The notes: generated by a model not told the origin, from the letters alone. DNA of 64,000 nt from Candidatus Bathyarchaeota archaeon (GCA_963775685.1 CAVZJV010000014.1:1184001-1248000); one strand, 5' to 3'; shown: positions 1 to 64,000, counted from the first letter of the stretch. Translations and numbers: made by a program.

Positions 1-1
1 G

Positions 2-169
2 GGCGTTGCTGAGTTGCCAGTAGAGGACTTGACGTTAGAAGATTTTGTGGAGGCGAATGCTGTTATTCCAGTTTTCGTTACCTGCAAAACGGAAAACGGT
101 TTAGTTCCATTAACTGACTATGATTGTCTAATTTCTAAATTTGAGGATTCGCAGAAACAAATTGCATAG
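2..169 (+). CDS. 3' end of a hypothetical protein running off the left edge
   Basis: Open frame GVAELPVEDLTLEDFVEANAVIPVF...KQIA ending in TAG at 167-169. Confidence 0.5.
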   Translation, partial: GVAELPVEDLTLEDFVEANAVIPVFVTCKTENGLVPLTDYDCLISKFEDSQKQIA

Positions 170-234
170 AAACAGTTATGCATTTTCGTCTCAGACTGCT
201 CCGTATTTCATAGACAACAAACACTCTTTTAATA

Positions 235-435
235 TTAAAGATCGCTTTTGATGCTGTGCAACCGTCGATAAAAAAGCATATCCACAAGCACCAATAATAC
301 TAATGCGATCAAAACCACAGCCAAGTATTCGGGGCGTCCACTGCCTGTTGAAACACGAATACCCAATTCTATACCATAAACTCCAATGATGATTGTCACG
401 ATTACGGTTACTAAAAATCCTATTTTTGCGTTCAA
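235..435 (-). CDS. small membrane protein with 2 TM helices
   Basis: 66-aa ORF with two hydrophobic stretches and a basic C-terminus. Confidence 0.55.
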   Translation of the reverse strand: MNAKIGFLVTVIVTIIIGVYGIELGIRVSTGSGRPEYLAVVLIALVLLVLVDMLFYRRLHSIKSDL

Positions 436-648
436 AGCGGCTTCTTCTAATATTTACGTTTGCGTTCACTTATTTCTCTTTCTGAATATAAACATTCTAA
501 GTCTCACAAAGAAGAGGGAAAAACCGATAGGAAGGCTTAAAGAAACAAGTCAATATTAAACTAAAGGAGCAAAGAAATTTGAAAAAACACAGCGACAACT
601 TATTCACTCTTGACTTTTTCGGAGAAGCTTGGTTTTAGGTGAAAATAT

Positions 649-822
649 ATGAAAGATTTTAAGTGTCCAATATGTGGCGGACCAACTGAAAAGGTTTGGG
701 AAAACGCAACCAGAACAAGATATGGAATGAGATGCATAAAAGGCCACGAAAACACAAGTAACAAATCAGATGGTTCAAAACAGTACCCGGTAATTCTTGT
801 TTCAAGTGAAGATCTTGTCTAG
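649..822 (+). CDS. 57-aa CPxCG zinc-finger microprotein
   Basis: Manual translation MKDFKCPICGGPTEKVWENATRTRYGMRCIKGH...; AGGTGA RBS at 637-642. Confidence 0.65.
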   Translation: MKDFKCPICGGPTEKVWENATRTRYGMRCIKGHENTSNKSDGSKQYPVILVSSEDLV

Positions 823-918
823 TTAAGAATGGCTGCCTTTTTTGCTGGAAAATACTGCAGGGAAATTGTTATTTGATTTCTGCTGACTTCCGCGTATTTT
901 GTTATTGATTCTTGCATC

Positions 919-1911
919 TTATTTTCGGAATATTGGATCTGGATCGTTTAGGCTGCCATATAGTGCGTGTGCAGATTCTCTGCAGCCTCCCTTGCATTTG
1001 CCAATTTTGTCGCATCCTATGCACATCTTGGGTGTGTAACGCAATTCCACAAATCCTTTGATATAATCGGAGTTTTCATAAATTTCTTTAGGATTTGATT
1101 CCAAACAATTACCCAAAACTTGAGGAGAATGATTGCAAACTCTAAGACCCCCCGAAGGATCGATGGCGCAGTGAATACCTTTTCCTGCCATGCAGCCTTC
1201 TTTAAGAAGGAACTTGTAATTTCGCAATCCCTCAAGACATAACGGTGTTGGAGTACCCACCAGAGCAGGAATGCCATATTCATCACTTGCTTCCTCTGTA
1301 AGATTTAACATTTGCAAAAGCTCATTTTCATTAAAAGCCAAGTCAGTATTCTCTAGTCCTTTTCCACCAGGTAGGAAGCGATTTACCAAAACGGAGTTCA
1401 TGTCCAATCCAGCGGCAAGTGCAATAGTATCTTTTAGTTCAAAAAGGTTTAACCGATTAACGACAACAACAGCCGAGACTGAAACCTTGTAATCCATCAA
1501 GGCTGTTCTTCCCAGAATTGCTTTCTGAAAGTTGCCTATTTTGCCGGTTAGTTTATCATGAGTTGCCTGCAGTCCTTGCAGAGAAATCTGAACGACTTCA
1601 AAGTTCTGGGCTATTTGGCTGGAGAATTTTGATGCGAGTATTCCGTTAGTTAATAGAGAATTTTTAAAACCATTCGCTTTTGCGTATGCCGCTATTTCAA
1701 ACAGGTCTGGGTTTAGGAGGGGTTCTCCGCCGGAAAAACCCAGGGTATCTACGCCCCATTGTTTTAGTTTATCGATAATGGAAAAAAAGGAGGTTTTTGA
1801 GAGAACTTTTTCTTGGGGGTACTGGTGTTTGTTGGAGGTTCGCCAGGCGTTGTAGCAGAATTTGCATGCGGCATTGCATGAGTAGCCGACTTCCAAGATG
1901 ACGAATTTCAA
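919..1911 (-). CDS. radical SAM/SPASM enzyme (rSAM-1, PqqE-like)
   Basis: CNAACKFC, FSGGEPL, and SPASM cysteines CMAG..HCAIDPSGGLRVC..CIGCDKIGKCKGGC. Confidence 0.92.
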   Translation of the reverse strand: MKFVILEVGYSCNAACKFCYNAWRTSNKHQYPQEKVLSKTSFFSIIDKLKQWGVDTLGFSGGEPLLNPDLFEIAAYAKANGFKNSLLTNGILASKFSSQIAQNFEVVQISLQGLQATHDKLTGKIGNFQKAILGRTALMDYKVSVSAVVVVNRLNLFELKDTIALAAGLDMNSVLVNRFLPGGKGLENTDLAFNENELLQMLNLTEEASDEYGIPALVGTPTPLCLEGLRNYKFLLKEGCMAGKGIHCAIDPSGGLRVCNHSPQVLGNCLESNPKEIYENSDYIKGFVELRYTPKMCIGCDKIGKCKGGCRESAHALYGSLNDPDPIFRK

Positions 1912-2199
1912 TTAGCACTTCGCCTGAAGAGCAGCGATCTCTTTTAGGTGGGCTTCAAAGTGTGTGATGGCAACCTTGGCAAGTTTCGGGTCTAGTTTTT
2001 TGTTTTCAGCGAGTCGTTTTATTATGTTGATGCGTTCATTGAGGTGTTTCGCTATTACCCAAGGATGAGGGTCGGGTTCAGCAACGACCGTTTTGGCGAT
2101 TTCTGCATGATCAATTCCTTTGTTTAGGACTAGTTCCCACATTGGCGGAAAATAACAGATTGGCGGGCGGATGCGTATTCTATCAAAATTTTCGCTCAT
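1912..2199 (-). CDS. 95-aa protein, candidate substrate or partner of rSAM-1
   Basis: Its stop codon directly abuts the TTG start of rSAM-1; motifs PPICYFPPMW and EPDPHPW. Confidence 0.75.
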   Translation of the reverse strand: MSENFDRIRIRPPICYFPPMWELVLNKGIDHAEIAKTVVAEPDPHPWVIAKHLNERINIIKRLAENKKLDPKLAKVAITHFEAHLKEIAALQAKC

Positions 2200-2867
2200 A
2201 AAAACCGCGTTAAATAAAATGCTTCATCTAAATATTAAAGCTTGAGGTTTCCGATTTCTTGATTGCAACCAAGCTCGATAAGTTAAACTCTCAAAGTGAT
2301 AGCCCTGAATTTTAACATGCCTCCTAAGGATTGGAAAGTCAATTCAGTTTTTGGTTTTAGTTCACTTTTGTTTGTTCATACATCATTGAGACGGTTATGC
2401 GTTTTCGGCTGAGACTACTGCAGATTTCGTTATTTATTCTTGTATCTTCTCTACCTTTGCTTTGCGTAATGAAAAAGAACGAATTTCCAGTTCTTCATTC
2501 TCCTCTAATTATCTGAGGGATAACTTGCTGAGCTGTAGACGGGTATTTTTGTATTGGAAGCTTTAAGCTTGCATATGGAAGTTCCACGGTTACTCGAGTT
2601 TTCCACCTCACATGGGGCATCTTCTCTTTATTGTATTTGAATTGTTGGAAGTTGGAGCGAGAAGTAGAAACAGAAGTAAATCTGGCGTTTTTATAGCAAT
2701 AGAAGCCACTGACAATGTTTCTGCCGCAACTGTCGCAAGGACATAGATAAATCAACCATAAAATTCGTTAACTTATCGTTCCTCGATTTTAAAAACAGCA
2801 TATTAAGGAAAATGGCTATTTTGGTTAGCTAACCGTTCTATTTGTGTTTGAGGCTTTTTAGAATAAT

Positions 2868-4068
2868 CTAAAAGATTGGTTTTATTTTTGAAAATAGGTA
2901 TTCTTGTAAGTTCGGCTGAAAAATATCTTGATTCTCAAAATAATTTTCTGCATAACACCCTCCAAGATAATCTCCTGCTATTCCTTTTTTTGAACAAGCA
3001 GACCGTAGCTTTAATCCAGAAACAAAGTCTAAGCGGCTATTTAAATTATAAATACCGTATTTAGTATCACCAAGTTTGGATAGTAATTGGCGATTATTCA
3101 AAGCTAAAACCCTACCACAGGCTGATATTTCTCCATTTGTATTCACACAAATCCGGCTTGTACCCGCTTCACAAACAAAAGAATTACTTTTTTTTAATTG
3201 CTCATGTTCGCCAATTTGTATGTCCCCACTTAACTTTATGTCGTTGCGCGACGAGTTTTTGTACCACATATACAATTTTTCTAAATTATGAACAAATTTT
3301 TCTCGGTCAATTAAAGGCCATTCCACACCGGTGGCATGCCCGATGATAAAGTCATTTACGCCTAACTTGTAAAGCCCTAAGACATCATCATATAGATTGG
3401 GAACGTTTTGGGGGGATACTGTCATTTTTGTGCCAATCCAGGGCTGACTTTCTTTTAATAATTGCATGTTTTTTATAGCTTTTTCGAAAGTACCTCTTCC
3501 AGATTTATCAATTCTGAATCTGTCATGAGATTCTTTTAAACCATCAATACTCAAAAGAACTTTAATTTTATGGGAAGAGAAAAAATCTGTCATTTCGTTA
3601 TTCAACAATAGGCCATTGGATGTCATGTCAAATTCAATTGATTTTTGTCTAACTGCAGCCCTCTCTTCGGCATAAATAGTTATTTCTTTTATAAGATCAA
3701 ATTCAAGAGTTGGTTCTCCTCCAAAAAAGAGAATAGTTAGATTCGTTTCATTTGCAGAATAATCAAGAAGAAGGTCTACAGCAGATTTAGCGATTGTTTT
3801 TTCCATGGATTCAGATGTTCTACAATTTTTTTCAAAACAATATTTGCAGGCTAATTGCACCTATTTGTTAGAATCAAGTCAAGTTTTGTTATAGGTGGAA
3901 AAATAGAAGAATTTGTATATAATATAATTTTGTAGAGTAATCTTTGACTTTCTTCGGATGAAATTCCTAGCTCCTCTCTTAATTTGCATATTAAGTCGTT
4001 CGTATCAGGAGAAGAACCAGCAAAAAACTCCTAGAAATCTGTTCGATAAAAAGTTCTCTGTCTATCAT
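2868..4068 (-). CDS. radical SAM/SPASM-twitch enzyme (rSAM-2), broken by two single-base frameshifts (~4031 and ~3854)
   Basis: Joined frames read MIDRELFIEQIS/EFFAGSSPDTNDLICKLREELG...LDLILTNRCN/LACKYC, restoring CxxxCxxC; FFGGEP, SIDG and CEAG..ICVNTNGEISAC follow. Confidence 0.88.
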
Positions 4069-4085
4069 GAATTAGATCTAGCCAT

Positions 4086-4298
4086 CTAAGGATGTAGTTT
4101 GTGGGTATAAGCATCGCTTGAGCACTTGTGAGGAGCCACGCAGTTATATACGTTCGAGCATTTGAATTTTAGAGTACACTTAAAGCCAAGAGCTCCGCTC
4201 TCCGCGATAGCCTTGACCGTTTCATCAGAACTCCCTATCTTTGCTGCAATACTTTTGGCAATTTTTTCTAATTCTTCCTCAGAAATTTTTTTTGACAA
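4086..4298 (-). CDS. Cys-rich RiPP precursor candidate A
   Basis: Helical leader ISEEELEKIAKSIAAKI and core FKC-TLK-FKC-SNV-YNC-VAP-HKC; 17 nt upstream of rSAM-2. Confidence 0.8.
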   Translation of the reverse strand: MSKKISEEELEKIAKSIAAKIGSSDETVKAIAESGALGFKCTLKFKCSNVYNCVAPHKCSSDAYTHKLHP

Positions 4299-4302
4299 TG
4301 TC

Positions 4303-4545
4303 TTACCTCATAAGTTTTTTTGTAAACCCAGTAAAGCTATTCGAGCATTCAAAGTCATCACTACAAGAAAACAAACTAGCTTGGCAAGTAAAAGAACTAG
4401 CGTCACATGTATACTTAGAAGGTGTGTTACATGGGGTTGGTAATTCGCCTGCACGAAGGGCAACTGTTCCAATTTTTCCTTTTAGTTTCTCTGCAACTCT
4501 CGAAGCTATACGGTCAATTTCTTCGTCGGAAAGCATTTTTCTCAC
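4303..4545 (-). CDS. Cys-rich RiPP precursor candidate B (paralogue of A)
   Basis: Leader LSDEEIDRIASRVAEKL and core with YTC, FTC, FSC, FEC; 4 nt from precursor A. Confidence 0.8.
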   Translation of the reverse strand: MRKMLSDEEIDRIASRVAEKLKGKIGTVALRAGELPTPCNTPSKYTCDASSFTCQASLFSCSDDFECSNSFTGFTKKLMR

Positions 4546-4739
4546 CTTTAATGTTAATCTTAATTAATTTATCTCATCCTTGACTTTAAGGAATTGTTGT
4601 TGTAAAAGCACAGTCACATCGTCTTTTATCTTTAATCGTATTTATTATGAAACAGGTCGTGCGGTTTTATCGAAGGCTACGGAGAAGAAAACGTAGAGAG
4701 TGAAGAAATTGATCCAAAAGGTTTCAGCTGCTTTGAAGA

Positions 4740-4768
4740 GGGCAAAGAAAAAGGGAAGGGAAAAGGCC
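4740..4768 (-). terminator. pyrimidine-rich archaeal terminator after the 193-aa gene
   Basis: Minus strand reads GGCCTTTTCCCTTCCCTTTTTCTTTGCCC about 20 nt after the stop codon. Confidence 0.45.
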
Positions 4769-4788
4769 TTACCTAACTCTAAGTAGCA

Positions 4789-5370
4789 CTAGGCACCTTT
4801 TCCTATTTCATTGGCTACGTCTTTGAGTTGTTTCTTAACTATATTGCGCATTTGGACCTCGCTAACTATTATTCCACTCTCTTTTGCAACAGCATCAGCT
4901 AAAGTAAGACCTATCGCGGCACTCATGGCAGCATTAATAACCGCTTTAGAAACCTTGTTTGCGATCTTATCAATTGACGAAGTAAAGTCACCATTATCAC
5001 ACTTATCACATGCTGGAGTGGGACCTGTACCACACGACCAACATGCTGGAGTGGGACCTGTACCACACGACCAACATGCTGGTTGAGGGCAATCTTCTGC
5101 TACAAGAGTCTCGCCGAAAGCTTGATTTAACCATTCCACATATTCAGGCATCGTTTTTTCAACGGCTTCATGTATGGCTGATTGCAGTTTTGTATACATT
5201 TGAGGATCAATCTTTTCAATTGAAGGGCTCCTCGAAAGGAGTTCCCGAAAACGTTTACTTTGCGCTTCAGTGAGTTTTTTAGCAGAAACTTTTGAGACCG
5301 ATTTTTTTGTTGAACGAGAAACACCTTGTCTTTTTAATTTTGCTTTAAGCGCTTTTTTAACTTTTGCCAA
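4789..5370 (-). CDS. 193-aa protein with a Lys-rich N-terminus and an internal Cys/Trp repeat core; candidate substrate of rSAM-3
   Basis: (PACWSCGTGPT)x2 followed by PACDKCDNGD; directly downstream of rSAM-3. Confidence 0.8.
   Translation of the reverse strand: MAKVKKALKAKLKRQGVSRSTKKSVSKVSAKKLTEAQSKRFRELLSRSPSIEKIDPQMYTKLQSAIHEAVEKTMPEYVEWLNQAFGETLVAEDCPQPACWSCGTGPTPACWSCGTGPTPACDKCDNGDFTSSIDKIANKVSKAVINAAMSAAIGLTLADAVAKESGIIVSEVQMRNIVKKQLKDVANEIGKGA
5008..5082. repeat. perfect 33-bp tandem repeat (2 copies plus 9 nt)
   Basis: ACATGCTGGAGTGGGACCTGTACCACACGACCA at 5008-5040 and 5041-5073, then ACATGCTGG. Confidence 0.95.
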
Positions 5371-5563
5371 AAATAATCACTAATATGACCTATGAAATGT
5401 CAGTTATTTATATTTATTGTTAATGCAACCTGCTCCAGAAATCAGGCTGCCGACCCTTCAATTTTTGGCTTCTATTGAATAACTTTACTGATTCTAACGT
5501 CAGCGTTCTTTATCGAAATCATTCAAAACAAATCCTTGAAGCAAAACGTTAGAGAAGGCATTG

Positions 5564-7048
5564 TTAGAGTTTGCGTTGTATTCGCTTCCGATTCTTTCTT
5601 TTGGAACTATTTTGTGATTTTGTTAGAAAATCATACGCCAATAACAATTTCAAAATTTCATTTTGGAAAGCACAGAAATAGTCTTCTTTTATGCCTAATT
5701 GACCAGTTTTGATATAGACATCGTATGCGCATGCACCACCGCATATTCCAAGTGCAGGGCAATTCATACATTCTTTGTTCTTTAGAGTCCCAAATTCAAA
5801 CCATTTATAAAAAAGTGGTTCTTCTTGAACTTTTAAATCATCTTTAATTGGAATTTGATATTTCCCCGACGGGTAGAAGGCTTGGCAAGGTCCAATTGTT
5901 CCTGAGGGAGAAAAGAATATTTGCTGACCAAATGCCGGGCAATCATATACGTGGAACATCTCTCTAAAGAAATATCTCGCCCTTCGCTTGTCTATCCGAT
6001 CTTCAAACATATGCAATTCTTTTGCTTTTAAGTACGCCTTAAAGAGATGATGAGCAAGTTGTTTTGGATCTGGCACTTCGAATTCAGTAGAGTCCTTGAT
6101 TCTAGTAAGCAAGTTAAAACCTAAACTCTTAATTCCCAATTTGTGAAAGAAATCTACTATTTCCTCCGCATATTCATAGTTCTGCTTGGTAATCGTGCAG
6201 GATATTCCCACATTTACGCTAGCTTCATTCAAGAGAGTTAGAGCTCTGAGTGTAGAATTGAAGGTTTCGATTCCTTCAGTAAAAACACGATTCCTATTAA
6301 TTCCATACCAACCATCAAGAGATAAGCCAACACTAACATTGTTTTCTTTAAGTTTTTTCGCTAATTCCTTCGTTACAAAGCTTCCATTCGTTACGCATGA
6401 AAAGGTAAACTTATTCTTGACTGCCCTCTCAAGCCTTTCGATTATATAAAAGATGATTTCGCTACTACTAAGAGGTTCACCTCCGTAAAATGTGACTTTG
6501 TACTCCTTAACTTCTTTTGCTGCTGTAATCAGAGCATTTATGACTTTGTCGGCTACCTCCTTAGACATTTTTACGCTCGGTCCTTTAAGAGAATTCTCTA
6601 TGAAGCAATAGCCGCATCTAAAGTTGCAGTAATCCGTTACTAAAACGTAGGATAGAAATGGAGACGGCGTCTTTCTAAGCATTTTGTCTGCCAATGTGCA
6701 AAAAACTCTCTCTCGATCAAAGCTTTGGGGCACAATAAATTCGAGATTAAGTAAGCTCTTTACAGATTCGCTAAGGCTATCCGTAGCCAGACCGGTTAAT
6801 ACAGAGATATATTCATCATTTTTTAGGTATACTTTCTTTAACGTCAAAGAATGGAAAAGACACTTCGTATCGTCATTTATGTTAAATATGTGAACGAACG
6901 GAGAAAACGTTAATTGATCAGATCCTTCTCGATGCGATTGCTCAATTGTCGCCTTTGCATTCAAAAGAGAACCATGATCTTTCTTAAGTTGCTTTTTGCT
7001 CGAGTTAGAAAGCGGAAAAGAAACCACCATGAATTCCAAAACCCTCAA
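5564..7048 (-). CDS. radical SAM/SPASM peptide maturase (rSAM-3) with an N-terminal extension
   Basis: CNFRCGYC, FYGGEPL, SLDG, CPAFGQQIFFSPSGTIGPC, CMNCPALGICGGAC..YFC; the true start may be ~7030. Confidence 0.92.
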   Translation of the reverse strand: MRVLEFMVVSFPLSNSSKKQLKKDHGSLLNAKATIEQSHREGSDQLTFSPFVHIFNINDDTKCLFHSLTLKKVYLKNDEYISVLTGLATDSLSESVKSLLNLEFIVPQSFDRERVFCTLADKMLRKTPSPFLSYVLVTDYCNFRCGYCFIENSLKGPSVKMSKEVADKVINALITAAKEVKEYKVTFYGGEPLSSSEIIFYIIERLERAVKNKFTFSCVTNGSFVTKELAKKLKENNVSVGLSLDGWYGINRNRVFTEGIETFNSTLRALTLLNEASVNVGISCTITKQNYEYAEEIVDFFHKLGIKSLGFNLLTRIKDSTEFEVPDPKQLAHHLFKAYLKAKELHMFEDRIDKRRARYFFREMFHVYDCPAFGQQIFFSPSGTIGPCQAFYPSGKYQIPIKDDLKVQEEPLFYKWFEFGTLKNKECMNCPALGICGGACAYDVYIKTGQLGIKEDYFCAFQNEILKLLLAYDFLTKSQNSSKRKNRKRIQRKL

Positions 7049-7256
7049 ATTATTAAAAGTTTTCCCAAGGTTCTTAAAGCAATTTCAGTTATGACAAATG
7101 CAGTTTTCGATTACTTTTCCTTCTATCATATTTTTTCTTTGAAAATCCTCAAGAGGCAGAGAACCGCTAAACCGCTTCTCCAACTTTACTTCATTTAGAG
7201 TATAGCTACCTATACCACACTTAGTGACCGAAAACTATCCGCTTGGTCCCAACGTT

Positions 7257-7766
7257 TTACAATGTCAAAATCCGTAACTTGTAACCCTCCAGTTTCAACT
7301 TTTCAAAGATGCGTTTCTGATCAGCCTCATCTCTACACTCAATTATTATCTCATAGGTTCCAGGGATAGATACCGGAATCTCATGGTCATCCAAATCCTC
7401 AGGAATTTTCTCGCCGACGGATTCAAGGAGCGACTTCAAATCTTCTTTTTCGCCTTGTTCAATTATGCGCAGATATTCGGCGCTGTCCAACTCTTTGTTG
7501 TGTTTACCCCTTAGCTTGTTGAGCACCTGCCGCAGAAGCCGGCGATCAACATCTTTAACTGGCAAGCGAATGACGCTGCACTCAGTCATGCCAAGCTCCT
7601 TCATAGCGGTAACACGCTGCTGCCCATCTGCCACCAAAAGCTCACTGTTGGTGACGACGGGAACGATGTCCCCCCATCGCTTAATTGAAGCTTTCAAGCG
7701 GTCAAGCTGCGCCAAGCTCATCATGTTAGGATTGTCTTGGTCAAACTTGAGATCGCTGATTTTCAC
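7257..7766 (-). CDS. ParB/Srx-like N-terminal domain protein of the type found in proviruses
   Basis: NPN..LKASIKRWGDIVPVVTN..VADGQQRVTAMKELG..LNKLRG; the N-terminus probably extends to ~7834 through frameshifts. Confidence 0.8.
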   Translation of the reverse strand: MKISDLKFDQDNPNMMSLAQLDRLKASIKRWGDIVPVVTNSELLVADGQQRVTAMKELGMTECSVIRLPVKDVDRRLLRQVLNKLRGKHNKELDSAEYLRIIEQGEKEDLKSLLESVGEKIPEDLDDHEIPVSIPGTYEIIIECRDEADQKRIFEKLKLEGYKLRILTL

Positions 7767-7829
7767 TGCGCTCCGACATGGGAATCGGAATTTCTTTTCG
7801 ATTTTCGCTCGGTTTCACTTGCTCGGTCA

Positions 7830-8631
7830 CTCATATTTTCAGATTCTCCGTAACGTTTTCTGTTGTCAGCAATTGGTTAATTTGGACATTTTGGGATATT
7901 TTCTTAAACCAGTCGCACTGGTTCCGCACACGTCGGACATTTTTCTTTAAGGTAACGTGCGTTACGTGCGTCAGTCTCCGCGTTTTCCGCTTGTTTCTTG
8001 CTGTTCTTCTAACTCTTCTTGCCTAGCTTGCTCGGGTGTCCTGTTAGCGATAAACTGTTGAATGTCCTCGGTTGTTTTGAAAACGTGATGTTGGTCACAG
8101 TAGCGTTGAAAACTCTCAGGAGTAAATAGGTCATGGTTCCAAGTTTGCATAAACGGGAGCTAAACGCCTTTCCTGTTCGCCTTCGCATAGTTCCCAATAG
8201 CCAGGCGTGTTAAAGACTGCTTCTTCCGCGTCAAATTGCTCTTTGAACTTGCGGGTTTCTTCTATAAGCCAATAAAACCGCGTGTAGAACACCCAATTAG
8301 CCATAGGGTCTTTATACGTTACAAAAGCATCCGTGAAGGTTTGGAAAATCTCCAGTATCCTAGCCATAAAGCGATGGTTGGCTGCGTCCACAATTGCTTG
8401 GTCGTCTGAAGATAACGGGATATAAGCGGTTTCTCCCCGTGATAATGGCTTGCCTGCATTTCTTCTGCGTGAGCATTGCAAGATTTGAGTTGCTCGTCTA
8501 TGTAATTCGTTTTCGGCTCGATCTAACTCTGTGTCTCCGTTTTCCCATGTTATTCTTGTTGTGCCTTCTTCGGGAAGTTCAGGTAACACATTTTTTTCTA
8601 ATTCATGCAGTTTCCTGCTTAGAATGTTCAT
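7830..8631 (-). pseudogene. hypothetical protein with several frameshifts
   Basis: The 166-aa ORF continues in shifted frames: HDLFTPESFQRYCDQH...EELEEQQ / AETDARNARYLKEKCPTC / CDWFKK. Confidence 0.5.
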
Positions 8632-8912
8632 TTCTTCTTATCCTCCGGTTTCGGTATTAATATGCTGTTCTTGAGCTTCTCCTCTAACGTTAACACCCGA
8701 AGCTCCAACTCCTCATCCTTTAGCAAGGGACCGTAGGCTGAGACTGCTGAAACTAAAACTCTTGCCCAACCCTGCTTAGCTCGGTCACTGTTTCCGCCTG
8801 TATGAATTTTTTTGTGGGACAGGCTTAATACACCGTCTAAAACGCGAAATAACGTGTTTCTGCGATCCTTTGTTGAGCGGTTTGATGTTGGTTTCTTCGC
8901 AGCTTCAGCCAT
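8628..8912 (-). CDS. 94-aa hypothetical protein, possibly terminase-small-subunit-like
   Basis: ATGA overlap with the next ORF; C-terminal DEELELRVLTLEEKL coiled coil. Confidence 0.6.
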   Translation of the reverse strand: MAEAAKKPTSNRSTKDRRNTLFRVLDGVLSLSHKKIHTGGNSDRAKQGWARVLVSAVSAYGPLLKDEELELRVLTLEEKLKNSILIPKPEDKKK

Positions 8913-9015
8913 AGCTCACACCTTCTTCTCTCCCTCGTGCTCTTTGCTTACGCTTCGCAAGCCGCCAATACTCACGCAACTCAGCCGAATGCTTAAAGCT
9001 CTTGCAATTGTCCAT
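8905..9015 (-). CDS. 36-aa basic microprotein
   Basis: MDNCKSFKHSAELREYWRLAKRKQRARGREEGVSYG; overlaps the next start by 8 nt. Confidence 0.5.
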   Translation of the reverse strand: MDNCKSFKHSAELREYWRLAKRKQRARGREEGVSYG

Positions 9016-9341
9016 GACAAATGCTGGTTCAGTTGAACCATTTAAAAACAGAATAATAATTGTAAGAATGCCAAGTCAGAAGTTAGAAGAGAGGGCAAGT
9101 TACAGCAGAAAAACAGTAGAGTCTTTTTCCTTAGCGCGCTTACCGCTTTTTCCAGAGCTGCCTACACGAAATAGCCCTATCTTAAAAAAGCCCTTATAAG
9201 AATTAACATATAACATAGGTACGAATCCATCGAACCCGCCAATCTACGGTTTTCCCGCCTCTTTATATCAAACAATCGTTTTAATTGAGTATTGAGAACC
9301 CAAAGTCTGTATGCTTCTCAACAGCAGAATTGAAGCTGAGG

Positions 9342-10275
9342 ATGGTGTTTGGCATGATAGAGACTGAGAACCTTACCAGAAAGTTCGGGAACCTAACTGC
9401 GGTCAACAATCTAACCCTTCGCGTAGACGAGGGTGAAGTCTTCGGTTTACTTGGACCCAACGGGGCAGGAAAAACCACCACGGTGAGAATGTTCTGCTGC
9501 CTGATATCTAAGACAAGCGGCACTGCCAAGGTTGGCGGTTACGAGGTCGGCAGTGAAGAAAATGCCCGGAAGATTAGAAAAATCATCGGGCTCGTCCCAG
9601 ACAACGTAGGGCTCTACGAATCGCTCACTGCCTACGAAAACCTGGACTACTACGGAACACTTTACAGGCGAACTGACACCCAGCGCAAAGAAAGCAATGA
9701 GTACTTCCTGAAGCTGCTTGGGCTTTGGGAGAAAAGAGACGTTCTTGCGGGAGCATTCTCCAAGGGAATGAAACAGAAGCTCGCTATAGCCCGCGCTAGT
9801 CCACGACCCCCAGATAATTTTCATGGATGAGCCGACTGCAAACCTCGATCCCGAATCCGCTAAAAAAGTGAGGGAATTCATTCTCTCCCTGAAGAAGGAA
9901 AAGAAAACCATCTTCCTCAATACGCACAACCTCGATGAAGCCCAGAGAATCTGTAATAGAATCGGTATCTTAAATACCCGCCTGATGGCAGTGGGCTCCC
10001 CTCAAGAACTCGAACAATCCATCCATGGAAGGAAGACGGTGATCCAGCTCAGACAAGTGAACGAAGCGATTCTGGATTCCCTCAACCGACTCAAAATAAA
10101 GAACTTGGTTCGGGAAGGTAACAAGTTAACTGTCGATGTCGCCAATCCCCAAGAGGAGAACCCAGAAATGATAAATGCAATTGTTAAGGCTGAAGGACGC
10201 ATCGAGACGGTAACAGTGACTAGCAGTTCGCTGGAAGACACGTACTTGAAACTAGTAAAGGAGAACCCCCAATGA
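9342..10275 (+). CDS. ABC exporter ATP-binding subunit, frameshifted at ~9795
   Basis: Walker A GPNGAGKTT and signature FSKGMKQK; the shifted frame gives LVHDPQIIFMDEP (Walker B) and the H-loop NTH. Confidence 0.9.
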
Positions 10276-11003
10276 CCGCTTGGTTACCATGGAAGATAGC
10301 ACAGAAAGAACTCAAAGTAATCAGACGAAAGAAAAGCATTATCTTCTATACTGTTGGGCTTCCCCTCCTAATCGCAATTGTTTTCTCACTTGTCCTTAAG
10401 AGCCAAACAGCCAACGGAATTCCTAATACAATCGCACTAGGCGCTGACTCAATCGTTTACCTCTTCGTTATTTTAGCAACAGTCCTTCCCAGCACGATTG
10501 CAGCATACAGCATAGTGGGGGAAAAAGTCGAAAAGACATTGGAACCGTTGCTGGCGACTCCGACGACTGATGGCGAGATTCTGCTGGGAAAAAGCATCGC
10601 CGCCTTCATACCGCCTATTCTGTCCACATGGACAGGGGCATCAATCTTCATGGCAGCAACGGACTATTTCTTGCACAATCCAGGGTTAGGCTACTACTAT
10701 TTTCCCAACTGGAACGCCGGCGTTATGCTGTTGCTTCTGGCGCCGCTTGCAGCGGTTCTTAGTATTGAAGTAGCAGTGATTGCATCCGCGCGGGTAAGCG
10801 ATGTTCGGGGTGCAAACCAGATTGCAGGTCTCATGTTTATTCCGTTTGTCGCTGTCTTCTTTGTGGGAGTCGAAGGGATTTTCTCATTCAGTATCGGTAA
10901 CCTATTGATCTTCGCCGCCGTTGTTTTGATCGCTGACATAATTCTGTTCTTCTTAAGTAAATCTACATTCAAGCGAGAAGAGATACTAACAAAATGGAAG
11001 TAG
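10272..11003 (+). CDS. ABC-2 type permease
   Basis: SIVGEKVEKTLEPLLATP..EILLGK motif, 6 TM helices, ATGA overlap with the ATPase. Confidence 0.92.
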   Translation: MTAWLPWKIAQKELKVIRRKKSIIFYTVGLPLLIAIVFSLVLKSQTANGIPNTIALGADSIVYLFVILATVLPSTIAAYSIVGEKVEKTLEPLLATPTTDGEILLGKSIAAFIPPILSTWTGASIFMAATDYFLHNPGLGYYYFPNWNAGVMLLLLAPLAAVLSIEVAVIASARVSDVRGANQIAGLMFIPFVAVFFVGVEGIFSFSIGNLLIFAAVVLIADIILFFLSKSTFKREEILTKWK

Positions 11004-11031
11004 CAAAGTTAGAGAAGGGAGGTTCAAAAAA

Positions 11032-11235
11032 ATGACAAAAGTAAAGTTTGAAATAGGCGAGACTGAAAAACATACCATTATTCTTAATGTGAACCCTCTT
11101 CTAAAATACACCGCCATAGAAATGGATGGCAAAAAAATCATTAATGAATCACACTTTTTGTCATTGCCAAAAAAGTTCCAGGTTGAAGTAATAAACACCG
11201 AAAAAAATTACGCTAGGCTAAATGGAAGTATTTAG
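11032..11235 (+). CDS. hypothetical protein, possibly truncated
   Basis: GGAGGT RBS; FEIGETEKH motif partly repeated before the sequence degenerates. Confidence 0.5.
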   Translation: MTKVKFEIGETEKHTIILNVNPLLKYTAIEMDGKKIINESHFLSLPKKFQVEVINTEKNYARLNGSI

Positions 11236-11520
11236 ACTTAGACACTAAAAATAGAGGTGAGAGTAACGACTGAAGTAACAGCTGTGATAATTATCGTTGT
11301 AACCATTGCTATGATAGTAATAGGTTATTTTCTTATAGGACCACCTGGTAACCGCAGATGGAATAAGAGAAAAAATTAATACTGAACCGTTCTCGTCTAC
11401 CCAAGTCACTGCAGATGGCAAAACTGTAGATGGCAAACACACTCAAAAAGCCTGAAAGTGCATCGCTAGCCCAAAAGGTTGAAATTTAGCCAACTAACCG
11501 GTAATCTTTTCCGCTGAACG

Positions 11521-11673
11521 CTATTGGGAAAAAGCAGCGCGCACTTTAGCGCCGAACAACAAACAAAACGGCTTCTCCTCAGCTGCAAACGGCAAACTAT
11601 ACCGCAGGGCATCGGTCGCATGATCATTTTCCTTGACGTCTTCTCGATACTCCAACAACTCAATGATAAGGTT
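11521..11673 (-). pseudogene. C-terminal remnant of a viral terminase large subunit
   Basis: Manual translation NLIIELLEYREDVKENDHATDALRYSLPF...; DHxxDALRY is the terminase nuclease end motif; the similarity does not extend further upstream. Confidence 0.7.
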
Positions 11674-11720
11674 ATAAGGTAAGAAAAATGATTTGCAAGA
11701 ATACCTGAAGCTAACCTTGA

Positions 11721-11933
11721 CTATTGGTTTTTTGAATCATTAACCGCTTTTTCTAAATCAACTAAGTCTAAGAGAATACGGTTAGTTATAGAGTTAAACT
11801 TCTCAGGATGACGCTTCTTAAACTGAGTAAATCGATAACGGTAACGCATAAGGCTGTTCCAGCTTTTCTTTTCTGTTGTGCTGCCATCGACAAGTAAGCT
11901 TGGAAGCTTACGCTTAACCCTATCAGCATTCAA
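11721..11933 (-). CDS. hypothetical protein
   Basis: 70-aa ORF with an AGGAGGT RBS upstream. Confidence 0.6.
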   Translation of the reverse strand: MNADRVKRKLPSLLVDGSTTEKKSWNSLMRYRYRFTQFKKRHPEKFNSITNRILLDLVDLEKAVNDSKNQ

Positions 11934-12014
11934 GAAAGAAAAACCTCCTTAATAGTCATGACAGGTGGAAGAGAAAAAAGGGGAAAGTATAGTAAAAATA
12001 CTTGTCTGGAGGGG

Positions 12015-12035
12015 CAAATCCTGCCCGTAGCACCA
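12015..12035 (+). mobile_element. tRNA 3'-end fragment, candidate att site at the right boundary of an integrated element
   Basis: CAAAT-CCTGC-CCGTAGC-A-CCA has T-loop, T-stem, acceptor strand, discriminator and CCA geometry, with no 5' tRNA half upstream. Confidence 0.6.
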
Positions 12036-12102
12036 CTAATCTCAAGATTTTTAGGGAAATTTTAATACAGCCCATCGTTTGTAAATTGTAATCTTTAATT
12101 GG

Positions 12103-12348
12103 GTGGCTTGGTTGATTATAACAGTTTTCACGTACGAGGAAAAGATAAGACTCAGGGGCATATCTTCGGAACTCAGGGAAATCCGCAAGCTCATCGATGA
12201 ACTCGCTGAAAAATCGGTAATACTAAGTGACAAAGAATTGATGAAAAGTTTCGATGCAAGCCAAATAGACCTTAAAGAAAACGAAGTTCTCAGATGCAGA
12301 GAAAAGCTGCAAGAAAAAGTAGACAACGCTGAAAAAGAACTCAGTTGA
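12103..12348 (+). CDS. antitoxin-like small protein
   Basis: ELREIRKLIDELAEK..ILSDKELMKSFDASQIDLKENEV resembles archaeal RelB-type antitoxins; the start codon is uncertain. Confidence 0.4.
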   Translation: MAWLIITVFTYEEKIRLRGISSELREIRKLIDELAEKSVILSDKELMKSFDASQIDLKENEVLRCREKLQEKVDNAEKELS

Positions 12349-12428
12349 GTTCAATGAATTTAAAAGAGATGCGAAAAGCAAATAGGTTGCAGTGACCACC
12401 ATAGTTATTTTAATGGAGTTCTTATAAC

Positions 12429-12644
12429 ATGACTTGTTGGAAATGGTTTGGAACCCTTTTGAAAGAGGCGGGAGTAGAACTAAACGCCAGCAACAAAGAA
12501 AAAATTGATGATATTATACACAAGTACATAAGCGAGCAATCAAGCTATGGACGTTGCTCTGGAGACTGGAAAAAAGCCCGAAAGGAAATTGTAGCCGACG
12601 AAAAAATGAAACAAGAACTAATAGGACAACTCAAAACTCTATAG
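12429..12644 (+). CDS. hypothetical protein
   Basis: 71-aa ORF with a GGAG RBS and a downstream T-tract. Confidence 0.65.
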   Translation: MTCWKWFGTLLKEAGVELNASNKEKIDDIIHKYISEQSSYGRCSGDWKKARKEIVADEKMKQELIGQLKTL

Positions 12645-12963
12645 TAACATTTTTCCTTTGTTTGCTTTACGGAAAACGAATCGCCTCAAAGGTCCTAAGG
12701 CAATCTATGCTTATTATTTAAAAGAATAAGAATTGCTTTATGTTGATTCACCCTGAAAGTTGATTAAAATTGCAAGAAAATAAGAAAACAAAGTGACTTT
12801 CTGAACGATAATATGAAACTATCCATAACACCATTCAAACACCGAGTTGCCACAGGAACAGTTAATACCCAGTTAGCGTTTCCAAATGTTAGACGAAAAA
12901 GCGGTTTCTGTAAGTTAACATAAATTCGCATTTTTAGTTGAACCATTTCAAGGAGGATAAATA

Positions 12964-13161
12964 ATGAAAAAAATATCTACGATCAAGTTTACATGTCCAG
13001 TATGCCACGTAAGCTTCGAGTTCGACTCCGTGGGAGCATATGAGTTTGTTCCCTGTCCAGTCTGCGGAACCGACTACGTGACAATAAAAAAAGGCAACAA
13101 AATAAAGCTGCAAGCTTTCGATCTAGACCAAATGCGTGAAGCACCATTAATTATGGCTTAA
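12964..13161 (+). CDS. LysW-like zinc-ribbon protein
   Basis: CPVC-x16-CPVCG; GGAGG RBS; no C-terminal EDWGE. Confidence 0.7.
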   Translation: MKKISTIKFTCPVCHVSFEFDSVGAYEFVPCPVCGTDYVTIKKGNKIKLQAFDLDQMREAPLIMA

Positions 13162-13246
13162 TTAAAAGCTTATTAAACACTATTCCAGGGGAGCAACAAT
13201 AATGCAAAATAACCCCAAACAAAATAGCTAATTGAAGGTAAATCAA

Positions 13247-15019
13247 ATGAGCACAACATGGAATCTAACAGAACTTTTCTCAGATATAAAGGACCCCAAG
13301 ATCAACCAAGCAATAGCAGAATCCACATCAGCCGCGGACTCCTTTGAGAAAGCTTACCGAGACAAAATAACCCAGCTCTCAGCAGATGGTTTGCTCAGGT
13401 GTATTAAGGATATTGAGTTGTTTGAAGCAAAATTCAGCGACTTAACCTTGTTCTCAAGCCTTTCTTTTTCTGCAGATATGGCGTATCCTCAAACGCAAGC
13501 GCTAAATGATAGAGTTGATAAGCTCTCAGCAAGCATCGGAAAACAATTAGCATTTTATTCTTTGGAACTTGGAAAACTGGTGAAAGCAAAGCCGGAACTC
13601 ATACAAGAGCCTTCTTTAGCTAATTACAGGCACATGCTCGAACGCGTTCAGCGCCGCGTGAAACACCAATTATCCGAGGTAGAAGAGCAACTAATCATAG
13701 AGAAAGACCAGTTTGGCGTAAACGCTTGGGAAGAGTTGCAAAGCAAATGGCTAAACACCCGCCTCTTCGAAATAAGCGTTTTAGGCGAAAAGAAGACACT
13801 CAGCTATGGCGAAGCGAATGGTTTGCTGCCTCATCCTGACAGCACAACAAGAGAATCCGCTTACAAGTCCATCTATGGGTTGTTGGGAAAAGATGGCGAA
13901 GTCTTCTCCGCGGCGCTACGCAGCATCTGCAACGATTGGGTCACAATCTCAAAACGCAGAAAATACGCAACTCCCATGGAATCCAGCTTAATCAACAACG
14001 ACATCCAGGGGGAAATAATCGGCAACTTGCTCAAAACAATAGAGGAAGGCTCGGGTACTTATCGACGTTATCTTAAGGTGAAAGCCAAATTGATGGGCTT
14101 ACCGGAACTGAGCAACCACGACATTATTGCACCCTTGCCCGATGCACCAGAACTGAAATTCAGCTTCCAGCAAGCGCAAGACCTAGTTACTCAAGCCTAC
14201 AGCCGCTTCGACCCAACCTATGCCTCGGCAGTAAAAGATATGTTTCAAAAACACCACATAGACGCCTCTCCGAGGTTTGGCAAACGCAATGGTGCCTTTT
14301 GTGCAAGCTACTTCAACGGCAAATCCGCGTACATCTTGCAGAGCTTCAACGGCACATTAACTGATGTTTTCACGTTGGCACATGAACTGGGGCACGCGAC
14401 CCACGACTGGTATGCATCAAGAAGCCAAACCCTGCTAAACATGCACATTCCTTCATCTGTGGCGGAGACGGCTTCGATTTTTGGCGAGTTACTGGTGACA
14501 GATTTGCTTTTGGATGAGGCGAAATCTGACGCAGAACGGAGATCATTGCTTTGTATGGTTTTGGATGAGGCGGGCATAACTACTTTCCAAGTTACTGCAC
14601 GGGCGTGGTTTGAGCAGGCACTCTACGCTTCAATAGATAAGGGCGAATATTTGGATTATCTGACAATTTGCAGTCATTGGACTAAAGCGCGGGACCATAT
14701 CTTTGGCGATGCTGTCACCTGGTTCCCCGAAATGCAAGCGGAATGGACAATGAAACCCCATTATTTTATGGCAAACTACCGCTTCTACAACTACCCCTAC
14801 GTCTACGCACAAATGTTTGTCTACGCCCTCTATACAAGCTACCTTCAGGAGGGCAAGGAGTTTGTACCCAAGTTGGTTGAGATGCTATCTGCAGGTGGTA
14901 GCAGGTCACCACTAGAAATCGGCGAAATTGTGGGCTTAAACGTTACAAAACCCAACTTTTGGAAGAGCGGTTTAAAGGTGTTTGAACACTTCATTGGCGA
15001 TTTAGAAAAAATCATTTAA
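13247..15019 (+). CDS. pepF: M3B oligoendopeptidase F
   Basis: HELGH zinc motif, GKRNGAFC, AETASIFGE, FYNYPY. Confidence 0.93.
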   Translation: MSTTWNLTELFSDIKDPKINQAIAESTSAADSFEKAYRDKITQLSADGLLRCIKDIELFEAKFSDLTLFSSLSFSADMAYPQTQALNDRVDKLSASIGKQLAFYSLELGKLVKAKPELIQEPSLANYRHMLERVQRRVKHQLSEVEEQLIIEKDQFGVNAWEELQSKWLNTRLFEISVLGEKKTLSYGEANGLLPHPDSTTRESAYKSIYGLLGKDGEVFSAALRSICNDWVTISKRRKYATPMESSLINNDIQGEIIGNLLKTIEEGSGTYRRYLKVKAKLMGLPELSNHDIIAPLPDAPELKFSFQQAQDLVTQAYSRFDPTYASAVKDMFQKHHIDASPRFGKRNGAFCASYFNGKSAYILQSFNGTLTDVFTLAHELGHATHDWYASRSQTLLNMHIPSSVAETASIFGELLVTDLLLDEAKSDAERRSLLCMVLDEAGITTFQVTARAWFEQALYASIDKGEYLDYLTICSHWTKARDHIFGDAVTWFPEMQAEWTMKPHYFMANYRFYNYPYVYAQMFVYALYTSYLQEGKEFVPKLVEMLSAGGSRSPLEIGEIVGLNVTKPNFWKSGLKVFEHFIGDLEKII

Positions 15020-15025
15020 ACCAAC

Positions 15026-15202
15026 TCATTTTTCAAAAATAAAAAAATACTTTAATAAATTTTTATTCTTTAGCAGATGAGTTTCCAACCATTTGATAAA
15101 CCATTTAAAACTGCCACATTCAGCGTTAGAAGGGCAGAATAAACACGGAAATTCTTCTCCAGCTAAATTGATTACCTCGAGAATTTTCTGCCGATTTATC
15201 AT
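15026..15202 (-). CDS. small Cys-containing hypothetical protein, possibly 5'-truncated
   Basis: Manual translation MINRQKILEVINLAGEEFPCLFCPSNAECGSFKWFIKWL. Confidence 0.4.
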   Translation of the reverse strand: MINRQKILEVINLAGEEFPCLFCPSNAECGSFKWFIKWLETHLLKNKNLLKYFFIFEK

Positions 15203-15302
15203 CGGTTATTCTTTTTATTTGGTTCTCAAATTCACCTCACAACAACTGATCTTCTTTTGATGTTTTCTGTTCGAATAGTTTTTATCAATTTGGATTAACT
15301 AA

Positions 15303-16106
15303 CTAGAACCCTAAGAACGCCAAAATTATCAAAATAACTCCGAGAGCAAACGTGTAGACAGCAAAGAAATGGAATCTTTTGTTTAACACCAGCTGCTTCA
15401 CCAACACTATTGCAAAGTAGCCTGTAGCAACCGTAATCACTAAACCTACCGCAAGATTAAGCGGGCTAATTCCTACGCCTTCAGAAACCAAGGTTCCCCC
15501 CTGCAAGTACGCTTCAACGCCTAAGTCGCCCACTATTGCCGGGATAGAAAGCAGAAAAGAAAATTTGAAAACCATCTCTCGCTTGACATCCTGCAAAAGT
15601 CCTGTTGAAATTGTTGAACCACTTCTAGAAAGCCCTGGAAAAATCGCAGCGCCTTGAGCAACACCCATAACCAGTGCCCGTCTATAGGAGATTTGAGTTT
15701 GATTTCCCTTTCCGTATTTGGAGAAAAACAGCAGGATAGCGCCGAAAAGGAAAGTTAAACCGATAATTAGAATTGTCTGGTACGTGTCGGCTAGAAACTT
15801 GTCATAGAGTAGTCCTATTATCCCAGTGGGGATGGTTGCTACAATAATAAGGGGGATAAATCTGCCATACTCAGAATGGAAATCCCGATGTACCAAAGCG
15901 GTTAGAATAATTTTGATGTCGTGCCTGAAGTAGAAAACGACCACCCCGAGTGTGCCTATGTGTAAAAACACATTGAAGAGGGGTGTGGCCTGAAAACCCA
16001 AGAAATGCTCTGTAATTCTCAGATGAGCAGTGCTGGAGATGGGCAGCCACTCGGACAATCCTTGAATTAAACCGAGGATTATTGTGGTGAGGAATTGGTC
16101 AAGCAA
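15303..16106 (-). CDS. uppP: undecaprenyl-diphosphate phosphatase (BacA family)
   Basis: GLIQGLSEWLPISSTAH, PGLSRSGSTI, FSFLLSIPA. Confidence 0.95.
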   Translation of the reverse strand: MLDQFLTTIILGLIQGLSEWLPISSTAHLRITEHFLGFQATPLFNVFLHIGTLGVVVFYFRHDIKIILTALVHRDFHSEYGRFIPLIIVATIPTGIIGLLYDKFLADTYQTILIIGLTFLFGAILLFFSKYGKGNQTQISYRRALVMGVAQGAAIFPGLSRSGSTISTGLLQDVKREMVFKFSFLLSIPAIVGDLGVEAYLQGGTLVSEGVGISPLNLAVGLVITVATGYFAIVLVKQLVLNKRFHFFAVYTFALGVILIILAFLGF

Positions 16107-16408
16107 ACGATAGGCACCTTGTAAACAGGATAGTTTATGGAAGTGTTAAAAGGTTATTATTGATAGGTTTTATAGAAAAATGCGCACAGCCAAAAAATGA
16201 TGGATAATATTTTAAGAGCACAAAGATTTTGTTTAATTTGTTCTATTTTTTTGGCATTCCCATGTGAAAACGCTGATGTCGCTGTATCGAAAGTTTATAG
16301 TGTTACCATAAACAAGTATGAGAATTACTTGGAAATGCTGGCTAAATGGAGCTCCGTTTGGTTTTAAAGCTTTTCTTTAGCCAATCCATTGTAGGGGTGT
16401 GAAATACG

Positions 16409-16744
16409 TTGGAGAGAGCAAGACAGACAACGCAGGCTGTTCATGAACTAATCGAAACCTATAATGAGGTTCACAGGGCAATGAAAACTACGACAAAAAT
16501 GACAGCCAAAACAAAGAAGCTTTGGCGTGAAGGCAACAAATCTAACCTTATAAAAATCGGGGTAGCTTGCATTATGTTTCCTGACCCCTCACCCGTTGGC
16601 GAAATAATTGGTGCAGGCTTCTTGGTAGCAGGAGCTGTACAAATGGGGATTCAGAACAGAGCAGTCTACGTTGGCGACATCAACAAGAACCTTCAAAGCA
16701 CGATCAAAGAACTAAACACAATGCAATGCAACTTGAAAACTTGA
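16409..16744 (+). CDS. hypothetical protein
   Basis: 111-aa ORF with a hydrophobic FPDPSPVGEIIG segment and a GGGGTG RBS. Confidence 0.65.
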   Translation: MERARQTTQAVHELIETYNEVHRAMKTTTKMTAKTKKLWREGNKSNLIKIGVACIMFPDPSPVGEIIGAGFLVAGAVQMGIQNRAVYVGDINKNLQSTIKELNTMQCNLKT

Positions 16745-17173
16745 AGCTTTAAAAAAAGACTATTAAAAGTCATTCTCAGTTAAGTCTTTTAAATAATCCC
16801 TTGCTGAAGTAAATTTTGGTCCCAAAGAGGAGGACAGTATTGGGTTTCATAAAACCATTTGAAAATTTAGGCGAGGGTTTGTTGGTTTAGCACCGTCACA
16901 AAACTTAAGAATAGTATGCTAACTAGAAAACTTGTTTCTAAAAAGATATCCGAGAGGTAGATTTGTTAGAACCTTAAAGGGCTAACAAGCTCTGAACCAA
17001 AAAAGAATACCAGCCACAAATACCTGAGCCCAACCTAAAATCAAGAGTACGACATCAATGAGGATTATGAAGCTCATTGCTCCGAGAACCATCCTGGTTA
17101 AATGTAATTGGTTAAGTTAGTTAATTTGTGTTTTTAAGAATCCAGTTGAACGGGCTTAAAATTCGCCCTTATT

Positions 17174-17665
17174 TTACTCTTTTTCCTGGAAGAGTTTCTT
17201 GATTGCGCCAATTCTTGCTTTCTGCGCCAACACATCGCTTGTAACTACAGTTATGGCTTCTTCAGGACACCATTTGACACATTGAGGTCCCTCGGGTTTG
17301 TCCTTGCACATATCACAAACATAGACGACTTTGGTTTCTGGATGCAACATTATGGCCCCATAGTCGCAGGCTTCGATGCACCACCCGCAGCCGTTGCATT
17401 TGTCTTTGTCTAATTCGATGTTGCCTGTGTCTTTTGATTGCTTTAGTGCGTCTCTGGGGCATGCTGCAACGCAAGCTGGCTCTTCGCAGAGGCGGCACGT
17501 AACGGCCATATTAGCTAGCTGATTAACTCTAACTACGCGGATGCGTGACTTGAGCGGGTTGAAGGCTTTTTCTTTGGTAAATGAGCAAGCGTACTCGCAT
17601 ATTTGGCAGCCGACACATTTTTCAGGGTCGGTGGAAACGAATTTTCTTTCATGAATGTTGACCAT
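17174..17665 (-). CDS. 4Fe-4S polyferredoxin subunit of AOR
   Basis: Four Cys groups (CVGCQICEYAC, CRLCEEPACVAACP, CNGCGWCIEAC, CDMC..CVKWCP). Confidence 0.92.
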   Translation of the reverse strand: MVNIHERKFVSTDPEKCVGCQICEYACSFTKEKAFNPLKSRIRVVRVNQLANMAVTCRLCEEPACVAACPRDALKQSKDTGNIELDKDKCNGCGWCIEACDYGAIMLHPETKVVYVCDMCKDKPEGPQCVKWCPEEAITVVTSDVLAQKARIGAIKKLFQEKE

Positions 17666-17668
17666 TGT

Positions 17669-19525
17669 TTAAGCCTCTTTGGTTTCAATTATGCTTTGGT
17701 AATCTTGAATGCCTAATTCTTGAAGTTTAGCTTTTGTGGGTATGCCTTCGACTGTCCAACCGCGGGCCTGATAGTAGTCGTCAAGCATAAGGTCGAGTTC
17801 GTCTTGACTTACGACAGCTCCTTTTGCGGGTCCATCGTCGGTGATTGGTTGGTTCATGACTTTCCACGGAAGAATGTCATCTTTTCTCCCTAGTCCTTCT
17901 CGGACATTGATGAGTTTCGCTAATGTGTTTACCCTTTCGCCTGCAACGCCAAGCTCTTCTGCGGTCATGTCGACGCCCGTGACTAGACTGTAGAGTTTAG
18001 CCATGTCGACAAGCTCCTTGTAGAGTGTGCCTTTGGCATTCTTACAAATAATAAGTGAATCAATCAATGCATAGACATCTTCAGCATCTTTGACAATTTT
18101 GCCCCTTCCTTTTTCAGCCTTTAAGCGGTCAACTCCACCTTTCAAATCGATAGTGTAAGCACCGCTTCTGTTCTGATCTGCGCCACGGAAAGACACGGCA
18201 GAAGCTAAAGCCGCAGTTTTGAGGCAACGTAAATCGTAGCCTGTGGCTTCTAAGCCTTTGATTTGCTGAGCAAGCTTCATTGAGTCTTTGCCAATTTTTT
18301 GGGCAGCAACCTTAACCCCGTCAGCAAGCAAATCGCCAATTCCTTCGCGTTTGCCGATTTTTTCGATTAGTTGTATGAGTACTTCCGCGTTTCCGAAGTG
18401 AGCATCTAATCCACCAAGCTCCTCGTGTGTTAGGATGCCTTTTTCATGGCAATCCATTAAGAAGCTGACGACTACACCCGCACTTGTGGCGTCGAGGCCG
18501 TAGTAGTTGCAGAGTTCAGCAGCCTTGATTATTGCGTCAAGTTTGTCTATGCCACAGTTTGGTCCTAAAGCCCAAATGTTGTCGTATTCCATGCGTGCTA
18601 AAGTGCCCTTATAGGGACCTTCGCGGATAACGGCTTCGTGTTCGCACCGCATTGCGCATGAGTTGCAAGCGATGATTTTTGCTATATAACGTTCGTTTAG
18701 TGTTTCACCGCTGACTTTTTCAGCATTCTCAAAATGGGCATTGTTGAAATTTCGTGTAGGCATGCAGTAAAGTGAATTTGTTATCATGATGTTTTCGGAT
18801 GTCCCGAGTGTTCGATATTTCTGTGCTGCTGGACCTTTCATTCGTTCGTGGAACTCTTTGACCACTTCCATGAATTCGTCTGGTTTGGCGACTGTTATGT
18901 CGCGTGTTCCTCGGACAGCGATGGCTTTAAGGTTTTTACTGCCCATAACTGCGCCCAGCCCTGTTCTTCCTGCTGCGCGGGTTTTCTCGTTAATTATGTT
19001 GGCGATTTTTGAGAGTTTTTCGCCTGCTTCGCCGATAGATGCAACTCGAACGTAATAGTCGCCGAGTTCTGATTTAATGGCGTCTTCGGTTTCAAAGGGT
19101 GATTTGCCCCAAATATTCGACGCATCAAGAAGTTGGACTGAGGTGTCGTCAATCCAGAGGTAAACTGGCTTTTCAGCCTTGCCAGTTAAGATTAATGCGT
19201 CGTAACCTGCCCGCTTTAGTTCTGCTCCAAAGGTGCCATGGCTCACAGCTTCTCCGACACCATTTGTTTCAGGTGACTTGGATATGAACGCATGACCGTT
19301 TCCGCCTGTCGGGAACATAGTTCCTGAGACTGGACCGAGCGTTAGGACAAGCGGGTTTTCTGCGCTTAGTGGGTCAACGCCTGCTTTTGAGTTGGATAAG
19401 TAAAGTTTCATTCCAAGGCCGATGCCGCCGATGTATTTTTTGGCGTCATCTTCGCTTAATTTTTCCGTGCGAGTTTTGCCTGTGGTTAAATCAACATATA
19501 AGATTGTTCCTGCGTAACCTAGCAA
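17669..19525 (-). CDS. aor: tungsten aldehyde:ferredoxin oxidoreductase family protein (copy 1)
   Basis: GYAG..VDLT, GRTGLGAVMGSKNLKAI, CNSCAMRC, DDYYQARGW; start set at TTG 19525 by alignment with copy 2. Confidence 0.93.
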   Translation of the reverse strand: MLGYAGTILYVDLTTGKTRTEKLSEDDAKKYIGGIGLGMKLYLSNSKAGVDPLSAENPLVLTLGPVSGTMFPTGGNGHAFISKSPETNGVGEAVSHGTFGAELKRAGYDALILTGKAEKPVYLWIDDTSVQLLDASNIWGKSPFETEDAIKSELGDYYVRVASIGEAGEKLSKIANIINEKTRAAGRTGLGAVMGSKNLKAIAVRGTRDITVAKPDEFMEVVKEFHERMKGPAAQKYRTLGTSENIMITNSLYCMPTRNFNNAHFENAEKVSGETLNERYIAKIIACNSCAMRCEHEAVIREGPYKGTLARMEYDNIWALGPNCGIDKLDAIIKAAELCNYYGLDATSAGVVVSFLMDCHEKGILTHEELGGLDAHFGNAEVLIQLIEKIGKREGIGDLLADGVKVAAQKIGKDSMKLAQQIKGLEATGYDLRCLKTAALASAVSFRGADQNRSGAYTIDLKGGVDRLKAEKGRGKIVKDAEDVYALIDSLIICKNAKGTLYKELVDMAKLYSLVTGVDMTAEELGVAGERVNTLAKLINVREGLGRKDDILPWKVMNQPITDDGPAKGAVVSQDELDLMLDDYYQARGWTVEGIPTKAKLQELGIQDYQSIIETKEA

Positions 19526-19571
19526 ACCTTGTTCCTCCAAGAGTTTTAAAGTATTTAGTGGTTTTGAACAA

Positions 19572-19612
19572 TATATTAAGTTAATGGGTTCTTTATTTAA
19601 AAATTCATGACT
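19572..19612 (-). promoter_or_regulatory. promoter block of AOR copy 1, conserved with copy 2
   Basis: 33/41 ungapped identity to 22951-22991; minus-strand TTAATATA TATA-like box. Confidence 0.7.
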
Positions 19613-19741
19613 TATCACGATTTTTCCAATTGCGTCAGGTACATACAGACATAACAGTTATCAAGGTAAAACCTTGGCAGTCAGAGAAAAGAAATATGAG
19701 AACCCAAAAACAATCATTAACATAAGCAGGGGCGAAGAAAA

Positions 19742-20029
19742 ATGCAGGTCAAAGTACACTATATTAGCCTGGTAAAATCATATACAAATAAGAGCATAGA
19801 TGAATTCACCCTCCCGAACGACAGCATATTATCGGATTTGCTTGACAAAATCGCAGAGTCCTATAGCAAACAGTTCATCCAGGAAGTCTATGATCCAGCA
19901 AAAAAAGAGATGAAAGCAACTTTCGTCGCCATGGTAAACGGCGTTCTAATGGACCAGCTAAAAGGCGTAAACACACAGCTCAAAGAGGGTGACAGCGTAA
20001 TTTTAATGTCGTTGATGACAGGTGGCTAA
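19742..20029 (+). CDS. MoaD/ThiS ubiquitin-like sulfur carrier
   Basis: VNG...LKEGDSV..GG C-terminus; lies between the two AOR operons. Confidence 0.9.
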   Translation: MQVKVHYISLVKSYTNKSIDEFTLPNDSILSDLLDKIAESYSKQFIQEVYDPAKKEMKATFVAMVNGVLMDQLKGVNTQLKEGDSVILMSLMTGG

Positions 20030-20476
20030 ACATCAAAACAGTTCACCTTAAAAGCAAACACCAGCTTGTTTTCGAAGCGAAAATGACAAAAAGACACATA
20101 CTTGCTTTGCACTGCATTCTCGACCGCTATCTAACCTATTGGTTACAACTATACCTTTGGGTTTAGGGACCCTTTGGTCAAACATCTTTTCACGCTTGTT
20201 TTTTGCTTTAGGCGTAGTTATACCTTATACTGAAGCAGCATTTTAGACGCTTAAGTAAGAAAGAGAAGGAGCGAATAATTTCTCAAAAACAAAATAACCG
20301 TTGTTACTACAATCGAGGGTACACCCCAGCGGACTAAACGGAACTGTACTATCAAATTGAGCGAATTAAAAAAAAGGAAATATTCAAAAAACCATCATTA
20401 ATCTTTTGCCCTAGAAATACTTTTGGCAAATTATAAAAAAATACCAGATGATTACCCATAAAAGAGATAGGGGAGT

Positions 20477-20992
20477 TTATTTTGTCTTGTTGGCTTCTGC
20501 CTCAGCTGTTTGGAACAGGTTTTTGACAGCTTTCTGACGGTACTTTTGTGCTAAGGTTTCTGCTGTAACGTATGTTAAAGCTTCTTCAGGGCACCATTTG
20601 ACACATTGAGGCTCTTTGGTTTCGTTGTCTGTGCAGCTGTTGCATGTAAATACAATTTTTTTGTCTGGATGCATGTTCATGGCACCGAATTGGCATGCGC
20701 TGATGCACCATCCGCAACCGTTGCAAGCATTTTCGTCGACACGAATTATGCCAGTATCACATTCCTGTTTCAAGGCGTCTCTTGGGCAAGCAGCTACACA
20801 CGCAGGGTCTTCGCAGTGCCTGCAGGTAACTGCAAGATTTACCAGAGGACCAAGACGCATAGCGCGTATGCGTGACTTGTTCGGGTTGAAAGTATTCTCA
20901 TTGACCATACTGCAGGCGTATTCGCAAACACAGCAGCCGATGCACTTGTCTGGGTCGGCAGTTACGAATTTTCTGTCTTGTGGTCGCACCAT
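20477..20992 (-). CDS. 4Fe-4S polyferredoxin subunit of AOR
   Basis: Paralogue of 17174-17665 with the same four Cys groups. Confidence 0.92.
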   Translation of the reverse strand: MVRPQDRKFVTADPDKCIGCCVCEYACSMVNENTFNPNKSRIRAMRLGPLVNLAVTCRHCEDPACVAACPRDALKQECDTGIIRVDENACNGCGWCISACQFGAMNMHPDKKIVFTCNSCTDNETKEPQCVKWCPEEALTYVTAETLAQKYRQKAVKNLFQTAEAEANKTK

Positions 20993-20993
20993 C

Positions 20994-22907
20994 TTAGTTT
21001 CCTCCTACAGTTGCGACCACCGCTTGAGGCTTGGCTTCTTTAGCGGCTTTCATTGCGTTTTCGGCAATATAAGCCAAGTCACCTAAACCAACTTGGTTTA
21101 GCCGTTCGATAGTTGGTATACCGTCAGCGGTCCATCCTCGTGAAGCGTAGTAGTCATCCAAGCCTATGGCCATTTCCTCATCATTAACGCAGACGCCTTT
21201 TGCTGGTCCTTCGTCGGGAACTGGGAAATTCTTTATTTTGTATGGGACATCATCGAATTTGCGTGTACCTTTACCTTCGCGTATGTTAAAGAGACGTGCA
21301 AGGTTTTCGATTCTGTCGCCGTCTTGCGCCATCTCCTCTGGAGTAATCGGAATACCTGTGGCCAATGTGTAGTAGTTGGTTAGGTCTTTCCAGCCGTCGT
21401 AGTATGTGCCTCTACTGAATTTGCAAACGATAAGTGAGTCGATGATGTTGTACATCAAACTCTCGTCAGTAATCATTTTACCACGGCCTTTCTCGATTTT
21501 GAAGCGGTTAACTTTGCCTTTAACGTCAGGTGAGTAAGCGCCGTTCCGAAGGTGGCAAGCACCTCGGAATGACACCGAGAAGCCCAAAGCTGCAGTCTTT
21601 AAAGTTCTCAGGTCGTAGCCGGGTAGTTCTAAGCCTTTAATGTGGCAAGCGTATTTGTATGCATCTCCGCCGATTAATTCAGCAGCTTTTGCAACCCCTT
21701 CTGCAAGGATGTTGCCCAACCAACCTTCACGTTTTCCAATCTTATGGATAATTGCAATTAAGGCTTCGGCATTACCGAACTTGAGGTCTATTCCGTCGGT
21801 TTGTTCCTTGGTGATTACTCCGTGCTCATAGAGGTCCATAGCAAATGCGACAACTACGCCGATTGAGATGCCGTCCATGCCGTACTCGTTTACTATGCGC
21901 ATGGCTTCGATAACTGCGTCAAGTCGGTCAACTCCACAGAGCGGTCCCATGCTCCAGAGACACTCGAATTCAAGCCTAGAAGTTGAGCCTTTGTATGGTC
22001 CTTCTGGTACAACTGCAATATGGTCGCAACGCATACCGCATGTTGCGCAGCCCACAATTTTTTTGACATAATGTTCGTTTAAGTATTCGCCGCTAACTTT
22101 GTTGGCACCTTCAAAAGTGGCGTTTGTCCAGTTCCTTGTTGCCAGCGCTGAAAGCGAATTAAGAACAAGGACGTTTTCAGGTGTACCTAAAGTCTTGTAT
22201 TTCTTGGTTGCTGGACCTTTCATACGTTCATGGATCATTTTGATGTATTCTTTAAAGCCTTCCATGTTGGCTACGTTAACATCTTTTGTTCCTCGAACCG
22301 TCACCGCTTTAAGGTTTTTACTACCCATAACTGCCCCCATACCTGTGCGACCGATGGCACGAAACTCGTCGTTTATGATTGCAGCAAACCTGCAGAGTTT
22401 TTCGCCTGCTTCGCCGATGGCTGATACACGAATATAGAAGTCTCCGAGTTCATCTCGGATTTTGTTATCGGTATCGTTAACAGTGGCATTCTTTAGGTAT
22501 TCGGCGTTTCGGATTTCCACTTTATCATCATCAATCCAAAGGTACGACAATTTGGGTGCTTTACCAGTTATGACAACAGCGTCGTATCCTGCGCGTTTCA
22601 GGTCGGGACCAAAAAATCCGTGGGCTTTAGATTCGCCGACTCCCCCTGTGGCGGGGGATTTGGAGACTACGGCGTAACCGTTGCCGGCTGTCGGACCCAT
22701 TGTGCCGCTTAGCGGACCGGTACAGTAGATTATCGGGTTATCTGGGTGGAACGGGTCTGTGCCGGGTTTTGAGTTGTCCATAAGTAGACGTATGCCTAAA
22801 CCAATGCCGCCGATGTAGCTTTTAGCCATTTGTTCACTTAATGGCTCGGTTCTTGTTTCTCCTGTTGTGAGGTTAACATGTAAAATTTTTCCCGCGTAAG
22901 CAAACAT
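20994..22907 (-). CDS. aor: tungsten aldehyde:ferredoxin oxidoreductase (copy 2)
   Basis: GRTGMGAVMGSKNLKAV, CATCGMRC, EFE, RGACH. Confidence 0.95.
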   Translation of the reverse strand: MFAYAGKILHVNLTTGETRTEPLSEQMAKSYIGGIGLGIRLLMDNSKPGTDPFHPDNPIIYCTGPLSGTMGPTAGNGYAVVSKSPATGGVGESKAHGFFGPDLKRAGYDAVVITGKAPKLSYLWIDDDKVEIRNAEYLKNATVNDTDNKIRDELGDFYIRVSAIGEAGEKLCRFAAIINDEFRAIGRTGMGAVMGSKNLKAVTVRGTKDVNVANMEGFKEYIKMIHERMKGPATKKYKTLGTPENVLVLNSLSALATRNWTNATFEGANKVSGEYLNEHYVKKIVGCATCGMRCDHIAVVPEGPYKGSTSRLEFECLWSMGPLCGVDRLDAVIEAMRIVNEYGMDGISIGVVVAFAMDLYEHGVITKEQTDGIDLKFGNAEALIAIIHKIGKREGWLGNILAEGVAKAAELIGGDAYKYACHIKGLELPGYDLRTLKTAALGFSVSFRGACHLRNGAYSPDVKGKVNRFKIEKGRGKMITDESLMYNIIDSLIVCKFSRGTYYDGWKDLTNYYTLATGIPITPEEMAQDGDRIENLARLFNIREGKGTRKFDDVPYKIKNFPVPDEGPAKGVCVNDEEMAIGLDDYYASRGWTADGIPTIERLNQVGLGDLAYIAENAMKAAKEAKPQAVVATVGGN

Positions 22908-22950
22908 GCTTTTTTACCCCTCAGTATGGAATAATTAGGTAATTGAAAAG

Positions 22951-22991
22951 TATATTAACATAATGGCTTTTCTGTTTAAAAATTCACGGCT
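22951..22991 (-). promoter_or_regulatory. promoter block of AOR copy 2
   Basis: Conserved with 19572-19612. Confidence 0.7.
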
Positions 22992-23102
22992 AAATTCGAC
23001 TTGTTTTTCAATTCATAACGCAAAAAAAACGCCGCCAAACCAACTCAGAAGCGAAAACTTAAACCCACACCAAACCAAATCCATTCAAAGAAGCCAAAAG
23101 CC

Positions 23103-24170
23103 TTGAACCGCTCAAATGCCCTAAAACAAACAGCAGTCAAACAGGGTAAACCATCTAACTTTCTAATAGTCAACCAAACAAACATTGTTTATTTCGCTAA
23201 TTTTTCAGGTGCAACTGCGATGCTCATACCCGAGCAAGGCGAAAACGTCCTCTACGTTTCACCAGTCAACTATGAACAGGCAAAAGAAGAAGCCAAAGAC
23301 GTAACTGTGGAATTGTTAAAACGGGGAGAAAACGTATTTGAAAAAATCGTTAACCAATCATCGGCTAAAAATTTTTGCGCCGACGATTTATCAATTGAAA
23401 GTTGGCATCGACTTGCCAGAATAACCGGTGGAGAGGAAAAAATTGAATCCGCAAACAAACTAATCCGTGACTTACGTAAAATCAAGGATGAAAACGAAGT
23501 CGGTCTCATCAGGCAAGCCTGCAAATTAGCAAACCTTGGCATTCAAACTGCTTCAAAGATCATTTGTCCAGGCATAAAAGAAAAGGAGGTAGCAGCCGAG
23601 GTTGAGTATGCCATGCGAAAAGCAGGTTCAGACGGGACTGCTTTTGACACAATCTTAGCCTCAGGTTACTGCAGTGCATATCCTCATGGAACGTTTTTGG
23701 AAAAAAAGATACAAGAAGACGATTTAGTAGTTGTTGATTTGGGGGCGACATACAAGTTTTACCGTTCAGACATAACTCGAACATTCATCGCTGGAAAACC
23801 AACGGAAAAACAGAGAAAAATCTACACAACCGTAAAGTCGGCGCATCATATGGCTCTCGAAGCCATAAAACCAGGCGTTTCGGCAAGCGTTGTAGACGCA
23901 GCAGCAAGAGGGGTGATTGAGGAGGCAGGGTTTGGCGATTTCTTTGTCCACAACCTTGGGCACGGCGTTGGCTTAGAGGTTCACGAAGCACCAGTCTTGA
24001 GCCCCGACAGCAAAGATGTTCTGACAACGGGGAACGTTGTTACCGTCGAGCCAGGAATTTACCTGCCAGGTTTTGGGGGAGTCAGAATCGAAGATACAAT
24101 CCAAGTCACACGGGATGGCGCTGAGAAATTAACTTCTGCGCCCTATTTGTTTCAAGATAAAACTAAATAA
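23103..24170 (+). CDS. Xaa-Pro aminopeptidase (M24B)
   Basis: DLG..YRSDITRT, HNLGHGVGLEVHE, EPGIY, GVRIED. Confidence 0.95.
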   Translation: MNRSNALKQTAVKQGKPSNFLIVNQTNIVYFANFSGATAMLIPEQGENVLYVSPVNYEQAKEEAKDVTVELLKRGENVFEKIVNQSSAKNFCADDLSIESWHRLARITGGEEKIESANKLIRDLRKIKDENEVGLIRQACKLANLGIQTASKIICPGIKEKEVAAEVEYAMRKAGSDGTAFDTILASGYCSAYPHGTFLEKKIQEDDLVVVDLGATYKFYRSDITRTFIAGKPTEKQRKIYTTVKSAHHMALEAIKPGVSASVVDAAARGVIEEAGFGDFFVHNLGHGVGLEVHEAPVLSPDSKDVLTTGNVVTVEPGIYLPGFGGVRIEDTIQVTRDGAEKLTSAPYLFQDKTK

Positions 24171-24204
24171 GCTCTCTGCGGTTTTTCTAGTTGAGAGTGA
24201 ATTT

Positions 24205-24771
24205 TTGATAAATAATCCAGCAGTAGTTCTTATTGATGTGCAAAACGATTTTTTCACTGGACCCCTAAAAACAAAAAGAGCCAAGAACGTAATTGAGCCA
24301 CTTCAGAGGCTCATGGTGGCAGCAAGAAAAAACGAGGTGCCCATTCTCTACAGCATTGACGCCCACTATCCCCAAGATGTTGAGGTAGTTCGGAAATGGG
24401 GCAGCCACTCTATTAAAGGCACGCAGGGCGCCCAAGTTATAGATGAGCTAAAACCCCAAGAAGGTATTGATTACATTGTGGAGAAACGTACCTACAGTGG
24501 CTTCTATGAGACAGGACTAGATCCGCTACTGCGCAGCTTATACAAGGGCGACGGCGTAAAAACCGTAATTCTTGGCGGCTTACATACAAACATGTGCATA
24601 CGCCACACTTCAGCAGACGCATTTTTCCGTGGCTACTACATCATTATCGCTAAGGATGGCGTCGAAGCTTTCACCTCCGAAGAGCAAACTGAGGGCCTAA
24701 AATATTTAGAGTATTTATATAACGCAAAAATAATGGAAACTAATAGTATAATACAGAAAATTGTAAAGTGA
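24205..24771 (+). CDS. isochorismatase/nicotinamidase-family cysteine hydrolase
   Basis: IDVQNDF, EKRTYSGF, HTNMCIRHT. Confidence 0.92.
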   Translation: MINNPAVVLIDVQNDFFTGPLKTKRAKNVIEPLQRLMVAARKNEVPILYSIDAHYPQDVEVVRKWGSHSIKGTQGAQVIDELKPQEGIDYIVEKRTYSGFYETGLDPLLRSLYKGDGVKTVILGGLHTNMCIRHTSADAFFRGYYIIIAKDGVEAFTSEEQTEGLKYLEYLYNAKIMETNSIIQKIVK

Positions 24772-24777
24772 AAGAGC

Positions 24778-25260
24778 ATGCCGAAAATTTTAGTTGTTTA
24801 TGATTCTAAGACTGGAAACACCGAGACCATGGCGATGGCTGTGGCTAAAGGCGCAGAGGAAGCAGGTGATTTGGAAATTACAGTGAAAAGAGCCGAAGAG
24901 ACTACGCCAAATGATTTGTTTGAGGCTGCTGGTATAATCATGGGGTCTCCGACATATTTTGGGCAGATGTCCGCTAAACTCAAAGCTCTCATCGACCAAT
25001 CCGTCCTAGTTCACAAGCAGCTAAGCGGCAAAGTCGGCGGGGCATTCACCGGCAGCATCGGAACCGCCTCAGGAGCTGAAACCACTTTACTCTCCATCGT
25101 GAATGTGATGTTGATTCATGGGATGATAGTGCAGGGCAGAGCAGACGATGCCCACTATGGCGTTGCAGCGCGTGGGGCACCAAAGAAAGAAGAGCTAATC
25201 GAATGCGAGAACCTGGGCAAAACCGTTGCTAATTTAGTTTTAAATTTACATATTTGCTAA
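24778..25260 (+). CDS. WrbA/flavodoxin-family protein
   Basis: SKTGNTETMA, GSPTYFG, GKVGGAF. Confidence 0.9.
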   Translation: MPKILVVYDSKTGNTETMAMAVAKGAEEAGDLEITVKRAEETTPNDLFEAAGIIMGSPTYFGQMSAKLKALIDQSVLVHKQLSGKVGGAFTGSIGTASGAETTLLSIVNVMLIHGMIVQGRADDAHYGVAARGAPKKEELIECENLGKTVANLVLNLHIC

Positions 25261-25490
25261 ACCAAGTTTGGTTTGTTTTCTGTGACAAAGGCGCCCACAA
25301 GTACGGGCCTATGCCTTACAGTTACAGATGCTATGGCAAAGGTTTCATAGTGCAGGTCTCCGATTTGAAACCAAATCCCAAACGTGACCTTTTGCTTAAA
25401 CAGAATCAAAAAAGCTAAAACAAAGAATACACCGGCTATTAGCACTGCTACCCAACGATTACTCGCCAAAACACTACAAATAAGAGGCAA
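25257..25490 (-). CDS. small membrane protein
   Basis: Hydrophobic N-terminal half; the 3' part may be frameshifted. Confidence 0.4.
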   Translation of the reverse strand: MPLICSVLASNRWVAVLIAGVFFVLAFLILFKQKVTFGIWFQIGDLHYETFAIASVTVRHRPVLVGAFVTENKPNLV

Positions 25491-25840
25491 TTCAAGAGTT
25501 TAAAGGTAATTGTTAGCTTGCGGTTGGATGTTCTCTAGTAGAACAAACTCGTTCGTGAGAGAGAATTATATGACTCCTGTCTTTGATATTAGCAATATAA
25601 CATGCTCACAATTGTGGTTTTCCGGCGCCTTAGGTCCAAGAAAACCAAAAACTTACCCCGTCGTCAACGTGCAGGGTTAAGTTGTTTACTTTATTAGGTT
25701 GCCGAATTTGCGGCTTAGGTTTTAGTGTCAATCATTTTAAATCGCAAAACATTGAACAACCGCAACCAACAAGCCTCAAATACCATAATCAACTGGCTAA
25801 AAAAACAAACCAAACAATAGTAATTCATATGGCATGATAG

Positions 25841-25914
25841 TGGGCCCGAGGTGATTTGAACACCTGACCAACAGATTATGAGTCTGGCGCTCTACCTAAC
25901 TGAGCTACGGGCCC
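25841..25914 (-). tRNA. tRNA-Ile2 (CAU)
   Basis: GGGCCCGTAGCTCAG...CAGA-CTCATAA-TCTG...GTTCAAATC...CGGGCCCA; the GGGCCC acceptor favours Ile2 over Met. Confidence 0.9.
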
Positions 25915-25997
25915 AAACCGTTGCACTCTAATACTGCTGTTTCTGAAAAGATTTAAACATTTTCCGATTGCTGTCAAACAACCTAACGGCCAAGAAG

Positions 25998-26285
25998 TCA
26001 AGCTTTCCCAAACCATTTCTCGTACCATGCGTTGAACATTGATAAGCACTCTTTTTGATAGGCTTCTTCGCTTTCTTCTTTGAGGCAGCTGGCGAGCTCT
26101 AAGTTAAGCGTGATTTCTGCTTTGGCTTCTTGGAGCAATACTTCGACGTCATCGAGCATATCGTTGCCGCCCGCAGAATAATCTTTCATCGCTTGTCTTA
26201 GAAAAACTCTTTTTTGCTTGATTAACTGGTTAATTTTGCCCTCACTCATAGGTTGCACCTGTAGGAAGATGCTTTCTGTCGCCAT
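25998..26285 (-). CDS. hypothetical protein
   Basis: ATG 1 nt after the OGG1 stop; C-terminal WYEKWFG. Confidence 0.65.
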   Translation of the reverse strand: MATESIFLQVQPMSEGKINQLIKQKRVFLRQAMKDYSAGGNDMLDDVEVLLQEAKAEITLNLELASCLKEESEEAYQKECLSMFNAWYEKWFGKA

Positions 26286-26286
26286 T

Positions 26287-27147
26287 TTAACATTGTGTTC
26301 GCTCATAGTGGTAGAGGTATTCTTGGGCGTAGCCTGCGTAACCTCCGAAGTAGCTTCGGGCGAACTCGCCAATTTTTAGGTATTCACCGTTGGTTAGGGA
26401 ATTATGGTTTTCCATCTTTTTGACTGCTTCTTTTGAGAAATGTTCCGCGTAATGATTCAAGATAACACGTTTAACCCAAACATCTACTGGGAAAGCATCC
26501 ATTTTTTCAAGCGAAAAAAGAAGCACACAATCCGCCACTTTTAAGCCAACCCCCGGAAACTCAAGAAGCACTTTTCTGGCTTCCAAATATGGAAAGCATT
26601 TTAAGCTTTCAAGGTTAATTTTTTCGTCAAGAATTTTTTTTGCGGTTGCATGCACATATTCAGCTCTATAACCTAACCCGCACTCCCGCAGCCCGTTATC
26701 ACTTGCTTTGGCTAAAGTCTCCACAGTGGGAAATAAGTAAAAATCGTATCCGCCAAAAAACTGTTTGTCCCCATATTTCTCGGATAGTTTTGTGAGCATC
26801 AGCTCGATTGCTACAATGTTCTTGTATGTGGAGCAAATAAAGCCGATAAGGCACGCCCAAGGTTCCTGACGAACAAGCCGCAGGCCCTCAAACCTGCGCA
26901 ATGCTTTGCGGATATGGGCATCTTTGTCGATGCATTGACTGATTTGCTCTAAATCGTCGTTTAAACCAAAGTAGTGCCGCACAAACTCTTCACAAACACC
27001 CTCAAACTCCAAATCGCTTCCGCGTTGTCGAACCTTAAAAACATGGTCCCCGGCAACGCCGTACCACCATCCTCCGAGCTTTTTCCACCTAAATACTTGC
27101 CCGCAACAAAGCGAAAAATCCAAATCAAAAGGCACATCAAGTTGCAT
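26287..27147 (-). CDS. ogg: 8-oxoguanine DNA glycosylase (OGG1-type, HhH-GPD)
   Basis: CGQVFRW, GLRLVRQEPW, GVGLKVADC, FPVDVWV, GYAQEYLY. Confidence 0.92.
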   Translation of the reverse strand: MQLDVPFDLDFSLCCGQVFRWKKLGGWWYGVAGDHVFKVRQRGSDLEFEGVCEEFVRHYFGLNDDLEQISQCIDKDAHIRKALRRFEGLRLVRQEPWACLIGFICSTYKNIVAIELMLTKLSEKYGDKQFFGGYDFYLFPTVETLAKASDNGLRECGLGYRAEYVHATAKKILDEKINLESLKCFPYLEARKVLLEFPGVGLKVADCVLLFSLEKMDAFPVDVWVKRVILNHYAEHFSKEAVKKMENHNSLTNGEYLKIGEFARSYFGGYAGYAQEYLYHYERTQC

Positions 27148-29276
27148 TATTGTTGCTCCATGAATTTTTCTGGTTTAGGAACTTCGGGTGCTAAGCCTTT
27201 GCGCCTCCGCAAATCAGCAATAACCGCTAAGGATAGTTTTTTGGGCATCTTTTCCCAGTGGTCAAAGAATGTTTGCCAAAATGCCCGCCCTGAAGTTGCT
27301 GATCGCAAATCTTTTGAGAAGCCAAAAGTTTCTGAGACGGGAATAAAGCCGCTGATTGTGGTCAGGAGCCCTTTTTGTTCGAATAGGATGACTTTTCCGC
27401 GTCTTGTGTTTAGGATTCTTGAGGATTCCCCAGATAGTTCGGTGGCGACGGATATGATTATTTTATAAATAGGCTCCAAAAGGAAGGGGTCAGCAGTTAG
27501 GAAGCTGCCGAACACTGCTTTGCTGACACCATGCATTATTTCTGAGCCTTCAACTTCGTTGATGCACTTTTGTAAATCCACAAGGCGCACCAACAAATGC
27601 CGCACCGGTTCCCCGCAGAGTGGACCCGCCCTGCAAGTATACTCGAACCCCGCAATAATTGCTTCCAATTCTTCTTCGGAAACCGCTTGGGTTTTGGCGC
27701 TACAATCTAAAAGCACATTCCGATGCTCATCAACCGAAAGAACACTGACCGAACCCTCCTCAGCATAGGCATTGGCTTCTTCGCTTTCAGGCATAACCTG
27801 CACCCAAAAATAATTCTGCTTATTAGGGCTCTTTCCCAAGGCTACAACTCCTTCTTTCTGCACGCTTTCCATGTAAACAACTCTTGGCGAGGAGACTTCA
27901 ATTTCGATGCCACAAAGGCTCTTTAACTGCTTTAGTGCAATTTCCAAATGTAACTCACCCATCCCGCTTAGAAGATACTCGCCCGTTTCCTTGTCTATTG
28001 CCAACTTTAGGTTCGGATCTTCCCTTGCAAGTTTTTCAAGTGCCTCGAGCAAAGCCGGAAGATTCTGGGGGGTTTTAGGTTCAATCGCCAAAGTTACTAC
28101 AGGCTCAGAAACGTAACATATGCCCTCAAAAGGCACCATATCCTCTTTATGTGCCACGTCAACAAGAGTTTCTCCAATCTTGACCGTCCCAGCCAAAGTT
28201 AACGAAGCCAAAAGACCAGCTGAAACCTCACCGACTTCTTCCCTAAATACGCCCATTTCAATGTAAACTTCTATTACCTCAGTTTCAGCTAAAGCGCCCA
28301 CAAGATGTAACCTGGTGCCTTCGTTAATTTTGCCGGAAAAAACTCTTCCAGTTGCAATCGTGTCACCATTTAAGTCAGAACGCACATTTGTAATAAAAAG
28401 AACGGCTGGTCCATCATCCCTACAATTAAACAGCGCATCGCCAATCTTGGAGTTGATGTTTCCTTCCCAAATCTTCTCTATTCTGTACGCTTGAGCTTCT
28501 CGCGGGTTCGGAACCACCTTGATGACCATTTCAAAAACTGCTTGGTAAACTGGCAATGCATTTTTCAGTTTCTCATGCTCACTGTTAACGTAGGCTTTTA
28601 TTACGTCTGAGAACTTGATACCTTGCTGTTTTGCCAAGTTCATGGTGAACCCCCAACCATGCAAGGCTGAACCGAAAGCTACGTTGCCCAGTGAACCAGC
28701 AATTTTCCATTGGTTCTTGAACGGGGGATCTGCGTAGAGTTCGATGAGGTCGTTGAATCTACTGATTATGTTGTCGAGTTTTTTTTGGATTTGCTCCTCG
28801 TTTAGCTGCAACTCAGTTATTAGACGATCTACTTTGTTGATGAAGAGAACTGGTCTGACTCGCTCTTCGAGGGCTTGTTTTGTGACGATTTCGGTTTGCG
28901 CCATGATTTCTTCCACGGCATCAACCACAACAACTGCGCCGTCGATAACTCTGATGGCTCTGGTGACTTTGCCCGTGAAATCCACATGCCCCGGAGTGTC
29001 AACAAGGTTTATGATGTAGGGTATGCTCGCGGCTTTGTAGAGAAGACTAATGTTGGCTGTTTTTATGGTAATTTTACGTTTCATTTCTTCGTCGAGATAA
29101 TCCAGCACCCTTGCCGTCCCTGCCATCTTGGTCGACAACAAACCTGCCCCAGCTAGCAAGGAATCAGCAAGAGTGGTTTTGCCATGATCAATATGTGCAA
29201 TGATGCCTACGTTGCGGATTATCTCTTTGTTGCTCATTAACTGCTGGATTTCCTGTATTTGTTTGAACCGCGGCAT
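27147..29276 (-). CDS. elongation factor 2 paralogue (aEF-2p-like)
   Basis: AHIDHGKTT, DTPGHVDF, NKVD, GMGELHLE, LRSATSGRA; no HRG diphthamide motif. Confidence 0.9.
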   Translation of the reverse strand: MPRFKQIQEIQQLMSNKEIIRNVGIIAHIDHGKTTLADSLLAGAGLLSTKMAGTARVLDYLDEEMKRKITIKTANISLLYKAASIPYIINLVDTPGHVDFTGKVTRAIRVIDGAVVVVDAVEEIMAQTEIVTKQALEERVRPVLFINKVDRLITELQLNEEQIQKKLDNIISRFNDLIELYADPPFKNQWKIAGSLGNVAFGSALHGWGFTMNLAKQQGIKFSDVIKAYVNSEHEKLKNALPVYQAVFEMVIKVVPNPREAQAYRIEKIWEGNINSKIGDALFNCRDDGPAVLFITNVRSDLNGDTIATGRVFSGKINEGTRLHLVGALAETEVIEVYIEMGVFREEVGEVSAGLLASLTLAGTVKIGETLVDVAHKEDMVPFEGICYVSEPVVTLAIEPKTPQNLPALLEALEKLAREDPNLKLAIDKETGEYLLSGMGELHLEIALKQLKSLCGIEIEVSSPRVVYMESVQKEGVVALGKSPNKQNYFWVQVMPESEEANAYAEEGSVSVLSVDEHRNVLLDCSAKTQAVSEEELEAIIAGFEYTCRAGPLCGEPVRHLLVRLVDLQKCINEVEGSEIMHGVSKAVFGSFLTADPFLLEPIYKIIISVATELSGESSRILNTRRGKVILFEQKGLLTTISGFIPVSETFGFSKDLRSATSGRAFWQTFFDHWEKMPKKLSLAVIADLRRRKGLAPEVPKPEKFMEQQ

Positions 29277-29365
29277 CGTAACCCCTGTAGGATAAGTTTA
29301 TGTTGGAACTAAAGGTTCCTATTAAATTAAAAGCTTAATGCTTCATCACTAAGGACCCATAAAAT

Positions 29366-30133
29366 TTGAACCTCCTCACACCCACAACTATACCTGTCGA
29401 AAGGCTCATCGAGGAACCCTACGCCTCAATTGTTTGTTACCCCAGAACACACCACGCTGAAATCCAAAACCGAATAGAGGAACTAAAGCAACTCAATGTT
29501 GAAGCACTTGAATTCTCAGGGAAAACCTCGGCGGCTAATGTTCCTGTCCTGGGCAAGGGTTATGTCGGCGTTGTTGTGGTTGGGTATGTTTGCGGGGTAA
29601 GGGTGGCTTTGAAGATGCGTCGCATAGACGCTGATCGAATCAGCTTGGAACATGAAGCAGAACTGCTCATCAGGGCCAATAACGTTAACGTGGGACCTAA
29701 ATTCTTGGATGTCAGTAAGAATTTTCTTTTGATGCAGCTAATTGATGGCGATTTGCTTGAGGATTGGCTTGAAACCCGAAGGGATAAAGAGCTAATTCGC
29801 ATGATTTTGGCTGAAATTTTGGAGCAGTGTTGGCGGCTGGATGAGTCAGGTTTGGATCATGGGGAACTAAGCAAAGCACCCAAACACTTGCTTGTGGAAA
29901 AAGCTGACAAGCCTTTCATTGTTGATTTTGAAACCGCTAGCTTGGAACGTAAGGTGATAAACGTTACGTCGGTCTGTCAATTCCTGTTTATGGGAAACAG
30001 CAGAGTGGCAAAGAAGTTGGAAGAAGCTTTCAGTAAAAAGAACAGGGTGGAATTGATTGCAGTCTTAAAAAATTTTAAGAAAAATGCAAATAGAAAAAAC
30101 TTTGAAGGCCTAGTCGAGATGTTCCTTTCATAA
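29366..30133 (+). CDS. archaeal RIO/Bud32-like Ser/Thr protein kinase
   Basis: LGKGYVGVV, VALK, HGELS, IVDFE. Confidence 0.85.
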   Translation: MNLLTPTTIPVERLIEEPYASIVCYPRTHHAEIQNRIEELKQLNVEALEFSGKTSAANVPVLGKGYVGVVVVGYVCGVRVALKMRRIDADRISLEHEAELLIRANNVNVGPKFLDVSKNFLLMQLIDGDLLEDWLETRRDKELIRMILAEILEQCWRLDESGLDHGELSKAPKHLLVEKADKPFIVDFETASLERKVINVTSVCQFLFMGNSRVAKKLEEAFSKKNRVELIAVLKNFKKNANRKNFEGLVEMFLS

Positions 30134-30136
30134 TGT

Positions 30137-31222
30137 TTAGGCCACAATGTCTTGCAACCGTTTCTGCTTGATTGCTTCTTTAAATTCCAAAGCTATGCGT
30201 CTGCCCATGTACATGTTCTCGCCATACTTGAGGTAAGCGTAGGGGGAGGTACCGATGCCAACGTTGGTTCCTGCAACGATGCGTGCGCTTATTTCGAATG
30301 TGTAGATTTTTGCTTCGTCTGTGATGACAGTTTCGAGGCAGAATGGCCCGATGATTCCTGGTGGAGCGAGTTCGCGGGCTTTTTTGTGGACATTGTCGCC
30401 CATACGCATGATTTCCGGGAGCAAGGATTCGCGGAGCACTATTGGGAAGTTGCCAACTACAGTGTAGGTGGGGTTTATGTCGATTTCGAGCTGTTGGCAG
30501 GCTGGGATTTTGCCTATAGAATCCACGGCGGATTCATAGCGTCTGTCCATGGCAAGCAACTCAACTTCGTCGTTTAGGATACTGCTAAAGTAGCTGGGGT
30601 AAACGTTAACGCCCAATGCGTACTCTTGGAGATGTATATTTGATAAATCATCTTCTTCTAACATACCGCGTTTGACCATTTCGTTGAATTGTTTGTGGAA
30701 GTTCTTGGGTGAGTTTGCGAGGAAGTAGCCTCTGCCGCCTTTGGCCCCTTGAAGTTTAGCGATTATTAGGCGGTCAATATCTTGTGGCGTTTTGAATGTT
30801 GCGGGAAGTCGGAGCCCCGCTTGGCGTAGCCATTCTTCTTGGGATTTGCGGTTTGCTTCCCAACGGAGAAGTTGACGGTTACCAAACATGGGAACGTAGA
30901 GACTGTCAGTTAACTCTTCTGTGCTCAGGTATGCTGTGAATGAGCCATGGGGAATCAAAACCACGTTTAAATTGCGTAGCTGCTCCTGCAATTTCTCCGT
31001 GAGCAACTCTGTGAAGTCTTTAACGATAATTAATTCATCAACCAAAGGATATTTCTGATACATTATAGCATCTTTTTCTTTGCAAATACAGACGGTTTTG
31101 AAGCCTTCTTCTCTGGCACCCTTGAAAATGTTAAGCGAACTATGTGAGCCCAAGGTGCCGATGGCGAGTTTTTTCTGATCATATTTACCTATGATTTTTC
31201 CAACATCTGTGCTTGTTATCAT
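30137..31222 (-). CDS. purP: FAICAR synthetase
   Basis: GSHSSL, GAKGGRGYF, GPFCLE, FEISARIVAGTN. Confidence 0.92.
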   Translation of the reverse strand: MITSTDVGKIIGKYDQKKLAIGTLGSHSSLNIFKGAREEGFKTVCICKEKDAIMYQKYPLVDELIIVKDFTELLTEKLQEQLRNLNVVLIPHGSFTAYLSTEELTDSLYVPMFGNRQLLRWEANRKSQEEWLRQAGLRLPATFKTPQDIDRLIIAKLQGAKGGRGYFLANSPKNFHKQFNEMVKRGMLEEDDLSNIHLQEYALGVNVYPSYFSSILNDEVELLAMDRRYESAVDSIGKIPACQQLEIDINPTYTVVGNFPIVLRESLLPEIMRMGDNVHKKARELAPPGIIGPFCLETVITDEAKIYTFEISARIVAGTNVGIGTSPYAYLKYGENMYMGRRIALEFKEAIKQKRLQDIVA

Positions 31223-32319
31223 GTTACCACTTCGACAAGCCTGTGTTTTCTGATTGCGCGTTTAATTTCCATCGCCACCCGTTTGCCTGGACCGACCTCT
31301 ATGCCGTACTTGTATTTCATGTAGGGTGAAGTTGGCTCGACACAGGGGCAGCCTGGTACGCGGGGGCTAACGTCGAAAACTTTGAATTCCAAATCTTTGG
31401 TTACGGCGCCTTGGAGCGCAAAGAGTCCAATCATGCCTGGAGGGAACTCTTTTTTGCAGATTCCTACGAAACGTTCGGCGGCTTCGAAGATTTTTTCCAG
31501 TTGGCTCTCCCGCATTGTTGCCCCCATGTGACCGATTTCGATGTTCTGTGTGGATATATTGAGTTCAAGCTGTTCTTTAGCTGGTAGGTCAAGCACACCG
31601 TCCAGGTCAGTTTGGATTCGCCTATCGAAGCCGAGCAAGTCGATATCGTCGGTTAAGGGTGACCAGAAGTAGTTGGCGTTGAATTTGGCGCCGATAACGT
31701 ACTCTTCAATTACGGATTGGTTGAGGGCTTCATGGGTTATCATTCCTGCTTTTATTCGTTTTTGGGCCTCTTGCTCAAACTCTTCAGGTGTTGAAGCATA
31801 AAAAAATGCACGTTCAATTGCTCGGCCCTTCTCTGCAACTTTCACAATAGCCGGGCAATCGATATCGGCTGGGGACTGGAAGGCGCGGGGAAGTTTTATG
31901 CCTGCTTCTTTTAAGAGCCAAAGCTGATTTTTTGGCGCAGTGCGTTCCTCGGTTTTAAGCAGGTACCTGTTTCCCATCAAAGGGACAGCGAATTTCTGTT
32001 CGATTGCTTCATAGCCTGCGTACACGCTAAATGAGCGGTTTGGAACAAAAACTGCGTTTAGGTCGGTTAGCTGCTTTACGACCTCAGGGGTTGTTATATC
32101 TGAGAAATGGTCTAGGAATATGAAATTGTCAAATATGTTTCGGTAGTAGCGGGCATAGGTTTTTTCTCGCCCGTTTTGACAAACAACAACAGTTTTGAAG
32201 CCTTCCTGTTTGGCTCCTGAAGCAATCTCCAATGCGGAGTGTGAACCTAAGACGCCTATGTGGATTTTCTTTTGGTCGTAATCGGCGATAGTTTCCTTAA
32301 TTTTATTTTTCATCGTCAT
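31219..32319 (-). CDS. PurP-like ATP-grasp paralogue
   Basis: GSHSAL, PNRSF, ERAFF replacing the GGRG loop, FDVSPRVPG. Confidence 0.88.
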   Translation of the reverse strand: MTMKNKIKETIADYDQKKIHIGVLGSHSALEIASGAKQEGFKTVVVCQNGREKTYARYYRNIFDNFIFLDHFSDITTPEVVKQLTDLNAVFVPNRSFSVYAGYEAIEQKFAVPLMGNRYLLKTEERTAPKNQLWLLKEAGIKLPRAFQSPADIDCPAIVKVAEKGRAIERAFFYASTPEEFEQEAQKRIKAGMITHEALNQSVIEEYVIGAKFNANYFWSPLTDDIDLLGFDRRIQTDLDGVLDLPAKEQLELNISTQNIEIGHMGATMRESQLEKIFEAAERFVGICKKEFPPGMIGLFALQGAVTKDLEFKVFDVSPRVPGCPCVEPTSPYMKYKYGIEVGPGKRVAMEIKRAIRKHRLVEVVT

Positions 32320-33374
32320 ACTTTTTCACCCATATATGTCATGTAATCATCAATTACTTTGGCAAGTTTTGGAGTATCAAATAGTGAAATATTCGTCATC
32401 TCGTTGGCAACTGCCATGTACATCTGGCTGATGACCGTTTTAAGTTTGGGGTCAAGTGGGGATGGCTTCGACTTGCATAATGATTTCCAGTCTTGAATTC
32501 CCCGCGATTCTGCATCTTTTTTTGCTTGCTCCAAATCGTTATACCAAGTAGTTTTCTTGTAGAATTGCCTAGCGACCTCTTTGCTGACGTGTACGCCCTC
32601 TAAAGTAAAACGGCATTCATCAAGGGTTCCCAACACGTCGACAAGCATAAGTTCTCTTTTTTCGTCAAAAGCTAACTCAATTTTTCCATCTTCATTCTTC
32701 AAACCTGCGTTTGAAGCGGCCTTTGTGATGGTTTCATCCGCTTTCAGCAATACACCTTTAACGTCGACAAGTTCACTGTCAGTTAAGGATGCGATTTTCT
32801 GTGCCTCTGTCCACGTGACGTAGCGGTCAGTTTCTTCCAGTTTTGTGCTGACATCGAAGATTGGTTTTGAGAGATTTTCGCCTGGTTTAGGCTGGTGGTC
32901 TAACCCAAGGTCTTTTAAGGTCACTTTTCTCTGGGCCAATCGTTTAAACACAGAAGAGCCTTCGGGTAAGCCATTACGGTAGATGATTTCAAGCGGGATG
33001 AGACAGTTTTTCAGTGGTGAATTATAAATACTGTAGTCATGCACAATTTGGCCATTTGTCACCGATGTTTTGGGTCTATAAACGTTAACCAAAGCAACTT
33101 CCATTGTGTTTGAGGGCTGCTTGAGTTCGGCAACTCTTACAGCCTTGCCTTTGTCGTTGACTAAGCCCAAATAGTGAGTCTTAACCCCAATCGCCTCAAG
33201 TTGTTCAAAGCAGTAAGCACCCATCAAGCATAGAGCGGCGCCTTTGCCGTCAATATGGTCAGGCATTTCTCCCCAGTCAAAAACGCTATAACGATCCGAA
33301 AAGAGGAATCTACCTGTGCCCATAGTTGTTTGAGTTGGTTTCCGGAGTACTTGTAGGTCTTTTACGCTGCCCAT
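32316..33374 (-). CDS. purC: SAICAR synthetase
   Basis: GSVKDL, FSDRYSVFD, STKLE, DGKIE, GTLDECRF. Confidence 0.93.
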   Translation of the reverse strand: MGSVKDLQVLRKPTQTTMGTGRFLFSDRYSVFDWGEMPDHIDGKGAALCLMGAYCFEQLEAIGVKTHYLGLVNDKGKAVRVAELKQPSNTMEVALVNVYRPKTSVTNGQIVHDYSIYNSPLKNCLIPLEIIYRNGLPEGSSVFKRLAQRKVTLKDLGLDHQPKPGENLSKPIFDVSTKLEETDRYVTWTEAQKIASLTDSELVDVKGVLLKADETITKAASNAGLKNEDGKIELAFDEKRELMLVDVLGTLDECRFTLEGVHVSKEVARQFYKKTTWYNDLEQAKKDAESRGIQDWKSLCKSKPSPLDPKLKTVISQMYMAVANEMTNISLFDTPKLAKVIDDYMTYMGEKV

Positions 33375-33784
33375 ATTGGTTGCCTCAAATTCGTGGTAGT
33401 TATTTGTTTTTGCCCTTATATCGCTTTATCTGCCACAGCTTCAAAATCGCTGTTTTGTTTTCCGTCTTTTCTTGTCAACGTTCGAAAAAACAAAGCATTC
33501 TAAACAAACGACGAATTAACAAAATGGCAAGTTAGCAAATGTTGAGTTTAATGTAAGAGACAAAGGTCTCACTCGAAACCATTTCGTTTCAACATGGAAT
33601 TAATACACCTTCACATATTGGGCTCAAGAAAAAGACGCAGCATGGAAAAGATAGCGCGTTTTTTGTCATAAATAGAAACAGGGAAAAAACATGACTATCT
33701 TGGCTGAAACTTTATCTATTGGATATTGGCTTTCTTGAGTAAAAGGACTACAAGTGCCTAAATTAACTGTCAAGGTTAAAATTT

Positions 33785-34348
33785 ATGACTGAGGCAGCAT
33801 CAACCCCAACCCAAAAAAGTAACCCACCCATAAAAGCTTCCGAAATTGATCCTAAGTTCAAGTATGAACTGCAGAAAATTCATGGAAGCGAAAAGATTCT
33901 GAAATGTTTCCAGTGCGGAACATGCACATCCGATTGCCCAGTTGCACGCTTCAGCGACAGTTACAGGCCACGAACGCTAATACACATGGCGCAACTTGGC
34001 TTAAAAGACCGCGTATTAAACAGCGACACCTTATGGCTATGCGCAGCATGCTTCACATGTACAGATCGCTGCCCTCAAGATGTGGAGGTAGCAGCTGTAA
34101 TACGTGTGTTCCGCAACCTAGCCGCAGAAAAAGGCTGTTTCCCACAGGTCTTCAAAGACCAAGCCTCAAGCCTACTAGAATCAGGTTACGCCTACAAAAT
34201 CCCCGAACTCAGAATAAAGAAACGTGAATCCCAAGGGCTCCCACCCCTTCCTAAAGGCAACCCCGAAAACATCAAAAAAACTCTCAAAGGCATAAAATTC
34301 ATAGAAAAAATACAAAAGCCTCAAGGAGAAAAAGCAAGTGGGCAATAA
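33785..34348 (+). CDS. hdrC: heterodisulfide reductase subunit C
   Basis: CFQCGTCTSDCP and WLCAACFTCTDRCP. Confidence 0.92.
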   Translation: MTEAASTPTQKSNPPIKASEIDPKFKYELQKIHGSEKILKCFQCGTCTSDCPVARFSDSYRPRTLIHMAQLGLKDRVLNSDTLWLCAACFTCTDRCPQDVEVAAVIRVFRNLAAEKGCFPQVFKDQASSLLESGYAYKIPELRIKKRESQGLPPLPKGNPENIKKTLKGIKFIEKIQKPQGEKASGQ

Positions 34349-35228
34349 ATACCTAATATTCCTCGGGTGTGCCATTCCATACAGAGTTTCTGGCTACGAG
34401 ATTTCCGCACGCAAAGTCCTCGGTAAACTCGGTGTTGAACTCGTTGAGATGCCTGAATTCAACTGTTGTGGTTTACCTTTAGACCCAGTTAGCCATGAAA
34501 CCATGCTCATTTTGGCGGCTAAGAACTTGGCGTTGGCGGAACAGCAGGGCTTAAACATCTTGACTTTGTGTCCAGGCTGCGCTGGAACACTAAAGAAAGT
34601 TAACAAAATCCTAAAAGCTGACAAAGTCCAAAGAGAAGAAATTAACGCTCACCTAAAGGAAACAGGCTTAGAATTCAAGGGAACCATCGAAACCAAACAT
34701 CTTCTGCAACTCTTAAAAGAAGATATTGGCTTAGAAAAAATCAAAGCTTCAGTTGTTAAGCCGTTGACAAACCTCAAAGTAGCTGAGCATAATGGTTGCC
34801 ACATCTTAAGACCTAAAGAATACATCGGTTTTGATGATCCTGAAGACCCCCAAACGCTTAAAATGCTCATAGAAGCGACAGGAGCCACTTGCCTAGACTA
34901 TATCGATGAAACCGAATGCTGTGGAGCACCCAGCGTTGGCGTAAGCGACAAAGTGGCATTGGCATTAGCAAAAGACAAACTAAGCCACATAAAACAGGTT
35001 GAGGCGCAAGCCTTAATCACGATTTGTCCGTTTTGCCATATAATGTACGATACAAATGAGTTGCGCATAGAGAAACTATTTAATGAAACCTATGGAATTC
35101 CAATACTTCATTACCCACAACTGCTTGGATTAGCGATGGGTATGTGTCCTGAAGAGTTAGCCTTCAGCGAACTTCGAGTAAACGCATCAAACCTATTAAA
35201 ACAAATAATAGGAGCAAACAAACCATGA
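34338..35228 (+). CDS. hdrB: heterodisulfide reductase subunit B
   Basis: Two CCG domains (FNCCG..CPGC and GCH..ECCG..CPFC). Confidence 0.93.
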   Translation: MGNKYLIFLGCAIPYRVSGYEISARKVLGKLGVELVEMPEFNCCGLPLDPVSHETMLILAAKNLALAEQQGLNILTLCPGCAGTLKKVNKILKADKVQREEINAHLKETGLEFKGTIETKHLLQLLKEDIGLEKIKASVVKPLTNLKVAEHNGCHILRPKEYIGFDDPEDPQTLKMLIEATGATCLDYIDETECCGAPSVGVSDKVALALAKDKLSHIKQVEAQALITICPFCHIMYDTNELRIEKLFNETYGIPILHYPQLLGLAMGMCPEELAFSELRVNASNLLKQIIGANKP

Positions 35229-36214
35229 GCCAAAACAAACTAAAAATAGCCTTCTACTGGGCTGCAAGCTGCGGCGGCTGCGAAATTGCCGTCTTAGACA
35301 TAAATGAGAAAATCCTCGATGTAATAAAAATCGCAGACATAGTTTTCTGGCCAGTAGCCATCGATGTCAAATATAAAGACGTTGAGGCACTCCAAGACAA
35401 ACACATCGACATAACATTCTTCAATGGCTCAATCCGGAATTCAGAACAAGAACACATGGCTAAATTGCTTAGAGCAAAATCTAAGACTCTTGTCGCTTTC
35501 GGCTCATGTGCCCACGAAGGATGCGTTCCAGGCTTAGCAAACCTAAATGACAAGAAAGAAATTTTCGAGCAAGTCTACATAAAAGACAAATCAAACGTCA
35601 ATCCCCAAGCTGTCACTCCTAAAGCTCAAACTCAAGTTAAAGAAGGCACCCTTACAATCCCCGAGTTCTATGACACTGTAAAGACATTAGCGCAAACAGT
35701 CGATGTTGACTATTATCTTCCAGGTTGCCCACCTCCAGTTAAACTAATTGCGGCAGCAGTTGATGCAATTGCAAGCAACAAACTCCCACCTAAAGGCTCA
35801 GTTCTGGCTCCACTCAAGGCAGTCTGCGACGAATGCCCAAGAAAACGCGAAAACAAGAAAATTGACAAAATCTATCGTGTGTACGAGAAAACGCCTGAAC
35901 CAGAAAAATGCCTGATGGAACAAGGCATAGTTTGCATGGGAATGGCAACAAGAAGCGGCTGCGGTGCACAATGCCTCAAAGTTGACATGCCCTGCACTGG
36001 CTGCGGTGGCAAGGCACCAAGCGTGCCTGAGCAAGGTGCAGCTATGATAACTGCGCTTGCTTCGATTCTAGGTTACGATGGTGTAGAAGGAAAAACCAAG
36101 TACACTGAAGAAGAAATTGAAGAATTAATGAACCAAATCAAAGATCCAGTCGGCACAGTATACATGTACAGTTTACCGGCTTCCATATTGAAGAGAAAGG
36201 TGATTAAAAAATGA
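35225..36214 (+). CDS. mvhG: group 3c [NiFe] hydrogenase small subunit
   Basis: ASCGGC, FGSCA, PGCPP, VCDECP, CMGMATRSGCGAQC..PCTGC. Confidence 0.92.
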   Translation: MSQNKLKIAFYWAASCGGCEIAVLDINEKILDVIKIADIVFWPVAIDVKYKDVEALQDKHIDITFFNGSIRNSEQEHMAKLLRAKSKTLVAFGSCAHEGCVPGLANLNDKKEIFEQVYIKDKSNVNPQAVTPKAQTQVKEGTLTIPEFYDTVKTLAQTVDVDYYLPGCPPPVKLIAAAVDAIASNKLPPKGSVLAPLKAVCDECPRKRENKKIDKIYRVYEKTPEPEKCLMEQGIVCMGMATRSGCGAQCLKVDMPCTGCGGKAPSVPEQGAAMITALASILGYDGVEGKTKYTEEEIEELMNQIKDPVGTVYMYSLPASILKRKVIKK

Positions 36215-37665
36215 AAGAAATAATAATAGACCCAATCACACGTCTTGAGGGACATGGAAATGTTTCCATATTCCTAAATGACCAAGGTGAAGTAGAAAAC
36301 GCTTACCTAAAAATCCCTGAGCTTCGCGGCTTCGAAAAATTCTGCATCGGTAGAAGAGCCGAACTCATGCCTCAACTTACAACCAGAATTTGCGGTGTAT
36401 GTCCCGTTGCTCATCACTTTGCAGCAGCCAAAGCATTAGATGCAGCATTCAACGTTGAGCCACCTGCCCCGGCAAAGAAACTTCGAGAACTCATGTACAG
36501 CGCATACTTCATCTATGATCACACTTTACACTTCTATTTCCTAGGTGGTCCAGACTTCGTTGTAGGACCAGATGCGCCGCCAGAAAAACGCAACATCCTT
36601 GGCGTAATCGAGAAAGTAGGCATCCCCATTGCATCAGAAGTCATAAAACACCGCGCTTATGGACAAAAGATAACTGAAATCCTCGGCGGAAAAGCAACCC
36701 ACCCTGTCTGCGGTTTGCCAGGCGGAATCTCCAAGCCCCTTAACGAAGAGAACCGCAAAGAAATCGAGAATATGGCGTCTTCATGTGTTAACTTTGCGCA
36801 GTTCACACTCAAACTTTTCCATGATGTTGTTTTAGGCAATACCAAATACGTTGACCTTATCAAAAGTCAAGCTTACACCATGCCAACTTATTATATGGGC
36901 ACAGTTGACGAAAACAACAAAGTTAACTTTTATGATGGAAAAGTCCGTGTTGTGGACCCATCTGGTAAAGAATTCTTAAAGTTTGAATCAAAAGACTACC
37001 TTAAACACATTGGTGAAAATGTAGAAGAATGGACCTACAGCAAGTTCCCATACCTAAAAGCAGTTGGCTGGAAAGGCCAGGTTGCTGGCGCAGATAGCGG
37101 AGTTTACAGAGTTGGTCCACTTGGACGCCTAAACGCATCCGACGGTATGGCAACACCCCTTGCACAAGCAGAATACCAAGAAATGTACAAGACCTTGGGC
37201 GGCAAACCAGTTCATAGCACACTCGCGTTTCACTGGGCAAGACTCATCGAACTGCTTTACGCCACTGAAAGGGCAATGGAGCTTGTTAAAGACCCCGAAA
37301 TCACTAGCACAAACGTTCGCAACACACCAGGCGAACCAGGCGAAGGAGTAGGCATCGTTGAAGCGGCGCGCGGCACATTAATTCACCACTATACACTCGA
37401 CAAAGAGGCACTTGTCAAAGACGTAAACCTAATTGTTGCAACAACCAACAATTACCCTGCTATCTGCATGAGCATTCGTGACGCAGCAAAAGGTTTAATC
37501 CATGGCGGGAAAGTCGACCAAGGCATACTAAACATGGTTGAGATGGCTTTTCGAGCATACGATCCATGCTTTGGATGTGCAACCCACGCTGCAGTTGGAC
37601 AAATGCCATTAACCGTTGAAGTCTTCAACGCACAAAAGCAGTTAGTCAGCTCTATTAGTCGGTAG
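36211..37665 (+). CDS. mvhA: group 3c [NiFe] hydrogenase large subunit
   Basis: TRLEGH, RICGVCP, EAARG, RAYDPCFGCATH plus a C-terminal extension. Confidence 0.95.
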   Translation: MKEIIIDPITRLEGHGNVSIFLNDQGEVENAYLKIPELRGFEKFCIGRRAELMPQLTTRICGVCPVAHHFAAAKALDAAFNVEPPAPAKKLRELMYSAYFIYDHTLHFYFLGGPDFVVGPDAPPEKRNILGVIEKVGIPIASEVIKHRAYGQKITEILGGKATHPVCGLPGGISKPLNEENRKEIENMASSCVNFAQFTLKLFHDVVLGNTKYVDLIKSQAYTMPTYYMGTVDENNKVNFYDGKVRVVDPSGKEFLKFESKDYLKHIGENVEEWTYSKFPYLKAVGWKGQVAGADSGVYRVGPLGRLNASDGMATPLAQAEYQEMYKTLGGKPVHSTLAFHWARLIELLYATERAMELVKDPEITSTNVRNTPGEPGEGVGIVEAARGTLIHHYTLDKEALVKDVNLIVATTNNYPAICMSIRDAAKGLIHGGKVDQGILNMVEMAFRAYDPCFGCATHAAVGQMPLTVEVFNAQKQLVSSISR

Positions 37666-37754
37666 TTGGCCCTTTTTTCCTCGGGCAATTTATTTCTTGT
37701 TTTTAATTCATGATAAATCTTATTATTACTCGTTATTGAATAAATCCTAGTTAT

Positions 37755-38240
37755 GTGATTGCTTTGAAATCCTTAGTCGTCTATTATTCCAGAACCGGTA
37801 ATGCACGTTTCGTCGCTGAAACTATCGCGGCAGAAGTTGGTGCCGACGTTGAAGAAGTCATTGACCTCAAAAAACGAAGCGGCATATTCGGCTATTTGAG
37901 TGGTGGTTCAGATGCTCGACGTGGAAGAGAAACTGAAATTGCTCCGACCAAAAAATCCCCAGAAGGCTATGACCTGATAATTGTTGGTTCGCCCATTTGG
38001 GCAGGACGAGCAACTCCGGCCATAACAACTTACCTTAGAAAGAACGACCTTTCAGGCAAGAAAGTAGCCATTTTCTTTGTGCAGGGAGGCAAAAAACCTG
38101 CAGGCATTGAACAAACCAAAGCGTTAATGCCTAACTCGGAGTGCATTGGGGAGCTATCAGAAGTTAACGCATTACGGAATAGAAAAGAATCGGAAAAACA
38201 AATAGTGGAATGGTGCAAAACCCTCCTCACTAAAAGCTAA
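37755..38240 (+). CDS. flavodoxin
   Basis: YYSRTGN, IIVGSPIWAG. Confidence 0.88.
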   Translation: MIALKSLVVYYSRTGNARFVAETIAAEVGADVEEVIDLKKRSGIFGYLSGGSDARRGRETEIAPTKKSPEGYDLIIVGSPIWAGRATPAITTYLRKNDLSGKKVAIFFVQGGKKPAGIEQTKALMPNSECIGELSEVNALRNRKESEKQIVEWCKTLLTKS

Positions 38241-38325
38241 AGCCGATTTCTTCCCAAAAACCCTAACAATTTAGGGTAAAGTCTTATTTGAGCCAGTACC
38301 TTAACTTACTACAAAAGGGATTTAC

Positions 38326-38685
38326 ATGCAGCCGCAACCACCAAACCCTGAACATAAAAGAATGAAACGAGAGAAGAAAACAATCGGCTACATGGTGGAA
38401 ATCTACTGCCAGAACCATCACGACACCCACGGTGAACTATGCCCCGAATGCAGACAATTCAAAGAATACGCCTTTATGCGGCTAGATAAATGTCCATTCC
38501 AAGACAAGAAAAGCACCTGCGGCAAATGCTTAATCCACTGCTATCGCCCTGACATGAAAGAAAAAGCAAAAATCATAATGCGTTACGCTGGTCCGCGCAT
38601 GCTTGTCCATCATCCTACATTAGCGTTGCATCATGTTTTGGATGCCCGCCGAAAACCTCCAGTGTTGGCAAAGAAAGCAAATTAG
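38326..38685 (+). CDS. YgbA / nitrous-oxide-stimulated promoter family protein
   Basis: REKKTI..MVEIYC, RLDKCP, C..C.IHCY, MRYAGPRM. Confidence 0.88.
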   Translation: MQPQPPNPEHKRMKREKKTIGYMVEIYCQNHHDTHGELCPECRQFKEYAFMRLDKCPFQDKKSTCGKCLIHCYRPDMKEKAKIIMRYAGPRMLVHHPTLALHHVLDARRKPPVLAKKAN

Positions 38686-38730
38686 AGACACCTTTTTCAA
38701 GCTTCAAGCTCATCTTTAGGTGGTATACTC

Positions 38731-39216
38731 ATGGCTGGCGACTTTCAGTTAGAATTAGTAAAGTGGCTTGTTGGAGCAGAAAATATCGTCATAGCTGGAA
38801 TTGGAAATTCTATTCGCCAAGATGACTACGTTGGGTTAAAAATCGTTGAGGACATGCAGGGAAAAGTTTCAGAAAACGTTCGCCTTTTGGAATGCGAGAC
38901 GGTTCCCGAAAGTTACTTGTTGGATATAGAACAGCTCAAACCCACACATGTCCTGTTGATTGATGCTGCTTTTTTAGGGCTAAAACCTGGAGAAGCCCGT
39001 CTTTTTGATGCACAAAAAATCGTGGATTTTCCTGCAGTCACTACCCATGTGTTGCCTTTGAGGATTTTCTGCGAGTACATTAAGCAAGCGACAGGCGCAA
39101 AAATCGGTCTGTTGCTTATTGAACCAAAGGTTATGGAGTTTGGAGAAGGCTTAAGCGATGAAGTGAATGCATCGGCAGAACGGTTAACTAAATTTTTGCT
39201 TTCAATGCTTTGTTAA
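38731..39216 (+). CDS. hycI: hydrogenase maturation protease
   Basis: GIGNSIRQDD, ETVPE, IDAA, TTHVLPL. Confidence 0.9.
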   Translation: MAGDFQLELVKWLVGAENIVIAGIGNSIRQDDYVGLKIVEDMQGKVSENVRLLECETVPESYLLDIEQLKPTHVLLIDAAFLGLKPGEARLFDAQKIVDFPAVTTHVLPLRIFCEYIKQATGAKIGLLLIEPKVMEFGEGLSDEVNASAERLTKFLLSMLC

Positions 39217-39821
39217 GTCTTTTTGAAAACGTAAGTTATGCTGAGCTTTATTTTGCCTTTAGAATAATCGGTTTCTTTGACTTCGATTTGGTCCGTATTT
39301 ATCCAGTTTACCGTTGTTTTTTCTTCTAAATCTTCTTTTTCAAAGCACCTTTCAACTGAACTCAAGGTTTTTGTAGTCTATCCATTCACCGATATGACCA
39401 TGAGATTCACCTTTGGAGGTTACTCTGAAAAGATGCATCTTGCCTGTGCTTGGTCAAAACTCCTAATATCGCTCTCATAATAGTCATCCAATCCTTCAAT
39501 GTACAGGTCCATTTCCAAGTCTACGCCAAGTTGAGAGGTCATTTCATAGGCCGTCATAGTTCCGCAACCGGGAGAACCTTTGACGTTGGATGGTTTCATA
39601 GCTATTCCCACTGACCATTCGCCGATTTACTGTTTAAGCAATTTTTGTTCTCTGATCTGCTGTGGCATAAAATCAACCTTGAAAAACCAAGCAGCCTACA
39701 GCCTAATTAGGGTAATAAAGGCTTGTCGTTGGTAGCTTGCAACAAAGGAGAATTTGTCAAGTAAAACTTGTTAAAAACCAATTTAAGCGCTCAATAAACA
39801 TATGTTTCTGAGGTATAGCAA

Positions 39822-40385
39822 ATGATGAATCGAAATGAGCAAATTGAAAACGTCATTTTTCAAGCCTTAGCTCATCCAACTCGAAGAACTATAATTAGGT
39901 TTGTGGAATATAGAAATCAAGGCATATCCTACACTGAACTCATAACTGAACTTGGAATGTCAACGGGAAAACTAAACTACCACATAGAACAGCTGAAGGG
40001 TCTGATTGAAAAAAACAGCAATCAACGTTACGTTTTGACTCCTTTTGGCAAAAAAGCTATCGAGCACCTTAACCTTATCGAGCAAAAAATCAGTTCCGAA
40101 GATGAAAAATATGTTAAAATAGCCGCTCTATCACAAAAAACCAGTCTTCAACCTATGGTAAAAGCATTCCTATCGATCAGCATTGCTCTATCCGCTGTTT
40201 TGACCTCTATATGGGTCTTTCTAGCTTACGTATTTGCCGTAGAGGGTGCACCAATTATTGCTTATGTTCTTATGCCAGTTCTGATCTCGGTTGGCTTTGG
40301 TTTCCTGGGCTCATTAATATATGCTTTGGTTAAAGCACCCTCATGGGTTAAACGGTTTGAGCAGAGATTTTTCGGAGAAAAATAG
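39822..40385 (+). CDS. ArsR-type wHTH regulator with 2 C-terminal TM helices
   Basis: IFQALAHPTRRTII, STGKLNYHI, YVLTPFG. Confidence 0.85.
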   Translation: MMNRNEQIENVIFQALAHPTRRTIIRFVEYRNQGISYTELITELGMSTGKLNYHIEQLKGLIEKNSNQRYVLTPFGKKAIEHLNLIEQKISSEDEKYVKIAALSQKTSLQPMVKAFLSISIALSAVLTSIWVFLAYVFAVEGAPIIAYVLMPVLISVGFGFLGSLIYALVKAPSWVKRFEQRFFGEK

Positions 40386-40461
40386 CTAAGAAAAGCCAGT
40401 TTCCCCTCTTTTTGAGCTTTTATAAAATATTAATTAGCCTGTTTCTATTTAGCATTGTACC

Positions 40462-40950
40462 GTGAAAACCATGTCTGGAAAAGCAGTAGTGATTATGGGT
40501 TCTGAACGGGATTTGAATTTCTCTCGTGAAATCGCAAAATACCTAAAACTTCTAGGCGTAAACTACGAGTTTCGGGTGGCTTCAGCCCATAAAACTCCAG
40601 AGAAAGTGCTTGAAATAATCAAAGAGTTTGAGAAAGAAAAAGTAGTTTTCATTACTGTTGCGGGTCGCTCCAACGCTTTGAGCGCTTTCATTGATGTTAA
40701 CACTCCAAAGCCAGTTATTGCATGTCCACCATACAGCGAGAAATTCGGCGGAGCAGACATCTACTCTTCGCTAAGGGTTCCAAGCGGCATTGGCAGCGTT
40801 GTAACTATTGAGCCTGAAGGCGCAGCGATTGCAGCCACAAAAATCTTAGCTTTGGAAGACGCAGAGTTGGCTGTTGGAGTGAAGGAGTATCAAGAGAGTA
40901 AACGCAAAGAACTCGACACCGCAAACGAATCAGTAAAGAAACTCAAATAG
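40462..40950 (+). CDS. purE: AIR carboxylase / N5-CAIR mutase
   Basis: IMGSERD, VASAHKTP, AGRSNAL, PVIACP. Confidence 0.92.
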   Translation: MKTMSGKAVVIMGSERDLNFSREIAKYLKLLGVNYEFRVASAHKTPEKVLEIIKEFEKEKVVFITVAGRSNALSAFIDVNTPKPVIACPPYSEKFGGADIYSSLRVPSGIGSVVTIEPEGAAIAATKILALEDAELAVGVKEYQESKRKELDTANESVKKLK

Positions 40951-41201
40951 CAACACTATAACTTCGGTTTTGACAAAATTGCAATTGTTCATCACCACTT
41001 TACAATACGAGTATAGACGAATAGGTTAGTTGTCTGAAGCAGAAATAAAGCAATTTAGAAAACAATGTTTGAACTAGTTGAAGATAGGCGTTGGCTCGGC
41101 TTGAATTTTGACAGTAGTTATCAAGGGATACCTGTCCACAGTTATCTTGTTGATGACGCAAGTTTTGTCATGTACGCCGTCGCCAAAAATACCGGACCAG
41201 C

Positions 41202-41254
41202 TTAGTCAAGAAATCTTTACTAAAAAACCAGCGGTTAGTCAAGAAATGTTGATA
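41202..41254. promoter_or_regulatory. tandem operator-like sites
   Basis: TTAGTCAAGAAAT at 41202 and 41235; the first is the near-palindrome TAGTCAAG-AAAT-CTTTACTA; a TATA-like TTTTAA follows at ~41262. Confidence 0.5.
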
Positions 41255-41300
41255 ACAAAGCTTTTAACCTAAAAGCAACCAAGTAAAAAATGGTGAAACC

Positions 41301-41489
41301 ACGAAAAAAGGCGCATCATTACTGCTTATCTTAGCAATAATTGCAGCATTTTACTTGGTGATATTTTCGCCCTTTAAAGGTATTTTGCCTCAGTCATTCA
41401 TTATTGTAGTCACCATATTTGCTTCAGTTGCGCTTTTTGGCGTTGTCCTATCCCTCTGTTTTAGAAAAAGAAACAAAAACTTTGCATAA
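41301..41489 (+). CDS. small 2-TM protein beginning at ACG
   Basis: GGTGA RBS, then ACG-KKGASLLLILAIIAAFYLVIF...FRKRNKNFA*. Confidence 0.45.
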   Translation, partial: TKKGASLLLILAIIAAFYLVIFSPFKGILPQSFIIVVTIFASVALFGVVLSLCFRKRNKNFA

Positions 41490-41506
41490 TGAAAAAGGAA
41501 AAGAAG

Positions 41507-41788
41507 TTATTCTCTGCATTGCCTAAGGGTACGCAGTTCTTCGATGGTCTTATTTAAAACTGCCTTATCGGTGAAGGATTCAACTGCGGAGACAGGCAAG
41601 CAAACTATAACCTTTCCAAGGTATGGATGCTTGAAACCCAGTTTTTTTGATGCTTCGTCATTTAAAGCGACAAATAAATTGATTATTTGCCAGTTGCTCA
41701 TGTCTAATTCTGCGCTTTGCACTTCTCCGAGGGCAAAGCCATCTGAAGTGAAAGCTGGTTTCCAAAATAACCGTGTAATTTCAACCAT
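41507..41788 (-). CDS. PRC-barrel-like protein
   Basis: KPAFTSDGFALGEVQSAELDMSNWQI...LPVSAV. Confidence 0.75.
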   Translation of the reverse strand: MVEITRLFWKPAFTSDGFALGEVQSAELDMSNWQIINLFVALNDEASKKLGFKHPYLGKVIVCLPVSAVESFTDKAVLNKTIEELRTLRQCRE

Positions 41789-41897
41789 TTAAAAACCTTC
41801 AGATAGTAAATATCAAGCGCTTCTTTATATCTTTTTTTTAAAGGCAGATGCAGAAGTCTTTTAGCTTTCCAAGAATAATAGTTACTTTGGTGTTTTA

Positions 41898-42287
41898 TTG
41901 TCAAATTCTAAAAACCAAACTACCCTAAATCAGCTTACCCCTGAAGAACAACAGGTCATCGTAAAGAAAGGCACCGAAATACCCTTCACAGGAAAATACT
42001 ATGCATTCTGGGAAAAAGGCACCTATGTCTGCAAACGCTGCGGAGCAAAACTGTACCGTTCAGAAAACAAGTTTGAAGCAAACTGCGGCTGGCCAAGCTT
42101 TGACGACGAAATTCCCGGTGCAGTAAACCGGCTTCCTGACCCCGATGGTGTGAGAACAGAAATTCAATGCATTAACTGCGGCGCCCACCTTGGACATGTC
42201 TTCACGGGTGAGCATTTTACTGAAAAAGATACGCGGCATTGTGTTAATTCTATGTCGATGGAGTTTATCCCAGACAAAACCCCGTAG
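41898..42287 (+). CDS. msrB: methionine-R-sulfoxide reductase
   Basis: GTE.PF, CGWPSF, GAHLGHVF, RHCVNS. Confidence 0.95.
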   Translation: MSNSKNQTTLNQLTPEEQQVIVKKGTEIPFTGKYYAFWEKGTYVCKRCGAKLYRSENKFEANCGWPSFDDEIPGAVNRLPDPDGVRTEIQCINCGAHLGHVFTGEHFTEKDTRHCVNSMSMEFIPDKTP

Positions 42288-42348
42288 CTTCAACGCGAAA
42301 GAGTTATACACGACATAGCCCAAGTGGCATTTAGCAGGCGGCTCGGCT

Positions 42349-43125
42349 TTGGCTGACATATTCGGAGTCCAAATTCCACTTTCCACAGTATTCGAAATAA
42401 TAGTAATTGCCATAATCGCGGTTGCTCTTGAGAGATTAGTCAGTCGTTACCTAACAGGTTTTGCCAAACGCATCAAGCTTGAACCAAATGCAGGCAACAA
42501 CCTTGTCTTGACCTTCCGAATACTTATCCTAATATTTGCCATATTAACCGTAAGCAGCGTGGGCGGAGTGCAAGCGGCCTGGCTTTTGTCAATTTCAGCT
42601 ATAGGAGGCGCTGCTTTGGGTTTTGCATCTCAAAAGACAGTGGGCAACTTCTTGGCTGGACTCTTCCTTTTAGCCGCAAAACCCTTTAAAGTTGGCGACT
42701 ACGTGAAAATCGGAATCGTTGAAGGAATAGTGCAAGAAATCACCATAAACTATGCCAAAGTTTTAACAGCAGCCCACAACACCGTTTCAGTTAGCAACCT
42801 CCAAATCTTGGACCGGGACATAACTAACTTCCTCTTCGAAAGCACAAAAACATACAACCTTTACTGCTACACCTTCGAAATCGGCTTTGACCATGCTGTT
42901 TCAACGGATAAAATTGCTGAGATATTCAATAAAGTCTTTGAAAAGCATCAACGTACACTTCCAAAAACGCCTAGCTATGTTCTTACGCGATCTGGAGCGT
43001 TTGAAAGAGTTTACACAATTTACCTTTATGTAGAACACCCTGAAGAAATTTTTACCCTTAGACCCCGAATTGCTCAAGACGTGTTTCAAGGCTGGGATGA
43101 GGAAAGAGGAAAAATAAAACTTTAA
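42349..43125 (+). CDS. mscS: small-conductance mechanosensitive channel
   Basis: ALGFASQKTVGNFLAG, PFKVGDYV. Confidence 0.88.
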   Translation: MADIFGVQIPLSTVFEIIVIAIIAVALERLVSRYLTGFAKRIKLEPNAGNNLVLTFRILILIFAILTVSSVGGVQAAWLLSISAIGGAALGFASQKTVGNFLAGLFLLAAKPFKVGDYVKIGIVEGIVQEITINYAKVLTAAHNTVSVSNLQILDRDITNFLFESTKTYNLYCYTFEIGFDHAVSTDKIAEIFNKVFEKHQRTLPKTPSYVLTRSGAFERVYTIYLYVEHPEEIFTLRPRIAQDVFQGWDEERGKIKL

Positions 43126-43129
43126 TTTT

Positions 43130-43507
43130 ATGCAACTTGTAAAATCACTAAAAAGGAAGATAAGTATGAAGACTCAAAACAGTGAAAAAATCTTACTTGA
43201 GGCAAAAGCAACTCAGTTAATTGGGTTAATCAACTATCAAGAAGGCTCAGTTGTAAGCCGCACAATAATCGACAAGAAAACAGGAACCGTAACGTTGTTT
43301 GCTTTTGATGAGAATCAAGGTTTAAGCGAGCACAAGGCACCCTACGACGCAATGGTTTACGTTCTTGAAGGCGAAGTTGTAGTCACCATATCGGGCAAAC
43401 CCATTAGCTTAAAGGATGGTGAAATGACCATCATGCCGGCAAATCAGCCCCATGCCTTAACGGCGAATACAAGGTTTAAAATGCTCTTAACCATGATAAA
43501 ATCTTAA
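43130..43507 (+). CDS. cupin domain protein
   Basis: VTLFAFD..QGLSEH, MPANQPHAL. Confidence 0.88.
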   Translation: MQLVKSLKRKISMKTQNSEKILLEAKATQLIGLINYQEGSVVSRTIIDKKTGTVTLFAFDENQGLSEHKAPYDAMVYVLEGEVVVTISGKPISLKDGEMTIMPANQPHALTANTRFKMLLTMIKS

Positions 43508-44118
43508 GGTTTGCCGCCCCACGTATCCAAAAAACAAAATTCAACAAGCGACTTTTTTGGGGGCACACAAGGAGTCTCAGCAGGGTAACCCATTATGACA
43601 AACGCTTCGGGCTCCACTGAATCAGGAATTTTGAGCACTTTTCGCACTGTTTCTTTGCAGAATCCAGGAGCACAAAACCAGCAGGCTCCCAAACCTTTCA
43701 TATGGGTCGTCAAAAGCAGGTTCTGCATGGCTGCGCCCAAACTTTGCATTGCCAAGTCCCTCTCGCAGGTCTGTCTTTTGTCATCAGGAAATTTTCTGAG
43801 TCCCTCTAGGGTTGAGCAAGCAAGAATTAGCACCGGCGCATCCGCAAACCACTCGACCCTTTCCTTACGCATTTTCGCCTCAACAGTTAAGCCGTCCCTC
43901 TCCAAGTCGACTACCCAGGCATCAGCCATATCAATCGCCAGCCTTCGCTTAACAGAAGCATCGGCTAAAACGATAAACCACCAGGGCTGAGAGTTGTGAG
44001 CTGAAGGAGCCCAGCCAGCAGCAATCAAAACTTCCTCAACCATTTCTCTGGGAACGGGCTTGGACAAATACTTTCTAATGCTGCGTCGCTGCCTAATCGC
44101 ATCGAACAGGTCTGTCAT
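43504..44118 (-). CDS. nitroreductase-family protein
   Basis: RRSIRKY, APSAHNSQPW, QNLLL..GLGACW. Confidence 0.92.
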   Translation of the reverse strand: MTDLFDAIRQRRSIRKYLSKPVPREMVEEVLIAAGWAPSAHNSQPWWFIVLADASVKRRLAIDMADAWVVDLERDGLTVEAKMRKERVEWFADAPVLILACSTLEGLRKFPDDKRQTCERDLAMQSLGAAMQNLLLTTHMKGLGACWFCAPGFCKETVRKVLKIPDSVEPEAFVIMGYPAETPCVPPKKSLVEFCFLDTWGGKP

Positions 44119-44149
44119 GGATACAGTTTATGCGGGCTTTCTTTTTATC

Positions 44150-45190
44150 TTATGCTGTGTTAGGCTCCAAAATTATCTTTAGCGATTGCCCAGCTTCAGC
44201 CATCAATCGGAAGCCTTCCTGTGCATCACGCAAACTAATCCTATTCGTAATCATATCTTTAACATTAATGCTCCCTGTAGCCAGATATCGCAACGAATCT
44301 TCAAGGTCACCTGGAGCAGCGCCATAGCTAGTGCGCATGACAATTTCGTTGCGCCAAAACTGGTTAATGGGAACAGGTAACTTCACGGTTGGCTCAGGCA
44401 CGGCAAAGAACAGTATGATTCCGCCATTATCCACGCAATCCAACGCTGCCATGGCAGCTGAGGTTGCACCCGTGCAGACGATAACTTGGTCGGCTAAGTG
44501 TCCATTGTTGACTTCCTTGAGTTTTTGGGGAAGGCTTTCTTTTGCGTTTAGGGTGTGGTTCGCGCCGAATTTTTTTGCAAGCTCCAACCTATAGGGGTTA
44601 ATGTCGGCTACGGCTATGTTTTGTATGCCTTTGAACTGAGCGAGTTGTGTATGCAATATGCCAGAGATGCCGCTGCCGATGATGAGCAATGAGTCTTCTT
44701 TTTGCAGGTTTGCCAGCCTTTGAGCCCTAGACACGCAGGCTAAGGGCTCGATGAAGGTACCTTCTTCAAAGCTCATGGCGTTTGGGAGTTTGTAGATGCC
44801 GTATTGGACGTTGATTTTGGGAACTTGGATGTATTGTGCGAAACCGCCGGGGTAATAATTGGTTGTGTGAAGGGTATGGCATGCTGTTTGGCTGCCGCGT
44901 TTGCAGTAGCGGCACTGGTAACAGGGAACATGGTGGGATACAAAGACCCGATCGCCCTCGTTAACTCCAATAACTTTTCTGCCAACCTTGCTAATGATGC
45001 CTGTTGCTTCATGCCCTAGCACGAGTGGTGCCTTTGGAACACGATACCATTCGATCACGTCGCTGCCGCATATACCGCTAGCCATCACTTTGAGCAGCAC
45101 TTCGTCGTCACCTATTTTTGGGATTGGAATTTCTTCGATGCGGACGTCATGGTTATTGTAATAGAAGGCTGCAAGCAAACGGTTCACCAA
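44150..45190 (-). CDS. Zn-dependent alcohol/sugar dehydrogenase (MDR family)
   Basis: GICGSD, LGHE, CYQCRYC..C, GSGISG. Confidence 0.92.
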   Translation of the reverse strand: MVNRLLAAFYYNNHDVRIEEIPIPKIGDDEVLLKVMASGICGSDVIEWYRVPKAPLVLGHEATGIISKVGRKVIGVNEGDRVFVSHHVPCYQCRYCKRGSQTACHTLHTTNYYPGGFAQYIQVPKINVQYGIYKLPNAMSFEEGTFIEPLACVSRAQRLANLQKEDSLLIIGSGISGILHTQLAQFKGIQNIAVADINPYRLELAKKFGANHTLNAKESLPQKLKEVNNGHLADQVIVCTGATSAAMAALDCVDNGGIILFFAVPEPTVKLPVPINQFWRNEIVMRTSYGAAPGDLEDSLRYLATGSINVKDMITNRISLRDAQEGFRLMAEAGQSLKIILEPNTA

Positions 45191-45199
45191 AAATGAGGG

Positions 45200-45997
45200 T
45201 TAGGTTTTGCCTAATACAATTTGGTTGTAGATATCGTCGGCTTCTTGGGGAGTGTAGCCTTCGTGGATTATGGCGCGAATAGCTTTGATGGAAGCTACGG
45301 GGTGCGCCGTTTGCCAGATGTTTCGTCCCAAGTTAACGCCTATGGCGCCCTTCTGCAAGCCTTCATAGACAAAATCGAAAACTTCCCGCTGGGTTTCTGT
45401 TTTGGGACCACCCGCAATCACTATAGGAACCGGGCAGCCGTCCACAACTTTTTCAAAATGCTCTTTGCAATAGTAAGTCTTAACGACACGAGCGCCAATT
45501 TCAGCGGTTATGCGGGCTGCTAAGGCTAAGTATCGGGCTTCTCGCTTTTCAAGTTCCTTGCCGACTGCACACACAGCCATGACAGGTATACCGTATTCTT
45601 CGCATTCGTCGACGAGTTTGGCCAAGTTTCCAAGACTTTTGTTCTCGTATTTGGTTCCAACAAAGACGGACATAGAGACAGCTGAAGCGTTTAGCCTGAC
45701 GATTTCCTCTATGGATGTAACTATACTTTCGTTGGCTAGATCTTCTCCAACCACAGAGACAGCGCCTGAAACCCGCATTATGATTGGTTTCTCGATAGAG
45801 GGATCGATACAGTTACGTAAAACGCCGCGTGTAAGCATAAGGCCATCGGCGTATTGAATAATTGGCTTTATAGTTACGCCAGGGTGCTCAAGACCATGTG
45901 TGGGTCCCTGGAAGTAACCATGGTCAATCGGCAAAAACAGGGCTTTGCCGTCTTTCTGGATAAGTCTACTTAGGCGATTTTTCATTCCCCAATCCAT
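45200..45997 (-). CDS. lsrF: LsrF-like class I aldolase/thiolase
   Basis: DWGMKNRL, DHGYFQGP, VKTYY, IAGGPK, GRNIWQ. Confidence 0.85.
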   Translation of the reverse strand: MDWGMKNRLSRLIQKDGKALFLPIDHGYFQGPTHGLEHPGVTIKPIIQYADGLMLTRGVLRNCIDPSIEKPIIMRVSGAVSVVGEDLANESIVTSIEEIVRLNASAVSMSVFVGTKYENKSLGNLAKLVDECEEYGIPVMAVCAVGKELEKREARYLALAARITAEIGARVVKTYYCKEHFEKVVDGCPVPIVIAGGPKTETQREVFDFVYEGLQKGAIGVNLGRNIWQTAHPVASIKAIRAIIHEGYTPQEADDIYNQIVLGKT

Positions 45998-46000
45998 ACA

Positions 46001-46225
46001 TTATTTCTCCGAGGAAGCTTTTGGCTTTAGAATTAAATAACCTTTTTCTATGATCCAATGGTGAAACTGCCATGTTGTGTATAGGCAGGCGACGCCACAT
46101 TTTTGGCGGGTCTGCTCGTACCCTGGCGAATCTTCTGATTGCCGGTTTAACTCTAACTGAACTGGACATTTGACGTCTTTGCAGAACTCTCTGCGCTTGT
46201 ACTCAAAGTAGCCTTCAGGAACCAT
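46001..46225 (-). CDS. small Cys-containing protein in the lsrF operon
   Basis: FCKDVKCP..CGVAC..WQFHHW; ends 3 nt before lsrF. Confidence 0.7.
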   Translation of the reverse strand: MVPEGYFEYKRREFCKDVKCPVQLELNRQSEDSPGYEQTRQKCGVACLYTTWQFHHWIIEKGYLILKPKASSEK

Positions 46226-46436
46226 TATCTCATCCGTGCTAAACTCTTTCCTTTTGAGCTATTAAGTCTTCGCAGATAACTAACGACAACATTGAAGAGA
46301 AGTTGGTGCTGCAACGGATCCTGCAGTAGAGGTGCAACAATCAACTCTTTAAGTGGGTATTTAGCTTGCAAAATCCTCTTTGTTAAACACCCAACTTTAG
46401 GTTAACTTTTTTAAACCATAATTCCTCAAACCTCGT

Positions 46437-47068
46437 ATGCCCAGGTACTATCTATTAGGCGGAGAAAACACCCATAAAAGAGATGCTCAAGAAGTAAACC
46501 AAAGAGCCTTCAACGATGCAGGCGGGCGACCGAGAGTTCTGGTGTTTTCTTGGACAAGAGCGTCCTTCGATAAAACCTACCCTAAAAGAAAACTCTTGTT
46601 CGATTACTTTAGAAGCTTAGGCTCAACCACAGTAAATACCATGGATTATTCTAGCTCATGTTCAGAAATTAAAGAAAGAATCTGCGAATCAGACCTTGTC
46701 TATTTAACGGGTGGTGTTCCCAGCGTTTTGGTGGAGCGCCTGAAAAAGCTAGGATCGGCATTTTACTTGAGGAGTTTGAGGGGGTTATTGTTGGCCGAAG
46801 TGCTGGTGCATTGGCGCTTTGCCGAAAAATTGTGATAACTTACCGAGACAGCTGTGCAGTTAAAGTCATCGACGGGATAGGCCTTGTAAATTTAACGCTT
46901 AAAGCCCATTATAAATTAGGGGTGGATGAAAAATTAGAAGAGTTATCGGAAAACCAGGATATTTTTGCAGTCCCAAAAGGCGCAGCTATCGTTTGCGAGA
47001 ACGGAAATATGTCTTTCATAAACAAAGTTTACTTATTCCATAAAGGCAAGAGACAAATTCTGCGCTAA
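46437..47068 (+). CDS. peptidase E / S51 family protein, frameshifted at ~46753
   Basis: VYLTGG, then the shifted frame VIVGRSAGALAL and KAHY. Confidence 0.75.
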
Positions 47069-47120
47069 AAAATGAGATGCCAAAGTTAGTCTGTGATTTA
47101 TTGTTGAACTTATTTTTTCT

Positions 47121-47372
47121 TCAATGAAGCAGCGAGGACAACAACAGCAAGGACTGAGTCACCAAAAGAACAGCGCCGAAAACGATTAGTGGAATCTTGA
47201 AGGCAGGCTCAGAATGCAAAACGGTGGTAGACGGAGTCATAAACATGCCACCCAGATAAGCTGCTAAAAAAATTCCTACAAAAACTGCACCTACACCTTG
47301 AAGAGCAAACAGCAAGGTACGTATTGGTTTATTATTTTGCTCCAAAGCAAGCCCTCCATAAACAATTATCAA
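47121..47372 (-). CDS. small membrane protein
   Basis: Two hydrophobic helices flanking TVLHSEP. Confidence 0.55.
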   Translation of the reverse strand: MIIVYGGLALEQNNKPIRTLLFALQGVGAVFVGIFLAAYLGGMFMTPSTTVLHSEPAFKIPLIVFGAVLLVTQSLLLLSSLLH

Positions 47373-47448
47373 TTATTTATCAAACATTTAATTATATAAA
47401 ACTTTAATTTTGGGCCCTGCAAACCGAAAGTATAATATATTCAGCCAA

Positions 47449-48425
47449 ATGATTGCTTTTCACCGACGGGTTGATTCTATACGGAACAGCATCAAATAGT
47501 TACCCCGCTAAAAGTGGGCATACTGATTGTAGCTCTCTCATATTTCCTATTAACTTTGCATGCATTGTTTACACTTGAATGGGTAGGCGAATGGAACCGG
47601 ATAGCGGGAGGATCATATTCATTTGCGATTTTTCTTGAAGACGTAACGGCCTTTGTTGGCATTGTTTTCGGTTCTTGGCAGGGATAATTGCTTTCGGTGC
47701 GCGACTTATTACTTTTCAGAAAGGATCTACGTCCACTCCAAGACATATCAAATCCTGAGAATTATCGTGTTCTTTGAGGCATTTTACTGGATAACTCTTT
47801 GCCGACGGCTTATTTCGAAGTTATAGGGTTGACAACAATGCCGATTACAGGTTTGTTCGATTACTTTGTGACTACAATACCTGCCGTGGTGGAATCCATA
47901 GTTCCCACTGTTACCTTGCTTATATTAGCTGGAAAGCTCAATCAAACAAGCCTGCCAAAAACGCGATAAAGTGGGCGTTAATTTCAGGCACAATCTATGT
48001 CGAGTGTTCTGGTTCTTAACACGGGCTCATGGATGTTGGTAATCATAGGAAAAAGGCACACATTATCTAACCAACTATCCACAGCACATACTGTAGTTTC
48101 GATCATAACAGTGTTTGGGTTACTTCACTTAACAATTTATACAGGATATTTTCCATGGAAGTCCCGAGAGTTCAAAGCCTGTCAAGAGTTAAACTTAAGA
48201 GCTTCAGGAGCGATCTCGACCGCACTTGGATTATATTTCCTATGGAACTACATTTCGTGGATATTCTTCGGAGGCGACTATAATGGAGCAGTTGGTATGC
48301 TTGGTTCTTGGCCACAACCTGGATTTTGGCTGCTTTCACTTCCACTAGTTGGGTTACCATTGCTCTTCTACCGAAAACCCACAAACCTACCACTGAAACA
48401 GAAAACAAAACTGAATAACACTTAA
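47449..48425 (+). pseudogene. multi-TM membrane protein broken by frameshifts
   Basis: Fragments KIVTPLKVGILIVALSYFLLTLHALFTLEWVGEW... in changing frames lead into the 47997-48425 ORF. Confidence 0.55.
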
Positions 48426-48429
48426 GTCT

Positions 48430-48588
48430 CTATTCGCCTCTTGTGTCGTTTCTGTTGCATTCCGCTTTTGGTCTGTACTCAACTTTTTTATGCCGCTCCT
48501 TATGATGCTTCTCACATTCTTTAATGCGTACAAGCATCCATTCGTTTTCTTCGTAAACGCATCCGCAAAGCAGAGTCTTAGTCGTCAA
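48430..48588 (-). CDS. 52-aa putative Zn-binding microprotein
   Basis: MTTKTLLCGCVYEENEWMLVRIKECEKHH... (manual translation). Confidence 0.45.
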   Translation of the reverse strand: MTTKTLLCGCVYEENEWMLVRIKECEKHHKERHKKVEYRPKAECNRNDTRGE

Positions 48589-48750
48589 ATCATGCACACT
48601 TCAGGCTTTGTAAATAGTAATGTATCTTTATCTCATAACATTTCCGATGTAAACCGATAATTATGTTCTTGACTAATTGGGACGCTGTTAATTAAAAGGT
48701 AACATTTTAGAAGGCGAAACGTTACTTGTTTGCTTGTGTAGTGTTGAAAT

Positions 48751-48876
48751 ATGAGCGTTATGAGTAGAAAAAATAAAAACACACAACTTGAACGAAAAAA
48801 GAAAGAACAAAGAGAAAAAGAAGCAAAAAAGAAAGCATTGCTAAGTCAACTTCCACCTAAAGGAAAAAAGAAATAA
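48751..48876 (+). CDS. 41-aa highly basic microprotein
   Basis: MSVMSRKNKNTQLERKKKEQREKEAKKKALLSQLPPKGKKK. Confidence 0.4.
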   Translation: MSVMSRKNKNTQLERKKKEQREKEAKKKALLSQLPPKGKKK

Positions 48877-49389
48877 CGGTTTGAATTAAAAGCAGGAAGT
48901 GCTACAAAAATTTTGTAGCTGTCTTGCTTACTTAATTGCTCTTCTTATTTGTTTTTTCAATTTCCCTTAAATGTGAATTTTCCAATTTGAAGACAACCGC
49001 CAAGTCCGCTCATGCAATACACCTAACGTTTGGAACTTAACAAATCTTGATTAGTTGATTTTAGGCACGTAATCCACATCAATTCTTTGCTGGTTTGGAC
49101 AAGTTTTTCGCCTGAACCCTCAAATCATACATTTCCACTTTTATAGCGTAGGAACTATCGACATTCCTCGCATTTCCAAAACGGGCGTTAAATCAAACTC
49201 GTCAAACCAACAAAGGAATTGAGGTATCCTGATAGATATAGAACTGATCTGTTGGTTGCCAAACCATAAATCCGATTGCACCTTGGAAAACGCGGTTTTC
49301 GAGTGAACCCACCTAAAATCGAGTTAAATCAACCGCTTTTCAAGTTGCTGTTTCATAAGGTTTCCCAGTTAACATTCATATTAACACTG

Positions 49390-49950
49390 CTAAAATCCCT
49401 TTACGTCGTGGAGGCTTTGGTGTTTTTTTAAGATTTCTTCACGCCACTTATGTTCCCAGCTTGCCCATCCAGTCTTTACAAGACCCTCCCTCAACTGTGG
49501 TTTCTCAGCAACCCAATCCAGAAATTTCCAGAACCGCTTTTTATCCTTAAGAATTTCCTCAGGTACCCCTTTTTCAACGCACCATCTTGCATAGGCTTTT
49601 TCAACCAGCGGTTTGAGTTCACCTATTGATTCGACTTTTTGAACTTTGAACCCTTGACTTTGCAGGTACAGGAAAACATTGGTGAGAACGTATTCTGAAC
49701 TAACCCTAAAGCAGGTTTCTTCATCTGGTTGCATAACTGTGATTATTTCGTTTGCGATTTTTACTGCGTCTTCTAAGTATTTTTTGTTTTGGAAATTTGG
49801 AGACTGAAAGGAAGTTGTAGAAATTCTTCGTTCCATAAGCATGGGATGGGGAGGCTTGAGCGCGCCGACTACTACGCCAAGGAGAAGATCGCTCCATCCT
49901 GAGGCATCTATAAGTATGGTTTTATCCGGTAGAAAACAATCCAGCGCCAA
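49390..49950 (-). CDS. hypothetical protein, possibly RNase H-like fold
   Basis: ILIDASGWSDLLLGVVVGA N-terminal strand pattern. Confidence 0.7.
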   Translation of the reverse strand: MALDCFLPDKTILIDASGWSDLLLGVVVGALKPPHPMLMERRISTTSFQSPNFQNKKYLEDAVKIANEIITVMQPDEETCFRVSSEYVLTNVFLYLQSQGFKVQKVESIGELKPLVEKAYARWCVEKGVPEEILKDKKRFWKFLDWVAEKPQLREGLVKTGWASWEHKWREEILKKHQSLHDVKGF

Positions 49951-50038
49951 GCTTCATCACTCAAGGTTTAGGGATATATGCAAGTTGGTTTTTCTATCTT
50001 TTGCTTACGGGGAATGTAAGTTCTGTTGAAAATTTTTT

Positions 50039-50144
50039 AAGAAGTGGCAGAACCGCTTGACCCAAGGGTAGAAGGAGAAGGGGAAAATGCAAAACCCCTC
50101 AAGAGCGCGGGTTAAGTGGTTCTAAGCGGTCACTTCTTCTGCCA
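50039..50144. other. structured intergenic element (candidate ncRNA or leader)
   Basis: AGAACCGCTTGACCC (50049-50063) pairs with GGGTTAAGTGGTTCT (50109-50123); additional outer and inner stems. Confidence 0.5.
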
Positions 50145-50449
50145 TATTGCAGTAAGGGTGTTTGTTCGGATAATCGTTTGTATGTCTTTTTAATGATGTA
50201 CATTGCACCAAAGAAAATGCAGACTAAAAAATTGTTTTTCGCCAACACACTTCAATGTCTTTTTAATGAATTAATCTTCGAACGCTATTTACTATCCTTA
50301 ACATTTACAGTTCCAGTATACATAAAAAATCGCCTCTTGAAGCTCAAGGATTTCTTGGAAGCAGAAGGAACCAAAATTTTGCTGGATTGTAATTGACTAA
50401 ACTCGCTGCAAAGTAGGAACGTTTTTCTGCCAGATTCGAAATAGAAAGC

Positions 50450-50875
50450 ATGTCTGCTACCAAAAAGAAGATGACTCTTGAGTGGAAAGGCAATTTTCGT
50501 TTTAAATCGAAAAACCCTAATGGACTCACTATTAACTTTGATGCCCTAAAAAATACGGGGAGATAAACAACGCTTTTACATAGGAAGCCATGTAGCGTGC
50601 CTTGCTGGGTGCACAAGTTTTGACGCTGTTAATATTTTAAAGAAGAAGCGTCAGAGCATTTCAGGTTACAGGGTTGAAGTCGAAGGAGAATGACGTGAGG
50701 AACCACCCGAAGTTTACACTAAACTTCTAATAAAAACGTTATCTATGGAAAAAATGTAGGTAAAGAAACGGTGGAGAGAGTAATTCAACTGTCTAACGAA
50801 AAATACTGTTCAGTTGGAGCTATGCTTAGAAAAACAGCCGAAATAACAACTTTGTAGGAAATAATACAAGAATAA
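50450..50875 (+). pseudogene. OsmC/YhfA-family pseudogene
   Basis: MTLEWKGNFRF..., ACLAGCTSFDAVNILKKKRQ, EKYCSVGAML; frameshifts plus in-frame TGA and TAG. Confidence 0.85.
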
Positions 50876-51505
50876 GACGTATAAATGCAAATCGCAAATA
50901 TCTGCCAAGGAGCACCCTTGAAGTTAGTTTACAAAGCAAGCGTCAATCTTCACTCGCCTTAGAAGATTTTGAAAGTTAATGATTCAATGTTAAGCCTCGA
51001 AAACAAGGTAATTTGCCTATTCAGTTGTGACTGTGCTTTTGTTCTGATCGCTTCAGTCTCTCTTCAAGTCTTCTATTCCGCTCTTTCTTCTCAAGCCCCG
51101 ATAATGGAGCTATCGCAAGAGCAGTGAGACTTCGCTCAATCTTCTTGAATAAATTCACGAAACTTTTCGCCTCATATAAATCATACGATTTCATATTCAC
51201 AAATATGACACCGAAATATAAACATGTCTCGTATCGCAATATTTATTGCAGTGTTCAATAGCACGCAGTTAAGCCTACAAGTTTAGGATAGCTCAGAAAT
51301 ACCAAATAATCATAGCTCAAAGATAGCCGGATACGCATCATTCAGCGGGGGATTTGATACTACTCACGTTAAGCATTCCTCCAAGATCGATTGGGAGTAT
51401 AACTGCACGAAATTTTTGATATACGCCGGTTTGGACAAATAGTAACCTGTTAACGTTCTCATTTGCAGGTCAACATAAGTCTTTAAAGCATCCTCAATAC
51501 AAAAC

Positions 51506-52060
51506 ATGCAGGGTCTGCATTTGCCCATTACTCCTCTCCACTATCCAATAGCAAAAATAATCTACAAACTCAAAGGAAAAGCAAGTTTAAGTCTTCCTGC
51601 CTTAACCGTTGGCTCTATGGTGCCTGACCTTGAAGTTGTTTACTTGTGGAGCGGCACTTGGACACAAGATAGAATGATTCTCCACAGTTTTATTGGTGGC
51701 TTAACCCTTGGAACACTAATCACGGTTGCATTGACAGTTTTCGTTTATCCGTGGGTATTGCGCTCAATTTTGCCCATCCACAAAGACAGAGTTAAAAAGA
51801 AATGTGCCTTTTCGTTTATGCTGGTGTTTTCTGGTTTAGCTGGCGTGCTCTTTCATGTGATTTTAGATGTTACAAATCACACTCATAATCCTCTGTTTTG
51901 GCCTTTTATTTCATTATCCCAAACTCCAAGTCCGATTGTTCCTCTTCTATGGGGACAAGGCATGGCTTCATTGATAGTAAATGTAGCTTTGATTGTTACT
52001 TTCATTACTTTAGTCGTTAAGAATCGGAGTAACGTTTGGGAGCAACTGTTAGTGGGTTAG
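51506..52060 (+). CDS. DUF4184-like membrane metal-binding protein
   Basis: PITPLH, GSMVPDLE, LHS, HVILDVTNH. Confidence 0.8.
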   Translation: MQGLHLPITPLHYPIAKIIYKLKGKASLSLPALTVGSMVPDLEVVYLWSGTWTQDRMILHSFIGGLTLGTLITVALTVFVYPWVLRSILPIHKDRVKKKCAFSFMLVFSGLAGVLFHVILDVTNHTHNPLFWPFISLSQTPSPIVPLLWGQGMASLIVNVALIVTFITLVVKNRSNVWEQLLVG

Positions 52061-52171
52061 TCGTCAAGAGACCAATTGACTCCTAAGATTTAGAAGAAGA
52101 AACATCAGGCTGCCTTGTTTTTTCAGCAAGTCCTTGGCCCTTTCATATAATAGATACAGGTTTTGCGTTAG

Positions 52172-52244
52172 TAGCCCGGGAGAGATTCGAACTCTCGTCA
52201 AGGGCTCCAGAGGCCCCTATGCTTGACCACTACACCACCGGGCT
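52172..52244 (-). tRNA. tRNA-Gln (CUG)
   Basis: AGCCCGGTGGTGTAGTGGTCAAGCAT-AGGGGC-CTCTGGA-GCCCT...GTTCGAATC...CCGGGCTA. Confidence 0.95.
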
Positions 52245-52280
52245 GCAGGGTTCCAATAAACACCGTTCCAACATTTAACT

Positions 52281-52502
52281 TTAACTTTCCGCAGTTTTGT
52301 CACCGTTTTTCTGGTTTTTGGCTTCGCGGACGCAGTAGCATTCTTGGCTGACTCTGTTATAACTATCGCAGTGCCAGAGTGTATCCACAATTGGGTTTAG
52401 GTTCTGCCAATATCGAGTGGAACAGAAAACTTTTGTAGGATATTCAAAGCAGTTGTGGCTGTCGCAGTTGCCGCAGAAGTTTTCCCTACTGTTGGTTTCC
52501 AT
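52281..52502 (-). CDS. small Cys-rich protein
   Basis: CGNCDSHNC..FCSTRY..WHC..CYC; starts 1 nt after the DHS stop. Confidence 0.7.
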   Translation of the reverse strand: METNSRENFCGNCDSHNCFEYPTKVFCSTRYWQNLNPIVDTLWHCDSYNRVSQECYCVREAKNQKNGDKTAES

Positions 52503-52503
52503 A

Positions 52504-53526
52504 TTAGATTTCCCTGCCTGCAAGCTTTTCTCTCTGCAAAAATGAATTTCGTTTAAAATCTGGACCTAAACGTTCAGTTGCCGAAGCCACGAGGAACGGA
52601 AAAACCATTAGTGCTTCACCTATAACAGTCACATGGTCGGCTGAACCCTTCATTTTGCCCCAACTTACTGTTTCCTCAAGCGTTGAACCTGATAATCCGC
52701 CTGTTTCAGGGCGGTCCAAAGTAATTACCACTGCGTAGTCCAAGCCTTTTTTGGATGCGAGCGCTGAAGATTGGATGGTATTGCGTGGGACTCCGCCACC
52801 GATAATTATCATGCCGTTTTTGGGTGATTTAGTGCATATGTTGCAGACTGTGGGAACGTCTTTGAAGGCGTCTACTAATAGGACGTTTTTCTGGTTTTTC
52901 TGGGAGGCGTGGAGCCAGTGGATGAAGCCGAATTCTGAGTCGCGAACAGATGGAAGGAAAATTGGAACGTTTTCTTCGTAGGCGGCTCGGAGGATGGAGT
53001 TTTTGTCGGTTAAGCGTTTGCCTATTTCATATGCGAACTCGTTTGAAGCTAAACCGTCCCCTTTTCGTTCCTTGGTGATATCTGCGTATATTTCGGAAAG
53101 TTTGAAGTCCAATCGGACGTAGTCTTCTTCAGGAACAAAGATATCGTAAATTCGGAATAGATGGTACTTATAGAGTTCGGCGTCGTTTACTGCCCAGCCG
53201 CCCTTGTAGTGGTGTCCTCCAACCGCTTCTATAGCATCGTGAACCATGCAGGCGCCCGTGCTTACAATTACATCCACAAGGTGGTTGCGAATCAAATCTG
53301 CAACTATAGTACGCATTCCCGCTGGAACCACAGCACCCGACAACCCCAAAAAAACTGTGCAATCTTTTTCTCGAAGCATTTTCTCGTAAATGTCACATGC
53401 AGCCGCTAACCGCCCAGCGCCAAGCGAACCTGAATTCTTGAATTGCTGCATTAGCTCGTCAACGGTCAGCGCGCCACTTATTTTTATGTGGTTTACGGGT
53501 TCTTTTAGGTAATCTTTTCTATCCAT
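52504..53526 (-). CDS. dhs: deoxyhypusine synthase
   Basis: STGA..HD, GGGVPRN, TGGLSG, EETVSWGK with the catalytic Lys. Confidence 0.93.
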   Translation of the reverse strand: MDRKDYLKEPVNHIKISGALTVDELMQQFKNSGSLGAGRLAAACDIYEKMLREKDCTVFLGLSGAVVPAGMRTIVADLIRNHLVDVIVSTGACMVHDAIEAVGGHHYKGGWAVNDAELYKYHLFRIYDIFVPEEDYVRLDFKLSEIYADITKERKGDGLASNEFAYEIGKRLTDKNSILRAAYEENVPIFLPSVRDSEFGFIHWLHASQKNQKNVLLVDAFKDVPTVCNICTKSPKNGMIIIGGGVPRNTIQSSALASKKGLDYAVVITLDRPETGGLSGSTLEETVSWGKMKGSADHVTVIGEALMVFPFLVASATERLGPDFKRNSFLQREKLAGREI

Positions 53527-53974
53527 CCGATAATTAACGCCTTAATCAGTATTCCTTGTGAATGCAAGAAAAAAGGTTTTTCATATCAAAGCGCAAGAAA
53601 GATCTTAGCCAATGAGGTTTTTTAAGAATTGGAACTTTTTTTAGGAAAAGAATTAAACATAACGTTATAGGAGCGTAACAGCGGTGACTATGGGAACCAA
53701 ATATAGGAGATATGTCTAACAAGCTAACCTTAAGCCTAGCAACCCATGGTTGAGCGTTTCTAAAATTATTGCGTGAAAGTAGAAAATAGGTTAAGTATTT
53801 TGCGCTTATTGCTTGTGTTAATTATCAGTTTATTTTAGCTGTTTTTTAAGCATGCAATATGTTAAAAGCCATAAAAATAGGCAACGGGAAAAAAATTTAG
53901 CGAAATATATTTTAAGATGAGCGTTCCAAAATTTGGAACAAAAAAGAAGGGGAATATATTTGCTGTTTGGTTTT

Positions 53975-56623
53975 TTATGGTCGCCTTCTAATTAGAATGG
54001 CCATTATAGCACCAACAATGGCGATTGCGATGATTATAGCGGCTGTTGAGAGGGCGAAGTACATTTCTGTTGGCGTCGAACTGACAACTGGAGCGATAGT
54101 TGGTGTTGAAGCTGGTTCGGTGGCATAGAAGGCTGTTGAAGCTGACGATGGATAGTATGATTCTGAGCCTACAAATGTTGCGATGATTATGAAGTCGCCG
54201 GCGATGTCTGGAGTCCAAGTTAGACTGTAGGTGCCATAAATGTTGCTTGTAGCTGTACCGATCGGGCGATAGTTGCCGTTTGCATCAACAACATTGATGG
54301 TTACTGGCACTCCAGATACGTCGTTTGGCAATGGCTGCTGCATATACACAGTTTCCATCCATGAACTCATGCTTGAATCAGACATGCATGGGAGACCGTT
54401 GGGGAAGTTTAATGCTATTGCAACTTGCTGTGAACCTGCAGAGATATCAGTGACTGTTCCAGTTATGGTCACTGGCGTTGCTGTTGACACGCCAACGCCT
54501 GGTGCGTCAACGGTAACTTTGCTGGGTCCCTTGGCGTAAGCATAGATCTGGTTGTCATATGCGTTCAAATCTAACATAACTCCGTATGCAGTTACAGGGT
54601 GGCTGTCAACGTTAAATGAGTCTATTGACCAAACAAGCTCGCCTGTCGTGCAGTTGATTGCCAGTTGCTGTGCTCCAAGAAATAGTGGTGGACTGTATTC
54701 GTGTCCTTCTGAGAGGAACAAGAGCCCGTCAGCGACACCTCCATTGCTGAAGGTCCATATTGGCCAAATGCCATAGGGGCTGTTAGTGCCTGCTGGACCC
54801 TGAAGTGCTGTTGTGTTGGTATACCAGTTGATTGCTCCAGTTAAAATGTTTATAGACCATATGTCGCCGCCCATGCCTGCATAATACAGCGAGTTACCTG
54901 CAACAATCGAACAATAGCCACCGACTGTGCTGTAAGCGTCTGGGGTTGCTCCGTTAGAACCTGTAAGCGGGGTTGTCCAAAGTTCTTCTCCAGTGGTCAT
55001 ACTGTAACCGCTCATTGAGAATGCAGCTTTGAGAGATATTGTGAAAACTCCGTCACCGCAAGTGGATCCACCTGTGTTAACGTCTCCATCAAAGGGTGTC
55101 AATGTTATGTTTCTTATCCATAGCTGTTGCCCAGTGTTTGCACTGTAGCCTGCAAAGACGCCCCATCCGCCTTGGTAATAGCTGCTTGTGCCAGGCGCGT
55201 ATAGATTCATAACTATAGTAGTGCCGTCATTATTCCGTATCCCAAGATTCCCAGGTAAAGCGGTACCTGAAATGTTAGTAGATACTGGCATTGACCACAT
55301 TATTCCGTTTGAGAAATCAATTTGGGCGTTTTGTGTAGGTCTCCATTGCCAAGCCGCTGCGCCGTTGGTTCCTTCAACAATACATTGGGTCGAATTCCAC
55401 TTGTTTAGTGTATGATCGGTGTTATTGACATAGTAGCCTACCAGGTTGCCCGATTCGTCAGTGGTCATCGACATTGTAGTGCCGTTGACAACACTCAGAA
55501 CATATTTTCCTGTCATAGCGTCAAACATGTTCCAGCAAGTTCCAGTCGACTTTACCCCGTCGAGTGCCCCTTGAGTCCACACATATGCGATGCCACCGTA
55601 TTGGTTGGGAGATACATAATCGAGTATTTGACCGTAGTAGAAGGGAGTAACTAAGCCATCCGAAGTTAGAGCAGTCTGCGCAAGAGTGCCGCCACCATAG
55701 TTGGTAGCATCATTAATCCACACTGTCTGACCCGTATACAAGTCTATGCAAACGTCTGCGACAGGATTCCTTGAACTTCCCGGAAACTGAGTGTAATAGA
55801 GGTAGCCGTTAATTACCAAGGCCTCAAATTTGTGCTCATACTGCTCAGTTGAGTAATAATTTCCGTAAGTAGTTGATCCGCCGAATTGTCCTCCGAGTAC
55901 TCCTCCAAATGCGACAGGCTTTGTCCATATAATATGGGGGGTTTTTGGCGCTTCAGTGTAGGGGTTATAGTTTGAGCTGACGTTGTAGAGGGCACCACTG
56001 CTGGTACTGTATCCTGTGACTAAAAGCGAAGCCCCTGCTAACGGATACCAATTGTGGACGTTCATTGCGTTTATTGGGGTCTGCCAGTAACTTGTCGGGA
56101 GTGGAGCTGTTGAAACTCCTCCAACTGGTTCCTGCTGCACCGTAAGCGTTACGACACTGCTAGTGCTGGGTAGAAAAACATCGCCTTTAAACGCTGATGG
56201 AGGTGCACCTGGACGGGAATTGCTATCTGTTAGCGTCCATCCTGCAAAGAACATCTGGAAGGTATAAGTGCCAAGTTGGCTTGGAGTAATTGTCGTGTAG
56301 GTTCCGCCTGTATCGTCAGTTGTGAAAGGACCCAATGTTTGGGTGGTTCCGTCTGGCAATGTCATTTTAACCGTTATGTTACCGAATCTATCACCGTAGG
56401 GACCGCTTGCCGTTGGTGGCGGCTCATTAATCCAGAAGCCAACCGTAACTGTTTGTCCTATGCCAGCAGGGTCAGGTGCAACGTGGATAAAAGAGCTAGT
56501 CAGAATTTGCCATGGTGGTGTATGTGCATTAACGCTTGGTAACAGTACTATTGAAGTTCCAATTGAAACTGTCAAAATTGCCGCAATCAAAATAGCTATA
56601 GTTTTATTTTTAAGATTTTGCAT
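53975..56623 (-). CDS. large secreted PQQ-like beta-propeller surface protein
   Basis: Signal peptide, repeated TG..W blades, EHSP-like GHEYSPP, YDNQIY, Ser/Thr linker, C-terminal TM plus RRRP. Confidence 0.88.
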   Translation of the reverse strand: MQNLKNKTIAILIAAILTVSIGTSIVLLPSVNAHTPPWQILTSSFIHVAPDPAGIGQTVTVGFWINEPPPTASGPYGDRFGNITVKMTLPDGTTQTLGPFTTDDTGGTYTTITPSQLGTYTFQMFFAGWTLTDSNSRPGAPPSAFKGDVFLPSTSSVVTLTVQQEPVGGVSTAPLPTSYWQTPINAMNVHNWYPLAGASLLVTGYSTSSGALYNVSSNYNPYTEAPKTPHIIWTKPVAFGGVLGGQFGGSTTYGNYYSTEQYEHKFEALVINGYLYYTQFPGSSRNPVADVCIDLYTGQTVWINDATNYGGGTLAQTALTSDGLVTPFYYGQILDYVSPNQYGGIAYVWTQGALDGVKSTGTCWNMFDAMTGKYVLSVVNGTTMSMTTDESGNLVGYYVNNTDHTLNKWNSTQCIVEGTNGAAAWQWRPTQNAQIDFSNGIMWSMPVSTNISGTALPGNLGIRNNDGTTIVMNLYAPGTSSYYQGGWGVFAGYSANTGQQLWIRNITLTPFDGDVNTGGSTCGDGVFTISLKAAFSMSGYSMTTGEELWTTPLTGSNGATPDAYSTVGGYCSIVAGNSLYYAGMGGDIWSINILTGAINWYTNTTALQGPAGTNSPYGIWPIWTFSNGGVADGLLFLSEGHEYSPPLFLGAQQLAINCTTGELVWSIDSFNVDSHPVTAYGVMLDLNAYDNQIYAYAKGPSKVTVDAPGVGVSTATPVTITGTVTDISAGSQQVAIALNFPNGLPCMSDSSMSSWMETVYMQQPLPNDVSGVPVTINVVDANGNYRPIGTATSNIYGTYSLTWTPDIAGDFIIIATFVGSESYYPSSASTAFYATEPASTPTIAPVVSSTPTEMYFALSTAAIIIAIAIVGAIMAILIRRRP

Positions 56624-56917
56624 TTTTCTTTCCTCTTAACTTTTATATCGACAAGAAATCAACTAAATCAAACGTACCGCATAAATCAATGGTTTTATTC
56701 GATTTTCTTTATAAAGTTATGGTAAAAAAATTATTTTACTAATATAAAGGAATATTGCACAAAAAATGAATATACAAAATTAAGAGGCACTTCCAATTTT
56801 TTGAGGATTTTAAGAACCTCTCAATGCTCTTTTCTTTGAGATACCTTGGGTTTTAATAAGTCATAGAATAACTTTAAACAAAAAAAGGAAGATTGTTTAT
56901 TGTTGAGTTTCTTGTGT

Positions 56918-59668
56918 TTATGGTCGTTTTCGCAGCATCAATACCATAATTAAGGCGCCAATAATGACGACTACAATTATGATTGCAGCTACTCCTATCA
57001 TGAAGTCGGTTGTCGTTGCAAAGTTACCTGTTGAAGACGTAGGTGTTGGTGTTGAGGAGGATGCTTCGCTTGCATAGAAGTGGGTTTGAGCAGTAGAACC
57101 ATAGTATGCGCCTGAACCTGAGAACGTGGCAATGACTGTGTAAGAACCTGCAATGTCAGGTGTCCAAGTAAAGCCATATGCGCCTGTGCCGTCACTTACT
57201 GTGTTGCCAATGATTCTGGAGTTGCCATTAGAGTCAACAACGCTTAAGGTAACTGGAACTCCCATTAAGCTATCGTGTGGAATCGGCTGTTGCATGTAGA
57301 CAGCTTCCATGAAGGATGTTTGGCTTTCGTCAGAGACTGCTGGGAGACCGTTGGGGAAGTTTGCTGCGACTGCTTCTTGTTTTGCGCCTGCTGAGACATC
57401 GGTCACGGTGCCTGTTATTGTTATTGGCGTTGCAGTTGTAATTCCCACTTGTGGTGCAGAAACTGTAGTAGCGCTTGGACCTTGTCCAAAGGCATATATT
57501 TGGTTGTCATATGCATTCAAGTTCGTCATAATTCCGTAGGCTAACTCTGGATTGCTGTTGACATTAAATGAGTCTATTGTCCATACAAGATCGCCAGTTG
57601 TGCAGTTAATTGCCAGTTGCTGTGATCCAATGAATAGTGGTGGTGAATACTCGTGTCCTTCTCCAAGGAACATTATTCCGCCGCCGCCTCCAATTCCGGT
57701 TTGCACCCAAATAGGCCAAATGTTGTAGGGCGTGTTATAGCCGGCATCACCAGTAAATTTAGTAGTATTTGTGTACCAGTTAACAGAGCCATCTGCCATG
57801 GATAGAGACCAAATGTCGCCGCCAAAGCCAAAGAGGTAGAAGTTATCGCCGTAGATGTTTCCTTTAATTCCACCAATTGTGTTGTAAGGATTCATGTCCG
57901 CGCCGTTATCGCCTTTAAGTGTTGTTGTCCATACTTGATTACCTGTAGTGACGCTGAAAGCAGAAACTTCGCCTGTCTCTTTGATAACAGTTGTAAAGAC
58001 TCCGTCGCCAACGTTGCCATAGTTGTCCAGGTTAACTGCAGTGTAAGGCGTGAATGATATGTTCTTTACGAATAGTTGGGCACCAGTGTTTATGTCATAG
58101 CCAGTAAACATGTCAGAGCCTGTTTGGAAGTAGTTTGTGAGTCCGGCATTATTTAACGAGTAAAGAATTGCAACTCCGCTATTAACTCCCATAATTGTCC
58201 AACCTGTCGGTTGACCTGTAGGTAGTTGATATGCAGCCATTATTCCTTTTGAGTAATCAATGACGAGATTCTGTGTAGGTCTCCAGTTCCAGCCTGAACC
58301 AGATGTACCTGCCCAGCCTGCGCCAAGCATAATGCACTGTGTTGAGTTCCAAACTTCAAGCAAAGTGTTGCCTGCAGTATTGGTGACTTGTGTGGGTTCA
58401 GGTCCAATGACAGGCTGAATTTCACCATAGATTGTTTGTGTGCCAACAGAAGTATTAGTATAGTAATCTATGAAATCGCCAACTGCATCCACAGTATGTC
58501 CATACGAAAAGCCCGTGCCGTTAACAATGCTAAGGATGTATTTACCGGTCATGGCATCGAACATGTTCAAAGCAGATCCGCGGGAGACTATTCCATCAGG
58601 TGTTCCGCTAGTCCATAGATAGGCGATTCCGCCATATTGGTTAGGTGATACGTAATCGAGCACTTGACCACTCACCAAACGAGTGACTTGGCCATTGCTA
58701 TCTAGAGCAGTTTGGGCTGGAGAACCACCGCCATAGTTGGTAGCATCGTCAACCCATACTGTTTCACCAGTGTATAAGTTTACACAAACGTTGGCAGTAG
58801 GATTAGTTGAGCTTCCTGGGAATTGAGTGTAATAGAGGTAGCCGTTGATAACAATCGGATTATATTTGCGTTCATATTGAGCGGTTGAATAGTAGTTGCC
58901 GAAGGTTGTTGTTCCACCTGCATCTCCACCTATAGCACCGCCAAAAGCGATTGGTTTTGTCCAGAGGATGTGTGCCGTAAGCGGGGCAGTACTGTAGGGA
59001 TTAAAGTTAGTAGTAGTGTTGTAGTTAGATGCTCCTTTACCTGCACTGTAGCCGATGTAAAGGCCAAGATAAGGACCGCCGATTGCATACCAGTTGTTAA
59101 CGTTCAAAGCGTTTATCGGAGTTTGCCAGTATTGAGTTGGAAGACCGGTATTTGGAAGAGTTGGTACTGATTCTTGTTGTACAAGAAGAGTTGTAACATC
59201 GCTTACAGCGGGCAGAATTGTATCATTGATATAACTTGGATTGCTGATACCAGTTAGTCCATATTGACCGCCGTTTAATGTTTGTCCTGGATAAGTCATT
59301 TGGAATTTGTATTCGCCAAGCTGGTCTGGAGTATACCGTGTACTTGTTCCACCAGTATCGTCAGATGTAAAGGGCCCAAGAGTTTCATTCGTTCCGTCAG
59401 GCTTAATAACATGTACTGTGAAAGGCCCGAAGCGGTCTCCGTAGATGGTGCCTGCTGTCATTGGGGGTTCGTTAAGCCAGAAGCCAACAGTAACGGTTTG
59501 GCCGAGCCCTGCAGGGTTAGGTCCAACGTTAACGAAAGCGAAGAGTTGAATTTCCCATGGTGGAGTGTGAGCGCCTGTGTTTGGTAATAGAACTATTGAA
59601 GCTGATGCTGAAATTGCTAAAATTGCAACGAAGATAATGGATAGGGTTTTATTTTTTAGATTTTCCAT
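56918..59668 (-). CDS. large secreted PQQ-like beta-propeller surface protein (paralogue)
   Basis: Same architecture and long shared blocks with 53975-56623; ends in RKRP. Confidence 0.88.
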   Translation of the reverse strand: MENLKNKTLSIIFVAILAISASASIVLLPNTGAHTPPWEIQLFAFVNVGPNPAGLGQTVTVGFWLNEPPMTAGTIYGDRFGPFTVHVIKPDGTNETLGPFTSDDTGGTSTRYTPDQLGEYKFQMTYPGQTLNGGQYGLTGISNPSYINDTILPAVSDVTTLLVQQESVPTLPNTGLPTQYWQTPINALNVNNWYAIGGPYLGLYIGYSAGKGASNYNTTTNFNPYSTAPLTAHILWTKPIAFGGAIGGDAGGTTTFGNYYSTAQYERKYNPIVINGYLYYTQFPGSSTNPTANVCVNLYTGETVWVDDATNYGGGSPAQTALDSNGQVTRLVSGQVLDYVSPNQYGGIAYLWTSGTPDGIVSRGSALNMFDAMTGKYILSIVNGTGFSYGHTVDAVGDFIDYYTNTSVGTQTIYGEIQPVIGPEPTQVTNTAGNTLLEVWNSTQCIMLGAGWAGTSGSGWNWRPTQNLVIDYSKGIMAAYQLPTGQPTGWTIMGVNSGVAILYSLNNAGLTNYFQTGSDMFTGYDINTGAQLFVKNISFTPYTAVNLDNYGNVGDGVFTTVIKETGEVSAFSVTTGNQVWTTTLKGDNGADMNPYNTIGGIKGNIYGDNFYLFGFGGDIWSLSMADGSVNWYTNTTKFTGDAGYNTPYNIWPIWVQTGIGGGGGIMFLGEGHEYSPPLFIGSQQLAINCTTGDLVWTIDSFNVNSNPELAYGIMTNLNAYDNQIYAFGQGPSATTVSAPQVGITTATPITITGTVTDVSAGAKQEAVAANFPNGLPAVSDESQTSFMEAVYMQQPIPHDSLMGVPVTLSVVDSNGNSRIIGNTVSDGTGAYGFTWTPDIAGSYTVIATFSGSGAYYGSTAQTHFYASEASSSTPTPTSSTGNFATTTDFMIGVAAIIIVVVIIGALIMVLMLRKRP

Positions 59669-60044
59669 TTTTTTCTTTTCCTATTTTTTTTAAGCAAAAG
59701 CTCGCTTTGCGCTAAAATGTGTGCTTTTGCCTTCTAGTTTAACAAGAAGGGATTCATTTAAGCTTGTCGGAAGTGCTCACTTATGACATTTGTTTCCTCA
59801 AAAAGCAAATGTTCCAAAAAAATTCAAAAATTGATCCAATGCAGAGAAACAAAATACATCATTAAATTAAATACAACTATTATATCCTAAAACTATTAAA
59901 ATAGAAAAATAGTAAGGTATTGTTTTCAACTGATGACCGACTTCTAAAGAGCAAAAACGTTGGCACCGCTCCAACTATCAGTCACTGACCAAGACCAGGT
60001 TGTTTTGAGTTAAACTTTTATTAAATAACAAGTAACTTGACAAT

Positions 60045-61019
60045 ATGGTTAAATTCCTATACAATAGACAACTGTACGAAATAATTATTCAGAAATCATC
60101 AGAGACTAAAAAGACCTTACTTGTGTGCTCTCCCTCTATTGGCTCGAGTGCCCACAATATTTTTTCGCAAGAAATATTAAAGAACCCTCCATCCGACATA
60201 AGGTTCCTCTTCCGACTAAACGAGTTTGCAGTAAAAAATGGCGAAGTCGATCCGTATGAAATACAGTACCTAATAGAACACTTTAAGGACAGCAACATTA
60301 AATACAGCGACAATTTTCATTCGACCATTTACATTTTTGACAATTTGGCACTGGTAACTTCTGCCCCATTTACAAAAATAGCTTTGGAAATCAATATTGA
60401 AACTGGAGTGTTGCTTGAAGGGACAGAGGCAGAGGAAATAAAGAGCTTCTTTAATGACTATTTATGGAATTCTGCAAAATCGATAGCTGATTTAAAGAAG
60501 TATAAGCAAATGTGGAATTTAGCTCAGAAAATATCGAAAAAAAGTAATATTAAAAAAGTGAAGCCTCACACTGAAATCAAAGATTGGACAAACAACTACA
60601 TCAACACATGGTACATTGGCGTTCCAAGATGGTTACCTCCAAAATTTGAACGCAAAATAAAGAAGGAAACTAACTGGCGAACTGGTCTTTCAGTGCTTGG
60701 AGACATTGGTTACAGTGCCTTTTTGCATCTTAAACTTGGTGACAACGCATATGTAGCCGACTTAAGCAAACGTGGCAAAATACGAATTACATTAGTCCGA
60801 ATAACTGATAAAGCACGCATAGAAACTGATGAAGGAGATTACCACGCGTCCTATGAACCAGGAAAAACATACCAGCTACCAAGAGAACAATTCTATGAAA
60901 TGCTAAAAAACTCTAACATCAAGTCTAAAACCTCCGAAATCATACTCAATAATGATCGACTAAACCAAATAGACACCGTTCTCGCTTCAATCAAACGGAA
61001 AAGAAAACGCAAATCTTAG
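60045..61019 (+). CDS. PLD-like domain protein with a degenerate HKD motif
   Basis: CSP..., FHSTIYIFD..ALVTSAPFT..NIETGV. Confidence 0.75.
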   Translation: MVKFLYNRQLYEIIIQKSSETKKTLLVCSPSIGSSAHNIFSQEILKNPPSDIRFLFRLNEFAVKNGEVDPYEIQYLIEHFKDSNIKYSDNFHSTIYIFDNLALVTSAPFTKIALEINIETGVLLEGTEAEEIKSFFNDYLWNSAKSIADLKKYKQMWNLAQKISKKSNIKKVKPHTEIKDWTNNYINTWYIGVPRWLPPKFERKIKKETNWRTGLSVLGDIGYSAFLHLKLGDNAYVADLSKRGKIRITLVRITDKARIETDEGDYHASYEPGKTYQLPREQFYEMLKNSNIKSKTSEIILNNDRLNQIDTVLASIKRKRKRKS

Positions 61020-61065
61020 CTACCTCCACATATGGTTTATTACGTTGCGTTCTTGATTTTTCGGG

Positions 61066-61716
61066 ATGCAACCTGAAGAGAAAAACACATCGTTGGAATA
61101 TCACTGGAGTCAATATAGATGCCCCAGAGGTGTTTCCGGAAAAACAGTTGCTGCAAACATGAACGAGGGACACTGGGACTTGACAACTTGGGGTCTTAAA
61201 CACGTAAGAATCAAGTCGGATTCTGTAATCTTGGATGTTGGTTGCGGCGGAGGCAAAACCATAAATCGTCTAGCAAGGCAGGTGGTTCAGGGGAAAGTTT
61301 ACGGTATAGACCACTCTGCAGATATGGTTGATTATTCAAGACAAGCCAACAAAGAGTTGATAGCAACTGAACGAGTGGAAATTGTTCAGGGCACAATTGA
61401 GAAAACAATTTTCAAAGACGGCTTCTTTGACCTGGTAACAGCCATAGAGACCTATTATTTTTGGCCTAATCTTGCTCAAGCTTTTCGAGAAGTAAAGCGT
61501 ATTCTGAAGGACGGAGGGTGCCTTCTTATCATAAGCGAAATGATTAAGGATGGGGCATATGAAGTTGAGAACGCGGAAATAATCGCTAAAACTCAGGTAC
61601 GTCTTGTATCGTTGCAGGAAATGCAGAAGATGCTCTATTCTGCTGGATTCATCAGTATAGAGATTTATAGAAAGAGAAAATCAGACTGGAATGCGATTCT
61701 TGCCCAGAAATTATAA
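61066..61716 (+). CDS. class I SAM-dependent methyltransferase
   Basis: ILDVGCGGG, FDLVTAIETYYFW, RILKDGG. Confidence 0.92.
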   Translation: MQPEEKNTSLEYHWSQYRCPRGVSGKTVAANMNEGHWDLTTWGLKHVRIKSDSVILDVGCGGGKTINRLARQVVQGKVYGIDHSADMVDYSRQANKELIATERVEIVQGTIEKTIFKDGFFDLVTAIETYYFWPNLAQAFREVKRILKDGGCLLIISEMIKDGAYEVENAEIIAKTQVRLVSLQEMQKMLYSAGFISIEIYRKRKSDWNAILAQKL

Positions 61717-62013
61717 TCCATCAGTTAAAATGAAGTATATAATGTCGTTTTGCCCTATCATAAATCTCACGACTAAAAGTAGATAGATTTAATGTAGGAA
61801 CCACACTTATTTAACTCTCAAGATTACTTAGGGAAGTCTGTGCTAAGAAGTAATTGTTAACGGTCCTTTGATTAATTCAACTGGTGGAGGCTCATGGCAA
61901 GTCTTCTATCCGTTAACTGTGTCTCCCAATAAAACTGAATGGCGTTCTTACTTGATTTCTTTTTCTAAAAGGCTATAAGCGGTTAATTCCAATGTAATCA
62001 TTAATGTAATTGA

Positions 62014-63555
62014 GTGGGAGCATATAACGCCTTGAAGTTTAATTTAAACTTCAGATCAGCATTCTTCATTTTTGCAATATGCTACCTCAGCATCCTCATA
62101 AGTTTTCTAATCATAAATTTTCCCAATATGCCAATCCAATGGGATGAAGCTGCCCATCTTGACAATGGATTGTTCCTAAGACTTGGAATGTTCGACAAGT
62201 TCACAGGAAACCTTTTCTATCCACCTCTTTATGATGTTCTAACGTTTCTATCCTATAGCCTCTTTGGCGTAAGTGTTGTATCTGCGAGAGTAATTGATGC
62301 AGTCTTCTCTGTCCTTCTTTTGTGGGTAGTATTTGAATTCACTAACAAAGCGTATGACGGAAAAACAGCCTTGTTAGCATCAGTTTTTCTAAGTATAATG
62401 CCAGGCTATTTTGTGGCTTCCCACACTGCGATGTTGGATATAACAATGGCGTTCTTTTTTGCCTTATCCATATTTTTCCTCTTTCTATGGCTGCAAAATA
62501 ATAATGATAAAATGTTAATTTTCACTGCAATAGCTCTGTTTGCAGGCTTCTTTGCTAAATACCAAATTATTATAGCTGTTCTCGTCATTTTTATTGCTGT
62601 CTTGACACTCTCTGGTGGTCGGCTCAAGAAGCCGCTTCCAAAGAAGCACTATATTACAATAATCTTGATACTGTCAGCCATAGTGTATCTAACATACAGC
62701 TTACGCTCCTACATTGCAATGTGGCTGAAAGTTATTTTCATGAACACTACAGGCAGCCTAACCATAGAACCTGCCTTCTATTTGACCCAAACCCAGAGCA
62801 TCTACTCAACAATTCACCCTATTTCACTATTGATGTACATCTTTGGTTTCATCGGCTTGGGAATATTCGCCTTCAGGAGACAAAAGATCGACAAACTTCT
62901 TTTGATGTGGTTTATAATAATCCTAATTTTTTACACCTTACTCCCAAACAAAAATTGGAGATACGCCCTTCCTTTCTACCCAGTTTTGGCAATTTCCGCA
63001 TCAGTTTTTGTTACAGTCATCTATGCCAAGCTACGAAGTAACAAGAAAACTTATGTAAGAAGTGGGGCCATAGTACTGCTAGCTTTGGTTTGCGTATCGT
63101 TGTTTCAGAGTGTAAGCGATAACGTAGCATGGATAGACTCCGAAAAAATCCCCTTCTCTTTGGAGAAAACCGTGAACTATGCTATAACACATAACAGCTC
63201 AAATCAATCATTGCTGGTGCTTTGTCCTAATAACATTTTCAGTTTTGGAATCGTAGAATTCTATCTTCTTAAGAATGGTGGAACCCAAATGCAACTATAC
63301 AGTTATCCTACCTCAACAACAGCGGATCCCACTTGGAACATTGATACTCTAATTGATCTTTGTAGACAAAATGACATAAAATTTCTTTTCATCACCGAAT
63401 ATCTCGGAGAGAAGATTAGCTATCTTAATTTGACGTTAATGGATGTTTTTGTCCAAATATACGAGTCAGGGAACTTCACTCATATAACTCCGGAGCAAAC
63501 GTTTGGTCAATTCCCAAGAAGAATATACGTCTTAAACTTCACAGGGATGAATTAA
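62014..63555 (+). CDS. GT-C / GT39 (ArnT/PMT-like) glycosyltransferase
   Basis: QWDEAAH, YPPLY, FG.SVVSAR, AMLD, NWRYALP; many TM helices. Confidence 0.88.
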   Translation: MGAYNALKFNLNFRSAFFIFAICYLSILISFLIINFPNMPIQWDEAAHLDNGLFLRLGMFDKFTGNLFYPPLYDVLTFLSYSLFGVSVVSARVIDAVFSVLLLWVVFEFTNKAYDGKTALLASVFLSIMPGYFVASHTAMLDITMAFFFALSIFFLFLWLQNNNDKMLIFTAIALFAGFFAKYQIIIAVLVIFIAVLTLSGGRLKKPLPKKHYITIILILSAIVYLTYSLRSYIAMWLKVIFMNTTGSLTIEPAFYLTQTQSIYSTIHPISLLMYIFGFIGLGIFAFRRQKIDKLLLMWFIIILIFYTLLPNKNWRYALPFYPVLAISASVFVTVIYAKLRSNKKTYVRSGAIVLLALVCVSLFQSVSDNVAWIDSEKIPFSLEKTVNYAITHNSSNQSLLVLCPNNIFSFGIVEFYLLKNGGTQMQLYSYPTSTTADPTWNIDTLIDLCRQNDIKFLFITEYLGEKISYLNLTLMDVFVQIYESGNFTHITPEQTFGQFPRRIYVLNFTGMN

Positions 63556-63878
63556 ACTTCACACCGTCAAGTTTAGACTAAGTATACGATTGGGTAAAAA
63601 TTATAATGGTGTTTTTTGGCGACATATTTAAGCGCTTTCCGATCTTAATAAAACAAGAGTATTTTTTGAATACTCCAGAGTTAAGGCTCCAAGCCTAATA
63701 AATAAGGCAAGTATGCAATAGGCTACCTATAGAGTCTTTGGAGAAAAGAGTGAAATGCAAATGCGTTGGTGAGTAAGTCAACTTTAGTTTTAACCAGAGC
63801 CTACCCTTCTTAGCCCCTTTTGAGGATTTAAAAAAAGAAAGGGAATTGGGAGAATTCAGTATAAATGCCAGAGGAAAA

Positions 63879-63956
63879 TGGCGGGTCCGATGGGATTTGA
63901 ACCCATGACTTTCAGCTTAGAAGGCTGACGCGCTATCCGTACTGCGCCACGGACCC
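63879..63956 (-). tRNA. tRNA-Arg (UCU) with encoded CCA
   Basis: GGGTCCGTGGCGCAG...TCAGC-CTTCTAA-GCTGA...GTTCAAATC...CGGACCCG-CCA. Confidence 0.95.
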
Positions 63957-64000
63957 ACAGGGCACTCTAAATGAAACACTTACAAATATAATTTTACCTA

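Follow-up and report, generated by a model that had tools for sequence, protein, structure and literature searches.

We consider it rather probable that the seven genes studied here, from an uncultured Bathyarchaeota archaeon, form three radical SAM maturation cassettes that are independent of one another, have been shuffled horizontally, and are now neighbors in an accessory region with much mobile DNA, and that each enzyme acts on the small protein or proteins encoded next to it. Cassette A consisted of rSAM-3 and P193, cassette B of P80, P70, and rSAM-2, and cassette C of P95 and rSAM-1 (Table 1; positions refer to the window, the whole 64,000-nt stretch of DNA that was analyzed). The small proteins of all cassettes belonged to no known family, and almost all occurrences detected were in a single Bathyarchaeota genus. 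The cassettes probably make Cys cross-linked peptides or proteins of undescribed families.

Table 1 Features of the three cassettes and of the surrounding DNA
Feature	Position	Strand	Description
rSAM-1 (cassette C enzyme, 330 aa)	919..1911	-	No N-terminal extension; CxxxCxxC at residues 12-19; complete SPASM Cys signature
P95 (cassette C partner or substrate)	1912..2199	-	Disordered N-terminal arm with invariant PICYFPP motif; C-terminal helical hairpin
Repeated mobile-element piece between cassettes B and C	2377..2560	.	Copies at 70-76% on C14, C5, and C4
rSAM-2 (cassette B enzyme, broken as assembled)	2868..4068	-	Two 1-nt deletions; intact ortholog 401 aa
P70 (cassette B precursor candidate 2, 70 aa)	4086..4298	-	P80 paralog, 4 conserved Cys
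P80 (cassette B precursor candidate 1, 77-80 aa)	4303..4545	-	Helical leader; core with 5 conserved Cys, aromatic-x-Cys register
P193 (cassette A substrate candidate)	4789..5370	-	Lys-rich tail, conserved helical leader, Cys repeat core, conserved C-terminal helical part
rSAM-3 (cassette A enzyme, 494 aa)	5564..7048	-	N-terminal extension of ~130 aa, radical SAM core, complete SPASM Cys signature
ParB/GmrSD-N-like gene upstream of cassette A	7257..7766	-	Multi-copy in genome; also on element-like contig C4
Right copy of the 872-bp direct repeat	8250..9113	.	85.5% identity to left copy

Gene content and enzyme class

All seven ORFs were found where the initial annotation of this DNA had placed them, and none is a chance ORF because each has conserved homologs in other genomes. 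The three enzymes scored above the gathering cutoff (29.5 bits) of the Pfam Radical_SAM model (PF04055; rSAM-3, 73.7 bits; rSAM-2, 42.9 bits; rSAM-1, 67.3 bits) and carried the CxxxCxxC motif, which for rSAM-2 was read from the intact ortholog; all three thus belong to the radical SAM superfamily. Their description as three radical SAM/SPASM maturases was supported by the Cys signature for two of them only: the seven-Cys SPASM signature (C..Gx4C, Cx2Cx5Cx3C, C; searched as a regular expression) was present in rSAM-3 and rSAM-1 and absent from rSAM-2 and its ortholog. The Pfam SPASM model gave no match to any of these enzymes, even when the C-terminal parts were searched alone at E 5.

None of the enzymes reached the cutoff of any curated NCBIfam family, and every match was far below it, in line with the earlier statement that the locus matches no named class. 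The top NCBIfam matches of all three enzymes were peptide or protein maturases; because no curated cutoff was reached, transfer of function from these families is loose. A domain search detected no peptidase domain across the seven ORFs, which agrees with the earlier observation that the cluster holds no protease. Likewise, no protease or dedicated exporter was consistently linked to the cassettes; ABC genes adjoined just one other of the 37 loci examined, many of which had flanks of 6 kb only. The products may stay protein-sized.

Independence of the cassettes

The refutation test that the initial annotation had set for itself, by the co-occurrence of enzymes and small ORFs, did not refute it. 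Orthologs of each enzyme adjoined homologs of the same small ORFs, and the pairing of each enzyme with its own candidate substrate recurred in other genomes for all three cassettes. The proposal that the locus is one three-module system was not upheld. DNA similarity to other loci ended at the cassette borders (7153-4729, 4567-2865, and 2256-927). The closest copy of cassette A, in another genome, was 94.8% identical at the nucleotide level over 2.44 kb, had unrelated flanks, and showed neither cassette B nor C within 6 kb. Another locus contained cassette B only (G108), and two contained cassette C only (G045 and G010).

A single integrated pathway, in which the three enzymes would act jointly or sequentially on shared substrates to give one product family, is therefore very unlikely. 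It would suit the arrangement of all seven genes, which are co-directional on the minus strand within 6.1 kb, and the recurrence of cassettes A and C on one contig of another genome (G023), about 20 kb apart. In addition to the existence of each cassette without the others, however, among 100 other genomes of the genus B was detected in one and C (88% identity) in three, A was detected in 5 of 24, and a repeated mobile-element piece separated cassettes B and C.

Mobile DNA and decay

The earlier description of the region as a mobile island was borne out in part. An 872-bp direct repeat with integrase-like pieces, repeated element pieces, low G+C content, and a patchy distribution were consistent with it, but no element ends could be defined and the integrase match was below the Pfam cutoff. 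The left copy of the repeat (-7318..-6452, outside the window) was joined to an integrase-like C-terminus, and a 236-aa ORF left of the window scored 25 bits against Phage_integrase (cutoff 27.1) and 19.7 bits against the archaeal phage integrase model (cutoff 27). No exact att repeats were found.

The rSAM-2 gene was interrupted as assembled. The initial annotation had listed it as a 330-aa ORF (2868-3860), which misses the first Cys of CxxxCxxC. The true start was ATG 4068, and relative to the intact 401-aa ortholog the gene had lost one nucleotide near 4030 and another near 3854; the motif, at residues 70-77 of the ortholog, is split by a frameshift as assembled. An independent contig from run X3 (180 nt, depth 2.8) had one extra base behind 4030, i.e., it lacked the first indel, which may thus be an assembly error or strain variation. 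The interruption could mean either that cassette B does not work in this genome or that the assembly contains an error.

These lesions bear on the possibility that a mobile element, now dead, carried the cassettes as cargo and that they are decaying and no longer functional in this genome. Besides the two frameshifts in rSAM-2, a neighboring ABC ATPase was split by a 2-nt gap, other cassette A copies in the same genome carried stops, and the region contained truncated integrase-like and element-derived pieces. Against such a relic, rSAM-3, P193, P80, P70, P95, and rSAM-1 were all intact with every motif retained, rSAM-2 was open outside the two indels and 80% identical to its ortholog, and the first of these indels was the one missing from the X3 contig. 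We regard this reading as unlikely.

Cassette A

A P193-like gene followed the rSAM-3 ortholog in all eight loci fetched, and an rSAM-3 ortholog lay just upstream in 22 of the 24 loci found with a P193 profile (6 of the 24 being the same places as loci from the ortholog search). The CxxxCxxC motif of rSAM-3 occupied residues 141-148. Its best NCBIfam match was the FibroRumin radical SAM model (TIGR04136; 180.4 bits, below the cutoff of 400), aligned over residues 48-463 and thus including the N-terminal domain; the FibroRumin family is, as far as is known, defined by computation only. The nearest solved structure was CteB (5wgg/5why; E 4.8e-23).

In P193, a 33-nt unit occurred three times at 4990-5088 and encoded PACWSCGTGPT repeats. 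Within the family, the leader and tail were constant and the repeat number or core varied. The initial annotation had described three substrates that repeat aromatic-x-Cys; this register was found in P80 and P70, but in the P193 family Trp was limited to a subgroup and the conserved feature was CxxC-G. The AF2 model of P193, which was of low confidence (pLDDT 48.9), had helices at residues 35-85 and 130-191, with the Cys region between them (residues 86-129) unstructured. A sister P193 family had CGND, a motif of C-x-x-D type, and no aromatic residue. Sister loci of cassette A also carried genes for a further repeat protein and for a protein of 367 aa in which the same leader is fused to a methyltransferase.

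We propose that rSAM-3, in which a recognition-type domain at the N-terminus is combined with a radical SAM core and with a SPASM domain that would hold two auxiliary clusters, binds P193 at its conserved helical leader and introduces cross-links at the Cys of the unstructured CxxC-G repeat core, most likely thioethers of the ranthionine type.

This scheme has a precedent in CrpC from Methanococcus voltae, an enzyme that introduces ranthionine links into the repeat protein CrpA (PMC13692751). CrpC/CrpA (TIGR04463) and cassette A share an archaeal origin, a radical SAM/SPASM enzyme whose N-terminal part is a recognition domain, and an adjoining protein-sized substrate, which for cassette A is the candidate P193; CrpA, like P193, combines a leader-like N-terminus with repeats of a Cys motif, has a leader common to a paralog, and has no linked protease. 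The CrpA report ties the C-x-x-D motif to thioethers (PMC13692751), and the C-x-x-D type units of CrpA have a counterpart in the CGND of the sister P193 family. The CrpC-like trait of an adjacent large Cys-repeat protein with a leader common to a paralog was present, with P193-like genes adjacent in those 22 of 24 loci and the two further proteins encoded in the sister loci; it concerns the mode of action, not family membership. rSAM-3 (109.6 bits) and rSAM-2 (71.1 bits) were far below the TIGR04463 cutoff of 525. Unlike CrpA, P193 had only 2-3 short repeats, which were located between two helical parts and not C-terminally. The host lineages also differ, that of P193 being Bathyarchaeota.

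The P193 of this locus had G in place of the Asp of the C-x-x-D motif, which counts against the thioether reading.

Cassette B

P80 and P70 had an aromatic residue or His two positions before every Cys except the first Cys of P80, and the Cys counts and this register were retained in 9 of 9 sequences or halves. In two relatives (P0031 and P0032), P70 was fused in frame to a P80-type half, giving a leader-core-leader-core order. The single rSAM-2 ortholog found, that of G108, was adjoined by homologs of both P80 and P70, and the two also occurred in tandem on a 1.2-kb metagenome contig.

The best NCBIfam match of rSAM-2 was PapB (NF047865; 202 bits against a cutoff of 340, aligned over residues 15-330 of 330), a model on which rSAM-3 scored 140.6 bits and rSAM-1 scored 59.4 bits, all three below the cutoff. 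The C-terminal parts of rSAM-2 and its ortholog contained five Cys only, without Cx2Cx5Cx3C. CteB was the nearest solved structure of the ortholog, as it was of rSAM-3. The ranthipeptide systems PapB/PapA (freyrasin) and CteB/SCIFF are like cassette B in that their precursors are short, carry a helical leader, and contain several Cys at regular spacing. The PapA core is built of Cys-x3-Asp units, unlike the aromatic-x-Cys-x3-4 register of the P80 and P70 cores. Cassette B further differs from both systems in the subcutoff scores of its enzyme, the missing Cx2Cx5Cx3C cluster motif, and the presence of two precursors, fused in some relatives.

As the most PapB/CteB-like of the three enzymes, with a reduced C-terminal Cys set, rSAM-2 would cross-link the Cys of P80 and P70, and the predicted target is the core, with 5 and 4 Cys, respectively, in fixed register.

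By analogy with the nearest relatives (CteB, PapB, and the archaeal CrpC/CrpA pair), Cys-based thioether cross-links are the most likely chemistry. The aromatic-x-Cys of P80 and P70 and the W-S-C of P193 could instead mark a three-residue cyclophane of the triceptide type, in which a C-C bond joins the aromatic ring to the second residue after it, or another radical SAM reaction. The conservation of the aromatic residue in the 9 sequences or halves would fit a cyclophane, as would the occurrence of cyclophane-forming maturase models (AmcB, YhhB, GrrM/OscB, XyeB, and FxsB) among the weak matches. We nevertheless judge a nonthioether product improbable. Thioether-type models scored far higher on rSAM-2 (PapB as above; QhpD-type, 136.9 bits; CcpM, 132.7 bits; SCIFF, 125.4 bits) than cyclophane maturase models, all below their cutoffs (YhhB, NF041707, 78.3/445; XyeB, TIGR04496, 53.5/450; GrrM/OscB, TIGR04261, 56.8/310); the nearest structure to its ortholog was CteB; and the invariant elements were the Cys themselves, the aromatic residue being absent from the sister P193 family. 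The scores of rSAM-3 were also below the cyclophane cutoffs (YhhB, 94.1/445; GrrM/OscB, 93.4/310).

Cassette C

P95 adjoined the rSAM-1 ortholog in 3 of 3 close cases, with two tandem P95 copies in G023. Both distant rSAM-1 homologs (32-33% identity; 2 of 2) had a 60-61-aa ORF alongside that contained MCYYPPE. P95 was not Cys-rich: C15 was the sole conserved Cys, and the C-terminal Cys was unconserved. C15, Y16, P18, and P19 were invariant in 20 of 20 alignment rows. Conservation spanned the whole length (64-91% identity), a pattern equally consistent with a folded subunit and with a substrate.

The complex of P95 and rSAM-1 was modeled with a score of 0.81 (best control, 0.01). Among solved complexes, 58 of 80 attained this mark, as did 2 of 110 mismatched pairs; the score expresses the confidence of the model itself and was obtained with shallow purpose-built alignments (5 and 20 rows). 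The runs had at least 37% of contacts in common, and the partner pLDDT was at least 61. The modeled interface placed P95 residues 52-81 on rSAM-1 residues 114-170 and 212. We propose that rSAM-1, which lacks a recognition domain, binds P95 through the helical hairpin at the C-terminus of P95 and acts on the invariant Cys-Tyr within the CY[FY]PP motif, which lies in the flexible N-terminal arm.

Cassette C resembles PqqE/PqqD, MftC/MftB, and GeoRSP in that its SPASM enzyme is short and has no recognition domain of its own, and in that a ~95-aa protein is encoded directly upstream. The top models of rSAM-1 were GeoRSP (TIGR04303, the best match), NirJ/AhbD, PqqE, and MftC; scores against the cutoffs of the partner-type systems were 109.5/400, 96.5/381, and 83.2/265, and the nearest solved structures were SkfB and PqqE. 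P95 could accordingly be a small accessory subunit of rSAM-1, comparable to PqqD or MftB for PqqE or MftC, with the true substrate encoded elsewhere. It is about the size of a PqqD partner and conserved along its entire length, the complex model seats its hairpin firmly on the enzyme surface, and the PqqE, MftC, and GeoRSP-type enzymes that rSAM-1 resembles use small partners. However, P95 had no match to PqqD or to any other Pfam or NCBIfam family, its model was all-helical without a beta-sheet, and a fold search gave no match at E 0.001 or better. GeoRSP membership, which asks for a score of at least 400 and a PqqD-family neighbor, was thus supported neither by the enzyme nor by P95. Moreover, the most conserved element of P95 was the Cys-Tyr motif in the disordered arm, retained even in the 60-aa versions; tandem copies such as those in G023 are usual for precursors; and the shared segment 927-2256 held no other conserved small ORF. 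An accessory role is rather doubtful, and P95 looks like the substrate itself.

A broader reading, possible but tentative as a whole, joins cassettes A and C. Cassette C would represent a new radical SAM modification class, in which a SPASM enzyme without a RiPP recognition element reads a 60-95-aa substrate through a C-terminal hairpin "follower" and modifies a single invariant Cys-Tyr in a disordered arm, the pairing being present across at least two Bathyarchaeia families. The P193 family would in turn be a leader-core-follower precursor, with its leader reused in sister loci as a docking module on the methyltransferase.

Gene content of the locus

The source genome (G000) comprises 3.06 Mb in 14 contigs, and the window corresponds to C14:1184001-1248000. 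The seven genes between positions 919 and 7048, all on the minus strand, were recovered as initially annotated, with caveats. They form three cassettes (A, B, and C), in each of which a radical SAM enzyme adjoins one or two small proteins that are its candidate substrates.

Genes of the three cassettes, in order of transcription
Gene	Cassette	Position in window	Strand	Order	Remarks
rSAM-3	A	5564-7048	-	first of seven	494 aa
P193	A	4789-5370	-	second	
P80	B	4303-4545	-	third	
P70	B	4086-4298	-	fourth	
rSAM-2	B	2868-3860 (listed)	-	fifth	ORF as assembled
P95	C	1912-2199	-	sixth	
rSAM-1	C	919-1911	-	last	

The locus had been read as a single three-module system, which was not borne out: cassettes A, B, and C each occur alone elsewhere, and similarity ends at the cassette borders. 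Comparison of the loci showed that the cassettes travel from genome to genome within one genus, in units of two or three genes. The proposed pairing of each enzyme with its own neighboring small ORF was well supported (cassette B, genome G108; cassette C, 3 of 3 close loci plus two distant ones). For cassette A, a P193-profile scan of species-representative genomes yielded 24 loci, 6 of which coincided with loci from the rSAM-3 search, and the enzyme was just upstream in 22 of the 24 (exceptions, L035 and L043).

Enzyme families

rSAM-1, rSAM-2, and rSAM-3 all surpassed the Pfam Radical_SAM cut-off. The cluster motif CxxxCxxC was located at residues 141-148 of rSAM-3 and 12-19 of rSAM-1, and the seven-cysteine SPASM signature was complete in both (C370..C388, C427-C440, and C459 in rSAM-3). 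rSAM-2 and its G108 orthologue have five C-terminal cysteines and lack Cx2Cx5Cx3C. The enzyme termini gave no SPASM, PqqD, or recognition-domain match in Pfam, even at E 5. The closest solved structures were 5wgg/5why for rSAM-3 and the rSAM-2 orthologue, and SkfB and PqqE for rSAM-1; one report identifies 5WHY as CteB (PMC13692751).

Every NCBIfam match of the three enzymes was under its family cut-off. The top models were FibroRumin (180 vs. a cut-off of 400) and PapB (141 vs. 340) for rSAM-3, PapB (202 vs. 340) for rSAM-2, and GeoRSP (110 vs. 400), followed by NirJ/AhbD, PqqE, and MftC, for rSAM-1. P193, P80, P70, and P95 matched no family in Pfam or NCBIfam. As the initial annotation had stated, no named class could be matched to the locus.

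Cassette A and the P193 family

Of 24 further genomes searched in the genus, 5 had orthologues of rSAM-3 (65-69% identity), and none at this level were found among 16 genomes of other families; G000 itself carries two further copies, both damaged. A P193-like gene directly followed the enzyme in all eight fetched rSAM-3 loci. The closest copy of cassette A, at locus L031 in another genome, matched the window at 94.8% DNA identity across exactly 2.44 kb (window 7153-4729). The similarity went no further, and the flanks held contractile-sheath and tube genes instead. Adjoining this copy, at L031 7271-10289, are genes of a contractile injection system (tail sheath, gp19-type tube, and AAA ATPase with CIS tube domain).

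Sister loci (L014 8613-11983, L009-L013, and L015) contain three extra genes, none of them in the window: a 529-aa B12-binding radical SAM enzyme, a second repeat protein, and a 367-aa protein in which a P193-type leader is joined to a SAM-dependent methyltransferase domain. This reuse of the leader resembles the situation in Methanococcus voltae, where the repeat protein CrpA has a leader in common with its paralogue CrpB (PMC13692751).

The P193 family is tiny. A word search of 5.8 billion proteins returned 9 proteins, and 18 representatives were found at E ≤ 0.001 among 1.84 billion, one of which (P0049) is an unrelated repeat protein. Within the class, 3 of 401 genomes matched the P193 profile, all from one genus; of 361 genomes from the 130 other genera, 0 matched. 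A helical leader (around EKLDPxxYAKLQS and PEY) and a C-terminal helix recur throughout the family, so that the core has the unusual layout of being flanked by leader and follower. The core varies: it contains one to four copies of CPxxxCSSCGND or PxPACWSCGTG, a different Cys-rich stretch (P0042), or a single Cys (P0040). The low-confidence AF2 model of P193 (pLDDT 48.9) placed helices on both sides of residues 86-129, which were without structure. Neither P193 nor P95 had a usable match in an ESM Atlas look-up.

Cassette B

Of 100 further genomes searched in the genus, one (G108) contained all three genes of cassette B, and its DNA similarity covered window 2865-4567. A metagenome scan with the P80 profile found a single contig of 1.2 kb, on which homologues of P80 and P70 lie in tandem and no enzyme is present; the tandem is preceded by an ORF resembling, by eye only, the acetyltransferase-like ORF of contig C4 of G000. 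P80 and P70 have a common leader (S-D/E-E-E-I/L-x-x-I-A), and all 9 of the 9 sequences or halves aligned retain their five and four cysteines, respectively. Apart from the first one in P80, each Cys has an aromatic residue (His at one position) two residues before it. In P0031 and P0032, a P80-type half is naturally fused in frame to a P70-type half, giving an unusual leader-core-leader-core layout.

As assembled, rSAM-2 is broken by two 1-nt gaps, one near 4030 and the other near 3854, within CxxxCxxC. The intact G108 orthologue is 401 aa long (80% identity), and alignment to it placed the true start at ATG 4068. Three short contigs from three runs aligned here, and run X6 contributed none. 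An independent public run supplied a 180-nt contig (depth 2.8, spanning 4003-4181) with an extra base behind 4030 that restores the frame at that site, and with one other difference from the window; the breaks may therefore be artifacts of assembly, differences between strains, or signs of recent decay. A look-up of RNA data for window 2800-4600 listed none. Recoding of the in-frame TAG upstream of rSAM-2, as pyrrolysine or otherwise, was dropped as an explanation, since the orthologue alignment revealed plain 1-nt gaps. In related genomes, frameshifts or stops likewise interrupt several orthologous genes (L015 6879-8295; L014 10296-10696; L032, L036, L041, L051, and L052); thus, indels are frequent in these genomes, whether real or assembly-derived.

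Cassette C

Cassette C is the most unusual part of the locus. Three of 100 genomes (G010, G023, and G045) carry it at 88% identity; P95 was directly upstream of the enzyme in each, in two copies in G023, and DNA similarity covered window 927-2256. Distant rSAM-1 homologues (32-33% identity) occur in G098 and, in another family, G426, and in both cases a 60-61-aa ORF bearing the motif MCYYPPE lies ahead of the enzyme gene. In G023 (L028 10842-12002) and G010 (L029 9574-10734), a 386-aa FAD-dependent monooxygenase-type gene, absent from the window, lies directly upstream of the P95 gene or genes on the same strand.

Identity of P95 across 18 close homologues was 64-91%. C15, Y16, P18, and P19 were invariant in all 20 aligned rows, and the C-terminal Cys was not conserved. 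In the P95 model (pLDDT 68), residues 1-14 formed a disordered arm, residues 46-65 and 71-94 formed a helical hairpin, and there was no beta-sheet; Foldseek returned no PDB match at E 0.001 or better. The modeled complex of rSAM-1 and P95 scored 0.81 and the best control scored 0.01 (58 of 80 solved pairs and 2 of 110 mismatched pairs attained the score mark). The runs had at least 37% of contacts in common, with partner pLDDT of at least 61, and the confident interface placed P95 hairpin residues 52-81 on rSAM-1 residues 114-170 and 212. The modeling supports binding of the P95 hairpin by rSAM-1, and the combination of a single-Cys motif with a docking hairpin is an unusual layout.

Predicted chemistry and product fate

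Bacteria offer many well-known examples of Cys-bearing peptides matured by radical SAM enzymes. The sole enzymatically tested archaeal case that we found in the literature is that of CrpC of M. voltae, which, according to a 2026 report, installs ranthionine links on CrpA (PMC13692751). For Bathyarchaeota/Bathyarchaeia, no paper was found on modification of peptides or proteins by radical SAM enzymes. The locus adds three enzyme-substrate pairs from Bathyarchaeota, each backed by comparative genomics, with candidate substrates outside every curated family; the families are new and the kind of system is already known. The pairs are small, defined, and amenable to direct co-expression tests.

We infer Cys-based thioether cross-linking in each cassette because of the closest relatives of the enzymes, the invariant Cys, the C-x-x-D units (CGND) of the sister P193 family, and the CrpC precedent. 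Which residues serve as acceptors, and what becomes of the products, is likewise inferred. The products of P193 and P95 may stay protein-sized, because the cluster contains no peptidase, in agreement with the initial annotation, and an exporter is not consistently linked. An ABC exporter was rejected as a component of the system: outside the window, ABC genes were near 1 of 37 loci examined (L014). In the window, two ORFs (9285-9830 and 9823-10275) together represent a split ABC transporter ATPase; in the alignment to the L014 paralogue, the window has a 2-nt gap near 9790. An ABC-2 permease (10272-11003) comes next.

Mobile surroundings

The proposed mobile island was partly supported, as an accessory region rich in mobile DNA, and no single element was defined. 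G+C content was 0.35-0.41 over window 1-8000 vs. 0.426 for the contig. A direct repeat of 872 bp (85.5%) was found at -7318..-6452, left of the window, and at 8250-9113. The stretches 42-498, 2377-2560, and 7144-7553 have counterparts on other G000 contigs, including C4 (19.8 kb), and the genome contains four further copies of the ParB-like gene at 7257-7766. An exact-repeat search of window 1-12000 yielded no plausible att sites.

The left repeat copy belongs to a 236-aa ORF whose C-terminus matches tyrosine recombinases below threshold; a DNA methylase lies beyond this ORF. The repeat region (C14 -7650..-6452, equal to L055 12350-13548; window 8131-9113) includes a 94-aa ORF and an integrase-like N-terminal part, and only the left copy runs on into the recombinase-like C-terminus. 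Split integrase genes occur at the ends of archaeal integrated elements, and the layout of the 872-bp repeat is reminiscent of these.

C4 looks like a mobile element. By eye, it contains replication-type and restriction-modification-like ORFs and a ParB-like ORF, then ATPase-like and acetyltransferase-like ORFs; it has three sequence pieces in common with the cassette surroundings. Many archaea split RNA polymerase subunit A into A' and A''; in G000 it is unsplit, a single 1277-aa ORF with Rpb1 domains 1-5 (L055 2942-6775; window -17058..-13225).
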